Part shown: positions 1 to 64,000 of the stretch, piece after piece | How positions within the stretch are numbered: the stretch's first letter is position 1 | Layout: every line of letters starts with the position of its first letter | Assembly: GCF_006345805.1 (NCBI RefSeq) | Contig: NC_043011.1 | Span: 55,750,464 to 55,814,463 of the forward strand | Source of the DNA: Octopus sinensis | Taxonomy: Eukaryota | DNA: 64,000 bases | Direction of reading: 5' to 3' | The notes under the pieces: generated by a model | Seen by the model: the letters and a program-made list of their open reading frames with translations, nothing else | Databases searched by the model: none | Told to the model about the DNA's origin: nothing | Program-made: the position numbers and the translations under genes

Positions 1-37
1 CAGCTTTCCCTGTGATGATTTCTATCCTTATTAACTG

Positions 38-456
38 TGTCAGTATCATGATATGATCGTTACCAGCGTCGCCTTACTGGCACTTGTGCTAGTAGGGTGC
101 CAAGAGCACCATCCGAGCGTGATCGTTGCCAGAGCAGCCAACTGGCTTCCGTACCTGTGGCACATAAAAGGGCACCATTCGAGTGTGATCGTTACCAACA
201 TCGCTTCACTGGCACATGTAAAAAGATTCAAACGAGGTCGTTGCCAGTATCACCCGACTGGCCCCTGTGCTGGTGGCATGTAAAAAGCACCCACTACACT
301 CTCGGAGTGGTTGGCGTTAGTAAGGGCATCCAGCTGTAGAAACTCTGCCAGATCAAGACTGGAGCCTGGTGCAGCCATCTGGTTCGCCAGCCCTCAGTCA
401 AAATCGTCCAACCCATGCTAGCATGGAAAACGGACGTTAAACGATGATGATGATGA
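38..456 (+). mobile_element. RTE LINE 3'UTR or RTE-tailed repeat with internal tandem units
   Basis: aaaaagcacccactacactctcggagtggttggcgtt...ccaacccatgctagcatggaaaacggacgttaaac+(GAT)n, recurring at least 15 times in the window. Confidence 0.85.
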
Positions 457-473
457 GAGCTCTTATGTGAAGG

Positions 474-790
474 TGGGTGGCTCAGTGGTTCGGGTATTTG
501 ACTCAAGACTGCAAGGTCATGTGTTCAATTCCTGGCAATGCATTGTGTCCTTGAGCAAGACACTTTACTTCATGTTGCTCTAGTTCACTCAGCTGGCAAA
601 AAAAAAAAGAGTTGTACTTGTATTTCAAAGGACCAGCCTTGCCACATTCTGTGTTGCATTTCCCAGTGAACTATGTTAAGGGTACACATGTCTGTGGAAG
701 GCTTGGCCACTGGCATGCGGATTTCATGAGCAGGCTGTGTTCCAGTGATCGATCATGTGGAACCCACATCGTCATCAGAAGTAACAGAGT
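474..790 (+). mobile_element. tRNA-headed SINE (family D), degenerate
   Basis: A box tggctcagtgg, B-box-like gttcaattcc, core tgtgtccttgagcaagacactt shared with the 37045-37380 copy. Confidence 0.7.
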
Positions 791-2324
791 GATGCTTTTA
801 CGGTCCTTAATGTGAAGTTGCAACAGATGATGTTTACAGAGTCTCAATAGCTTGACAGACATCATAGTTGTTTCAGAAAATGATAGAAATCAGAGTACAC
901 TGGTTAAGACTGAAGATGTTCCTTTATTCTTTTAAACAAGCAACTTTGAAGATATAAAAATTGAGATTATGATAATTAAACCTCAAACGATCTTCACACC
1001 AACTTCTTCCCTTATCTTTCTCTCTCATTTTACCTTAAATTCTATAAACGGTACCCACCGCCATTAACATAATGTTTGTGCTTCTGGTTCATGATTGAGA
1101 AAACTTTTGGCTGACACTAATTTCTCTTACCTATTGTTATGTCTATGTAGTTCAAAATCAATTAAGATATTCACCTGGTGGCAGAGCTTTATTCATGGTG
1201 AGTTTGACACAGGATAAATTAGTATCAATACATGTTGCCTATATCTGTGTTATTTTATCAGGGATCAGGGCCCTGACTTCTGACAGCAGAGTTCCATAGA
1301 AGGAATCAAGCTCATAAATGCCAGTTAATTAAAAGAAATTCACTAATTATAAAGTGCAACTATTCCTGATGGGGAACTGCTTCTCAAATGAAATAGAACT
1401 GTCTTGGACATAATCATGATACAAAACTAATGTCAGGATATATTAAGTGTATGGCCAGTGGTCTTCGGACATTTTACAAATTCTACATCTCTACTCTTTT
1501 GTTCTATGTACATGAAGAGAAATGTCAATATTAAGAAAAAAAAACCTAAATTCAGTTATTATTGCTTTTTCATTTAGACTTATTAATTTTTAGACAATTA
1601 TTAATATTTTACAATGTTCCCAATGAAAGCTAAAACAAAAATTGTCACATGATAAAGGAAACGTAGAAGAAATGGTTTTGGGTGAAAAGAATCGGATGTC
1701 ATTAATATCATTCTTGAAAACATTAGAGGAAGCTTTGCATTCCAGTTATTTAATTAGTTTAACTTCAACATGTCAACTTTTAGTAAACTTGAAAATAGAT
1801 TTGTGTTTCCATGCAAAGACACACTTTAATCAGCCCTTATGCCGCATGCCGTGAATGTCTTCTCTAAATAAAGACCATTACAAACGCAAACAAAATCTAA
1901 GAAAATTATTCCAGCCCTGCACCTGTTGAAAATATATTCAATGACTCCATTTGACTAACAATGGAATTACTGGCTTTAGATTATTGGTTTTATGTGCCTT
2001 AACTGGTAGTTATAGTTAAAAATTATTTCATCAGATTTGATTCCATGATTTTAAAATTGAATGTCTTTCTCAAAATAATATCTTGAGATCAATTCACAAT
2101 GTGTAAGATTTTATAATGCCATAATTTTAATTGGTAACAAGTGGAATTCCAATATTGGAAAGGAACGTTCATTCCTTTGTTGATATTTTCAGGGAAACAG
2201 AAAACATTTGGTCCGATCAGGAATGCAGTTGATAAGGAGTGACTTTCTATCAACTTCGTTTTTTATTATTATTATGAAATATTTGGCATAAAATATTTGT
2301 GTAACTGCTTCGTAAGATTAATCA

Positions 2325-2391
2325 TTAAAGATAATCATCCACTGTATGGAGGGATTGAACCTGTTTCTGTTGCTTTACTCTCTTAAAAGAT
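2325..2391 (-). CDS. PRUNE2: Possible terminal coding exon: (L)SFKRVKQQKQVQSLHTVDDYL*
   Basis: Strong acceptor TTTATTTACCTTCCAG, phase-2 compatible, open to TAA at 2325-2327. No family motif, so the true last exon may be elsewhere. Confidence 0.4.
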
Positions 2392-2749
2392 CTGGAAGGT
2401 AAATAAATCACAGGATACAACAGTTTTTAGATAAACTTTCATTGTTTCAGTGTCTTCAACGGAGACAAAAAATTTCCTTTTAGTAAAGTTGATTTAGTGA
2501 ACAGAATTGTGTCTGACCAGTTAACTGACCCTTAGTATATTACTGGTACTTATTCCCTCAAAAGTAAAAAAGGGAAAACCACAATCCCGGCATATTTATT
2601 ATTTATTGTGTAAAATCATAAGAAATGCTAGACTCTCAGCCGTTTTATTACAAAATGTAATAAATGACCCAAAGTAGGAACATTAATAATTTTGAAAGAA
2701 GAATTCTACAGACAAAAGAAAGAAGGGCAAAATAAAAGCGAATGCTTAC

Positions 2750-2848
2750 AATTTCACTTGATCAGGCACATAAATATGTTCCATTGGAACCATTTTAGAT
2801 AATTCTTCCAGAGTTTTCACATAATGGAGTTTTGAGTAGAATTTTGAA
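2750..2848 (-). CDS. PRUNE2: BCH domain exon (phase 2-2): SSKFYSKLHYVKTLEELSKMVPMEHIYVPDQVK
   Basis: Acceptor TTTTTTATTTCCAG, donor GTAAGC, 99 bp; SxKFxSK..YV..L.EL...PM..I.xP motif. Confidence 0.95.
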
Positions 2849-3431
2849 CTGGAAATAAAAAACAGAAATTCAGAAACACAGAAAAGGATACAAAAATAAA
2901 ATCTGAAGAGATTGTTGGTAAATCTTAAATGTTCATTAAAAAAAAAAACTGAAAAAAGGCAAAAAAGATTAAGATTACTTTAGAAGAATTTGAATTAATA
3001 TTCTAAATGTGTGGTTGCTCAGATTTACTTCTGAATCTGGTGTCGGCATTGTTCCCCCACTTCTCTTATATCAATTTACCCAATTGGGAAGAGAAATATT
3101 TTGTTAAGAAAGGAATGTTTAAGATCAGCTTCCCAGACACTATGTCAGTGGGAACCAAAGACCCAAAATCAAAGTAACAGAAGGCTTAAGATGTCCATCA
3201 TTTAACAATGTTAGTTTTAGCTTGATTAAATATTGAATGTCTGCCTACAGACACAATATATTAGATAAAAATAATTCAGAGATGCCATCAGCATAAAAGC
3301 AATAATAGGTCAGTAAATGTCAGTATATTTGATGCTTGGAGCATTGAGAATCTAGTCTAGAAATAAACAAAGTGAAAGAAGCTAAAAAAAGAAAAAAATA
3401 CACAAGTATGGGAGACAACTCTGAACGTATT

Positions 3432-3829
3432 TAAATAATAATGAAATTGTATATCGTGCTCGGGTTCACCACAACTCATCAAAGGTGGAATGTACGGTAC
3501 TTAGAATTATGTACGAAAGTCAGCAGTGTATGAGTTATGATATACATGTGTATGGAGGTGGGGATATCAGGTGTAGTGTTGGCGAATTTCAGGAAGCATG
3601 GAGGTTTTAAAGGATGCAATGTCTCAGCAACTAACAAATGATGCAGGTAGTTTGTTCCATGCTTCAGCAACTCTGAGTATGAAAAAATGTTTCCAAAAGT
3701 CATGAGAGCTGTGCTGTTTTCTGACTTTGTAGGCCTGCCCACATGTGTTAGACACATGGAGCTCGAAAAGGTACTCAAGATGGTTGTTGGCACGATGGTT
3801 AATAATTTTGTGGGTGTTTACCAAGTCAG
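3432..3829 (-). mobile_element. CR1-clade LINE 3' fragment
   Basis: Translates ...KVRKQHSSHDFWKHFFILRVAEAWNKLP, the CR1 ORF2 C-terminus; shared 3' end and (TAA)n tail. Confidence 0.85.
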
Positions 3830-4567
3830 AGAAATACAACCCCTGTTTCCTCTCACAAGCTAAAGGAAGGGATAAAAGGCTAAATTTCACAAGTAATTTG
3901 GTGATTGTCTTGACTGGTGTTCGAATTCTAAACACTGGGTTTGCTTAGTTTTGTTACCAACATGTTCAATATTAATGCCATCTCTTTGAAATAGTATTAA
4001 ACAAAAAAAAAAGAAGCAGATTACATTTAACCAATAACACTTTGAGACTGTAGGAAAAAATTTACTTCCACTAACATGTTTAGTTGAATCAGTTCTGAAA
4101 AAATATTTAACATAATCAGTGAAAATATTGTAATTCATATAAATTATATTTGTGGTGAGGCGGGAACCTCCACCCCACCCCATTAGCTTAAAACACTTTA
4201 GCATTTACATTAGTCTGTCAAAAGTAATGCTCATTTATTGATATTATTTTGATGAGGGAGCTGTTAATTTTTAGAATGATATTGTAGGGTAGGTGTGAGA
4301 GGCCAGTTTGAACATAAAACAAAATATTTGGTCAGTGTAAATGCTAAAGGATTAATTCTGGTAAAGAAAAACAAGGGAGACAACTACGAAATTAAAACCT
4401 GAATGATAGTCATAATCCTACAAGCAGTGTCCTTCATTTCCAATTTCCCATTGGGAAATATTGCCTTGCCTAGAATCAGGTGAGGGTTGGCAACAAGATG
4501 GGCAACTGGCTGTAAAAAATATGCCTTGAAAAATTCCATCCAACTCATGCAAGCATGGAAAAGAAGT

Positions 4568-4632
4568 TCAGCTGCCAGGTGTCGGAGTTTCAATGTGTCC
4601 ATGCCCAGGGAAGTAAGGTGTTCAGAACATGA
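4568..4632 (-). mobile_element. CR1 fragment (LTSLGMDTLKLRHLAA)
   Basis: Matches 7990-8050 of the longer CR1 copy. Confidence 0.75.
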
Positions 4633-4786
4633 TGTTTTCTATTTCATAAAATCAAACAGATTATCAAGATGGTGAAGATATGAGAGAGAAATAATCAAGC
4701 TATTTAAGAGGGCATAACTCATTCATCCACCATTTAAAGAAATGGGTATTTGTGGACATTTCATTATTTTAAAAAATAATACAAAC

Positions 4787-4873
4787 CTTATAAATGGTCG
4801 AGTCATCATAACAATCGTCTTTAACCATAAAGTAGGATGGACCAAGAGCAAAGCTTTCAAATTTTTCTTTAAT
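4787..4873 (-). CDS. PRUNE2: BCH domain exon (phase 2-2): RLKKNLKALLLVHPTLWLKTIVMMTRPFI
   Basis: Acceptor TTTCATTCTAG, donor GTTTGT, 87 bp; RLxKNLK...VHPxxW...TRPFI motif. Confidence 0.96.
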
Positions 4874-6477
4874 CTAGAATGAAATAATAAAACTCCCATG
4901 AGCATTTGCAGAGGTTTGCCTTTTCAGGAAACATTGTTTTATGTGCAAGAATTACATGGTACACAAAACACAACAACTTTTGAATTTATCAAAATACTGG
5001 ATTATTTGTGAACTTATATGATACACATGTTAAACTGAAAGAAAAAATCTCAAATATGATGAATCAGAAGACATTCCCCAAAGAGGTGGGCCATACATTT
5101 AAGGTGAAATAACTGAATAAGATAAACACATACTTGAAGCAAATGATAATTGTAAGACAGACTGAAGTGGATTAGAGACGAGGGGGGGGATTATCATTGA
5201 TGACGTAATGAATGGTGACAAAAGGACATTGACAAACCTAACTGATTGAACAATCAATTAGTTAATTGGTCAAATGGTCAACAAATTGAAGCAACAAGAG
5301 CAGAATGGAGATAGAATCAGTGGTTGTGTTTATTATTGTCATCAGGAACTTCCCAAACAAAAGTTGCTTCAACATTAAATTTCACATCCGGAATCTTGCA
5401 AACCAAATACAAAAAACAAACAAACAAATATTCCTTATAAGTGATTTAAATGAGAAAGGAAAAAAAAGATAAATACAGAACCATTTTATGTCTGAATATT
5501 TTCCTAATGTATCTTAAATATAATTTTATATATGTTAATTCAAATCCATAAAATATTTGAAACTTCAGATATTCTGTATCCTATGACATGTCCTCTCATT
5601 ACATTTCTAATTAATTCCAGAGTCACTTATTCTCACCTCATCTCAAGTATCTTTCCAAATTAAAAGGTGGTATTTATCTAGTAGTTCCACATGTAATTAT
5701 CAAGCTGATTAATGTTGCCACTTCACTTTAGTCTTTTCAATCTGTCGACATATTCCATTCTGTCTTTGCCATAAGATAAATCATCAAATATCAGAAAATA
5801 TCATCAAATCATTTTTTCCAGGGATTCACATCAACTTTCCCAAACATTCTACGTTTTCAACTTTAGTCATCAAAAACACTGATTCTTGTAAAAATGTTTT
5901 TTGTATGAGAATTGCATTTACATACAAACATGCCAAACACTAACCATACACATTGAAGCACCGGCTTACATCAACACGATCATTATTACACGTAAAGAAA
6001 ACAGAAAAGGTTCTCACGTCTGATGTATTAGATGACATTTCCAAACAACATTCATGATAACAAAATCTTAAAAAGTAGAAAAGAGTGGTTGTAATATATT
6101 ATATTACAAGAAATTTAATCCAAACATCAGGGTCAAACCAATTTTTGTACATTGACTCACATCAGCATTTGGATCAACTCCAGGAAATTAGGGACACCAA
6201 AACCAGAGGAAGGAGAGGCAGCCTCAATGCCAACAGGAATTGGTTTCAGAAAGTAGAATGAAACTAAATAATATAAAGCCTCTAGTTCAGTGCTCCACTG
6301 ACTCCATCAATTCATCTCATCTTATTTTACACGCATAAAACAACAACCAAAGTAAATCTCATTCAACAGCAAAACCACTCAAATAGATTCATTTTGTTTA
6401 GATTTCATTTTAGGGTCTACTGAACACACACACACACTTGAGAAATGAACGTGACCGATTTTATAAAATCTGATTAC

Positions 6478-6609
6478 CTATGATCAATCATTTGGTAGCA
6501 TCGCTTCAGCCAGCTGAAGCCAGGCATCTGTCGGCGAGGTGTGGCACCATGAAAGAACACGATCATATAATCCTCAGCCACGAGTTGCTCCAAAGTACTT
6601 GTTACGTAT
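6478..6609 (-). CDS. PRUNE2: BCH domain exon (phase 2-2): [44 protein letters not shown]
   Basis: Acceptor TTTAACGACAG, donor GTAATC, 132 bp; near-identical to the family core. Confidence 0.97.
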
Positions 6610-7105
6610 CTGTCGTTAAATCAGATTAAAATATTTAGGAACATTAAGTGTATAAAACAATCAACAAATAGCTAAACACTGAGAGACATTCTTCAAGATC
6701 TGCAACATTCATAAATGGCCTTTGGTGCCATTTATTAAAAATTCTGTTTCTATCAAAGTTCTGAAATGTCTAATATTTAAATAACTGAGAGTACAAGAAA
6801 TGAATACTTTAATACGATGTCGTTTAATTCAAATTGAACTTAATTATTTTAATTTTCTTGCAATGTGACATACTTTACTAATTTATCATTTACATGACAT
6901 CAGTGAAAATAGATATTAAAACTTGTCTTTTATGGTTCCTGTCTATTAATGGCATTTGTAGAAATCAAAGGAAGGTAGTAATTATAAAAAATTAGTTTTA
7001 AATTTAATTAATATACAACTTCAACATTTTGTTAACAGTATTTCAGTCATGATAGCAAAGAGAATAGATTTAAATCTCAACGGCATTAACGAGCTAATGT
7101 ATATA

Positions 7106-7339
7106 TATTTCTTTACTACCCACAAGGGGCTAAACACAGAGGGGACAAACAAGGACAGACAAACAGATTAAGTCGATTACATCGACCCCAGTGCATAACT
7201 GGTACTTAATTTATCGACCCCGAAAGGATGAAAGGCAACGTTGACCTCAGCGGAATTTGAACTCAGAACGTAACGGCAGACAAAATGCGGCTACACATTT
7301 CGCCCAACGTGCTAACGTTTCTGCCAGCTCGCCGCCTTC
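7106..7339 (-). mobile_element. tRNA-headed SINE (family C), young copy with 19-bp TSD
   Basis: taacgagctaatgtatata duplicated at 7087-7105 and 7340-7358; body matches other family C copies. Confidence 0.92.
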
Positions 7340-7401
7340 TAACGAGCTAATGTATATAGCTCATTACTTTCAACAACAACACAATGTCTGCTTGAACTCA
7401 C

Positions 7402-7504
7402 AAGAAAAGATTATCCATAACATAGTTGTAATCTTTTCGTCCTCGATCCGGAAGGAAACAACCAGAGAACACAATGATTGCATTGAGATCTTCACCCATA
7501 TAAC
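7402..7504 (-). CDS. PRUNE2: BCH domain exon (phase 1-2): [34 protein letters not shown]
   Basis: Acceptor TTTCCCATTTCAG, donor GTGAGT, 103 bp; matches the family pattern GYYGDGLNAIIVFAACFLP...YVMENLF. Confidence 0.97.
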
Positions 7505-7591
7505 CTGAAATGGGAAACAAAAGTTAGACATGAAAATAAATGCAACAAGGTACATCAATACTCTATATTTAATTGGTAGATTTTGAATTAA

Positions 7592-8265
7592 AAATAATAA
7601 TAATAATGAAATTATTGTATACAGTGCTCAGGTGCACCACAACTTGTCAAAAGTGCATATAAAGCATATGCAGTAATGTACAAATGTCTGGAAAGCGAAC
7701 AGTGTATGAGTCAGATACATGCTTGTGTGTGTATGGAGGGGAGAAAATCAGGTGTAGTGTTGGCGAATCTCAGGAAGCATGGAAGTTTTGAAGGATGCAG
7801 TGCTCCAACAACTAACAACCGATGCCGGCAGTTTGTTCCACGCTTCAGCAACTCTCAGTGTGAAGTCATGGGAGTTGTGCTGTTTTCTGACTTTGTAAAT
7901 ATGTCCACGGGTGTTAAACAGATGGAGTTTGAAAAGGTGCTCAGAGTTATTGTTTGTAAGATGGTTAGTAATCTTACGGGTGTCTGCCAAGTCAGCTGCC
8001 AGACGTCGGAGTTTCAATGTGTCCATGCCCAGGGAAGTAAGGCGTTCAGAATATGGCAAATGCCTGATGGAGGGTATTCTCTTGGTTGCACGTCGCTGAA
8101 CGGCTTCCAGAGGATTAATATCCTGGGCAAGATAGGGGTTCCAGACTGTGGTGATGCAAATTCCAGATGAGGTCGTACCATAGCTATATAAAGCCACAGA
8201 TAGATAGCTGGAGAGCGGCTCACAAACAATATGTAGAGAACAAATTAAACTCAAATATAAATGAA
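7592..8265 (-). mobile_element. CR1-clade LINE 3' fragment with RT C-terminus, frameshifted
   Basis: LYIAMVRPHLEFAS / VWNPYLAQDINPLEAVQRRATK / TRGHIYK / RVAEAWNKLP; (TAA)n tail. Confidence 0.92.
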
Positions 8266-9084
8266 ATGGGAAACTAGCATGCAATAATCCATGCCCACCA
8301 CCTTTCAAAAGGAGACAATAGACAGCCTGGTCATGTGACTGTTGTTATTCATCCCAGATGACTTCTGAACAAGCAAAACTATATTTCTCTGACAGTAGGA
8401 TATGATTTGAGTAAAATTTTGTTACTATCCCTTGAAGTCTAGCAACAATTTAAAGGCTTCCTCTGTGTTCTACAAACTACTGGAGGGACCACAACAATCA
8501 TTTTTGAACTGAAGATTCTGGTAAAATATCTTGGAATCCTTGGAGCTACAACTTAAAAAACATCACACAAGCTGAAAGCAATCATATTTAACAGAACCTG
8601 GTAAATTACAACCAAAGGTAGACACTCTTCAACCAAATTTAAATAACTTAGAGCAGGACTGGCTTTTAACACATTCAAACCTTTCGTTGCTCTATTCCCC
8701 CCTTGCTAATGTGTTTGTTTCAATGAATATTGAAAAGAAACTCTTAAAAAATGATGATGGAAGGTTTTCATTTAAATAGGCTGGTTTTTGCATGAGAGAA
8801 GCAGAGGCAAGTGTCAAGCAACCTGGTAGCAAAAGGGTTAATATTTATTACAGGAAAATCTAAAAAAGAACTCAGCAAAATACAAAACCAGTAATGTGTA
8901 AAAAGGGGTGATGGAATGACAGAAACCTGAACTGATAAAAAATGCATCAAGTAGTTTATTACTCCAATGAAGGCCACAGAAATTCAACCATAATCAATAC
9001 AAATACAATGGAGTTCAACAAAGGGAAAAGTAAAACTATTTTCAGTTGTTATGGAGAACACCTGAAATTGTGTACAGAACTTAC

Positions 9085-9087
9085 CTT
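9085..9087 (-). CDS. PRUNE2: Candidate 3-nt microexon (AAG) adding Glu: SHG-E-GY
   Basis: Minus strand reads TATTGTTTCCTTATTGATTACAG|AAG|GTAAGT; frame-preserving. No transcript evidence. Confidence 0.45.
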
Positions 9088-9126
9088 CTGTAATCAATAA
9101 GGAAACAATAGCTAGAATTTACACAC

Positions 9127-9375
9127 ATTATCATCATCATCGTTTAACGTCCACTTTCCATGCTAGCATGGGTTGGACGGTTCGACCGGGATCTGGGAAG
9201 CCAGGAGGCTGCACCAGGCTCCAGTCTGATCTGGCAGTGTTTCTACAGCTGGATGCCCTTCCTAATGTCAACCTCTCCGTGAGTGTAGTGGGTGCTTTTT
9301 ATGTGCCAGGGGAGGCTGGCAGCGGCCACAATCGGTTGGTGCTTTTTACGTGCCATCGGCACAGAAGCCAGTCAA
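9127..9375 (-). mobile_element. RTE 3'UTR repeat
   Basis: Reverse complement of the family consensus, (CAT)n at the left end. Confidence 0.85.
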
Positions 9376-9384
9376 GAGATGAAG

Positions 9385-10232
9385 CTTGTATGCTCTGCCT
9401 GATGTGTAATGTCAGAGTGCATACACGACAGAGTGTAAGAGCCCCGAGAGAAAAGTTGGACATAAGAGGCATCAGATGTGTTGTGCAAGACAGACCACTA
9501 TGCTAGTATGGTCATGTGTTGCATATGAATGAGGACAGCTGTGTGAAAAAGTGTCACACCCTAACAGTGGCGGGAACCTGTGGAAGAAGTAGAGCCAGGA
9601 AAACCTGGGATGAGGTAGTGAAGCACAACCTTCAAACATTGGGCCTCACAGAGGCAATGACAAGTGCCCAAGACCTTTGGAGATATGCTGTACTTGAGAA
9701 GACCCAGCAAGCCAAGTGAAATCACAGCAGTGACTGATGCCAGTATTGCATAACCAGCCCATTTAAAGGTACCCTTCAATCATCGGGCTATATGCTGTGC
9801 TTGAGAAGACCTGTTGAGGCAAGTGAAATCATTGTCATGACTGATAGCAGTGACACTTGACTGGCTCCCATGCTGGTGGCATGTAAAAAGCACTAATTTG
9901 AGTGTGGTCAATACCAGCGCCATCATACTGGCTCCTGTGCTGGTGACATGTAAAATGCACCATACGAACATGGTTGATACCAGTGCTGCCTGACTGGTCC
10001 CATGCTGGTGGCATGTAAAAAGCACCATTCGAATGTAGTCAATGCCAGTACCGCCTGACTGGTCCTGTGCTGGTGAAATGTAAGGAGCACCCACTACACT
10101 CACAAAGTGGTTGGTGTTAGGAAGGGCATGCAGCTGTTGAAACCTTGCCAGATCAGACTGGAACCTGGTACAGTCCTGTTAAACCATCCAACCCATGCCA
10201 GCATGGAAAGCGGACGTTAAATGATGATGATG
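9385..10232 (+). mobile_element. 5'-truncated RTE LINE: ORF2 C-terminus plus 3'UTR with ~66-bp tandem units
   Basis: EKLDIRGIRCVVQ...GRSRARKTWDEVVKHNL...DLWRYAV is an RTE C-terminal signature; (GAT)n tail. Confidence 0.9.
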
Positions 10233-10769
10233 AATTTTGTTTTAGCATGTCACAACTTAAATTTCAATAATTTTATTTGCTTCTAAAATGAGTTTTAATT
10301 CAAAATATGTATTTTAGAAAATAATTCCTGTTTTTTTTTTGTATTTTTTTTGTAGTGGGGATCATCCTGTAACATATCAAGAAAGAGGTACAGAACCACA
10401 TTCCCAAATTTATCCCAGACCAGTTTGAAGTATTCTTTTCGTTACATAAAACCAGCACATGCTACTTCCAACCTTCTTGTCCTGGTAGTTTCATATATTT
10501 TACAGTATTAAAACTACATGAAAAGCGCCTCATTTTTATTTTTGGACTAATTCTAGAAAACCGTTGATTCTCTTAGACAATCAAGAACCAAGAATTCAGC
10601 AGCTCATATCCTGTTAGTAGCCATCTTCCATGTCTGAAAGCAATAGAAGGAGTTTCTGTATGGACCAGTCACCTTCATTTCATGGCATTTACTCTGGAGA
10701 TAAGAATCCATCTTCATGTAGCAGTATTACAGAAAGAGTAAGTGCATTTTTTGCTTTTTTAATAATAAT

Positions 10770-10815
10770 AATAATAATGAAATTATTGTATACAGTGTTT
10801 AGGTGCACCACAACG
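10770..10815 (-). mobile_element. CR1 3'-end stub
   Basis: (AAT)n gaaattattgtatacagtgtttaggtgcaccacaac, as at 7592. Confidence 0.75.
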
Positions 10816-10825
10816 AAAATTTAAC

Positions 10826-11067
10826 AGTTCTAGTAATTATTTACATTTGACGGATATTTGTCCTCATCTTGTTAACACAACATTTCGGCTGATATACCCT
10901 CCAGCCTTCATCAGGTGTCTTGGGGGAAATTTCGAACCTGGGTTCTCATTCCTAAGGTATTTTTCGGTGTTATTATTATTATTCAGGTCACTGACTGGAA
11001 TCGAACTCGGAATCTTGGGGTTAGTAGCCCCATGATCTTAATGACTATGCCATATGCCCGTGGGCAT
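10826..11067 (-). mobile_element. tRNA-headed SINE-like element containing a hammerhead motif
   Basis: Minus strand: A-box-like TGGCATAGTCATTAAG, anticodon-like arm GGGCTACTAACCC, B box GAGTTCGATTCC, (AAT)n linker, then a hammerhead core near the 3' end. Confidence 0.75.
10874..10919 (-). ncRNA. Minimal type I hammerhead ribozyme motif (Penelope-like architecture)
   Basis: GACAC-CUGAUGA-A-GGCUG(10-nt loop)CAGCC-GAAA-UGUU-GUGUU. Helix II has 5 perfect bp and helix I is GACAC/GUGUU. Helix III reads AUGU where the typical palindrome is ACGU. Confidence 0.75.
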
Positions 11068-11479
11068 GGTATACTTCTTTCTATCACTTAACGACCTAAA
11101 TTACATTTAGAAATATAGTTAATTGCTTAACCCTGTTTTAGTGTAAACCTCCAAATTCCTAATCCGTCATCATCCTCTTTCTGCCTCTTCTACTGCTATT
11201 ATTATAACAGACTCTATCTTTCACCATTTGCTTCTTACTATCCAGAAATCAGAAATTTGTTCTTCTGAATATCCAAAGCAGCAGCAACAAACCCAAAACC
11301 AATTCCAACATTGAATCCTTAACTTTTGCTCATTTTTTTCTTTTTTCATTCCTTCAATTTCCCCGTTACTTCCACAGACACACTCTCACTGGCAACAGAC
11401 TCATTTCTGAAATGATGCTATACACAGGCAAAAGCTATTCCATGGTAGACGGACCAATAAAAGAACCCAGAACCCTTAC

Positions 11480-11638
11480 CTCCATGAGATAATATCTTCT
11501 TGTAAGGTTCCACTACTTTCATATCAATACGGAAATGCTTTTCCCCAATTACGATTGATTTCCAGTGTTTCGAATCAGTGTTTTCTTGTTCAGCAGTGTA
11601 TTCAGGAATGGTACTGGGAGACTCTAGTGGAGTCTCAC
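11480..11638 (-). CDS. PRUNE2: BNIP2/ATCAY/PRUNE2-like exon (phase 1-1): ETPLESPSTIPEYTAEQE...RIDMKVVEPYKKILSHG
   Basis: Acceptor TTCTTCCAG, donor GTAAGG, 159 bp; IPEYTA and RIDMKVxEPYKKxxSHGG are family hallmarks. Confidence 0.96.
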
Positions 11639-11722
11639 CTGGAAGAATTGGGAAAGAAATAATAATGAAGATGAAGGGACACATATATCTTCAAATGGAG
11701 TGAACAGTTCTGAACCCTTATG

Positions 11723-11726
<4 letters not shown>

Positions 11727-11769
<43 letters not shown>

Positions 11770-11876
11770 AATAATTAATATTATTATTATTTGAGGGAAT
11801 ATTAATCCTAACTTACAGGGAAAAATTCAATTTAGAAATACTAAGTCAAATTTCACACAATATAATATAATATATA

Positions 11877-11908
<32 letters not shown>

Positions 11909-12025
11909 AATTAATATTATTATTATTTGAGGGAATATTAATCCTAACTTACAGGGAAAAATTCAATTTAGAAATACTAAGTCAAATTTCACACAATATA
12001 ATATAATATATATATATATATATAT
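11727..12025. repeat. 136-bp tandem duplication bounded by (TA)n/(AAT)n tracts
   Basis: ttgagggaatattaatcc...tttcacacaatataa begins at 11791 and again at 11927. Confidence 0.9.
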
Positions 12026-12343
12026 AAATTAGAAAAAAACACCTTTTATCAATTCAAAATGAACAATTAAATTACACCATCTAGAAAATTACATATAATA
12101 GAAATATTAAAATTAAAATAACAATAATATACCGATGATTAAGTAAATTGCAAACGTATATAATTGGTAGAATAACATATATATATATATATATATATAA
12201 ATGAGGATTTTAGGAAGTTTAATACTCACAATACAAATAAAATAAGACAATATTGGTGGAATATTTTTGTAAAGAAATAAAAAAAAAAAAAAATACTGAA
12301 GAGAAAAAAATGAAAATAATTGTTGTTCAAAAATCTAACATAC

Positions 12344-12547
12344 TTTCCCAGTCAACTTCCAAGCCTTCTGGATCGATTTCTTCAGGAGTATCCAAATCTT
12401 CTGGAGTCTGGAGGTCATCTATATCCCCCAACATACAGTCAACTGGTGGAGTGCAGTTGTCAGCTTCGACATCTTCATCATCAAATAATTCCACATTCGG
12501 TCTGATTTTCTTCTTGGGACGAATTGTTTGCAGAGTGGACGGTCGCA
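12344..12547 (-). CDS. PRUNE2: BNIP2/ATCAY/PRUNE2-like exon (phase 1-1), acidic region RPSTL...KKKIRP...DLDTPEE...LEVDWE
   Basis: Acceptor ATTTACAG, donor GTATGT, 204 bp; DLDTP and W-acidic motifs typical of the BNIP2 family. Confidence 0.92.
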
Positions 12548-12682
12548 CTGTAAATCATGTGATAGCAAAACCCATCTTTATATTTAGAGAGAAGCACAAA
12601 CGAATAAGTCAAATTAACAGAAAATGTTCACTGGTACATTTCTACCAGTTCATGACCAACTTCAAACTATCGCACTCTTACA

Positions 12683-12717
12683 TGTGTGTGAGTGTGTGTG
12701 TGTGTGTGTGCATGCGC

Positions 12718-12761
<44 letters not shown>

Positions 12762-12767
12762 ATGCGC

Positions 12768-12811
<44 letters not shown>

Positions 12812-12840
12812 ATGTGCATATATTTGTGCATGTGTGTATG
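12683..12840. repeat. Compound (TG)n microsatellite with catgcgcaca interruptions
   Basis: Seen directly; source of the spurious His-Thr and Cys-Val ORFs. Confidence 0.95.
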
Positions 12841-14884
12841 TAAAACTCTTCCACAATTTCTCATGCAAAAGCCATATATTCTGAAGTCTTAGGCAGCATC
12901 AAGACATTTTAAAAGAGAAAACTAATTCATTCTGAAAAAAATTAATAATTTTATAATTAGTAAAATCTCTTCCTACAGACTCCACCATCCATAACTGATT
13001 CTGTCATCTGTGACACAAGCCAGATGAAAGCCATTCAAGTTATCAATAAACCTTCCCTTAATCATCCTTCACCAATCTCCAGTTCATCAGTTACGACCTC
13101 CTTCCTCTCCCTTCACTTCTATTGTTGCTGTTTCAGTTTCTACCCTGAAACTGTTGCTTTCACACCAACATCACTGACAACAGTTTCCTTCACAACTTGT
13201 CAAAGTACTGCAGCACACAATATTCCTCTGGAATTCTATGGTTTTTACCTCTTTCTCCTCTCTACCTTACCAAAACACATCAACCTCATGCAATCTTACA
13301 ACATGGTTCCAGGTTTAGGTGAATTTGGTTCTTTCAAGAAAGAGTTTCACAAGGCATTTACAGATTTTAATACAGTTTACACAAACTGACAACACCTCCA
13401 AAAGATATTCTGATATAGCTTTCATTCAAAGAGATACCAAAATATTTCTTGAACAGAAACTCTGTAGTAATGTTTCTTTCTTTTTTTTTTTTTTTTCCTT
13501 TTTGGACAAAATGGTACAGCTTTAAATGTGAAGCTTCAAAATTTCCACTGTAACATTTCAAGAAGCATTTGGCACTCTTGGTTTTAGTTCTTCATAGATT
13601 AACTGCTTGGAAACTCCGGAGTCTACGAAGTGACTCTTCCAGCTCATAGGATATGTTTTGAAGATCATACATTCAAAACCAAAGACTTTTATTCATTCAA
13701 GAGCTTTCAGTGTCAAAAATTAAAGTTTCCTATTTCACTCTTAGCAGCATTAATGGAGGCATAGTCGTTCTGAGTGTTTATGGTGTGTGTGTATGTGTGT
13801 GCACGTGCATTATGTATTCACGTATGCGTGTGTGTGTGTGCATGTATGTATTCGCGTATGTATGTGTGCATATATGTATGTATTCATGTGTATGTGTGTG
13901 GATATATATATAGTGTGCAGTTTGCTTGTTGGTAGAATCAGCAAGAAGTACTCAATCCAGTAAGAGGTACATATCATTTAATGAATACAAAGTTACATAT
14001 GAACCAATTAACATTTCATGTTTAAATAGTGCAGTAATTGGATGGGTTTTTATTGCATACCATGCACAATCCAGCAATTGTTCAGGGTAAAATGACGTGG
14101 ATACTCCAAGAGGAAATGCAAAACAAACTGAGTTTAAATAACAAGCAAAACACTAGACAGTCAAGGTGGGGATAGTAGAGAGATTTAGGCCATATATTAA
14201 TGAGTCATAAAGGTGCAGGCTCAGTATAGCTGAAAGAACACACATCCTTATTAGATTGAAGATCTGCCCCGACTTTATAAAATTTTTACAAAATGTATGC
14301 ATCTTGATAAGTTTCTGTTACTGAACTGGAAGACACTCTCACCCCTCACCAGATTAGACATACTAATTAAAACACTTTAGCCTTTCCTTTTTTTGATTAC
14401 CTCCACTAGCCATAGTTTTTTTTTGTGTAAACAGTCAACATTAACAATACTTTTCAATTAATGGATTAAAGAAACATAGTCTTTATCCTGCTGCCCTTAA
14501 CGTTTCATCTTATTTTTTCTTGCAGTTTTTTTCCTTCCATTTCCTCATGGAGAAGGCAATTGCAGACTGTGCATGGTACACTATACAAAGCTGACCAATT
14601 ACTGCACTGTCCAAGCACGAAACTTGATGTAGCTCATATAATTCCTCCATTCATAAAATTTTCAACATGTAACCACGTGTGTATCGTTGGCAATTTTCTT
14701 CCTGTATCTTCCCTTCTTTTGGACTTTCTTCTATTTCTGAAGAACTTTGCTCGAAATGTAAAATCCTCTTTCTTTCCTTTCCTGAGTGTCTGATAATACA
14801 ATACTTGCACCACATCTTTGTGTTGTTTTTCTTGTTTGTTCTTCTTTGTTTGGATTCACTATATATATATGTATATATATATTT

Positions 14885-15146
14885 ACTGGCACCTGTGCCG
14901 GTGACATGTGTAAAAAGATTCGAGCGAGGTCATTGCCAGTACCACCTGACTGGCCCCCATACCGGTGGCACGTAAAAAGCACCCACTACACTCTCAGAGT
15001 GGTTGGCATTAGGAAGGACATCAAGCTGCAGAAACTCTGCCAGATCAAGATTGGAGCCTGGTACAGCCATCTGGTTTGCCAGCCCTCAGTCAAAATCATC
15101 CAACCCATGCTAGCATGGAAAGCGGACGTTAAACGATGATGATGAT
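14885..15146 (+). mobile_element. RTE 3'UTR repeat
   Basis: Family consensus with (GAT)n tail. Confidence 0.85.
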
Positions 15147-15147
15147 A

Positions 15148-15177
<30 letters not shown>

Positions 15178-15178
<1 letters not shown>

Positions 15179-15581
15179 CTCTTTTACTCTTTTACTTGTT
15201 TCAGTCATTTGACTGCGGCCATGCTGGAGCACTGCCTTTAGTCGAGCAAATCGACCCCGGGACTTATTCTTTGTAAGCCCAGTACTTATTCTATCGGTCT
15301 CTTTTTGCCGAACCGCTAAGTGACAGGGACGTAAACACACAAGCATCGGTTGTCAAGCAATGCTAGGGGGACAAACACAGACACACAAACACACACACAT
15401 ACATATATATATATACATATATACGACAGGCTTCTTTCAGTTTCCGTCTACCAAATCCACTCACAAGGCATTGGTCGGCCCAGGGCTATAGCAGAAGACA
15501 CTTGCCCAAGATGCCATGCAGTGGGACTGAACCCGGAACCATGTGGTTGGTTAGCAAGCTACTTACCACACAGCCACTCCT
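15178..15581 (-). mobile_element. tRNA-headed SINE (family B) with internal (TA)/(CA) tract
   Basis: Head ggagtggctgtgtggtaag...gggttcagtccc; tail gaaacaagtaaaagagtaaaagagta; matches 60237-60615. Confidence 0.88.
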
Positions 15582-16009
15582 GTGCCTATATATATATATA
15601 TATATATATATAATTTCGTGTTTTGCACACACACACATGAATATCAGACACTACAAGAGAAAGAGTAAGGAGGTTGTATTGAGTGTTACGCTGCTTTAGG
15701 CACCTTGAAATAGTTGAAATCTCATTGGTTGCCTTGTGACAACATATATTGATGAAGAGTTGACAAATGAGACTAGATGTCATCTCAAGGAGAATTCTCT
15801 CGTGTCGCTGAATCTGATATGAGGAGGAGGAGTGTCAACCAGAAACCATGGCTGTCACTCACAAGGGAATATGACTTGGCAACATGCACCATACTTTCCT
15901 TAATTGCTTTAGATGCCTCTATAGTCGTGGACAGGTTCCTCTCCCTCCCCGCATCACCCAACAAAATACCCACAATGTGACACCGTGAAGGAGAGAGGCA
16001 GGTGTTGGG

Positions 16010-16175
16010 AGTCAGCCGGTAATTAACAGCAGCCGAGTAGAATTAAGTGTGTTGCTTTATGGAACAATGTGCTGCTTGGTCTAGGAATCAAAGCCACAAC
16101 ATCATGAGCCACAAACACTAATCACTTGGCCATAACGAGTTAATTAGTGAGGACCAGCTGCAGACACACAAACAC
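16010..16175 (-). mobile_element. Old family D SINE remnant
   Basis: aattaagtgtgttgctttatggaacaatg...ggaatcaaagccacaac resembles the reverse complement of the D head and core. Confidence 0.4.
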
Positions 16176-16273
16176 ATATATTGAGAAAATATGAAAATTG
16201 ACATTTATTAAAAATTAAAATACTTAAGAAACTATTTTTATGTTAGGAACCCTGAATATAGAAGAATTCTTAC

Positions 16274-16469
16274 CAGGTCGGGTTTCTTCATCATTTATTG
16301 CAATACTGTTTTCATTCTCATGATGGGACATAGTATTTTCATGTGATGAAACTGTTTGAGGGTTATTCTTCACTTTGGCATTATCCTCCATGGCAGTTGA
16401 TAAGTCGGAGGCAATAAAGACGTCTTCATTGTGCCAATTGTTTTCAGAGTTTTGAAAAGGTTTCATATC
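16274..16469 (-). CDS. PRUNE2: BNIP2/ATCAY/PRUNE2-like exon (phase 0-1): DMKPFQNSENNW...NDEETRP
   Basis: Acceptor TTTTTCTGCCCTTCTTAG, donor GTAAGA, 196 bp open; joins in frame to the 12547 exon (G|TG = Val). Confidence 0.8.
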
Positions 16470-16840
16470 CTAAGAAGGGCAGAAAAAAACAAAATGAAAA
16501 TATCAACACAAACACTAATCAACTGGTTCTGGTAAAACTGAAAGAACTGTCAGTACGATAGAACTCTTGGAAAATTTTAAAAAATTTCTTCAAGTTTGGT
16601 TTCAAAAATTTGTATGGAAGACTGGTGAACTAATTAAGGAAGCTAATGATAGAACAGCTCTTCTTATGTTGTGGTTTCATACCAGGGATTAAGTTGTTGT
16701 AAGGATTAACATAATTTAGTAATGCTGACAAAATGAAAAATGTTAAAGATTGGGTATTAACAGGAGAAATTGATGTAAAAAATGTTAAGAGGCATTACAA
16801 AAGGTGATTACAAGAGATGGGGATGCTGGTGATGTCAACA

Positions 16841-17053
16841 TACTCTCTTTACTCTTTTACTTGTTTCAGTCATTTGACTGCGACCATGCTGGAGCACCAC
16901 CTTTAGTCGAGCAAATCGACCCCGAGACTTATTCTTTGTAAGCCCAGTACTTATTCTATTGGTCTCTTTTTGCCGAACCGCTAAGTGACGGAGACGTAAA
17001 CACACCAGCATCGGTTGTCAAGCAATGCTATGGGGACAAACACAGACACACAA

Positions 17054-17102
<49 letters not shown>

Positions 17103-17262
17103 TACGACAGGCTTCTTTCAGTTTCCGTCTACCAAATCCACTCACAAGGCATTGGTCGGCCCGGGGCTATAGCAGAAGACACTTGCCCAAGATGCCACGC
17201 AGTGGGACTGAACCCGGAACCATGTGGTTGGTTAGAAAGCCACTTACCACACAGCCACTCCT
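16841..17262 (-). mobile_element. tRNA-headed SINE (family B)
   Basis: Near-identical to the 15178-15581 copy. Confidence 0.9.
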
Positions 17263-17992
17263 GCGCCACTGATGATATCAGTGGCAAGTTGCATGCACCA
17301 AATACACTGTGATGGTTTTCAAAGAACCTTTCAGCAAATACATATTAAACTCCCCAAACGAAGGAGGCCCGTAGCCTTTTAATGGAGACTTGAATGCTTA
17401 CAGCTCTTTCTGCTGCACCATTAGAGTTTCAACTGGAAATAGAGCTTTCAATTTGTTTTTTTTTTTCCTTTTTTGGCAATCAAATCAGTTTAAAATGGTT
17501 CAACAAATTAGTTTAAGCAGATCTTAAAATCCAGTCTGTTGAGTGATGTAACTGTCACTGGGACATCAAATCTAAAACAATGGAAAATTTTCTTATATTT
17601 TCCAAGCTTCTACTGGAATATAAAAATGTTTTAATCTAAATAATGGCACATTACCATCCAATATCTAATCTTTCCTAGGACTGTGAGTCAGGATACTTAG
17701 TATTACAAAAGGTGCCCTTAAATCCAATTTTAGCACCAAATTCTTCAGTATCCAAATCAAAGTAGGATCACTAAGGCAGACCCTTGTTTTCTTCAGTACT
17801 TATGGTATAATTAGATGGGCATGAGAAATTGTGGAAAGACCCATTGCATGACGAATGGTAAATAATTTATTTTTTTGTTAAAGATGAAATCATTGTCTGT
17901 AGTCAATTCAGAAGAACGTCTTGCAAATTGTTCTAAATAAGTTAATCTCAACCAATCCTTTCCAACAATGTAATTGAAGGGTATGTATGTTT

Positions 17993-18064
17993 AAAGGGGT
18001 ATCTGTGTCAAAAGGGGTATCTGTGTTAAAAGAGGTATCTGTGTCAAAAGGGGTATCTGTGTTA
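17993..18064. repeat. Minisatellite, 4 x 18 bp (aaaggggtatctgtgtYa)
   Basis: Units start at 17993, 18011, 18029 and 18047. Confidence 0.95.
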
Positions 18065-18423
18065 AAATGATTTCCAATGTCATCAACTGTACAAAAATTA
18101 ATCCTTTTATTACTTATGTCAGAAAGTTAAGAATTCTGTACCAAACTTATATGAGTTCTACTTTAGAAAAAGCAACATCACAGATGGTTTTACCAGGCAT
18201 GTGTATGATTTTGAAATCACACTGTGATAATATAAAAGGCCTACTTGCAAATAAAGAAATCTTTGCAAAAATGAACAACAACAAATGGTCAGGCTCTAGG
18301 TCAGGCCTGGCCAACTCAAATTACATTGTGGGCCACTTTAATCACAGGAAGTTTTTTGAGGACTGTTTGTATACTTTAGGCACTAACAGCCAAATAATCA
18401 AATTACAGAATCAGGAATTTTTT

Positions 18424-18603
18424 ATCATCATCATCATCATCGTTTAATATCTGTTTTCCGTGCTAGCACAGGTTGGACAATTCAATCGGGGTCTGGGAAG
18501 CTAGGAGGCTGCACCAGGCTCCAGTCTGATCTGGCAGTGTTTCTACAGCTGGATGCCCTTCCTAACGCCAACCACTCCATGAGTGTAGTGGGTGCTTTTT
18601 ACG
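18424..18603 (-). mobile_element. RTE 3'UTR repeat, truncated
   Basis: Family consensus, reverse orientation. Confidence 0.85.
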
Positions 18604-18689
18604 AGTATAGTAGGTGATTTTTACATAGACAGGCACAATGTGTATATACTGAATGGATACACTTATTAATAATAGAATATTTCCAGGTC

Positions 18690-19630
18690 CATCTCAATGA
18701 TGTTCTGGGATGCCTCATCAGGGATGTTTCTGGGATCTCAGGGAAGGATTTCAGGTCTTTCAACTTCAGACCACTTCCCCACCCCTCCCCATCCACTTGA
18801 CCCAACCAGGGTTCCAATAGCAGCAGACCCTCACTCTACTCTATCCAAAGCCACCTAGTGGCCCTCTCTACAGATTCAGAAACAGCATTTATTGCTCTCC
18901 TCTTTGCTGCACCTGTAACTCCAAGCCCAGTCGGAGCCTTGTAGAATGAATGCCCTACAAAACCTCAGCAGCCCCCTTCAATAGCCTCAACAACATTCCT
19001 GTCAGTCCTGGTTTCTGCATTGCTTTACTAGTTCCTCGTATTTGGCTTCCTCTCATGAGCCTCCTCCATGTGTTCCTGCCAGGACACAGACAGTCTCCAC
19101 GTGATCACTTGTTAGGTGCAGTTTGAGAAGATCACTATGTCTGGGCAGAGTGTTGTTTGTGTGAGGTGATTTGGGAACTTTAACTGTTTGACAAGATCCA
19201 CTTTCTGCTGTCAGGCTGGGGTTGTGAAAAGTAGGCAAGACGGTTGTTGAAGTTTCAACAAACTGGACTTCTCGTTGATGCTGAGAAAAAGGATACCACT
19301 TTCCTGGGGTGGTACTGGATTGAATGGCTGTTGATATCACCTCTGCATCTCCCTAAGGCTCTGGAGCAGCTGTTGAGATATTAAAGGGGCCTTCTTTCAG
19401 TAAACAAAGGAAAGGAGGGGGCTTTTTTATTGCCCCATTTGTGAAGCTTTGTCAGACTTGGCCAAGAGTCATAGACAGCCTGGATCATAAACCTGATATG
19501 CTGGATATCATCTCACCAGAAATCCAGTCAGGTAAAGTTCTGCAGCTGTATATTGGCCGACCCTGTCCATGCTCTTTGCTGGTTGAATCCCACCATTCAA
19601 CTATGCCTAGGTGGACTTTGTGCAGGAGAT
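18690..19630 (-). mobile_element. Decayed RLE-type (HERO-like) non-LTR retrotransposon, 3' portion
   Basis: Fragmented translation: IRFMIQAVYDSWPSLTKLHKWG (zinc-knuckle region), SWQEHMEEAHERK..KYEELVKQCR, IE.GC.GFVGHS, ESVERATRWLWI. These match the restriction-like endonuclease C-terminus of HERO-type LINEs. Confidence 0.8.
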
Positions 19631-21866
19631 AAAAACTAGTATTATATTAGTTGTCATAAGTTGAATTGGTACTAATTGATTTTACTAAAGTTCAAATCCT
19701 TTGCAGTTTTTAGATATTAAAGAGACATGGGAGTTTCTGTCCACTAAATGCATGTTTAATCTCAGTTAATCAAAGATTTCCAACTCACTATCTTACATCT
19801 ATGAGACCCTAACACATTTATAAACAACGATACTCTCTCTCTCACTCACACACACACACACATCTCTGAACAACTCTTGACCCAAGACAAAGCACAAGGA
19901 CATCCCATACAAGTGTACAGGTCATATATATTAGACAGAGCAATTGATGCACATTAATATTCTAGATATTACACGGAAAACAATTACTGACTGACAAAGC
20001 TTCACTCATTAACAGATCAAGTCTTTCTCTTTTACCATTATAACAACAGTTCTAGTTCCTTTGTGTTGATGTCTGTTTATCGCTCCACACCTCGCCCCCC
20101 ACTAAACCAAACCAATTTATTAATTTATTCTCCTCTCATTATCTACATGGTGCCTCACCTCCCCCACCCACTCAAACCATACTCCGGAATACATCCCCTA
20201 AATATTTAGCTTCAATATTTTGATGCTGTGTTTTCCCCATGGGCACATCTACATGCCTAGACTTCATTTGTCTGTAAAACCCTAAAAAACAGTCATGAGT
20301 TCCCTCTATCTCAGTCAGACTATATATATTCAGCTATGAAAAAAGACAAAAAAAAAAAAAGAGAGCAAGTCTTGTCTGAAGGTTCAGATAAGAGTTTAAT
20401 CCTAATTTTTGAAGCATTAAGCAGCAGAGTGCAAAACTCTACCTTGGATGGAGGATGAGCAATGTGACATGAGGTACGTTGCTCAAAGACACAATGAACT
20501 ATCCAATATGAGAATGAAAACCAACAACATGATAACTGTGAGCTGAAAACATTAACCCCGAGTTGTTATGCGTTCACAAACACCCCTCACCTTCATGTTA
20601 ACATTCCTTCACAAACACCCCTCACCTATGCAATGAGTACAATCATTGCAGAATTTCATTTTAATCTACAATGTAGGAATGTAATAATTTACACCCCTTG
20701 TGATGAAATCATTTTGGTCACTCAACCAAATCTTACTCAAAGCACACCTTAATGTCTTAAAAAGCTGGAATGGTCATGGCTGGAATGCTTTAAGTCCTAT
20801 GTCTGCTAGATCAACTCTAACTTGGGCCCACAATAACAACAACAAGCAATACTCTAAGCCAACTCATTGATGACCCTATTTCCAATAAACACAGAAATCA
20901 ATGCTCTTTACAACAGGTCCCAAACTTCTCTCCCTTCTTCTCATAAACCATTAAATCCACTTTTATCTGAAGTGAAAATCACCATCAAAACATTATAAAT
21001 GTACACAAACAGATCGAAGATTAAACTGGATGTAATCTGGTCAGTTTGCCCCCCCCCCCAACCTTATACTAACAATATCTGCAATACTACAAGATAGAGT
21101 GAAACACTATTGATCCCCAACTGTTTGATCAACGTTAGACTAATTAAAGGTCTGTTAAAACACAGAGGTGATTACAGATATTCAGTTAAACAAGAGAACC
21201 TGTGGGGAAATTGTCTTTCATTTGCAATCATTTATCTGCTTGCAACAACAAACAAAGGCAAAATCAGTCATAATGTCCTTTTTTCTCCCTCCTTATTTAC
21301 AAAAGGGTCAAAATGTAATCAAAATGATTACCGTTTATTATAGAGATTGAAAAATAATTCTTCTTAGAACTGAATTTACAAATAAATTCAGTTTATTGAG
21401 GAGTTTAGAACAAAAAAAAAAAAAAATGAATTGGAGACTAGTTTAATTAGATAGATCTTAATTAAATAGAATTTGGAAAGAAGATAAATATTGAAAGTAA
21501 GCATTTGTTAATTGTGAAGTTGTAATAACGTTGTGTCAGATTTATTCATTAAGGAGCGTCCACAACTGATAATCAGATAGAATTACAAGAATTTGAGAAG
21601 ACCAGTGACCTGCATTGATAATTAGCATGTTCAGTTGAGATAATAGAGTCACTTAATATTGATTTCTGACAAACATATAAAGGGCCACATCTTGCGATAG
21701 TGGAGGGAGAGGGGGAGGTAGAGATTGATAATATTGACTTGGAGATGGTCCTCAAGTAACTGGTATTTATTTTATTGACCCCTGGTGGTGTCAGAACATG
21801 AACAGGTATAAAGACATTCAGTCTTGCAGGTAGCATTTATTTTAAACCAGTAACATTTTATCAACC

Positions 21867-21867
<1 letters not shown>

Positions 21868-21911
<44 letters not shown>

Positions 21912-22120
21912 TCCTTTTACTGAAGCCTGAAATTTTAGGGGAATGGGGCTAGTTGGTTACATCACCCCCACTGCTCAATTGGTACTTTATTTTATCAACC
22001 CCCAAAGGATCAAAAACAAAGTCTGCTTTGCTGGAATTTGAACTCAGAAATTTAGCTACAAGAAATGCTGCTAAGCATTTTGCTTTCTGGGTTAACAATT
22101 CTGTCAGCACATCACCTTAA
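21868..22120 (-). mobile_element. Family C SINE with expanded (AAT)n tail
   Basis: ctggtactttattttatcaacccc.aaaggat...ggaatttgaactcagaa body. Confidence 0.75.
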
Positions 22121-22267
22121 TGATGATTATGATTGTTTCTAACGTAGGAACAAGGTCAGAAACAATAGCAATCATGACCATCACCATCATTTTGAAGACT
22201 TATTCACTGTTCCCTTCCTGTGCAGATTCTATGTATTGTTCATGCAGTTTTGGTTACTTTTTCTGTT

Positions 22268-22305
22268 GAGTTGTAATGCACCTGAGCACTGCATACAATA
22301 CATTC
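22268..22305 (+). mobile_element. CR1 3'-end stub
   Basis: gttgtaatgcacctgagcactgcatacaata. Confidence 0.6.
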
Positions 22306-22563
22306 ATTGGCATGTAAAAAGTACCAACCGATCATGGCCGTTGCCAACCTCCCCTGGCACCTGTGCCAGTGGCACGTAAAAAGCATCCGCTATAATCATG
22401 GAGTGGTTGGTGTTAGGAAGGGCATCCAGCTGTAGAAACACTGCCAGATCAGACTGGAGCCTGGTGCAGCCTCCTGGCTTCCCAGGTCCCGGTTGAACCG
22501 TCCAACCCATGCTAGCATGGAAAATGGACATTAAACGATGATGATGATGATGATGATGATGAT
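22306..22563 (+). mobile_element. RTE 3'UTR repeat with long (GAT)n tail
   Basis: Family consensus. Confidence 0.85.
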
Positions 22564-23374
22564 AATAATAATCATAATAATAATGTTGATGATGATGATA
22601 ATCACTGCCACCATCGTTTTAATGACTATCTTTTGATGCTACCAGGGAAACTAGACAGGTTTGTCCTGCATTTCCAACCATCATAACTCTTCTTCCTCTG
22701 AATAAATTAAAAGAAGAAATCATTTTGTTTAATTATATCCCACCTAATTGTCAGGTCTGTTCTTACAACCTTTTCCCCAGTTCCTTTAATAACGAAGGAC
22801 TGTTCTGTTAAATGACCGTTTAAGGAGAAATTTCTTTAATTGACAAAACGACGTATACCAACGAGTTATAAACATAAAATAAATATGGCTTTTTTAAAAT
22901 TTTTGTTAATAACGGAAATGGTTGTTGTTGCTGTTGTTGCAGCATAGCTATGATCTAGCAGACATTCCAGTCATGACCATCACATCCTTTTATTCTGACA
23001 GTGTATGCATATCTAGGACAATATGATATGCATTTTCCTTTCTTTAAGACACTGGGGTATGTTTTTGCAGGCGATTTGGCTGCTATTTCTAGCAGGTACA
23101 ATGATCACGAAAAGATGCTCTCATTGGCTGGTAATGGAAATGGTTGTTTTCTTGTGTGAATAGTTTATACTTGTGTTTAATTAAATGTACCGTTGCCAAA
23201 TAACTGGCGTTGGTCTCTAGGTTTTGACTGAAAATGATGCCAATGGAAGACCACAAATGCGTCGAATATAGTTTAATATTGTGTGTGTGGGGGTGTGTGA
23301 GGAATTGATGTTAATTATGATTGCCTTCTTAATGAAATGAAATATCCTTAATTACTAATCAAACAAAGTATAAC

Positions 23375-23585
23375 TAATATTGGTTTCAAATTTTGGCTCA
23401 AGGCCAGCAATTCTGAAGGAGGGGGGTAAGTCAATATCATCAACCCCAGTGTACGACTGGTGCCTATTTTATTGACCCTGAAAGGATGAACGGCTAAGTC
23501 AACCTCGGCAGAATTTGAAGATGGATGAAATGCTAATGAGAAGCATTATTGTCCAGCATAGAAATGATTCTGCTAGCTCATCACC
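23375..23585 (-). mobile_element. Family C SINE, degenerate
   Basis: ttgaccctgaaaggatgaa...gcagaatttgaa body. Confidence 0.65.
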
Positions 23586-24795
23586 CAAGAAAATATTATT
23601 TATATTAAGAATGGGAAATTGTGGGAAAGGTGCCCTATGTTTATTTAGGAATCAAAGAAAGATTTCTTTAAAGGTCTTTTTTCTATTACCATAAATAGTT
23701 TTTATTATTTTAAGCAATAAAATATTGATATATTTACCTGAAAGCAAAGAAAATACAATATTTACATAAAATAAAACATTTTAAAATGATCAGCAATTTT
23801 CTCTGATCAATTTAATAACATTTGTCCATTTACAAGGACAGCTGTCATTTTCAAATAAATAAATAAGGGGACACACACACACACACGAATTAGCTGTATA
23901 AAATAAAAAAAAAAGGTAATATTATTTATTTCCTAAAGCTGGTGAGAGACTTAATAAAATGAAACGAGAACATAACATTAAATGTGTATATATTTGTGTG
24001 TGTGTTTGAGTGAGTGTATGTAAGTGCATACATATGTGTGTGTGTGTAGATAGACAGAAATATTGTTATGATACCATGACAACCATTGTCTTTTTTTTAC
24101 CCAAAAGGGTTTTCCAGCCCAATATTTACATTCTTTTATTTATAGCTTTATATGTACTTAGAGAACCAATTCCAAAAATTATATGTATATATACATACAC
24201 ACACATGCATATATACATACATGTACATATACACACAGATATTGTAATAGATTGAAAGCTTTAAAAAATAATTCTTTTAAATCATTCCACCAATTTGTAG
24301 TGGAGAGAAATATGGCCACACTCACACACAGCCTCTACTCTCTTTCTCTCTCCCATACACTTTACATGGTTGTATATTAAAATTCAAAGAGGCCAACAGT
24401 TTTGCTTGAAAACACATTTTCACACTTACGCTAAAATATGATTATCAATTCCAGTTTTTGCAGAATATTTTCCCCCTCTCTAATGCATTAACTGTGGATT
24501 TTCAGTTACAAAAGCAGTTTGATTTTGATCCTAAAAGCTGTTAGATAGGAAGGTATAAATGTTTAATGAGAAGTTTGTCCACAATACGGTTTATAGTATT
24601 ATAACGAAGGGTAAAACAAAAAAGCAAGTGTTTGTAGTTTTGTGAAACATTGAAGCCATGCTGTTGACATTTTAGCTTTGGCCATTGTTTTTAACAAATG
24701 TAATTGTTTTATATTTAAAACAGAATGAGTTGTACCTAAATGAAAAATATCAAAAACAATGGGCTCATAATGGGAAATGTGTCAAATATATATTA

Positions 24796-25176
24796 CTAGC
24801 AGTATCGCCCGGCGTTGCTCGGGCTTGTAAGGGAAATAACTATATAAGCATTTTTAGAGAATTATAGCCAAAAACTGGCAAAAAAATGCATTAAAAATGG
24901 AAAAAAAATGATGGTAAATTTTTTTTTAAATCGTTGACTCATCGTAGACATTTTTATATAATAGCGAAAAAATGCATTAAAATGGAAAAAAAATGATGGT
25001 AAATTTTTTTAAAATCATAGACTCATCGTAGACGCGCGCTAATACCCAGAAGGGCTAGATATGAATCACGACTATAAGATACCCGGTTTTGGTTAAACTG
25101 CACCGCAAAATGTGGGAGTAGTTAGGAATCTAAATCGTAGGAGACAGACACACAACCTCTCTTTTATATATAAAGA
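24796..25176 (-). mobile_element. Non-autonomous Helitron (381 bp)
   Basis: Minus strand starts TC (25176-25175) after A and ends CTAG (24799-24796) before T; subterminal hairpin GCCCG-agcaacgc-CGGGC; no TSD. Confidence 0.85.
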
Positions 25177-26284
25177 TGTATGGTGTTTTAAAATACTCAA
25201 TAATCAGAGCCACTTCTGAACAAAGCTCATTAAGCATTTCCAACATATATCTTGCATTATGTCTAACATCAAATTTTTTTAAATTTCCATTAAACCAAAG
25301 ACAAATATTTTGCAAAAATGTAACATTTTATGTATTTATGACTTATTATTAGCAAAAAAAAAAACTACACTTCGTCCCCTTGCATCATAGTTTATGCCCC
25401 TCTCTCTCTCTCTCTCTCTTATTATTGGCAAATATCTTAATTACACTTTTATCAGCCGTTATATATTATGTTGATTGGTTTATATTAATGAAAGTTTATG
25501 TAAGCTACTTACAGAAATATCTTGTATAATGTCTGCTATCCACCAAATATATCGATTCTTGGCAATATCAAAACACAAGTGTTCTATTTCCATAAAGGCA
25601 ATGGCCATACAATATTCATCTCCTCACAAATACTTGTTTGGTCTCTGAATAACAGCTTCCAGACCATCACACTTTCCAAATAGTTTACAAAAGCATTAAA
25701 ATAACTGCAGATCTCTAATCTTTCGCTGCCCCCAAAAATCATTTTCACAACAATTATACACAAAACTGCAAAACTTGAAATGAGATATTTTTTTGTTTAA
25801 ATCACCACAATAGATGCTAATCTGATGCTCATATCATCTCCGTTAAATATATATTTCAGTGTAACACTTCCCCCACCCCACCCTCATTATCACTTCCTTT
25901 CTGCATCTTCTCTCTACTGTGTTGGTCTCCATCATTAACACCTCCCTTATTTGCTATCACCTGCAATGCCCTCACATATCCACCACAACTCCTGTCCCCT
26001 TCCCCCAAGCCTCTACTATAGTTCTATCCACCATTTGTTAGCCACCTCTTTCCTACCCATTCACCCAGTCCAAACCTCTCTCTCACTCCCCAATGCCCTT
26101 CAAGGGCTTGTCCCTGACACATCTTTGCCAGCATCCTTACCACTATTGCTCCCCTGCTGACTCTACAGCAAGGCCTTCATCTCTGTCCCTTCTAAACCTT
26201 TAATCTCTCAACTGGCACAAAGCCACACTTCCTAAATACTACTCCCTTCTCCCCCAATCGAAGGGTTTTTGTCTTGCATGGTAC

Positions 26285-26453
26285 TTGGGGACTCTGTTGG
26301 TGCTGGTGCCATATAAAAAGCACCCAGTACACTCTGTGAAGTGGTTGGCATTAAGAAAGGACAACCAACTCTAGAAGACCAGCTCCAGTCAAACTGTCCA
26401 ACCCATGACAGCATGGAAAACAGACGTCAAATGGTGATGATGATGATGATGAT
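26285..26453 (+). mobile_element. RTE 3'UTR repeat, degenerate
   Basis: aaaaagcacccagtacactctgtgaagtggttggc...(GAT)n. Confidence 0.75.
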
Positions 26454-26977
26454 TACTTAACCTTCTCTTCTTTAGTCCAGAAGGATTCCTATACGTCTTT
26501 CCTGTTGCTCTTCTTTCTCATATCAAAATATCATTCCATATACAGATGCTTTAAATGTTACAATAAATGCCTTACCCACCACCATTCCACAAACCTCTGA
26601 CCCACAGCTGAGCTATGTTATTCTAGAAACAGATAGCTTAAATGCTATTCTATTGTGATGCTGGTGCATGGAAACAGCCATTTTGCCAACCCAATACAAT
26701 CGAATTGACAGACACCACAGAGTAAAATATATATTATTGCTTTATTGTAATAAAGTGCTTTATGCATAATTTTAGCGGTTGCTGGCCTTTCATCAAACTG
26801 CTATAGTTCAAACCATTCTATGACAATAGCAGAGCTTCAGACTGGATAATATCCAATGAAATTACTGCCACACACTATGACAAAGCTAATGACAAAGTCA
26901 ATTAAGCAAAAATAGACATTAATTAATAGATGGAAACTGTTTTGAGAATGTTTACAGAAGAAGAGCCATTTTGGCAG

Positions 26978-27017
26978 CTTCGTAGAGAGACCCTTCGTAG
27001 AGAGACCCTTCGTAGAG
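26978..27017. repeat. Tandem repeat, 2.7 x 15 bp (cttcgtagagagacc)
   Basis: Seen directly. Confidence 0.95.
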
Positions 27018-30000
27018 TGGGGTAGAAAGATAAGTGAGGGAGGTTAATTTGTTTAATTTACACTGACAGCAACAAGGTGCTTCTGAGAAAAGAGTCTAGT
27101 AAGACATCCGAGAGTAAAACACAAGTGATACAAGTACTTTTTGTTTAGGTGTTGTTGTGTATAGTCAACATGTTCAAAGAAGCCGTGATTATTGGAGAGG
27201 CAACGGAAGAAACTCTATTTTCCCTGTTATATCTGTCTATATTCTATTGCAATGGGTAGACAAAATGGCTGTTTTCAGAAGCCACCATAATGGAATAACA
27301 TTTAAGGCATCTAGCTCAGTTGTAGGTCAATGGTTGTAGAATATTGAAGATTTTATAGTGAGGCCTATTTACACTTTGTATAAAGTTGATAGGTGCTCAG
27401 CTTAATAAATACTTATACCATATCCAATGTCTCTGGTTGTAAACTTAACCTGTTTCATTTGGTGCCTTGGATGGCTTTTGCAGAGGAGTCCACTCTTACT
27501 GCAATCCGTCAGGTTACGTCTCTAATTAGAAATTAACCAAGCATTCAGATATTTTGCTTTGTACAATTGTAACCCATAATTCATGGTTTTGCAGAGTCTC
27601 CAGTATCCGATGCTATTGTTCTCCATTTGGCCAAAACATGAGCAAAACAGAAGAATCCAAGATTCCCATTTCTATTATCTAAATTTAATGCAATTGGACA
27701 CTTCCTTCTTTTCTACTGCAATCTAATTTTGTTAAGTAATAATTAGTTTATTGTATTTTACAATCAGTTCTCAGAGGTATCCAACAAACTGCAGCTCACC
27801 TAATGATTTAATATTTTTCTATAGCTAAGCATTATTTTCCCCTCTGTTCCTCACATTTTATTTTTCTTCTTTCTCTCATGCATTTTCAATTTGTTATCTC
27901 TTTCATTCACCTCTCACAGTCATTTTCATTTAATGATCTTTGTCTTTTCTTAATTCTTTAAGAACATTAATTGAAATTTAAATATACCAGGGTTAAATGT
28001 CACAGGTTAACAAACATTTATTGAGAAGACAGAGGGAAATGCTAGAAAGCAAAATTTCAAGAGTCTTTTAGAGTTACAGATTCATCCCTGCTCCTCTCCT
28101 GCTCCATTTAAAACAACTATAACACCTTAATATTAAAACACCAAAAAGCTTTCAAAGTAAACACCTGTTTAAATAAATGCTTTTAATATCAAGAAAGAGG
28201 AAACAATCATCATTTAGCCTGTAATGTTAGCTTTTAGATGAGAGCTAACATCAGTGGGGTACACGATAATTATTTTATGTCACTTGGTATTAAAACACTT
28301 ATTTATATAAATATATTTGTATGTCTCATTAATTAGCAGATGGGAATAAAGCATGCTTATAGCCTTTGCAACAAACACATTGTCAGGAAAATAGGAAAAC
28401 TGCCAATAAATATTTATTTTTCCCAGAAGACATTCCTGTTTTAGGTGATTAACCTCCTCGTCCACCAATTATATAATTCTAAAACACACTGTGTTGTTGC
28501 CTTAGTAACTTTTATTCTTCACTGTTTTGATTCCTAACAGCAAACACACTGAGACAGCAGCATAACACAAGCTCACTTGATTAAATGTATTGATTTAGCA
28601 AGTTTTTTTGTTTTTTCCTTCTTTTGTATAAATAGTACACTTATCCATAACTCAGATAATTCACTCAGCCCTAGATTAGATACCGACCCAAACACAATTC
28701 CTCCTACACAATATGAAAAACAAGATGGAAGAAAAAACATCTTTAAAACACAAGTTCCTATCTTAATGTGTTTCATCCGACTTACAGAGAGTTTTTTTTT
28801 TTAACTTAATGATCAGTAAAAATAGAAGATTTCTTTCATCTATAAAATATAGGAACACACGAGATCATATATTTATTCAAACATTTGTCAATTTAGTTTA
28901 ATGGAACTCATCTTAAATTTATTATTCAACTTAGTGCAAGATATGACACAGATATATAACAGGTAGAGAAGGATCGATTTCCAATATCCTAACTATGAAT
29001 TATTAATACAAGTCAAATTCTTATGGCTTGCTTCTAAAGATCTAAATATAGAGACATCTCTTGTTTATTTCACTGAATACTTATTTAAGGATTTGTATTC
29101 TCAGCAGTGGCCAGTGGATGGAGTGTGAGTGAGAGAGAAAAGAAAAGGAGAGGAGAGACAAAGGAAAGTGTATTTAAGTTAGAAACCAGGAACCATTTGT
29201 AGCAGATAAGAATGACAGCAAGAAAATTAATTAACTGTATAGCCATATTAGCAGAGTCAAACTGGGAAAGACTGGTTGTGCTTTGTACCACATTGCCAAT
29301 AACAACAGTTATTAATTCCTTTCAAGTCCTTAACAGCTTTAGTTAAACCTTGCTGGGTTAAAATTAAGTTTTTATTTCTTTCTTCCTTCCTTTTTTGTTA
29401 TTTTTTAAATGTAGTCATTTTGAGTAGTGTCAACTATTTCAACCAACCAAATATAGAAAATGATTGAAGAAAATATTGACTTTACTCTCAGGCCCTGTTG
29501 CATCAGTCCTCTTTGATTGAATAGATTCCTGCTATGAAAATAATAATCAATGAGACCCAGATCATGGCCTTATTGGATGTTCCCGCTTTGCTGCGATTGA
29601 TTATGAGAGCTGTAATGATACAGTCAAAACAGCTTGTATCATTGTTTAAAGATATTGGGATCTCATCAACTTCTTAACAAACCCTTAATTCAGTTGGTTT
29701 CCCTTCTCCCCATATCAATTCTGTGGTGCCTAATAACCAAAACATACTCATAAGTACTTGGTACAATTTTCCTTCCCCAGAAGTTCATCTTTTGAGAATT
29801 ATCAAGCAGCCTTACTCTTCCATCCAATAATCTGTAGCATTATTATACACGGATTGGATTAAACCACACGTTCTAACTCACTCTCCTGATCCTAGACTAA
29901 TGGAAAGAACCTCTTTACAGTTACGAGTCCTACTAGAAATAGCAGCAAAATGTCCCTTGATTCACATTCTACCATCCTAAATAACGAAAGATATGCTGGA

Positions 30001-31214
30001 AAATGTAATCCTGTAATATTGAAAGGCAGGATGGTCATATATAGAAGACCTACATTGTCAGATTTGACAACAACAACAACAACAACAACTGATTCTCCAT
30101 ATAATCAAATGACATTTGTTTCCAAACAAATAAAAAACTTCCTACACAATAATATTCATCTCTCCTCCTCTGCTTATTGACTTGAAACATTGTCAGTTAT
30201 GGTTCATTGGTTTTTGCTTTTGTTTTCTCCATAAATTACAAATAGTTTTAGTGCTTTTAAGATAATTAATTCACAAGTGAAGAAGATCAAATGATGCCAA
30301 CGGTGATAGTCTTTCAGAATTCACAAGAGATAAATCAACAACTACAAAGTGGAAATTTTTATAAATAAAAAATAGTTTTGGACTGATTAAGAATTACCAG
30401 AAATATTCAGGTATAATATATATTTTTTTCAAGGTCCTTTTTTTAAAAAACCTAAAAATTTGGAGTGTACATCAGTTTACAGTTGCTTTCTATGCTGGCC
30501 CAAACCATGTCTTGTTTCAATGTCCCAGTTTTGGTATGGTTCCTATGGTTGGATGTCTTTTCTAACACCAACCAATTTACAGAAAACTAAAGTGTCTTCT
30601 TAATCCTGCATCATCTCAGTTCAATGATTAATGTATTTTTCTATGATGTTGATATTATCGAATATGCTCATTGATAACTTATAATTGCTTTATTCAAAGA
30701 GCATAAAAACTGGCAGCTTGTCCGCTGAGCATTGATCTGGGTTTGGAATGTGCACCAGGCACACATATCCCCACCAGCAAACGACAATCAGTAGATAGGG
30801 TGAGTTAATCATGTCACAATATAGTCTGTATGGATATTGGCATTTATAGCAATTATATCTATATAGATTTCTGAAGGAGAATATGGTTTTGTTATGAAGG
30901 GTTTAGGTTAGGATCTCTCTGAAATTTTAAAGGATGTGTTGGCAGAAGTGTTGAAGAATTAACTGTTTTTCTGATGAGAAAAACAACTAAAAACTAAATC
31001 CCAAGCACTAAAGATTCAAGTTATGTGGTTGGTTTTTAATTGCGTGTTCCTGAGTATGTTTTATAACGACATGCAGATTGTGGTGTTGGATGAGAATTTT
31101 GAGGATTGGGAAAATGAAAGAGAGAGAGAGAGAGAGACTGGTGGAAGCATGAGCATCCAAGAAAATACAGGAAACAAAACACATTGAATTATCTCCACAT
31201 ATGGGAAAGTATTG

Positions 31215-31679
31215 AATTTATGCATGTGTTTGTGGCCAAAGCCAATACTGCCTGCCTAAGGCACCATTTGAGTGTGGTCGATGCCAGTGCCACCTGACTG
31301 GCTCCTGTGCTGGTGGCACAAAAAATGCACCACATGAATTTGGTTGATGCCAGGGCCACCTGACTGGCTCCTGTGCTGGTGGCACAAAAAATGCACCACA
31401 TGAATTTGGTTGATGCCAGTTACACCTAACTGGTCCTATGCTGGCGGCACATAAAAAGCAGCATTCAAGCATGGTCATTGCCAGTGCCGCCTGACTAGCC
31501 CTTGTGCCAGTGGAATGTAAAAAGCACCCACTATATTCTGAGAGTGGTTGGCGTTAAGAAAGGCACCCAGCTGTAGAAACCATGCCAGATCAGACTGGAC
31601 CCTGGTGAAGCCTTCTGCTGTCAAACCGTCCAATCCATGCCAGTATGGAAAGCGGACGTTAAATGATGATGATGATGAT
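31215..31679 (+). mobile_element. RTE 3'UTR repeat with ~5 tandem 66-bp units
   Basis: atgccag starts at 31281, 31347 and 31413; consensus tail follows. Confidence 0.88.
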
Positions 31680-31904
31680 AATGTTGTATGTGTGTGCGTG
31701 TGTATTGGATTGTATTCTTTATGTTCAGTCTACTGCAGGAAAAAGGCCTCAACATGTTCTCTCCACCTACTATGGTCTGACATGGAGACTGAATTTGAAC
31801 TTGAGATTATACTGGTTTGATAAGCCTACTCAGCCACACTGGCTCAACACACACACACATAGAGAGAGAGGGGAGTCATGACCTATAGCTGACTAATCGT
31901 AAAG

Positions 31905-32130
31905 GAAACTAGGTGTAGAAGACGAATGGCCTGTGAAACTGGTGCAGGCCATGGACAGAGATGAAGTCAGCAAAGTGAGAGCTGGCAGTGAGTTCAATGA
32001 GGAATTCAGTGCACTGCTGGGTGTTCATGAAGGCTCAGTTCTCTTCTCCACTGTAGTTCTGTAAGCTATAGCAGAAATTTAAGACTGGCTGCCTATGGGG
32101 ACTCCTTGGTGCTGTGATGAGAGAACTTAG
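31905..32130 (+). mobile_element. RTE LINE reverse-transcriptase fragment
   Basis: KLGVEDEWPVKLVQAMDRDEVSKVRAGSEFNEEF...GVHEGSVL resembles the RT motif GVxQGSVLSP. Confidence 0.82.
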
Positions 32131-32368
32131 AACTGTGAGGCCAGAGTAAACTTGGTTGCCGTTAATGTGCATTATTATGCAGGGATGAATGTTGGTGATC
32201 AATATCAATTCGAAATATCAGTAGACAAGTCAAACGTAATAAGTAGCTGGTTTGTGTGAAAGATTCATTAATATTTCAAAACGAAACTGAAATAATTTAT
32301 TTTAGGATCTACTTTGAATAGCTGAATGAAGATTAAAGAGTTGAAAAGGTGATGAGAATAATACTTAC

Positions 32369-32476
32369 GTCTGCAGTTTCTGCTAATGGATGGTCAACAC
32401 ACTGCTGTAGCTTGGACGATGAAGCATTCTTGTGTTGTACTTGATGAAGCCCTTCAGCTCGAACCTTGTTGTCCGA
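32369..32476 (-). CDS. PRUNE2: BNIP2/ATCAY/PRUNE2-like gene, most upstream exon found (phase 0-0): SDNKVRAEGLHQVQHKNASSSKLQQCVDHPLAETAD
   Basis: Acceptor TCTTTTCTGTTTCTAG, donor GTAAGT, 108 bp open in phase 0, matches the phase of the next exon. No family motif, so linkage to the gene is inferred. Confidence 0.65.
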
Positions 32477-33544
32477 CTAGAAACAGAAAAGACAACCATC
32501 AGTGCCACAGGTTCTAAACAAGAGACGGGCATTTAAAAAAAGAAATTAGTTTGAAGGTTATGAAGATTTTTTTTTTCTTTTGAAGACAATGATTTCTAAT
32601 AATTTTGTTAGAAATCAATTAATGATTTTGATCATATTATTGATAGGAAATTTTGGTTATAATAAAGAATGGAATATTGTCAATTGTTTTTGATAATGCC
32701 AAGGGTTGTATCTAAGTAATATGCTGATTAGAGATGACTTGATTATACAAAACGATTGCAACATGGTGCAACTATGACAGATACTGTTAATGGCAAAATA
32801 CAGTATTTGTGTACAAACACTATTATTTCCTAATTTGTGGCTGTTATCTATTCGCTGATATTTTCAATGGAGGCTTATCCATTTAAAATGTTTATATTGG
32901 AGATGGTTGATAATATGTTAAAATAGCAAGACAAAAACAATGCCATCAATATACGAAACAGAATATCTTCTGGATAACATCCATCCAAAGGTTGAAATAG
33001 AATTCTTTGAATTAGACAAACAGAAATTCATAATTGCAAGTCTAAAAATCATCTTTGATTAGTTTATTCATCAATGAGTGTGTTGGATTTTCCTTGGACA
33101 TGGCATGAAAAATCACCAATGTCTCAAAGGAGTGAGTGTCGTGGAGTTTAGTTACATCCCACAAACACTGAAGTTTTTCCCAAAATCCAGGGTTTTTATA
33201 ACTGCTCAACTTGACTTTAAAGAATCGAAATTACATACAAATATTCTTTAACTAATTCTTAGAATTCCTATATGAGCAGTTATATTAACCGATGGAAAAA
33301 CGACAATAATATTTCTTTGGCAATACGACATTACGTCATATTGCCAGCTACCACAAATTGGCGCGCATATTTAAAAATGGCTACTTGCTACAAGTGTAAT
33401 GTCAGGTACAAGAAATAGTTGTGAATAAGCCTGGATGAATAGGTCAGAGTGGATTCATTCACTGAAACAGTTTGTGCTTGAAGGGGTCAGGCTTTTATTC
33501 TACTTATTTAGGGTAGCAGTTAGCCCACAACTGTATTTGGTGTT

Positions 33545-33980
33545 ATAATCCTTTTTTCTATAAAACACAAGACCTGAACTTTGGGTGGTTTTTTAGTTGG
33601 GGGGTGCAAGTTGATTACATCAACCCAGTACTTATTGACCCTGAAAGGGTGATAGGCAAAGTTGACTTTGGTGAGATTTGAACTCAGAACGTAAAGAATT
33701 GGAAGAAATGCTATAAAGCACCTTGTCTGACACACTAGGGAGTCTGCTGCCTAAATACTACTGCTAATAATGGTTTCAAATTTTGGCAAAAGGCCGGCAA
33801 GTTCAGGGGAGAGGGGTAAGTCAATTACATCAACCTTAGTATTTAACTGGTACTTATTTTATCAACCCTGAAAAGTCAAAGGCAAAGTGAACCTTGCTGG
33901 AATTTGAACTCACAACATAAAAATGGATGAAATGCTGCCAAGCATTTTGCCTGCTGCGATAACAATTCTGCCAGCTCACC
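33545..33980 (-). mobile_element. Two adjacent degenerate family C SINEs
   Basis: Two copies of the ccctgaaagg...gaactca...aaatgct body. Confidence 0.7.
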
Positions 33981-33994
33981 ACCTTAACACGGCT

Positions 33995-34445
33995 AACAAT
34001 AATAAGCTGATTGTACAGTGCTCAGGTGCACCATGGCTCAGTGGCAAAGGGTAAAAGAAGGGACAGAAAAACAACAGCAATTGAAGTAAAGAAAGACAGC
34101 AATGGCCCCCTCCTAAAAGTATAGAGACAAGATAAAAGAGAAGACAGAAAAATAAGAAAGAAGTGAACAGTAAAAAAAGGCCATAAACGTAAATGGGAGA
34201 AGCGGCTGCATGTATGCAAGATTGGTGTAGAGTTGGTGAGCTTCTGGAAGAATGGAAATTTTTGAAGGCTACTGAGTCCCGACAGCTAACAAGCAACACA
34301 GGTAGTTTATTCCATGCTTCAAAAATTTTGAATGTGGAAAACTGTTTCTCAAAATCATGGGTGCTGCACGGTTTTTTTGATTTTATGAAGATAAGATGGC
34401 TACACTACTATATGAATAATGTATTCTGCATAGTTGGAAAAACTA
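33995..34445 (-). mobile_element. CR1 3' fragment, older subfamily
   Basis: gtacagtgctcaggtgcacca terminus; ttccatgcttca...tgtggaaaactgtttc segment homologous to the other CR1 copies. Confidence 0.65.
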
Positions 34446-35049
34446 GTTAACTACAGTGCTTTTTTTTTTGTTTTTATTAAACATTATATATTGTTGAAAA
34501 TCAGTTGTATGGTTGGTAAAAATATAACAAAAGCAGTAAAATAGTTTGCAATAATTATAGCAGAAAAAAAGTTTATATTTAGAAATTTCAATTTTAAGTC
34601 CCCAACATAAAGTAAATCTATTTTGTTCATTGAGGAATGAAATCCATGTTGACTGGTGCAAGAAGTAGAAAGAAAAAAAAACTGGATGCATGCTTCTCTA
34701 GTAGAATGGCTTTCAATCATCAAGCTATTACTGCCCTACAGCTTTCTTTGATATTTTATTGTAGATATTTAATCACAAGATACTAGCTTTTCAATGTAGT
34801 AATACAGCTACCATTCAGTACAAAGTACCAATCTAAGGAATTTAAGTCTTGAAAGAAACAGATTAGATTTTCATAGACAAAATATAAATAGTGAAATTTA
34901 ACTATTTCTGAGGATGCTGCTGCTTCTTTACCTGATGCACTCAAATCAGCCAGAATAAAGATAATGCAACGTATCTGGTTGGGATACGAAATACTATTCA
35001 TAAACTAATTAACTCTGTATTTATAAAATAATAATGATGATGATGATGA

Positions 35050-35470
35050 TGATCCTTTCTGCTCTAGGCACAAGGCCTAAAATTTGGGGGGAGGGTTCAA
35101 GTTGGTTTAGTGCTTGACTGGTAATTATTTTATCAAACCTATTTCTTTACTACCCACAAGGGGGCTAAACACAGAGAAGACAAACAAGGATAGACAAACA
35201 GATTAAGTCGACTACATCGACCTCAGTGCATAACTGGTACTTAATTTATCGACCCCGAAAGGATGAAAGGCAAAGTTGACCTTGGCGGAATTTGAACTCA
35301 GAACGTAACAGCAGATGAAATACGGCTAGGCATTTCGCCCGACGTGCTAACGTTTCTGCCAGCTCGCCGAACCTGAAAGGATGAAAGGCAGAGTCGACCT
35401 TAGCAGAATCTGAACTCAGAACATAACAAGCTGGAAGAAATGCGAGAAAGCATTTTATCGGACATGCTAA
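35050..35470 (-). mobile_element. Young family C SINE (35141-35369) nested in an older family C SINE
   Basis: Host split at ttatca-aacct | aacct-gaaaggatg; inner copy near-identical to 7106-7339. Confidence 0.8.
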
Positions 35471-37044
35471 TGATAACCACTCTTGTGCTGCTTTTGGCTT
35501 GTTACAGCCACAGAATAGCATCTCTCTGGCCATTTATTATCACCAAACAATTAACATACCTCATAAAACTTATTCTACAAAAAAAAATTCCATTATTTTT
35601 TTTAAATACACTAAAATGGTAAAATAAAAAATTGAATTCACAGGAACTATTTAACATTAAGAAAATCATCTTACCTTTTCAAATGAATGTTAAAAATAAT
35701 GATTTGAGTTGTAATAGGTGAGGTTTGTGTTAACTCTAATCTGGAGTAATCTCAAAATAACCACTTAACAAACAAATTGATATCAAGTAACTTATTAAAA
35801 TACTATTGAAAATATGAAACTTATGTTGCAGTTACTACATGGAATCCAACAACAGGAAGCTGTGTGCATTTTGGATAATTGAGAAGATTTGTTTGTTTGT
35901 TGGTTGTTTTTTTCTTTCTTTTTTTCTTCTTTTAAAGGAAATATTGAGTGAAACAGCAGCCGGAAACGACTGTGAGATTTCCAGTCAGTGTAAAGTAAAT
36001 GAAAATAGAATTTTGTTCTTTAAAATTTATGCTGAAATCTATAAAATAACTTTAATATGTAGTGAAGATAAATAACAATTTATCTATAAATTTACTTCCT
36101 TAACATCAAAGATATAGAAATGTCTAATTCTGGCAGGAAATTATGATTTTAAAAAGAGAAATCTTTGAAAGCCATTTAGTGATTTTTAGTTCGCAAGTCA
36201 AAAGTTTCCTCAATGAAGCAGATGTCGAGGCAGTAGTTCACGCAGAAACTGTGGATTTCATACGAAATGTTAATCTAGATCAATCTTTCGACTTATCAGA
36301 CAGGAAGCTGTTAATAATCCCTCTCTTCCCTTTGCAAAATCCCAACAAAGATAAAAGCCTACAAACTATAGTTAGGCTATTAAATGGGTGAAATTCAATG
36401 AGTGTCACTTAAAGAGAAATCAAACATCAAGGATGTGCTTTGCCCCTCAGAAAAACAGTAGCAAGTACTTACAGAGAGGCTTCAGTGTCCGCTAATGTAG
36501 AAATAGTGAAACGCTGATATGATTATCGTCGACCGGATTATCACAAATAGGTTATTCATTTAACAAAATAGTAAATCATCTCCACAAGGGGGGGGGAGAG
36601 GCAGACAGAGAGAGGCTTCTGAAAAGCGAGTTACTGTTTCATTTATCTCCTGCAATTAGTTTTCTGGCTTCCAGTATGAAATTAAGAGTGTGTCTGTAAG
36701 TACGGCCTCTGTAGGTGTGGAAGACATGGATGTTTATGCATAAGATACTGCTGTAGAAAATCCTATTATAGAAAATCTCTCTCTAAACACATCTAAACAA
36801 GAGAGCCTCTGTGCTACCACTGATTTACTAGAGATAGCAGCCAGATAGCCCTACTGTCTTAGAGATCTAAAAGATACATGAGATGATGGAGTCCAGGATA
36901 CACAATGTCTGAATAAAAGACAAAAACAAAGATGGAATAATAATCGGTGGAAGGCTTTCGGCTGTCTCTTCTATGAAGTCTCTTGTGAAAGAACTGACCA
37001 ACAAGATATCAAAACAGGATCAGACATAACACCCGCTATAGTTT

Positions 37045-37380
37045 TGTGTGACCCCCTTCGGTCATGACTGACCATGGGATTGCACCTAGAAAGTTACCCT
37101 CCCAGGTACAAGTCTGGGCAAGGTTGTTTATGGAAGACCAGCAGTCACCTCTGCATACCAGCCTCCCCTCTCCATGCCACCAGTGTTATCCAAGGGAAAG
37201 GCAAAGGGGCCGATACAGCTTTGCACCTGTGATGTCGCAACTCATTTCTACAGCTGAGTGAACTGGAGCAACGTGAAATAAAGTATCTTGCTCAAGCACA
37301 CAACACGTAGCCCGGTCTGGGATTCGAACTCACAACCTCACGATCATAAGCCCGACTCTCTAACCACTGAGCCATGCTTC
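37045..37380 (-). mobile_element. tRNA-headed SINE (family D), near full length
   Basis: Minus strand gcatggctcagtggttagag...gagttcgaatccc (A and B boxes), then the ttgagcaagatactttatttcacgttgctccag core. Confidence 0.88.
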
Positions 37381-37457
37381 ACCCATTATAGTAAGATATA
37401 GAATATTTGTTGATATTTTATAATGTAGTTCATTAAACTGATAACTAATTAAATATA

Positions 37458-37801
37458 AAATAATAATAATAATAATAATAATAATAAACATTGTGTACAG
37501 TGCTCAGGTGCACCACAACTCATCTAAAGTGCATATATAATCAGGTGTAGTTTCGATGGATTTCGGAAAGCATGAGGGCCTTAAAGGATGCAGTGTCATG
37601 GCAGTCAACAACTGACGTAGGCAGTTTATTCCATGCTTCAGCAACTCTGAGCGTGAAGAAATGTTTCCGAAAGTCATGGGAGCTGTGCTGTTTTCTGACT
37701 TTGTAGGCATGTCCACGTGTGTTAGACACATGGAGATCAAAAAGGTGTTCAGTGTTGTTATTGGTGAGGTGGTTGACAACTTTGTGGGCGTTTACCAAGT
37801 C
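37458..37801 (-). mobile_element. CR1 3' fragment with (AAT)n tail
   Basis: NTRGHAYKVRKQHSSHDFRKHFFTLRVAEAWNKLP. Confidence 0.9.
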
Positions 37802-38100
37802 CGTCGCCGAAGTTAGTTGATTAGTATTTAGCTCCAGATTAACCCTGATTGAGTGATTAAGAGTATTTCAACTTGTCCTTCAAAGCTATGACTATGCCCA
37901 GCTTTTTGCCTGGGCCTAGGACATTATTCAATGTATATTGTTTGCTGTTCAGAATCAGAATAATGAAAAATTCTCATGTCAGTTCTCTGATTTTGAATGT
38001 GAACAAATGCATATATTACATTGTTAATTTTGAAATACAAAAGAGATATTTCTTTAAACTGCACCCCCCATCTGTCACTGAGAATAGAATATCCAACATA

Positions 38101-38420
38101 ATTCATCATCATCATCATCGTTTAACGCCCGCTTTCCATGCTAGCATGGGTTGGACGATTTTGAACGAGGGCTGGCGAACCAGATGGTTGCACCAGGCTC
38201 CAATCTTGATTTGGCAGAGTTTCTACAGCTGGATGCCCTTCCTAATGCCAACCACTCCGAGAGTGTAGTGGGTGCTTTTTTACATGCCACCGGCACGGGG
38301 GCCAGTCAGGTGGTACTGGCAACGACCTCGCTCAAATCCTTTTATGCATGCCACCAGCACAGGTGCCAGTAAGGTGGCATTGGTAACGATCACACTCGAA
38401 TGGTGCCCTTTTACGTGCCA
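38101..38420 (-). mobile_element. RTE 3'UTR repeat
   Basis: Family consensus, reverse orientation. Confidence 0.85.
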
Positions 38421-39339
38421 CACTACAAGGAGTACAAAGTACATAGGACACAAGAGAAATGAGTGATGACTAAAAGAATTCTGTTGTTAAGGAAGTTGAT
38501 ATCATGATAATTCTGATTAAGATTAATGAATAATGAAATATAGAAATGTGGCATTATGATGTCACAAATAAAACAAATGTTTTGCATTGAGCCCTGGTTT
38601 TATGAGTTAGAGATGAAAGAAGAAAATACACTTCTATGATTATCACAAGTTTGGAAAATACTACTTTATGTTTTCTGAACACATTCAATAAAATTAAAAA
38701 AATGTCTGATGTTATTAAAAGTGGTTATTTCCCTAAAGTGAGTTGAATAATATCATCGAAGCACAAAAATACACTCGAATATTCAGAGAGGAAAATGAGG
38801 GAAAAAAACTGAATTATTAATTACTGTAAAGAGAGATATTGTTTTTTTAACGTAGTCTTTAATTATAATATAATTAAAATTAATTTTTTGCACTATTAAT
38901 TATTTATGTTCACATGCACAAACACTTGTTTACACACTTATTGCTGACCCCCACCCCACCACAACCACAACCACCACCATCAACAATGTCATCACCAGAT
39001 AAACATCAAGGTAAACAACAAAACAGAGAAATCATTAAAAAAAAAAGATAAAAATAGATGTGAATGGTTAAAGCTATATCGTAAAGTAATTAGCAGTAAT
39101 TATTAAAAAATTAAAAACTAAATAATTACCTAAAGTTCCAGTATTGAAGTATCTAATGAGAGAGAGGACAGTCACCAACAAATGTCATTGTCATTTGAAT
39201 TCAGTGGAAACTAAAAAAGAAGGATTGTCCCGCCACTTGAAAAATAATCAGTGAAAAACACCAGAGGAATCGGAAATATTCCTCTGTTGTTGTTTCCTAA
39301 TTCCTAAGCATTTTATTTCTCTGTTTTCTCCCATCATTC

Positions 39340-40280
39340 CCCATTTGTTATTTCTGATTACTGAGAAGATTGCTCTTTGTATGAAAATCTGCATCTTCAC
39401 AAGTTACACTTGGTTATTACAGGTGCACATCGTTAGGCTTGGCAGATTTCTCATCTTTATAGTTTTGTCTTCTTTGTCTTGTCTTCTTCAAACAGTTCTG
39501 CACCAGTCAAGACAGTTTGATGCCAGGGTTGTTCTCCTTTCTTTTCTGTGAGTTGGTTTTCAACTTCTGTTCAGTCCAAGTTGACCTTTGTAATGTCGCA
39601 TAGAATAGCCAGAGACTATTTCACCAGTGTAGAGTTTACTCTAAAGAATCTGATAAGCACACTTGACAATACTCACACAACAACACATGAAACCTATTTA
39701 TATGAGTCACTGCTTGATGCTGATGCTTTGAGCTTTCTCAGAGATTTAACATTTCCTGTAGTCATCATCATCATCATCATCATCCACCTTCCATGCTAGC
39801 ATAGTTTAATGATTTTGACTGAGGGCTGGCGAACAGATGGCCGCACCAGGCTCCAGAATAATCAGTGTTTCTCCTGGTGAAAGCACTCAAGTTTCTTGAT
39901 CACTAAACAGTAAGGTTGAGATGAAGACAACTTGACGAAGCCATGACCTTGTTGTTTGAAGTCTTTCTTTCTGAAGACAATGGAAGAGTTGTCTCCTAAA
40001 GGCATCATGGTGAGTGCAAATTCTGTTTTCCACATCCTTCTCAGATTCATATAGAGAGGAGTCTTCAAGGTAAGGGAGTTGGTTTCCCTATTCCAGAGGA
40101 TGTGCTTAAAATGGTGAAGTTTAAATCTGGAAAGGTTGTTCTTGGAGCAGTTGATTCCAAATATGGCTTACTGGATTCCACTGGTCTGACCTAAGCAATC
40201 ACATGCCAAATTGTTAACCAACTGCTACATCTCAAGTGTATGACACTTGTTATATACCAAATCAAATTTGGTGCCAGCAT
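39340..40280 (-). mobile_element. Probable decayed Academ-like transposase C-terminus (XPG/FEN1-like plus Cys-rich end), interrupted by an RTE tail at ~39762-39855
   Basis: Fragmentary motifs: H-(D)AF-G-DNSS..RKK (cf. HAxTGCDxxSxxxxKGK), RVN.TLV.K.SL (cf. RANYQxxxWK), RNLP..TMCTCNN. Many stops and frameshifts. Confidence 0.4.
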
Positions 40281-40329
40281 CTGTGTGTGTGTATGTGTGT
40301 ATGTACATAGATGCATATTTACACACACA

Positions 40330-40487
40330 CAAGGCAGGCTTCTGTGCAGTTTCCGTTTACCAAGTTTTATTTACAAACCATGAGTCAAACTTGAGGCTAG
40401 AGTAGAAAATACTTGGACAAGGTGTCACACAATGGAATTGAACCTGAAACCAGGTGAATGCAAAGCAAACCTCTTAACTACACAGCC
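40330..40487 (-). mobile_element. Degenerate family B SINE head
   Basis: ggacaaggtgtcacacaatggaattgaacctgaaacc...cttaactacacagcc. Confidence 0.55.
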
Positions 40488-41067
40488 TGGGCCTTATCAT
40501 TATTAAGTAACAGCAATATCCTATAACTGATGAAGCTTTCATGAGCTTTGATGCTGAGGTTCGTTCATGTAGTGTGGTGGAAAATAAGACAATGTTCCAA
40601 TGCATTACTAGAGGGTGGGCGAGTCAGGACTCACATCTTTAAATTAAAGCTTTAGAAATGTATTTAAATGAATCCTCTTCATATTTACATTTGAAAATTT
40701 CTTTCTCCATGTCAACATGGCAGGGTAATATTTTACAGAAAAACCCAGCAAATGATTTTGTTTCCAGTATGACAAGTGCGGAGTGGGGATCAATTTATGT
40801 GTGCAATAACTTGTTACACTGAAGCACAAAACTAATTTGGTATGCAACCATTTTCTTAGCCAAATTGCTTATAGTCCAGTTGTAATGAAATTGATTAAAT
40901 GCTTTAATACAGCATCTCTATTGAACACATGACATCATGCTCTCTCTCTCTCTCTCTCTCTGCTGCAAGTCTGCATTATCATCTAAGATAATAAGCTAAA
41001 TCATTATAATGAAAACAGGTCTGGACTATTAGCTTTGTCTATCCCACTCCTCCAACATCAACTGCTT

Positions 41068-41365
41068 CATTCATCATCATCATTGTTTAACGTCCACTTT
41101 CCATGCTAGCATAGATTGGACGGTTTGACCGGGGTCTGAGAAGCCAGGAGGCTGCACCAAGCTCCAGTCTGATCTGGCAGTGTTTCTACAGCTGGATGCC
41201 CTTCTTAACGCCAACCACTCCGTGAGTGTAGTGGGTGCTTTTTACATGCCAGGCGAGGCTGGCGACGGCTACGATCAGTTGGTGCTTTTTATGTGCCAGT
41301 CGAGGCGGCGCTGGCAACGGCCATGTTCGGATGGATTTTTTATGTGCCACAGACACTGGTATCAC
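41068..41365 (-). mobile_element. RTE 3'UTR repeat
   Basis: Family consensus, reverse orientation. Confidence 0.85.
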
Positions 41366-41704
41366 AACTACAATTTCCATTGATTTTTTGATCGATTTCA
41401 ATTTCGCTTGCCTCAACAAGACTAATAATAATAATAATATGTGCATGTGTGTGTGTGTTTTATTGATGGCTGTTGTAAATTTTATATGTCAATGTGGTGA
41501 CCAAAGGTTCCAATCCACATACCTGCTTCTAGCCAAAAGAGCTGACTCATAAATATCTACTGTTAGCAAACTGTAACACAAATCTAAAACTCCTTTAGAA
41601 GTAGAAAACAGCATGGTCCGCCGTCAGACAGAAGTCTGTCTAAACTATGGGAACACAAAAACATGCAACCCATCTGCCATTATTATTATTATCATTATTA
41701 TTAT

Positions 41705-42140
41705 TATCTGAGGTGGTCAAGTGGCAGAATCGGAAGCAGACTGGGCAAAATGCTTAGCAACATTTTTCATCCGTCCTTACATTGTGAGTTCAAATTCCAC
41801 CATGGTCGACTTTGCCTTTCATCCTTTCAGGGTTGATAAAAATAAGCACCAGTTGCGTACTGGGGCTTATGTAACCGACCTGCTCTTCCCATCAAAATTA
41901 CTGGCTTTGTGCCAAAATTTAAAACCCTTATTGTTATTATTATTATTAAGACAGTGAGCTGGCAGAATTGTCAGCACATCAGGCAAAATGCTTGGCAGCA
42001 TTTCATCCATCTTTATGTTCCACCATGACTGACTTTGCCTTTTGTCCTTTCAGGATCAATAAAATAGGCACCAGTGGAGTACTGGGGTTGATGTACTCAA
42101 CTTTATGTCCTCCCCCCAAAATTCAGGCCTTGTGCCTAAA
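41705..42140 (+). mobile_element. Two tandem family C SINEs
   Basis: Heads near 41710 (aagtggcagaatc...gagttcaaattcc) and 41955 (gagctggcagaatt). Confidence 0.75.
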
Positions 42141-42171
42141 GCAGAAAGGATTATCATTATATTTAAAGTTA

Positions 42172-42556
42172 CTCTTTTATTCGTTTCAATCATTTGACTG
42201 TGGCCATGCTGGAGCACCACCTTTAGTCGAGCAAATCAACCCCAGGGCTTATTCTTTGTAAGCCTAGTACTTATTCTATCGGTCTCTTTTGCCAAACTGC
42301 TAAGTTACGGGGACGTAAACACACCAGCATCGGTTTACAAGCGATGTTGGGGGGGGGGGTAGGGCAAACACAGACACACAAACACACACATATATATATA
42401 TATACGAAGGGCTTCTTTCAGTTTCCGTCTACCAAATCCACTCACAAGGCTTTGGTCAGCCCGAGGCTACAGTAGAAGACACTTGTCCAAGGTGCCATGC
42501 AGTGGGACTGAACCCAGTACCATGTGGTTCGTAAGCAAGCTACTTACCACACAGCC
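42172..42556 (-). mobile_element. tRNA-headed SINE (family B)
   Basis: Matches the other B copies. Confidence 0.88.
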
Positions 42557-43807
42557 GCATTAACACAAATGCACTTGGAATACATAACATCGATGTACAT
42601 GTTTCACAGTTAAATATTCTTCCAACAATTGTTATAGTCACTCAAATGCTTCATCAATAAGGGATATCAATGTCTTCCTATCAGTCGTCTTTCATCAAAC
42701 TCCACGTAATTTGCTGCACAGATGATTCAGCTGAGTGTAAACATTTCCATTCCTCCATGTTTCTCTCTTTCTTTCTCTGATTTGACATATCAATATCTCA
42801 TTAAAAGTTGTCAATGGTAATCTATAACCATGCTGACATTTACAGCAATAGAAGAGCAATCACATTGTTCTGAGAGAGCAGCAACAGCAGGAAGTAAGAA
42901 AATGAAATAAGGAAATGAAGACGAGAGGGAAACACCAAGAAATAGATTTATTACTACAACATCAGCGATTAAGTTGGTATATGCAAAATGTAATTTCAAT
43001 GTAACTATGTCTCATAAACCAAAAGAGTCTTTAAAGGCTGGTGTTTAGCATTGTTGTATCAAGTAATATTCTCAGATGATCTTCTATCTATTTTGGAACA
43101 GCCAACTGAGGTAGAACAACAAAGTTTTGTTCAGAAATACAGTAATAAAACATTTGGAGTGGATTTGAACCCATGATCTCTGTGTAGGTAAGCCAAAACA
43201 TCATGTGTTTGTACTAGATTATTCATTCCATAAATATTTGTAAATTTAAAGTCAGACTTATAAGGAAAAGAAAAAGAAAGAAAGAAAGAAATTCAGTTTT
43301 TTTTTCTTTGCATTTGTGGGTTGCTAGAATTTACAGAAGCATTTGAAAATTGAAGAAGTTGTTGCAGGAAAAAGACTTCAAATAATTTTCAACATTAGAC
43401 AACTATAAGGAACTGAAAAAAACTGCCTTCAATACAAGGGACTCTTGGAGTCTTGAAATATAAATGCAACATCTGCTTTGCAGGACTGAGTATGTTATTT
43501 GTATGAGTAACATTCCTTCTATGCATATATGGAGGGTTGAACCCATAAACTGAACTAGAAACTATAGCCTCCAAAGTGACTTAGCAGAGAACTACCACTG
43601 AGATTAACACACAGAAAAACACTGTTTATCATGGCCGAGGCAAGTGTGGAGGCTAATTGTGGGTGGAAAGTGAGGCAGAAGAAAACCAAACTACTAACAT
43701 GAAGCAGAAAAGTAACACAAACAGAAGCCTTTTATTGCTTAAGGTGAGACAGTGTCACGTGACAACTTGCTGGGGCTGCCTGCTGGAGCCTAGCGGCAGG
43801 TATTTAA

Positions 43808-44073
43808 AGGGAAAAATTTGACAAGACAGTCAGACACCGGCTGACACTCACTGATGATACATCAAAGAGGCCAGGGAACAGAAGAAAGAAGATATGCACC
43901 CAACACCAGAGCTGAAGACACCTCCGAAAGGGAGGGGGGAGGCGCCACATCAAAACGGTAGAGGAGTAGGGGTCGAAATCAGACATGGTTCCTCCTGATG
44001 ATGTCTTGATCTAACTGGATCCTATAAAGGAGCTGTTGTGGTAGCAGACCACGAAACACGGTTGTAATTCCTT
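43808..44073 (+). mobile_element. ~270-bp dispersed element, possibly a Penelope-like 3' end (copy 1)
   Basis: Homologous to the reverse complement of 61953-62216; contains CTGANGA three times and GAAA after hairpins. Confidence 0.6.
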
Positions 44074-44169
44074 CCATGTCGCTCTTCACTGATTCTTTCT
44101 ATTGATACACTTTTAAGGAAACAGAAATATTCAGACAATAGGATTGATGACCTACATTATAATAGCAAT

Positions 44170-44395
44170 AATAATAATCTTTTCTGTCTGAAATTTTGGG
44201 GGAGGTGGGGGGCTAGTCGACTACAGTATGCAACTGGTACTTATTATACTGAACCTGAAAGGATGAAAGACAAAGTCGACCGCAGTGGCATTTGAACTCA
44301 GAACATAAAAGCCGAAGAAATGCTGCTTAGCATTTTGTTTGGCTTGCTAACGATTCTCACAGCTTGCCACCTTAATTATAATAATAATAATAATA

Positions 44396-44430
<35 letters not shown>

Positions 44431-44760
44431 TATTATTGTTTCTGATTTAGGAACAAAGTTAGCAATTAATGGGGAAAGTTAATTGATAATATTAACCGCA
44501 GAATGTCTGGTCCTTTACTGAGCTCCAAAAACAATGAAAGGTAAATAATAACCCTTTCTGCTGTAGGCACAAGGCCTGAAATTTGGGAGAGGGGGGGGGG
44601 CTAGTAGATTACATTAACCTGCATCCCCAGTGCTCACCCGGGACCTATTTCATTGACCCCCACAAAAGGATGAAAGGCAAAGTCAACCTTGGCAGAATTT
44701 GAATCTCAGAACATAAACAAAATGCTGCTAAGCACTTTGCCAACCAATTGGTTGAGCAAC
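44170..44760 (-). mobile_element. Cluster of family C SINEs with a long (AAT)/(ATT) tract
   Basis: Copies at ~44170-44375 and ~44550-44760, partial copy between. Confidence 0.7.
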
Positions 44761-44789
44761 TCTTTTCTGGATGCAGTCTGGTGTGTGTG

Positions 44790-45490
44790 TGTGTGTGTAG
44801 CAGCACTGTCCTAGATGTGAGAGTAATTCTCCATTGTGGGTCTTGTCTGAGTTTTGGAGAGAATCAATAATTGTCGAGGGCTTAAGCATTTTTTCCTGGC
44901 CATGAAGAAAAGGAGCAGCAGTCATTGGGATGCTGTCCTAGCTAGGTTAGTGATAACGAGACTAAACAACCAACACAGTTCTGAGGACTTTGACCAAGTG
45001 CCACTCGAGAGGCTGTGGTGCAATGAGCTTTTTCTTTATATAAATAGTGTGTGTGAGTTTCAAAATGCAAGTTTTCTATATTCCCGTCGGACGATACTTT
45101 CAAGGCATTTGTTTATGGAATCACTGAGGGTGTTGTTGTTGCTGGGTGTGGCAGCAAGTCAGTCATTGATGCATAGTTCAGGGTATACACTGGGTCACAC
45201 TTGAGTCAATAAAATGAGGGACAGAAAGAGCTTCATCAGTGCATGTAGATAGGAAGCTATTGATGCAGGAGATGAGAGATGGGTGAACCCCATGGACAGG
45301 AAGTTTTCATAGGAGACACAATCAGGAGCTTTGCTGATGTTGAGAGCAACAACATGGTTTTCATAAAATTTCTTAAAGACAAGAACTTGCTACTGGATGT
45401 TGGAGGAGAGTAGGTCATCTTTGGATTTGGTCTTTGGTGGTAATTAAGGAGTTGCATAAACTGTAATGGTGGGCATTTAGCATTCTCTTG
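44790..45490 (-). mobile_element. Decayed Jockey/CR1-group LINE RT fragment
   Basis: VVALNISKAPDCV (cf. LDISKAFDRV) and LSPRQLLILSKTQTRPTMENYSHI (cf. LYKAQxRPxMEYCSHxW). Confidence 0.65.
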
Positions 45491-46855
45491 CAGCAAAATG
45501 ACTTACTCCACTAAGCAAGCAAACATTTTATGCCTGTTTTAGACATGTTGAGGGAGAATAGCTACCATTTCAAACTTCCTGATGGAAAACATTCCGCATC
45601 CTACAAAATGCAACGTCCAAAATGTTCATAAGAGCCCCAACATGAGAAAATATATGGAAAACGGTAAAACATTTCAATGCATAATCCCAAAGAGGTAAAC
45701 CTGTTTAGGTTCAAAATCAGAGATCTATTTAGGAATCTCAAAAAGACCTTTGTTTAACAAGGAAAAACAGAATTAAACATTTTGGATATATAATCACTTC
45801 TTAGCCTATTTCTTAGCTGATATTGATTAGCATGGCATATTGTATAGATAATTTGATTGATCTTAGTTAAATATAATTAAGGAAATCAATATGAACTGGT
45901 GGAATATCACTAACCATGATCAATGACAAACAAAACGTTGAGTCTATAATCAATTACAAAGGAGGCAAATGTTAGTTTTGAAAACAGAAGACCATATTTG
46001 ACACAAAGAGTGATTGCAATGAAAAGCATCAATAATATCAATAAAAACTGATATCCATGTATATATGTGTATGTATATGCGGGTGTGAAGTACGTTTGGA
46101 GTTTATTAAATCAGTTGTTTTCTTTCAGTTTATCAAAAACATACAAATCTAATCTAAGCTGAGCTAAATAAAAATTTTATTGTATTTTTATTAGCAACTG
46201 GTAAAACATGTCCATAAACTCACTCCTTCTTTACATCATGAAAAAATAGTGTTTGCTAAAGAAATAACAAACAACATGTTGTTTGGCTCTCATAAAACTG
46301 TAACTATTTGTGTAGTCTACAGTTTCTAAGCAAAATTTAGTAAAAATGGTATTGTCTATTAGATTAAACAATCTCTCTCCCCTTCCATAATCATGTCTAC
46401 GTTGTTTGGCTTGAGATAAGCATGATTGAAGAAAATACATTCCAATAGTGACCATTCCATAGTTTGGTGGGTACTCAAAAGCTACATTGTCTAATGTATC
46501 CTTCCCTTTTTTCTAAGAAGGTGTAGTGTGATATGAGTGAGATTTAGCTGCTATTTCTAGACAAGTGATTATGGAGAGGTTCCCTTCCTGACTCAACCCA
46601 TCTTCTTATATTGATCTCATCTACTCAAGCACTCACGACTGTCATTAAAAGGTCAGCATTGGACATTTTTATCTCACATTTTATGTGAAGTGTCATCTAG
46701 CAAATAACTTTCTGTTTTTCCCTTCCAGGAACTTTATCATTTTCTTTCTGGTGAAACATTCTCCAATCTCACCAGTCTTTTAAAAGCAAAACTTCTTTCA
46801 TCAGTTTTAGTCAGATGTTATCAGTAAAAGGTGTCTTTCACCTTTGCTGCACGTG

Positions 46856-46895
<40 letters not shown>

Positions 46896-47334
46896 GTATG
46901 TCAGAAGCATAATATTTAACTGATGATAATTCAACTCAGGTCATTCATGTTAAAAGACCAGCATTTACTGGAGATAGAAAATAAAAAAGAAACTGAATGT
47001 GATCTGTTCCGTGTGAATTGTGATATTGAAGAATAAACTCTGTAAGGATAAGCAAAGAGGTTAATTGATATTCAAAAGTAGACTTTAAGAAGAAACCATC
47101 TGATTGGCTGGAAAGAGATTCCAGTGAAGGACGTCTACTCTCTCCAGGAATATTTCTATCATCTACTTTATAGAAACTGGTTAGGAGAAATAATTGCTAG
47201 TGGTGAAAATATCGATCTAATTTACAATTTTTAAAACTAAAATTGTTACTTACAAGTTGCATTAAGGTTTTTAACATTTAAAAAAAAATTTATTACTTAA
47301 GTTAAAATCATAGTTCTAATTTACTTATTGGCTC

Positions 47335-47660
47335 ATCATCTTCCTCATCATCGTTTAACGTCCGTTTTCCATGCTAGCATGGGTTGGACGGTTCAACTGG
47401 GGTTTGGTAAACCATGGAGGCTGCACCAGACTCCAGTCTGATTTGGCAGTGTTTCTACAGCTGGATACCCTTCCTAACGCCAACCACTCTGTGAGTGTAG
47501 TGGGTGATTTTACGTGCCACCGATACAGGAGCCAGAGGAGGCTGGCAAATGGCCACAATCGGTTGGTGCTTTTACGTGTCACCGACACGGATGCCAGTCA
47601 GGCAGCGCTGGCATCTGCCACATTAAGACAGTGCTTTTTACATGTCACTGGCACTACAAT
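47335..47660 (-). mobile_element. RTE 3'UTR repeat
   Basis: Family consensus, reverse orientation. Confidence 0.85.
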
Positions 47661-47936
47661 TTCCATTTGATTTTTATTTTGATGTTGGTGTTGATGTACT
47701 TGACTCAGATATGGTAAAATTAAAATATCCAAGGAGAGTATTGTAGTTCACTTGAAGCATTGTGTATTGCTTATAAAGTATAGTGTGTCTTGAATGGCAC
47801 GACAATGTAGAGTGTGGACTATAATAACTGTTATAATTTAATTATCCATAGTCTGATATAATATTTCGCTATACAAAAATTCCTTCTTCAGATATCACTA
47901 ATCAGAGAAATTTCACCAAAACTAAAAGGCTTACCA

Positions 47937-48005
47937 AACCCCAGTTGAACCGTCCAACCCATGCTAGCATGGAAAACGGACGTTAAATGATGATGATGAG
48001 GATGA
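47937..48005 (+). mobile_element. RTE 3' tail stub
   Basis: gaaccgtccaacccatgctagcatggaaaacggacgttaaa(TGA)n. Confidence 0.8.
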
Positions 48006-48582
48006 TATGAGCCAATAAGTAAATTAGAACTATGATTTTAACATAGACATTTTGTTCAGGTATACAACTTGTTAAATTTATTAATTTGAAGACAGCATAA
48101 TTAGGTGGATTTATAAACTCATTCTCATCAATGATGAGATGAGCTTAAAGCGAATTTTAAGATTCAACTTCAAAAAGATCCTCTCATTCAATGGAAATGT
48201 CTGGAAGAAATTATTACATTTGTCAATCTGGTAGCAACACTATTTGTTTAGCGAATGAGACTGGTTATTTTTATCTCCAGTTTTACTCTTCTTATAAATC
48301 CTCTTCAATTTGGCATTGTTCACAAAAGCTCTCAGTTTTTCTGTTTTTTCAATCTAGAGACTTCCATCCCTAATCTAGTTAGCTATTTATGCCAAGTATA
48401 ACAAAAGGCCTCAAGAGTTTGGTCATGAAAATATAATTCAGTTCACACCAGAGAATACAGCTTTGAAACAATCACCAGCCACAAAAATTGGGCGTAAAAG
48501 AGTTGATGGCTTACAAAAATTGTTTATAATTTTCAGCAAGTTCATTAATAAGTAACTTGATATTGAAGTTGTTCCAAACCAG

Positions 48583-48585
<3 letters not shown>

Positions 48586-48643
<58 letters not shown>

Positions 48644-48646
48644 ACT
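48586..48646. repeat. (CT)n microsatellite
   Basis: Seen directly. Confidence 0.95.
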
Positions 48647-49168
48647 CACACCTCTGTTTCTAATAGTTACTATACAAGCAGCAGAGAACCACAAAGTCAT
48701 TACGTAAATCCTAGTAATTTGTCTCCGGAACATGTCCTTTACAATTGGTCACATGTTACTTTAAAGTGTCAAAGTGAGAAGAAAAGTTGTCAGCTCTAAT
48801 CAACAGGTATTGATTTATAATTATTGGAAATGATAACTGCTATTACATATTGGAAATGATAACTGGTAATTAATTTAAAATGTTCAGTATATAACTGGAG
48901 ACAATACTAAGGTTTCTGATTGACATATGTATTAAAAAGAAAATCTATAGTGTGAATGTGTGTATGTGCATATATATATATATATTTACATATATATATA
49001 TATATAAAAGGGAGAGAGAGAGACAGATTTTGTTACAAAGTTTTACTTTTAAAATATATACTTGATTGAATTATATGTTAGAATAAAAACAGATTATATG
49101 TATATATTATTCTAAGCAAATGTTGAAATTTTGACTTTATTTCCAAATGGAATAAAGCAAGTATGAAT

Positions 49169-49212
<44 letters not shown>

Positions 49213-50513
49213 CTATGTTTCCATTAACAAAAAACTCGTTCTCAACTCTCAGTAAATATCATACAACCTTCAATGTTGCTGTTAAAATCTGTTCAGAAAC
49301 ACAAGTGAAAACAGTTAAAAATTATGCAAGATAAATGATAGAGGCATTAGAATCTGTATAACTATTGGAGCTTTATGAGGTTATTGTTAAAAAAAACAAA
49401 ATTCAAACAAACCTAAAACACTATTGAGACAAAAAAAATTGTCCAGTTGTATTTAATGGCTTATTTCGTGAAGACTCATGATGCCGTTATTCTAGATTGT
49501 TCAAGAGATATTGGGTTTAAGGCAAAGTAGTAAAAGTACAAGCATGGTGGTGATATGTTAAGCTGTTGTGTCTTAGTAGGCCACCGATTGTCTATTGATT
49601 GTTACTCAGCTTTAACATCACTGATCCCATGAATCAGGCTGCTGGTGCAGCAATGATCCAGTTACCTTAGTAGTAACTCACAGTAATGGAAGAGGAGAAA
49701 ATAGGTTGCTGAGAACTTGACAGCTTTTTCATTTTTTTTTTTTTTTTTTACCCAGTAAGAAGTTAGCAGCCAGGAGAGCTATGGAAATAAGACTTTAATC
49801 AATTGTTCTGTCTGGGTAAAACATTTTCAGTATCTAGTTATTATTATTATTATAATTATTATTAAGAAGTAAACTTCAAATGCTTTAGCATGTTAACTAA
49901 TATCATATAACTTAGAATTTTAGACCAGCAGTTTGTTGGTTTTATCAATATCTAAGATTAATTATAGTTTAACAATTTACAAAACCTATGAAATCACATT
50001 TTTTTTCCAATACATTTCAGAGAAAATGGACACAAATGTATTATATAATTCAGCTTTTAGAGACGATTTAAAATCAAAACTTCAAAATAGAGAGAATAAA
50101 GTATTTACCAATAGAATAAATAAATCCTTTACTCTTAGAGACATAATCATAGTCAAGAATGGAGACTGGAATTAAGACAATGGAACCCAAAAACAACAAG
50201 ACTGAGAACACTAGAAATGCTATGGGTTTTTGTTTTTTGCTTTATTTAAACAAAATTTGAAAATATGATTTAAAATAGATGAAAAAAATAGTGGGGGACA
50301 GGTTTAATTGAAAGAAACATAACAATTTTAGTAAATAGCCTTAAAGATTTAAGATAAAGCGTCTTGAATGAAGAATCTTAATAGTTGAAAACAAAAGAGC
50401 TGTGGAAGGTAAACTGTTGAAGATGAGAGAGAGAGAGAGGTGAGTGTGAATGGCAGACAGTGATTCTAGTCGTCCTTTTCTGGTTCTTTATACAGACATA
50501 GACATAAAAAAGA

Positions 50514-50960
50514 TCATTATCATCATTTAACATCCGCTTTCCATGCTAGCATGGGTTGGACGATTTGACTGACGTCTGGCGAACCAGACTCCAGTCTGAT
50601 CTGGCAGAGTTTCTACAGCTGGATGCCCTTCCTAACGCCAACCACTCCGAGAGTGTAGTGGGTGCTTTTACATGCCACCAGCATGATGGCCAGTTTGGTG
50701 GAACTGGCAACGGCCATGCCCAAATGGTGCTTTTTATGTGCCACCTGCACAGGAGCCAGTCCAGCGGCACTGGCAACGACCTTCACTTGAATATTTCACA
50801 TGCCACCAGCACAAGCGTTAGTAAGGCGACAGAGTAACGATCACGCTCGAATGGTGTGCTTAACGTGCCATCGGCATGAAGGCCAGCTTGTTGCTCTGGC
50901 AACGATCTCACTCGTATGGTACTCTTAGTGCTCCACTAGCAATGGATGCCAGTCACCGAG
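50514..50960 (-). mobile_element. RTE 3'UTR repeat with several diverged tandem units
   Basis: Family consensus, reverse orientation. Confidence 0.85.
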
Positions 50961-51410
50961 TTTAAAAAAGATGTTGAAACAAATTTTCTTGATTAAACTC
51001 ATTCTAGATATTAAAATGTTAACTTGAATTAACTTGCACAGCACAAAATTGTTTCCAATTCTAAGGTGAGGTGGAGGTATTAAGATTCCAATTGTTCTGA
51101 TTTTCAACTTGGTCTTTACAAGATTTATATCTACTCAACATTTCAGTCAGTTTGATCACTGGTATTCAGTCAAGAATCTTTATTCCTGGATATGAACATG
51201 GTTCAAAATTTGGTTATAGAGTAAGAATCTTTATTTCAAAACTGAAAGTTGTAATATTCTTAAGCATTACATATCCAAGAATAAAAGAACCAAAGATGAA
51301 TCAAAACATAGATTTGGTAAAAATATTGTAAGTCCACATTCTATAGATGAAGATAAACAGCCTTGAATACAATTGATTTCTGTGAGCTTCTAGTGAACCA
51401 ATGGCTTAAA

Positions 51411-52722
51411 TGAGGGGGTACCCAAAAGTAACTAGAAACATTCTCTGTGGAGCAAACCAGATGTAGTTCAGGCTTCTGCTGCTAGAAGCCACTTTATGCA
51501 ACCCTCAGGCATCAGTCTGCTGACTGGTGGTGTCGGATGAAGTCGTACTGCTATGTGGTGTGTCATTGTTTTGCAGTGTTTCTCCCCTGTTTGTCAATTT
51601 TTGTGATGACTGAAATGAAGGAACAACGTGCTTCCATGAAAATCTGTTTTCTGCTGCGGAAAATGGCGGCTGAAACAGTTGTCATGCTTCAAACAGCTTA
51701 CAAGGCTGCTGCCATGAGTAAAACAAGTTTACAAGTGGTTCTCATGCTTTAGGAATGGTCAATTGTTACTTGGAGACCAACCTTGATTAGGGTGACCGTT
51801 GACCTCACAAACAAATGGAAACATCATGAGAATTCCTGAACTGATCTTGGAGGACCATTACCGAACAATTGATGAACTCATTGATATGACTGGTGTGTCC
51901 TGGAGCTCCTGCCAGCAAATTTTGAGTGAGGAATTGCAAATGAGAAGAGTTGCAGTAAAATTTGTGCCTCACTTGCTCACAGAAGATCAAAAGCAATCAT
52001 GAACTGAAAGAACAGTTGAAAGTTGATCCAGACATTTTTTTGAAGGTCATCACTAGTGATGAAAGCTGGTGCTATGGCTACAACCTGGAAACAGAGCAGC
52101 AATCAAGTCAATGGAAGCATTCAATGTCACCACACCTCCAAAACAAAAGCATGTCAAGTGAAGTTTAATGCAAGACTGTTGGTTTGTTTCATCAATGTGA
52201 AAGGAATTGTCCACACAGTATTTGTTCCTCATAGTCAAAATGTTAACTAAACATTTTACTTGACAGTTAGTTCTGAAGAATCTGCAAGAGACAGAGAGGT
52301 GAAAATGCACTGACCAGTGGCAAAAAGTGGAGAGTGATGCTTTCATCATGGCAATGCACCTTCACACACTGCTGTGAGTGTGAGACAGTTTTTGACCAAA
52401 AATGGCATGACCCCATTTACCCGCCCTCTCTATTCACCTGATCTTGCTGCCTGCAACTTTTTTTTGTTCCCCTGAATGAAAAAAGTCCTTAAAGGAAAAC
52501 GTTTTGCTGATGTGGAAGAGGTAAAGAAAAAAGCAACAGAGGCATCAAAAGCATCACTTCGCAAGAATTCCAGGACTGCTTCAAACAGTGGCAAATGCAT
52601 CTGGACCCAATGTTTTGCTTCAAATGGGGAATATTTTGAAGGCAATAAAAGTGTAAACATGTAAAATTAAGTGAATAAAATAGCATTGCAAAATTCCAGT
52701 TTCTTTTTTTGGTAGCCCCTCA
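51411..52722 (+). mobile_element. Full-length decayed mariner (Tc1/mariner) transposon, ~1.31 kb
   Basis: TIRs TGAGGGGGTACCCAAAA / TTTTTGGTAGCCCCTCA, TA on the right flank. Transposase pieces: EQRASMKICF, ITSDESWCYGY, HHGNAPSHT, YSPDLAACNFFLFP, KGKRF. Multiple stops and frameshifts. Confidence 0.93.
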
Positions 52723-54881
52723 TATGATTATTATGCCTTGCCTTGGCCTTTCAAAATCTGTTGGACTTATGGGGGCACCATTTGACATGTCTTGGAAATT
52801 TGTTTGGTTTTTTTTTTAGAACTGAGGGAGTCCATCTCTCCTCATACTTGACTGTAGTCAATTTCTGAGAGAGAGAGAGATACAACAATATATATATATA
52901 TATATATATATTTATTAAAAATGGGGAAGACTGGTTTATGGGATTACCTTAGGTTTCCCGTCCATATATATAGAGTGAAAGAGAGACAGAAATCAACTTT
53001 TGTAGAGGACTGGTACTTTTTTGTGAAGCACAAAGTATAAAAACAAAGTTGACACTGTGGCCACCTTTAGTCGAGCAGATCGACCCCAGGACTTATTCTT
53101 TGGATGCCTAGTACTTATTCTATCGGTCAGGAGTGCAGAAAACAAGAAAGAATGCCACAGGACAATCTGTCACTCAGAGGTTTTTTGCTAATTCATAGCA
53201 CTGTGTCGAGTTATACATGAATACAAAAACTTGTAATATTTAACAAATCATTTTTCCCATATCCTATACAATTAAGAACAGGCATTGTTTATTCTCTCTC
53301 TCTCTATAAAAAAAAAGAGAAAGAGTGAAAGAAAGGCAGGGAAAGAGTCGAGTCTCTGTAAAAATAGTGTAACAAGATAAAGATTAAGAGTAACCAGGGG
53401 CAGAAGGTTTGAGCTAAGATAGTCTAGGTGTAATAAGAAGTTAGATTATACAAACAAAAGATTTGTCTAAGGGCAGATATAATAATGCATATGAAGGTTT
53501 TAAAGGAACCCTGGTTAAACAAGCAATGGTGAGGTTAACCTAAATGCATATAAACTCAAAGACTAATGAATGGATAACATTTGGTTTTACCACTTTAGTA
53601 ACTGAAATCATTTCTCAATTATTTTTCTTGGTGGAATGCATTTAGTCATCAATGTCTATTGATGATATTTGAGATTGTAAGCGACTTTTATTATAACAAG
53701 ATGTGTTTGGAAAACTAGTCATATTAGATTATCGTCTTGCACTGTTTTGGCCAGATTTAATGCCATTGTTGGAATTAGCTGTTCAGTCGATATCTTATGG
53801 ATTAGTGATTTTACTTCCAGTAGACTGCATCCAAATCACACAAGTTTCCTCCCACGTGAACTCAACATTAAATGTTAAATCCTCATTTAATGTTCTTAAA
53901 TGAACCATTGTCATTTTTTCAAGTCATTAACCACAACTTTAGAGGTGTTTATTTACATTTTGATCAGTTTCATCTTGGAATCATCATTAGTTGTCATGTT
54001 CTGAAACATGTCCATTAATACCAGGCTATATTCATCTAGGAACCTTATACAGAAGGGTCAAAACAGAACGGTTAACAAGACGTTGCCCTTCATTCAGAAT
54101 AAACACCTTTTGCATCACACCCTTAAAAATCATCCCTTGCTGCTTTATGTTCTGAGTTCAAACCCTGCTCAAGTCCACTTTCTCTTTTGTCTTTTAGAGA
54201 CTGATAAAACACTGGTTGTGAGTCAACCCTAAAAAGGTAATGCTCCAGCATGGCCACAAACGGTTTAATGACTGAAACTAATACAGAAATAAATCTAAAT
54301 AAAAAGTCCTTCCTTGGAACCCTGCCTGACAATAGCCTTTTCCTCTTTGCCTTTAGTTTATCCTAAAACCACAAAACATTTAAATTGATAAATAAATTAT
54401 CACAAAGCATTAATTCAGCATCTTTTGTTGATTATACTAAATGCTTGGCAAGTCAGTGAAAATCACAAAATGTTCTCAAATATGAAATATTACAGAATAA
54501 ACTAATATTTAGTCAATGAATTTTAAACCCAATGTCCCCCCCCCCATTACCACACCACTTCTTGTCACTCACACACCCTCTTACAAAATGCCTGAGTTTT
54601 CATTAGAAATTTAATTATAATGGTTTCTGTGGAAGAAATGCTATTTGATTCTGAAAATGCTTTTAAATTTGTAGTGTATTCTTCGATAAAGATATTGTAG
54701 TACTTAAGATTTAAGTCTAGCAGTTATGTAACAGATTGAAATGCAGAGAAAAGAATGGCATAGAATTTTTTTCTTGTCACAAGTAGCAGCAGCAGCAGCA
54801 GAGTGCATTGACCGATTTTTGGCTTGATGATAGAGCTCAGAAATGGTAACGATAATGGTGGAATTGGTAAACAATAAATGG

Positions 54882-55247
54882 ATTTGGAGTAAAGATTGTT
54901 TGCCAACATAACATGGCAGTCCTGGTTTAGGACGAATGTTGCTGTAATTTAGCCCCAAGAGACATTGTCTCCAGCTGGCTATACAACACAATCTGTGTCC
55001 TTATATTTTCAAACAAGGGAGTCTAGCATCCCCACTCAGCTCAAAACAACAATAACCTGGAAATCGCGATACACAGGTATTGTTTTGAGCTGAGTGGGGA
55101 TGCTAGACTCCCTTGTTTGAAAATATAAGGACACAGATCGTGTTGTATAGCCAGCTGGAGACAATGTCTCTTGGGGCTAAATTACAGCAACATTCATCCT
55201 AAACCAGGACTGCCATGTTATGTTGGCAAACAATCTTTACTCCAAAT
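54882..55247. repeat. Near-perfect long inverted repeat (fold-back)
   Basis: ~54882-55050 is the reverse complement of ~55080-55247 with 2 mismatches; stem continues with bulges to a 14-nt loop. Confidence 0.95.
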
Positions 55248-55444
55248 TACTGTTGCTGAATATCTCTCGTTGTGAGATTTAAAAATAGTAATTTTCTAAT
55301 AAATGATTTCTTATATTAGAATGAAGAGTTCTTATATTAGAATGGAGAGGAGTTTATTGAACTGTCCCAAGTAATTCATTAGGTCCTAATGGAAGAATAA
55401 CTGAAGGAATTTGAACAAAAAGGGCCAAAACTGAAAACAGATAT

Positions 55445-55845
55445 AATGATAATAACCCTTTCTACTACAGGCATAAGGCCTGAAATTTGTGGGGAGGGGG
55501 GCTAGTTGGTTACATTGACCCCAGTATTGGCTGGTACTTATTTTATAGACCCTGAAAGGATGAAAGGCAAGGTTGACCCCCAAGCAGTATTTGGACTAAG
55601 AAGGGAAAGAGTGCTGCCTTAATAACAATAATTCTTTCAAATTTTGGCACAAGGCCAGCAATTTGGGGGAGTGGAGCAAGTCAATTAGATTGACCATAGT
55701 GTTCAACTGATATTTTATCAACCCTGCAATAATGAAAGGCAAAGTTGACCTCAATAAAATTTGAACTCAGAACCGAAAGACATACAAAATGTTGAACAGC
55801 ATTTTGTCTGATGTGCTAACAGTTCTGCCAGCTTGCTGCCTTAAG
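55445..55845 (-). mobile_element. Two family C SINEs
   Basis: ccctttctactacaggcataaggcctgaaatt and gcacaaggccagcaatttgggg tails plus bodies. Confidence 0.72.
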
Positions 55846-56425
55846 CAGTTGAAATTACCAAATTTGAATATATATTTGAAGCAATTGATAATTCCATGAT
55901 ACTTTGTGTGTGTCAATTTATTTTATTATACAAATAAATGCACCAGGTGGCAGCTAATGTATTGTAGAAATATTTTTTTTTAAATCAACAAAAACCTAGC
56001 ATATTTATACATTTTTATATACATTGTAATTCAAATGTGATTTATTAACTGATTTCATTTGAAAATCTACCGAAGCATCAAATTTCTATAATAGAAGAAA
56101 GATTTCAATAAAATTATAACAAGAAATCACAACTCAGAGCCAAACATAAATGGTGGGAGCAACATAATGTGTGTGAGTGTTCAAGCTATATATGCATTGA
56201 TAATCAGTTTTCAGACATCAAGTATTTAATTAATTAACTAAAATATTTACACCAGTTCTTATTTTCTGGATTGCAAAAAAAAAGCTTCAGAGTCAGACTC
56301 ATTAATCCATCTGAAAATAAAAAGAGAGGTGAAGTCAACCCATTATTTTATTAATGGTGGAACCCCGCAGACTACATTAGTAAATAAATGAGAAATACAT
56401 AAGATAAACTGTATTTTTTCTAAAT

Positions 56426-56589
56426 AGATAAGACCAGCTGGCAAACACTGATGCTCTTGCAGTATCAACAATTTGATTTTCCCAAACAAGTCTATTCCCC
56501 AGACACTATAGTGTTCACATTAGAAAAGTTATATAACTAGTTTAAGATGATACTGCACAAATGTCAGTGTTTGCCAGCTGGACTTATCT
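56426..56589. repeat. MITE-like element with ~42-bp imperfect terminal inverted repeats
   Basis: agataagaccagctggcaaacactga...gcagtatca pairs with tgatactgc...tcagtgtttgccagctggacttatct. Confidence 0.7.
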
Positions 56590-57073
56590 CTACACAAAAT
56601 TCAACTTATCTCATTTGTTTGCTAATATAGTCTGCTAGGTCTCACTATTAATAAAATAATGGATTGATCCCACCTCTGTTTTAGTGTTTAATGGATTAGC
56701 AAGTTTTTTGTAATCCAGAAAAATAAGAACCAAAATAGGATTTCACTTCATTGCTTCTATCCATTTTTGCCACCCACAATTCCTCAGAGGGTTGTAGGGG
56801 TAGAGTCTTCAGTCACCTCCTCCAGAGTGGAGACAACCATCGTTAACCTCTTCTGGTTGGATTTGAAAGTAGGACCAACTGATTCAGTTAATTAAATACT
56901 CAAGTTAACAGGTGACTACTGCAAGTAAAGGTGTGAATAAATGTAAACAGATACGTGTATGGGTGTGCTTGATATCTTTTATCTTTTACTTATTTCAGTC
57001 ATTGGACTGCAACCATACTGGAGCACCACCTTGAAGGGTTTTAGTCAAACAAATTGAGCCCATACTTGTGTTT

Positions 57074-57076
<3 letters not shown>

Positions 57077-57126
<50 letters not shown>
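57077..57126. repeat. (GA)n microsatellite
   Basis: Seen directly. Confidence 0.95.
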
Positions 57127-57130
<4 letters not shown>

Positions 57131-58304
57131 CATCTTGCCCAATTCTTACAAATACTGTTACATCATCTCTAAATAAGAATGTCTGGCAACCAATTTCATT
57201 TTCTTAAGCCAATTGTTTTATTGTAGGGAAGTGATTTATTGAGTTGCAGTTTATTGAGTTAAAAAAATGTAATTAATTAGGTTTTTGAAAATATTGAGTC
57301 TGAGCAGCAAGACTGGCTTTAACATTAGAGGCAATGAATGACAGCAAGTTGGCAGAAATGGTTTGTCGTCAAAGTAAATGCCTTTCTGAGTTTTGTTTCA
57401 TCTTTGTGCAGAGTTCAAAATTTGAAAATTAACCTTGTCTCTATGTAAGAAATCAATATTAGAGAGAAATGCTAAGATCTTTCAAATATTCTATCAAACC
57501 AGTTTTGAAATGATGCAGATGGAAATTATCTTGATTTTAAATCCGATGATGACACAAGTACTTCAGCATTTGAGAAAAAACAAGCTACTTATTACCATAA
57601 CATCAAAAACACAGAAATATTGAAACTGAATTTGGAAATTTTTTTGTATTTTTAGTAATTAACCAATGAAAAGTTATTAAATTTATCAGCAAGAGTGAGT
57701 GACTTATTGAAGCCAGAGAAAGATCAATTTTTAACTAATCTAATTTCAGTTTACTTTTGAAGTGTTTGTTACAACTCCTGCTTCTATCATTTTATGGCAT
57801 TACTCAGCAATAAAACTATAGAGAAAGTAAACTTGTTGACTGAAAAAAAAAACAAAAAAAAACTTGACAGCCTCCAATGAAATTTTGTCAATATACTCCT
57901 AACTTTGCTTATCCCCTTCTCTGGTGCCTTGCTGTATTTTTTTTCTTTCACTTCTAAGCAAAGGATATATTTTGAGAGTTATATAAAATATATTTTTTAA
58001 GTAATTAGGCAAACCTGTGCTAGTTGAAACCTTTTTCTCTTTAATAGCCTAATCGATACTTTCTTTATGTCAAACAACAGCTCATGTCGTTAATGTAATA
58101 GCTACTTTAGGTTACAAAGAAGAAAAAAAAAGTAATATCAAGCTATTTATCTTCAGGTTTTCATGCCATATAAAGCAATAGTTGACACGCAATTTCTACC
58201 GCCAAACCTCTTTGTAATTCTGGTAAAATGTATCTCAGCTGCAATCTATTCCTTTTCTGAATACAAAACCAGACCACTTACATTAATAATGTTTTCTCCA
58301 CCAA

Positions 58305-58460
58305 ATCATCATCATCACCATCATCATTGTTTAACATCCGCCTTCCATGCTAGCATGGGTTGGATGATTTTGACTGAGGGCTGGCGAACCAGATGGCTGC
58401 ACCAGGCTCCAATCTTGATTTGGCAGAGTTTCTACAGCTGGATGCCCTTCCTAATGCCAA
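58305..58460 (-). mobile_element. RTE 3'UTR repeat, truncated
   Basis: Family consensus, reverse orientation. Confidence 0.82.
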
Positions 58461-58789
58461 TTTTAGATATATTTCCAGCTGTAGATTTTTAAAAGTGTTT
58501 GACCTGACATGAAGTAAAGATTTAATGGTCGTTGCTCCAAAGCTCATCTTGCCATCCTTAGAAGATGAATGGTGAGAATTAGAAATGTTTTTTTTTAAAA
58601 ACTTTAATCAGTGAAAGATTTACTATTCATCGCTGATGGACTTGGAAGAGTGGAACTGTTTCTTTTTATTCATCTTTTAGTTGAAGAACTTTTGAGAAAC
58701 GAATCTGTCAGGTGATTCTTTTGCTTTTCTGCTTCCTCCTAAATCTTTTAACATTCATGAAATGTAATGCTTATTAACTCATGGTGATA

Positions 58790-59109
58790 CAAGTGCCGGT
58801 GACACGTAAAAACACCACCCGAACGTGGCCGTTGCCAGCACCGCCTCGACTGGCCTCCGTGCCGGTGGCACATAAAAAGCACCAACTGATCATGGCCGTT
58901 GCCAGCTTCACCTGGCACCTGTGCTAGTGACACGTAAAAAGCACCCACTACACTCACGGAGTGGTTGGCGTTAGGAAGGGCATCCAGCTGTAGAAACACT
59001 GCCAGATCAGACTGGGCTTGGTGCAGCCTCCTGGCTTCCCAGACCCTGGTTGAACCGTCCAACCCATGCCAGCATGGAAAGCAGATGTTAAACGATGATG
59101 ATGATGATG
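58790..59109 (+). mobile_element. RTE 3'UTR repeat
   Basis: Family consensus with (GAT)n tail. Confidence 0.85.
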
Positions 59110-59494
59110 TTTTGAATCAAATCTTGCACTATCTCATAACTCTGAGATTTTAAAGCTGTAATTGTATATTCTTAGAATGACATTATAGAGTAGGTGTGAA
59201 AGGCCAGATCTTGTTGGTTTAAACATAAAACAGGTAGAAAATTTAGTTAGTTTGAATACCAAAGGGTTAACACATAAAAAAAAACTGGATATTTCCATTA
59301 ATTTCCTTCATTTCTTCCCCTCATTCTTTGTTCTTTACAAGGATTTAAATGCCACAAAATGGGCTCTCTTCAACAGATTACAAAATATTGACAAACATTT
59401 TGGAATTCTTTTTTTGCAGTAAATGTGCAGAGCTTAGTTGTTCTGTTTGCTGTAATTATGAGTCTTGTAATATATCATTATTATTATTATTATT

Positions 59495-59935
59495 ATTATT
59501 GTGGTGAGCTGGCAGAACTGTTAGCATGCCAAGCAAAAATGTTTAATGGCATTTCCGCTGTCTTTACATTCTTAGTTCAAATCCTGAAGAGGTTGACGTT
59601 GCTTTTCATCCTTTCAGGGACAATGAAATAAGTACCAGTTGAGTACTGGGGTTGTTGTAAATGACCTTCCCCCTCCCCTCATAATTGTTGGTCTTGTGCC
59701 AAAATTAGAAAGAATTATTATTATAGCAGTGAAATGGTAGAATTGTTAGAGAGTCAGACAAAATGCCTTGCAGTAATTCCATGTTCTGAGTACAAATTCC
59801 ACAGAGGACAACTTTGCCTTTCATTCCTCCTGGGTTGATAAAATAAAGTACCAGTTAACTCTTGGGTCCAACAGTGTTGTCTTACTGCTCGGCTCAAAAT
59901 TGCTGACCTTGTGCCTAAATTAGAAACCGATATTA
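59495..59935 (+). mobile_element. Two tandem family C SINEs
   Basis: ggtgagctggcagaactgttagc head; second head near 59730. Confidence 0.72.
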
Positions 59936-60236
59936 TTGAGGGCAGTTATATCATTGGAAACTAGTTCTTTGGGTTTTCTTACACACCACATTCCCAACAA
60001 ACAGATTGTTCATTGTCTCAAAAACTGCATAATGGCTGATTGGGGGTGGGGGGTTGTAAGACAAAAGCAACTTCCAATCAAACTATGAAGAGACGTGTCC
60101 ACAACATCAACCAAACAATCCAAGTATTTTTGTTTTACAACTCACAGTTTTGAAATTGTTTCTGCTTTCCAGTCTCAGGTTATGTATGCTTATATGTCGA
60201 TATATTTTTTAGAAAATTACTAAAATAATAATAATA

Positions 60237-60615
60237 AGTGGCTGTGTGGTAAGTAGCTTGCTTACCAACCACATGGTTCCGGGTTCAGTCCCACTGCGTG
60301 GCACCTTGGGCAAGTGTCTTCTACTATAGCCTCGGGCCGACCAAAGCCTTGTGAGTGGATTTGGTAGACGGAAACTGAAAGAAGCCCGTCGTATATATGT
60401 ATGTGCGTGTATGTTTGTGTGTCTGTGTTTGTCCCTCTAGCATTGCTTGACAACCGATGCTGGTGTGTTTATGTCCCCGTTACTTAGCGGTTCGGCAAAA
60501 GAGACCGATAGAATAAGTACTGGGCTTACAAAGAATAAGTCCCGGGGTCGAGTTGCTCGACTAAAGGCGGTGCTCCAGCATGGCCGCAGTCAAATGACTG
60601 AAACAAGTAAAAGAA
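60237..60615 (+). mobile_element. tRNA-headed SINE (family B), near consensus
   Basis: gtggctgtgtggtaagtagc...gggttcagtccc...gaaacaagtaaaaga. Confidence 0.9.
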
Positions 60616-61689
60616 AAAAAAAAGAAAAAAAGAAATGTTTTATACTACTGCATTGCTGTTGCTGTGTTTAACAACATGAATAAACTCATGTTTTCCATCC
60701 TTTTGCTCAGATATTTATCTCTCATCACTCTCACTTCTATTCTCCTTGTGAGGTTTATTTGCTTTGAATGAAATTAGACAACATAGAGTAAAAGGACTCT
60801 TTAGCCTTGCAGAGAACTAGCCAACCTCTCTAGTGCTGGTGCCATCATAAAATGTACACCCCACCACCACCATTCACTTGTCTGAGATCTTTAACTCATG
60901 TAGGAGAGTAAACTCCAAATAAGAAGTGACTCAGGTCATGAGGACTCATCCAACCCATACCAGCATGGGAAACAGGTATATGATGGTGATGGCAATGATG
61001 ATGATGAGAGTGAAAAGTATTTCCAAAGTATTGTACAGTTATAAGAAAATGTAAAGAGCATATCATTTTATATCTAGAAATTAATGATCAAAGCCCATAG
61101 GAAGAAGTCTTTAGCTTGTGTTTGAAATCTAGATTTTTCTGATAACCAGTGGCAGCCCCCTTTTTTTATTATTATTTTGGAACCAGAATATTCTACAGAT
61201 CCCCAATTTCTACTCCTGACTCGTTCCGATGAACCAACAAGTCAATTTACTCACCTCACAAGAAACAGCACTAAAAACCTCCCCCTATTCTCTTAAAATA
61301 GAACACATGAAATAACATGGTTCTATGTCTTAACAAAGACAGGATGGTCATGGCTGGGACATTTTTTATCGTAGGTCTGCTTGATCAGGACTGACTTTGG
61401 GTTTAAGAACTGGTACTACAAAGTTTAAAGCAGCTTCCAGGAGCAGATTAAAAGAGATTAGTGAAAGAAGAAGACCACATGGCATTAATGCATCTTTGAC
61501 TTGTTAATCAATTTGGAGGCTGTATTTCTAATGGTGGATGATCTCAGCAATAATACAGGTACAATTGCTTTGAAGTTTCCTTTCAGGTAAATTGCCTTAT
61601 TTGCTACGTAGGAAAGGTGTTGGTAGAAATTCCCTACAGTCTACTCAGTGCAAGTTATGGATACATAAGTAGTACAGTGGCATCACATG

Positions 61690-61920
61690 AAGGCTAATGG
61701 AAAAGTGTTTGTGTGCGTGTGTAAGATGCACTGGCGCTAAAGATATACAGAAAATAGATTTCCTCAAATGCTGCCCCAGAGATTCACAAGAAGTAATAAA
61801 TAGTTTCTGTGAATTAGGTGACATAATTAGCAGTGGAGGAGGATGTTCTGAAGGTATAGTTGTCAGAATAAGAAGAGGATTAAGAGAAAGGTTCGAGATT
61901 TTCTTTAATATTTTGTCAAT
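61690..61920 (+). mobile_element. RTE RT fragment
   Basis: LKCCPRDSQEVINSFCELGDIISSGGGCSEGIVVRIR resembles RTE FxYLGD...GGGC...RI. Confidence 0.75.
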
Positions 61921-61952
61921 GAAGGAGGAGTAAAAAATTGTTGTGTAAACCT

Positions 61953-62216
61953 AAGGAATTACAACCATGTTTCGTGGTCTGCTACCACACTAGCTCCTTT
62001 ATAGGATCCAGTTAGCTCAAGACATCATGAGGAGGAACCATGTCCGGTTTCAGCCCCTACTTTTCTACCGTTTTGACTCGGTGGGGCCCCCGCTTTCGGA
62101 GGTGTCTTCAGCTCTGGTGTTGGGTGCATGTCTTCTTTCTTCTGTTCCCTGGCCTCTTCGATGTATCGTCAGCGAGTGTCAATCGGTGACTGACTGACTT
62201 GTCAAATTTTTTCCTT
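61953..62216 (-). mobile_element. ~270-bp dispersed element (copy 2, inverted relative to 43808-44073)
   Basis: Direct homology to copy 1. Confidence 0.6.
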
Positions 62217-62339
62217 TGCATTTTGTTTTTCTAGTAAATTGTGTGACCACGGACACATTCCCCCCTCAGCAAGGACAGATATAATCATAGTGGACAAAAT
62301 GGCTCAATTCTTGCCTGTCAAGCAATTCAGTTCAGAAAC

Positions 62340-63600
62340 TTCAAAAATCTTGATTTTCTCTATGAAGTGTGCTCCATCTTTTCAGTCGCCATCTTAGACA
62401 TAGAAATAAATCAGAATCCAACATAAAATGTTTTGTCTCTTCTTTTACAGCTTTCTCTTCATTCTTCTGACTTTTAAAATAAAATGTTTTACATATGTGA
62501 AGAACAGCTCTCCTTTTATATGTTTCATTGAATATACAGCTGTGTTTCAACTTTTATCTCTTTTATTTTAGACTTTACAGATTTTCTTAGTTTTGTTTTT
62601 TACAGTTGGTTTGAAACAAAGTTCCTGCATTTCTATTCGACATTTGCATTTCTTCAGTCATATTTTCAAGAGCTGAATATATTTGGCCTCTGTTGTTTCT
62701 TATATATTGGTTGAATTCATGTACAATTTCTCACTAAAAGCAATGTCTCTTTCTCTCTCTCTCTCTCCGTCCTTTGGTTTTTGTACGTTGATGTTTTCTA
62801 TTGCAAAACATGTTGTTGAATATCTGACATTGTGCCATGAAGATTGGTGTTAAGAAGAAGTCGAAGAAATCTAAATTATTTTCTTTCCACGTAAGGTTGC
62901 ATACACACAGTTATTGCTCTCCGTTTCTTCCGTTGCAATCATTGATATATTTGGAGGAACAAAGAATATTTCTGTTGTGTTGCATTTTAAAGAATGTTTG
63001 GCTCTGGTTACTATCAGTCAGGCAATTATTTTAATATCCTTCAATGAAATGGTTTTACTTGTTTGAGCAGAATCTATTTTGTTGCTAGCTTCATAAATAG
63101 GTTTGTTAATGTCTTCAAACATGGAGAACTGTTGCCAAGTTAAGAAATTCTACGATCATTTTTGTGGTTGTTTACATGAATATTGATGTAGCCAGAAATA
63201 ATGATATTAAAGTAATGGAGACAAACAAAATGAAGTGATCCAATGACACAAGTTATTTATATAGAAACTAAAGCATGGAATTTTCCAGTTGATGAAAATT
63301 TTACTTGGCAACCAATGTTTTTAAAAGATATAAAAGATTTTTAAGATCGAGATCTCAAAAAAAAAAAAAAAAGTTATTTTCAAGTAAGCATTATTTCAGA
63401 GCCATTTCTTTGGCTGTTTTTTCCGAAAGAAATGATGGATGTCAGAGTTGCAATATAAACATTTATATTTGAAAGAGCCAAGTTTCTTGGAAAATATTAA
63501 CATTGATTTAAGGAATGTCACTTTGGTTTGAATCAACAAACCATTTTGTATCATACAGGCTACAACACTCCAGTTGGGTTTTTACAACTTTAGCCATTGA
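62340..63600 (-). mobile_element. Possible heavily decayed LINE ORF2 (APE endonuclease region)
   Basis: FNIIISGYINIHVNN resembles the APE motif IIxGDFNIHV; the rest is full of stops. Confidence 0.3.
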
Positions 63601-64000
63601 GCTTTGTACATTCAGTCTTTATAACAGGATTAGTGTTTTGTAGATTGAGTTTCTGTTGTGAATAGAATTCAGCACAGAACAAGCAACAGAAGTTTTCTCA
63701 GTTGAAATTCTTCGTAAAGTGATACATGAGACTTTTCCAAGATCAGCAAATGCATGCTGCAGCATGTCAGATGAAGTCTTAAGAGAGAAGGGAGATGAGA
63801 CTTTCCCAAGATCAGCAAATGCATATGCTGCAGTACTTAATGTTGGATCATTAAAACAACATTTTAATGATTAGACAGAGAATAGCTCTCAGAAACAGAC
63901 TACATACAAATTTGTTCTTCACAACTCTTGGAGCTGCTTTCAGATATAATCCATCCCATTCTTATAAAAATGGTAATTTTGTCCAAATTGGTGTGCTAAG

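Follow-up and report, generated by a model that had tools for sequence, protein, structure and literature searches.

An AAG triplet enclosed by an acceptor-like CAG and a perfect consensus donor in an intron of the octopus PRUNE2 gene appears more likely to reflect a fortuitous or cryptic splice signal than a functional exon, and its use in octopus mRNA is, on balance, unlikely. We place the probability that the motif is fortuitous or cryptic, and not meaningfully included, at about 0.6. From the motif and its splice signals, its rarity, the presence of a microexon in the mammalian gene and its absence from comparator sequences, we infer that the octopus triplet is probably not spliced in. Against this reading speak the rarity of the splice-site pair, its placement on the sense strand and in frame, and its location in an intron that hosts a microexon in mammals. 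That mammalian intron acquired its 9-nt exon (GAGATTCAG, encoding GDS) independently of the octopus motif.

An in-frame AAG triplet in an intron of octopus PRUNE2

The motif lies on the minus strand of the window, the 64,000-nt stretch of Octopus sinensis DNA analysed here. Judged by domain content and protein identity, its host gene is a PRUNE2 orthologue of the BNIP2/BCH family. Pfam places a BNIP2 region (PF12496, E=7.5e-19) ahead of a CRAL_TRIO_2 (BCH) domain (PF13716, E=4.7e-27) in the host protein, and tblastn agrees, with the BNIP2 motif region followed by the CRAL_TRIO_2 (BCH) domain. Over 262 aa, the spliced protein shares 98.9% identity with PRUNE2 isoform X2 of Octopus bimaculoides (P0457), whose N-terminus bears DHH and DHHA2 domains (PF01368, PF02833); identity is 92% to Argonauta hians PRUNE2-like X1 (P0315) and 86% to a cuttlefish-type PRUNE2 (P0008; the cluster includes Acanthosepion pharaonis PRUNE2). 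An earlier note on this DNA had assigned the gene to the BCH family, and both the Pfam domains and the 98.9% identity to the O. bimaculoides isoform support that assignment. Since further exons extend out to 32506-32369, the gene takes up 30 kb or more on the minus strand. Annotated ranges of PRUNE2-type genes are 127 kb in Sepia (P0129) and 180 kb in Argonauta (P0315). The features around the motif are as follows (here and below, slashes within sequences mark splice boundaries):

7402..7504, minus strand: downstream exon, encoding 33 residues between a split (G) and a split (L)
7505..11479, minus strand: host intron, 3975 nt, phase 1, cutting the second Gly codon of SHGGY
9079..9084, minus strand: candidate donor signal, AAG/GTAAGT, perfect U1 consensus, matrix score 7.95
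9085..9087, minus strand: candidate 3-nt exon AAG, between acceptor-like CAG and donor-like GTAAGT, in frame and stop-free
9088..9110, minus strand: candidate acceptor signal, tattgtttccttattgatta plus CAG, matrix score 3.94
11480..11638, minus strand: upstream exon, encoding (S)ETPLESPSTIPEYTAEQENTDSKHWKSIVIGEKHFRIDMKVVEPYKKILSHG(G)
12547-12344, 16469-16233 and 32506-32369, minus strand: additional PRUNE2 exons

Read directly from the minus strand, window positions 9110..9079 give tattgtttccttattgattaCAG/AAG/GTAAGT, with AAG at 9087-9085; the motif, its coordinates and its consensus donor are thus as the earlier note had described them. CAG followed by AAG at the candidate acceptor constitutes a NAGNAG-type tandem. 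The host intron interrupts the sequence ...KKILSHG^GYMGEDL... of the Octopus PRUNE2 orthologue: the upstream exon closes with ...AAG ATA TTA TCT CAT GGA G/gtaagg, its final base being 11480, and the downstream exon opens as ttcag/GT TAT ATG GGT at 7504. These exon ends define a phase-1 intron and yield no stop, so the predicted Gly-Glu-Gly-Tyr reading also holds. Inclusion of AAG would create G/AA G/GT (Glu-Gly) and hence SHG-E-GY, with the frame kept, zero stops, and a Glu separating both glycines of SHGGY. The corresponding transcript would read ...TCTCATGGAG-AAG-GTTATATGGGTG..., and the predicted junction k-mers are ATTATCTCATGGAGAAGGTTATATGGGTGAAG for inclusion and ATTATCTCATGGAGGTTATATGGGTGAAG for skipping. 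Since an inserted AAG cannot be generated by any other donor or acceptor of the two flanking exons, reads that contain it would be diagnostic of the microexon. In formal terms, CAG/AAG/GTAAGT places AG and GT around a segment within the 3-27-nt range on the sense strand of a gene intron, and AAG is a multiple of three without a stop. Exact-pattern scans of metagenomes, whether centred on the motif or on the exon end, returned no match.

Splice signals of the candidate and their chance expectation

Splice sites were scored with position weight matrices covering the 20-nt pyrimidine tract, -3 and +1 for acceptors and -3 to +6 for donors; the matrix frequencies approximate those of human splice-site tables, and all scores are therefore approximate. 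On this approximate human-table scale the candidate donor (7.95) exceeds each of the six real donors of the gene that were scored and is one of just six sites on the entire minus strand that reach at least 7, and the candidate acceptor (3.94) falls in mid-range of the six real acceptors of the gene (-2.4 to 9.8). Across 128 kb, that is, both strands of the window, the candidate is the sole acceptor/donor pair with a spacing of 3-27 nt (multiples of 3) and a summed score of at least 9. Its sum of 11.9 makes it an outlier among the 22 AGNNNGT heptamers of the intron, of which the next scores 7.1 and the others fall below 0. Two other pairs in the host intron were considered as microexons and set aside: a GTG triplet at 8301-8299, which scores merely 7.1, and an 18-nt pair at 9577-9560, which is ruled out by a stop.

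How often would such a pair arise by chance? Counting both strands, a window should contain the bare 12-mer pattern CAGNNNGTAAGT 0.49 times, and the pattern is therefore unremarkable alone. We counted pairs at the candidate's score in 150 dinucleotide-preserving shuffles of the window and obtained 0.20 pairs per window with all lengths allowed and 0.02 with the length fixed at 3. Scaled to the host intron, these values become ~0.006 and ~0.0006, and scaled to ~30 kb of sense-strand gene sequence ~0.05 and ~0.005, respectively. The motif is uncommon by chance yet possible, and it was selected only after the sequence had been read.

As a positive control, the identical scan of the orthologous 8.8-kb tarsier PRUNE2 intron put the true microexon (described below) in first place with a sum of 10.1, a value that the octopus candidate surpasses (11.9; both on approximate human-table matrices). 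The candidate's splice signals are as good as those of a proven microexon and genuinely unusual; statistics alone cannot dismiss the motif.

The surroundings of the acceptor are more modest. Its tract of ~20 nt is 70% pyrimidine, with six purines and a longest unbroken run of 7. Matches to the branch-point consensus yUnAy near the acceptor occur only at -11 and -7, but this consensus is uninformative here because two real acceptors of the gene also have no yUnAy at the usual distance. The closest TGC lies 81 nt upstream of the acceptor, in agreement with the earlier caveat that no UGC was visible nearby. Neural microexons of the eMIC/SRRM4 type resemble the candidate in being short and frame-preserving, in their strong donor and in the neural paralogues of the gene. 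They differ in their defining UGC close upstream of the acceptor: the combination of a UGC and a long pyrimidine tract just upstream was not found at the octopus site, where the nearest UGC is at -81 and the pyrimidine run is 7. The tarsier PRUNE2 microexon is likewise without a TGC in the ~60 nt upstream. As to tissue, and set against this neural class, the human PRUNE2 exon was found in endothelial cells (PMC8641155).

A 9-nt microexon at the orthologous junction of mammalian PRUNE2

In human endothelial cells, PRUNE2 carries a 9-nt microexon within the CRAL-TRIO domain (chr9:79256888-79256896, hg19), included at 23-77% (PSI) and confirmed by RT-PCR (PMC8641155). The RT-PCR primers encode VIEPYRR... 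and ...YGDGLNA and so bracket exactly the SHG^GY junction (PMC8641155). Protein searches accordingly recovered SHG-[GDS]-GYYG beside SHGGYYG forms in many mammals. In tarsier genomic DNA (L002) the upstream PRUNE2 exon ends with CAT GGA G/gtagtc, the microexon reads ...ttttacttgtcttatttcgttatag/GAGATTCAG/gtaacc (L002 16998-17006; 9 nt, inserting GDS), and the next exon opens with GA TAC TAT at about 21060. A pyrimidine-rich stretch of ~55 nt, with a longest run of 12, precedes the tarsier microexon. The earlier note had suggested that vertebrate PRUNE2 isoforms differ at SHG^GY: this applies to mammals, with their 9-nt GDS exon, and does not extend to non-mammalian vertebrates, in which we saw no such difference.

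The mammalian exon shares much with the octopus candidate—the gene family, a phase-1 intron within the SHG^GY codon at the BNIP2/BCH boundary, frame preservation, canonical AG/GT signals, and first rank among the microexon-like pairs of its own intron. The differences are equally concrete. The mammalian exon comprises 9 nt and adds GDS, whereas the octopus candidate comprises 3 nt and would add E. Because the mammalian insert starts and ends with G-completing bases, both HGG and GY are regenerated, whereas the octopus triplet would split GG. The ~55-nt pyrimidine-rich tract of tarsier contrasts with ~20 nt and purine interruptions in octopus. Finally, the mammalian exon is RT-PCR-validated and present in many protein records, and the octopus triplet is a candidate read from sequence only. 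Since the mammalian exon was found only in mammals among the fetched sequences, it provides no evidence of orthology with the octopus candidate.

Precedents for a lone triplet spliced as an exon come from elsewhere. An 'AAG' triplet exon of NCAM1 was reportedly described by Santoni et al. in 1989, and RPS24 has a 3-nt exon; both belong to unrelated genes, are validated by cDNA and have no bearing on the octopus locus. The best functional analogy for a possible Glu in the BCH/CRAL-TRIO domain is offered by cytohesin-1/2, whose 3-nt microexon generates diglycine and triglycine variants of the PH domain, such that one residue alters ligand specificity (PMC6314551). Here, too, a 3-nt cassette adds one residue within a structured lipid-binding domain (PMC6314551). 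Unlike the octopus candidate, the cytohesin exon is conserved and validated, with a PSI of 66-76% in cell lines (PMC6314551); it also concerns another fold and gene family, and adds Gly instead of Glu.

An old intron position, and an insertion seen in mammals

The position and phase of the intron (CAT GGA G/gt) are the same in octopus, a decapodiform, oyster and tarsier, which indicates at the sequence level that the SHG^GY intron position is old and common to mammals and molluscs. Partial bird gene models ending in SHGGRK would point to the same position. Some other invertebrates (P0002-P0004) have no intron at SHG^GY and read straight through.

The insertion is distributed differently. Among about 450 BNIP2-family proteins examined at the junction, the insertion-bearing sequences were all mammalian PRUNE2 (12 in the first sets plus 2 among the 50%-identity representatives). 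No junction insertion occurred in proteins of birds, squamates, amphibians, teleosts, holosteans or sharks, many of which are represented by 5-17 RefSeq isoforms, nor in those of crustaceans, oysters, scallops and a brachiopod. The same was true of seven decapodiform cephalopod proteins, five of them from transcript assemblies, and no junction Glu was present in the protein models of O. bimaculoides X2 and Argonauta hians X1. Little weight attaches to the lack of such a residue in predicted proteins, because exons of 3 nt routinely escape annotation and assembly pipelines (PMC7821500).

The orthologous decapodiform intron (contig L001) is only 143 nt long and has zero AG...GT pairs at frame-preserving spacings of 3-30 nt; in the 560-nt oyster intron the best pair scores 2.2 (approximate human-table matrices), and none is credible. 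The CAG-AAG-GTAAGT island that the earlier note proposed to look for in cephalopod and mollusc introns is absent from both, and at these two loci, one decapodiform and one oyster, we found no conservation of the exon and its flanks.

These comparisons bear on the suggestion that the octopus motif marks an ancient microexon, bilaterian or lophotrochozoan in age and orthologous to that of vertebrate PRUNE2. The agreement of intron position and phase among tarsier, oyster, decapodiform and octopus would fit such an origin, as would the microexon that mammals carry in the orthologous intron. Orthology would, however, be expected to show in similar length or sequence and in intervening lineages: AAG (3 nt) stands against GAGATTCAG (9 nt), and the insertion is confined to mammals among the ~450 proteins. 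No non-mammalian sequence that we saw has it despite the many RefSeq isoforms, the decapodiform intron is empty, that of oyster is without a credible pair, and several other invertebrates have no intron at the site. Moreover, in a study of 20 species, O. bimaculoides among them, no more than two neural exons, those in APBB and MADD, were inferred to date from the bilaterian ancestor (bioRxiv 10.64898/2026.09.05.749416). An ancient, conserved microexon site, as the earlier note had envisaged, finds no support in this comparison; the idea is already largely refuted, and we regard it as extremely unlikely.

If real, the octopus triplet would represent a lineage-specific, convergent gain. Repeated, independent origins of microexons within a given gene are reportedly common (bioRxiv 10.64898/2026.09.05.749416). 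In the literature searched, no paper ties a microexon to ATCAY, and two matches for BNIP2 were incidental.

A transposon-expanded intron around the motif

Repeats shape the part of the octopus intron in which the motif lies:

9125..9376, minus strand: SINE/RTE-tail repeat copy in sense orientation, its (GAT)n tail ending 38 nt upstream of the candidate
7748..8308, minus strand: LINE reverse-transcriptase C-terminal fragment in sense orientation, an ORF with ...NPYLAQDINPLEAVQRRATKRIP...YSERLTSLGMDTLKLRR...

The SINE/RTE-tail copy has 17 matches elsewhere in the window (72-91% identity), all of which stop at 9125-9131. An RTE tail some 40 nt from the acceptor had been raised as a caveat, and the repeat end at 9125/9126, 38 nt off, substantiates it. 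We take the ORF at 7748..8308 to be of LINE origin by its recognisable motifs, a presumption made independently of any database match. Segment 7588-8055 of the host intron also recurs in the window, and a total of 32.5% of the intron consists of repeats that have other copies in the window. The octopus intron, candidate flanks included, showed zero similarity to the decapodiform and oyster loci. The context of the candidate looks young and unconstrained, in an intron inflated by transposons.

Two longer exons sharing the candidate donor, of 108 nt and 231 nt, would begin at SINE acceptors (9192 and 9315) and contain 5 and 6 stops, respectively; both were rejected. The donor could alternatively serve as a recursive (stepwise) splice site or a decoy, which we consider very unlikely. 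Use of the distal AG of CAGAAG would turn AAG/GTAAGT into a zero-length ratchet point that regenerates the donor and leaves no trace in the mRNA; as a decoy, the strong donor would merely bind U1 within the intron. An AG/GTAAGT after a pyrimidine-rich stretch, with a donor among the only six on the strand scoring at least 7, is in keeping with either role. In a ratchet point, however, the two sites adjoin only via the weak distal AAG acceptor, which has a disfavoured A at -3, such that the proximal CAG would be preferred. The host intron is also just 4 kb long, and the introns known to host recursive splice sites measure tens of kilobases. Neither the decapodiform nor the oyster intron conserves the site, and the longer exons that could be built on the donor start in the SINE and carry 5-6 stops.

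The HGGY motif and its predicted structure

HGGY is invariant in an alignment of 45 sequences and unbroken in every non-mammalian sequence inspected. In an AlphaFold model based on this alignment it forms part of a beta-strand (E241-247) whose pairing partner is the NAIIVFS strand; pLDDT averages 71 over residues 241-250. A single-sequence AlphaFold prediction of the cuttlefish-type protein (P0008) was unusable (pLDDT 40) and was replaced by the alignment-based model. A lone Glu would divide GG and displace the register of the strand. When the BCH domain of ARHGAP1 (PDB 6r3v) is aligned, two additional residues fall exactly at shg..gy; together with the mammalian isoforms, this demonstrably makes SHG^GY a junction that tolerates a change in length.

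Fortuitous signal or octopod-specific microexon

On the preferred, fortuitous reading, CAG-AAG-GTAAGT would be a consensus donor that happens to lie next to an acceptor-like CAG, in a young, transposon-expanded and lineage-specific stretch of the octopus PRUNE2 intron. It would probably be silent, or subject to noise-level cryptic use, and not a regulated and selected microexon. Several lines of evidence converge on this. The decapodiform and oyster introns do not conserve the motif, and no non-mammalian protein has an insertion. The SINE 38 nt upstream, the repeat content of 32.5%, the LINE fragment and the unmatched flanks point the same way, as does the modest acceptor, whose pyrimidine run is 7 (12 in tarsier) and which lacks both a yUnAy match at the usual distance and a UGC in the 80 nt upstream. 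In addition, a Glu would break the invariant HGGY of a predicted beta-strand. Exons of 3 nt make up a very small share of known microexons, and genuine microexons are typically flanked by strongly conserved sequence that includes a long pyrimidine tract, as the tarsier exon may illustrate. To our knowledge, exon definition does not allow the acceptor and donor complexes to be recognised jointly across as little as 3 nt.

The main competitor of the fortuitous reading is a genuine, octopod-specific and alternatively included 3-nt microexon, independent of the mammalian 9-nt exon; on the sequence evidence we judge it unlikely. Splicing would have to be sequential and intron-defined: the upstream 2.4-kb intron would be removed first, to CAG/, upon which ...GGAG-AAG/GTAAGT would offer a perfect donor for the downstream 1.6-kb intron, resulting in SHG-E-GY at the BNIP2/BCH boundary. 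Such an exon would account for the strength and rarity of the signal pair, in a scan that ranked the tarsier control first, and for a preserved, stop-free frame. The junction itself accepts an alternative insert in mammals (PSI 23-77% in endothelial cells) and an indel at the same spot in ARHGAP1, and no viable alternative exon exists at the candidate donor, since the SINE-derived ones carry 5-6 stops. Precedents for 3-nt exons in cytohesin-1/2 (PMC6314551) and RPS24, and the reported frequency of recurrent neural exon evolution (bioRxiv 10.64898/2026.09.05.749416), lend further plausibility. Conversely, the exon is missing from the O. bimaculoides and Argonauta protein models, has no decapodiform or oyster counterpart, lies 38 nt from a SINE behind a short tract with neither a UGC nor a branch-point consensus at the usual distance, and would break the invariant HGGY.

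These considerations can be roughly quantified. We set the prior for a real 3-nt exon in any one intron of such a gene at about 10^-4 to 10^-3 and raised it several-fold because the junction is demonstrably permissive. Signal quality contributes a likelihood ratio of a few hundred for the host intron, which falls to roughly ten to forty because the whole gene was scanned. Four observations then lowered the estimate, each by perhaps twofold: conservation is missing, a SINE lies close by, the tract is modest and the Glu would disrupt an invariant motif.

The full evolutionary proposition—that octopods independently evolved a 3-nt microexon in a transposon-expanded intron, inserting a Glu into the very HGGY beta-strand that mammals modify with GDS—strikes us as unlikely. 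If true, two lineages with large brains would have convergently evolved microexons at a single structural hot spot. A triplet that is spliced in would join a very short list of 3-nt exons and provide a clean case of recurrent microexon evolution at the same residue and domain in cephalopods and mammals; the HGGY strand might then act as a tunable switch for partner or lipid binding by PRUNE2-type scaffolds. If the triplet is not spliced, a pair outscoring a proven microexon (on the approximate matrices) can arise in transposon-rich introns, and sequence-only calls of this kind accordingly need support from RNA or comparative data. Either way, the intron position of the mammalian PRUNE2 microexon is conserved between mammals and molluscs, and the exon itself is mammal-only among the sequences sampled.

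Two further open reading frames were noted at the locus: one of 52 aa spans the motif in antisense, and the upstream exon has a read-through ORF of 88 aa.

Gene architecture and intron length

In the window, the introns of octopus PRUNE2 are very long. Two minus-strand coding exons match PRUNE2 X2 of O. bimaculoides, so that 30 kb or more of the window belongs to this gene:

16469-16233, minus strand, PRUNE2 coding exon, matching residues 1242-1321 of PRUNE2 X2
32506-32369, minus strand, PRUNE2 coding exon, matching residues 1199-1241 of PRUNE2 X2

The intron that splits SHG^GY measures 3975 nt in octopus (window 7505-11479) versus 143 nt in the decapodiform cephalopod contig (L001, 10246-10388)—a 28-fold difference—and, over the sequenced stretch, the neighbouring introns of the two differed in length in no one consistent direction.

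At the start of the genuine exon beginning at 11638, a donor-like hexamer directly follows the acceptor (CAG|GTGAGA; window 11638-11633, minus strand). GTGAGA reached an approximate donor matrix score of 7.39 (matrix frequencies modelled on human splice sites), placing it among just six minus-strand sites scoring 7 or more. As judged from its sequence, this arrangement is the signature of a putative recursive splice site.

Repeats within and around the intron

The window contains 17 matches to an interspersed SINE/RTE-tail repeat of ~250 nt that ends in a (GAT)n tail (72-91% identity). One copy abuts the candidate 3-nt exon. This copy, three examples of the 16 others, and further features of the intron and window are:

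9125-9376, SINE/RTE-tail copy adjoining the candidate exon
41068-41298, 58845-59110, and 22308-22552, further SINE/RTE-tail copies
9844-10091 and 31261-31507, tandem arrays, each of 3-4 copies of a unit 65-66 nt long, with 74-88% matches
7748-8308, minus strand (sense orientation), ORF of 186 aa within the intron of the candidate

The most repeated part of the intron, with up to 23 matches, was segment 9790-10243, which is overlapped by the 65-66-nt tandem arrays; these arrays probably form the inner, tandemly repeated part of a different interspersed element. The 186-aa ORF reads …NPYLAQDINPLEAVQRRATKRIP…YSERLTSLGMDTLKLRR…, which we take to resemble the C-terminal portion of the reverse transcriptase from a non-LTR retrotransposon. 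Outside this intron, a long microsatellite rich in (TG)n occupies 12683-12841, a short distance upstream of the 12547 exon; its higher-order period is 50 nt.

Distribution of the GDS microexon and a second gene model

Among the sequences sampled, the PRUNE2 GDS microexon was present in mammals only, and the insert was not found in many RefSeq isoforms from birds, reptiles, amphibians, fishes, and sharks:

16998-17006 of tarsier genomic DNA (L002), GDS microexon; also in BNIP2-family proteins P0095, P0099, P0147-P0156, P0347, and P0355

This distribution suggests that the GDS microexon is a mammal-specific gain within an intron whose position mammals and molluscs have in common.

In Argonauta hians, a second PRUNE2-like gene model (P0456, 1365 aa), encoded on another contig than the PRUNE2-like X1 model P0315, shares 89% identity with the N-terminal 75% of P0315 and is without the BNIP2/BCH region; it may represent a duplication or an assembly haplotig.
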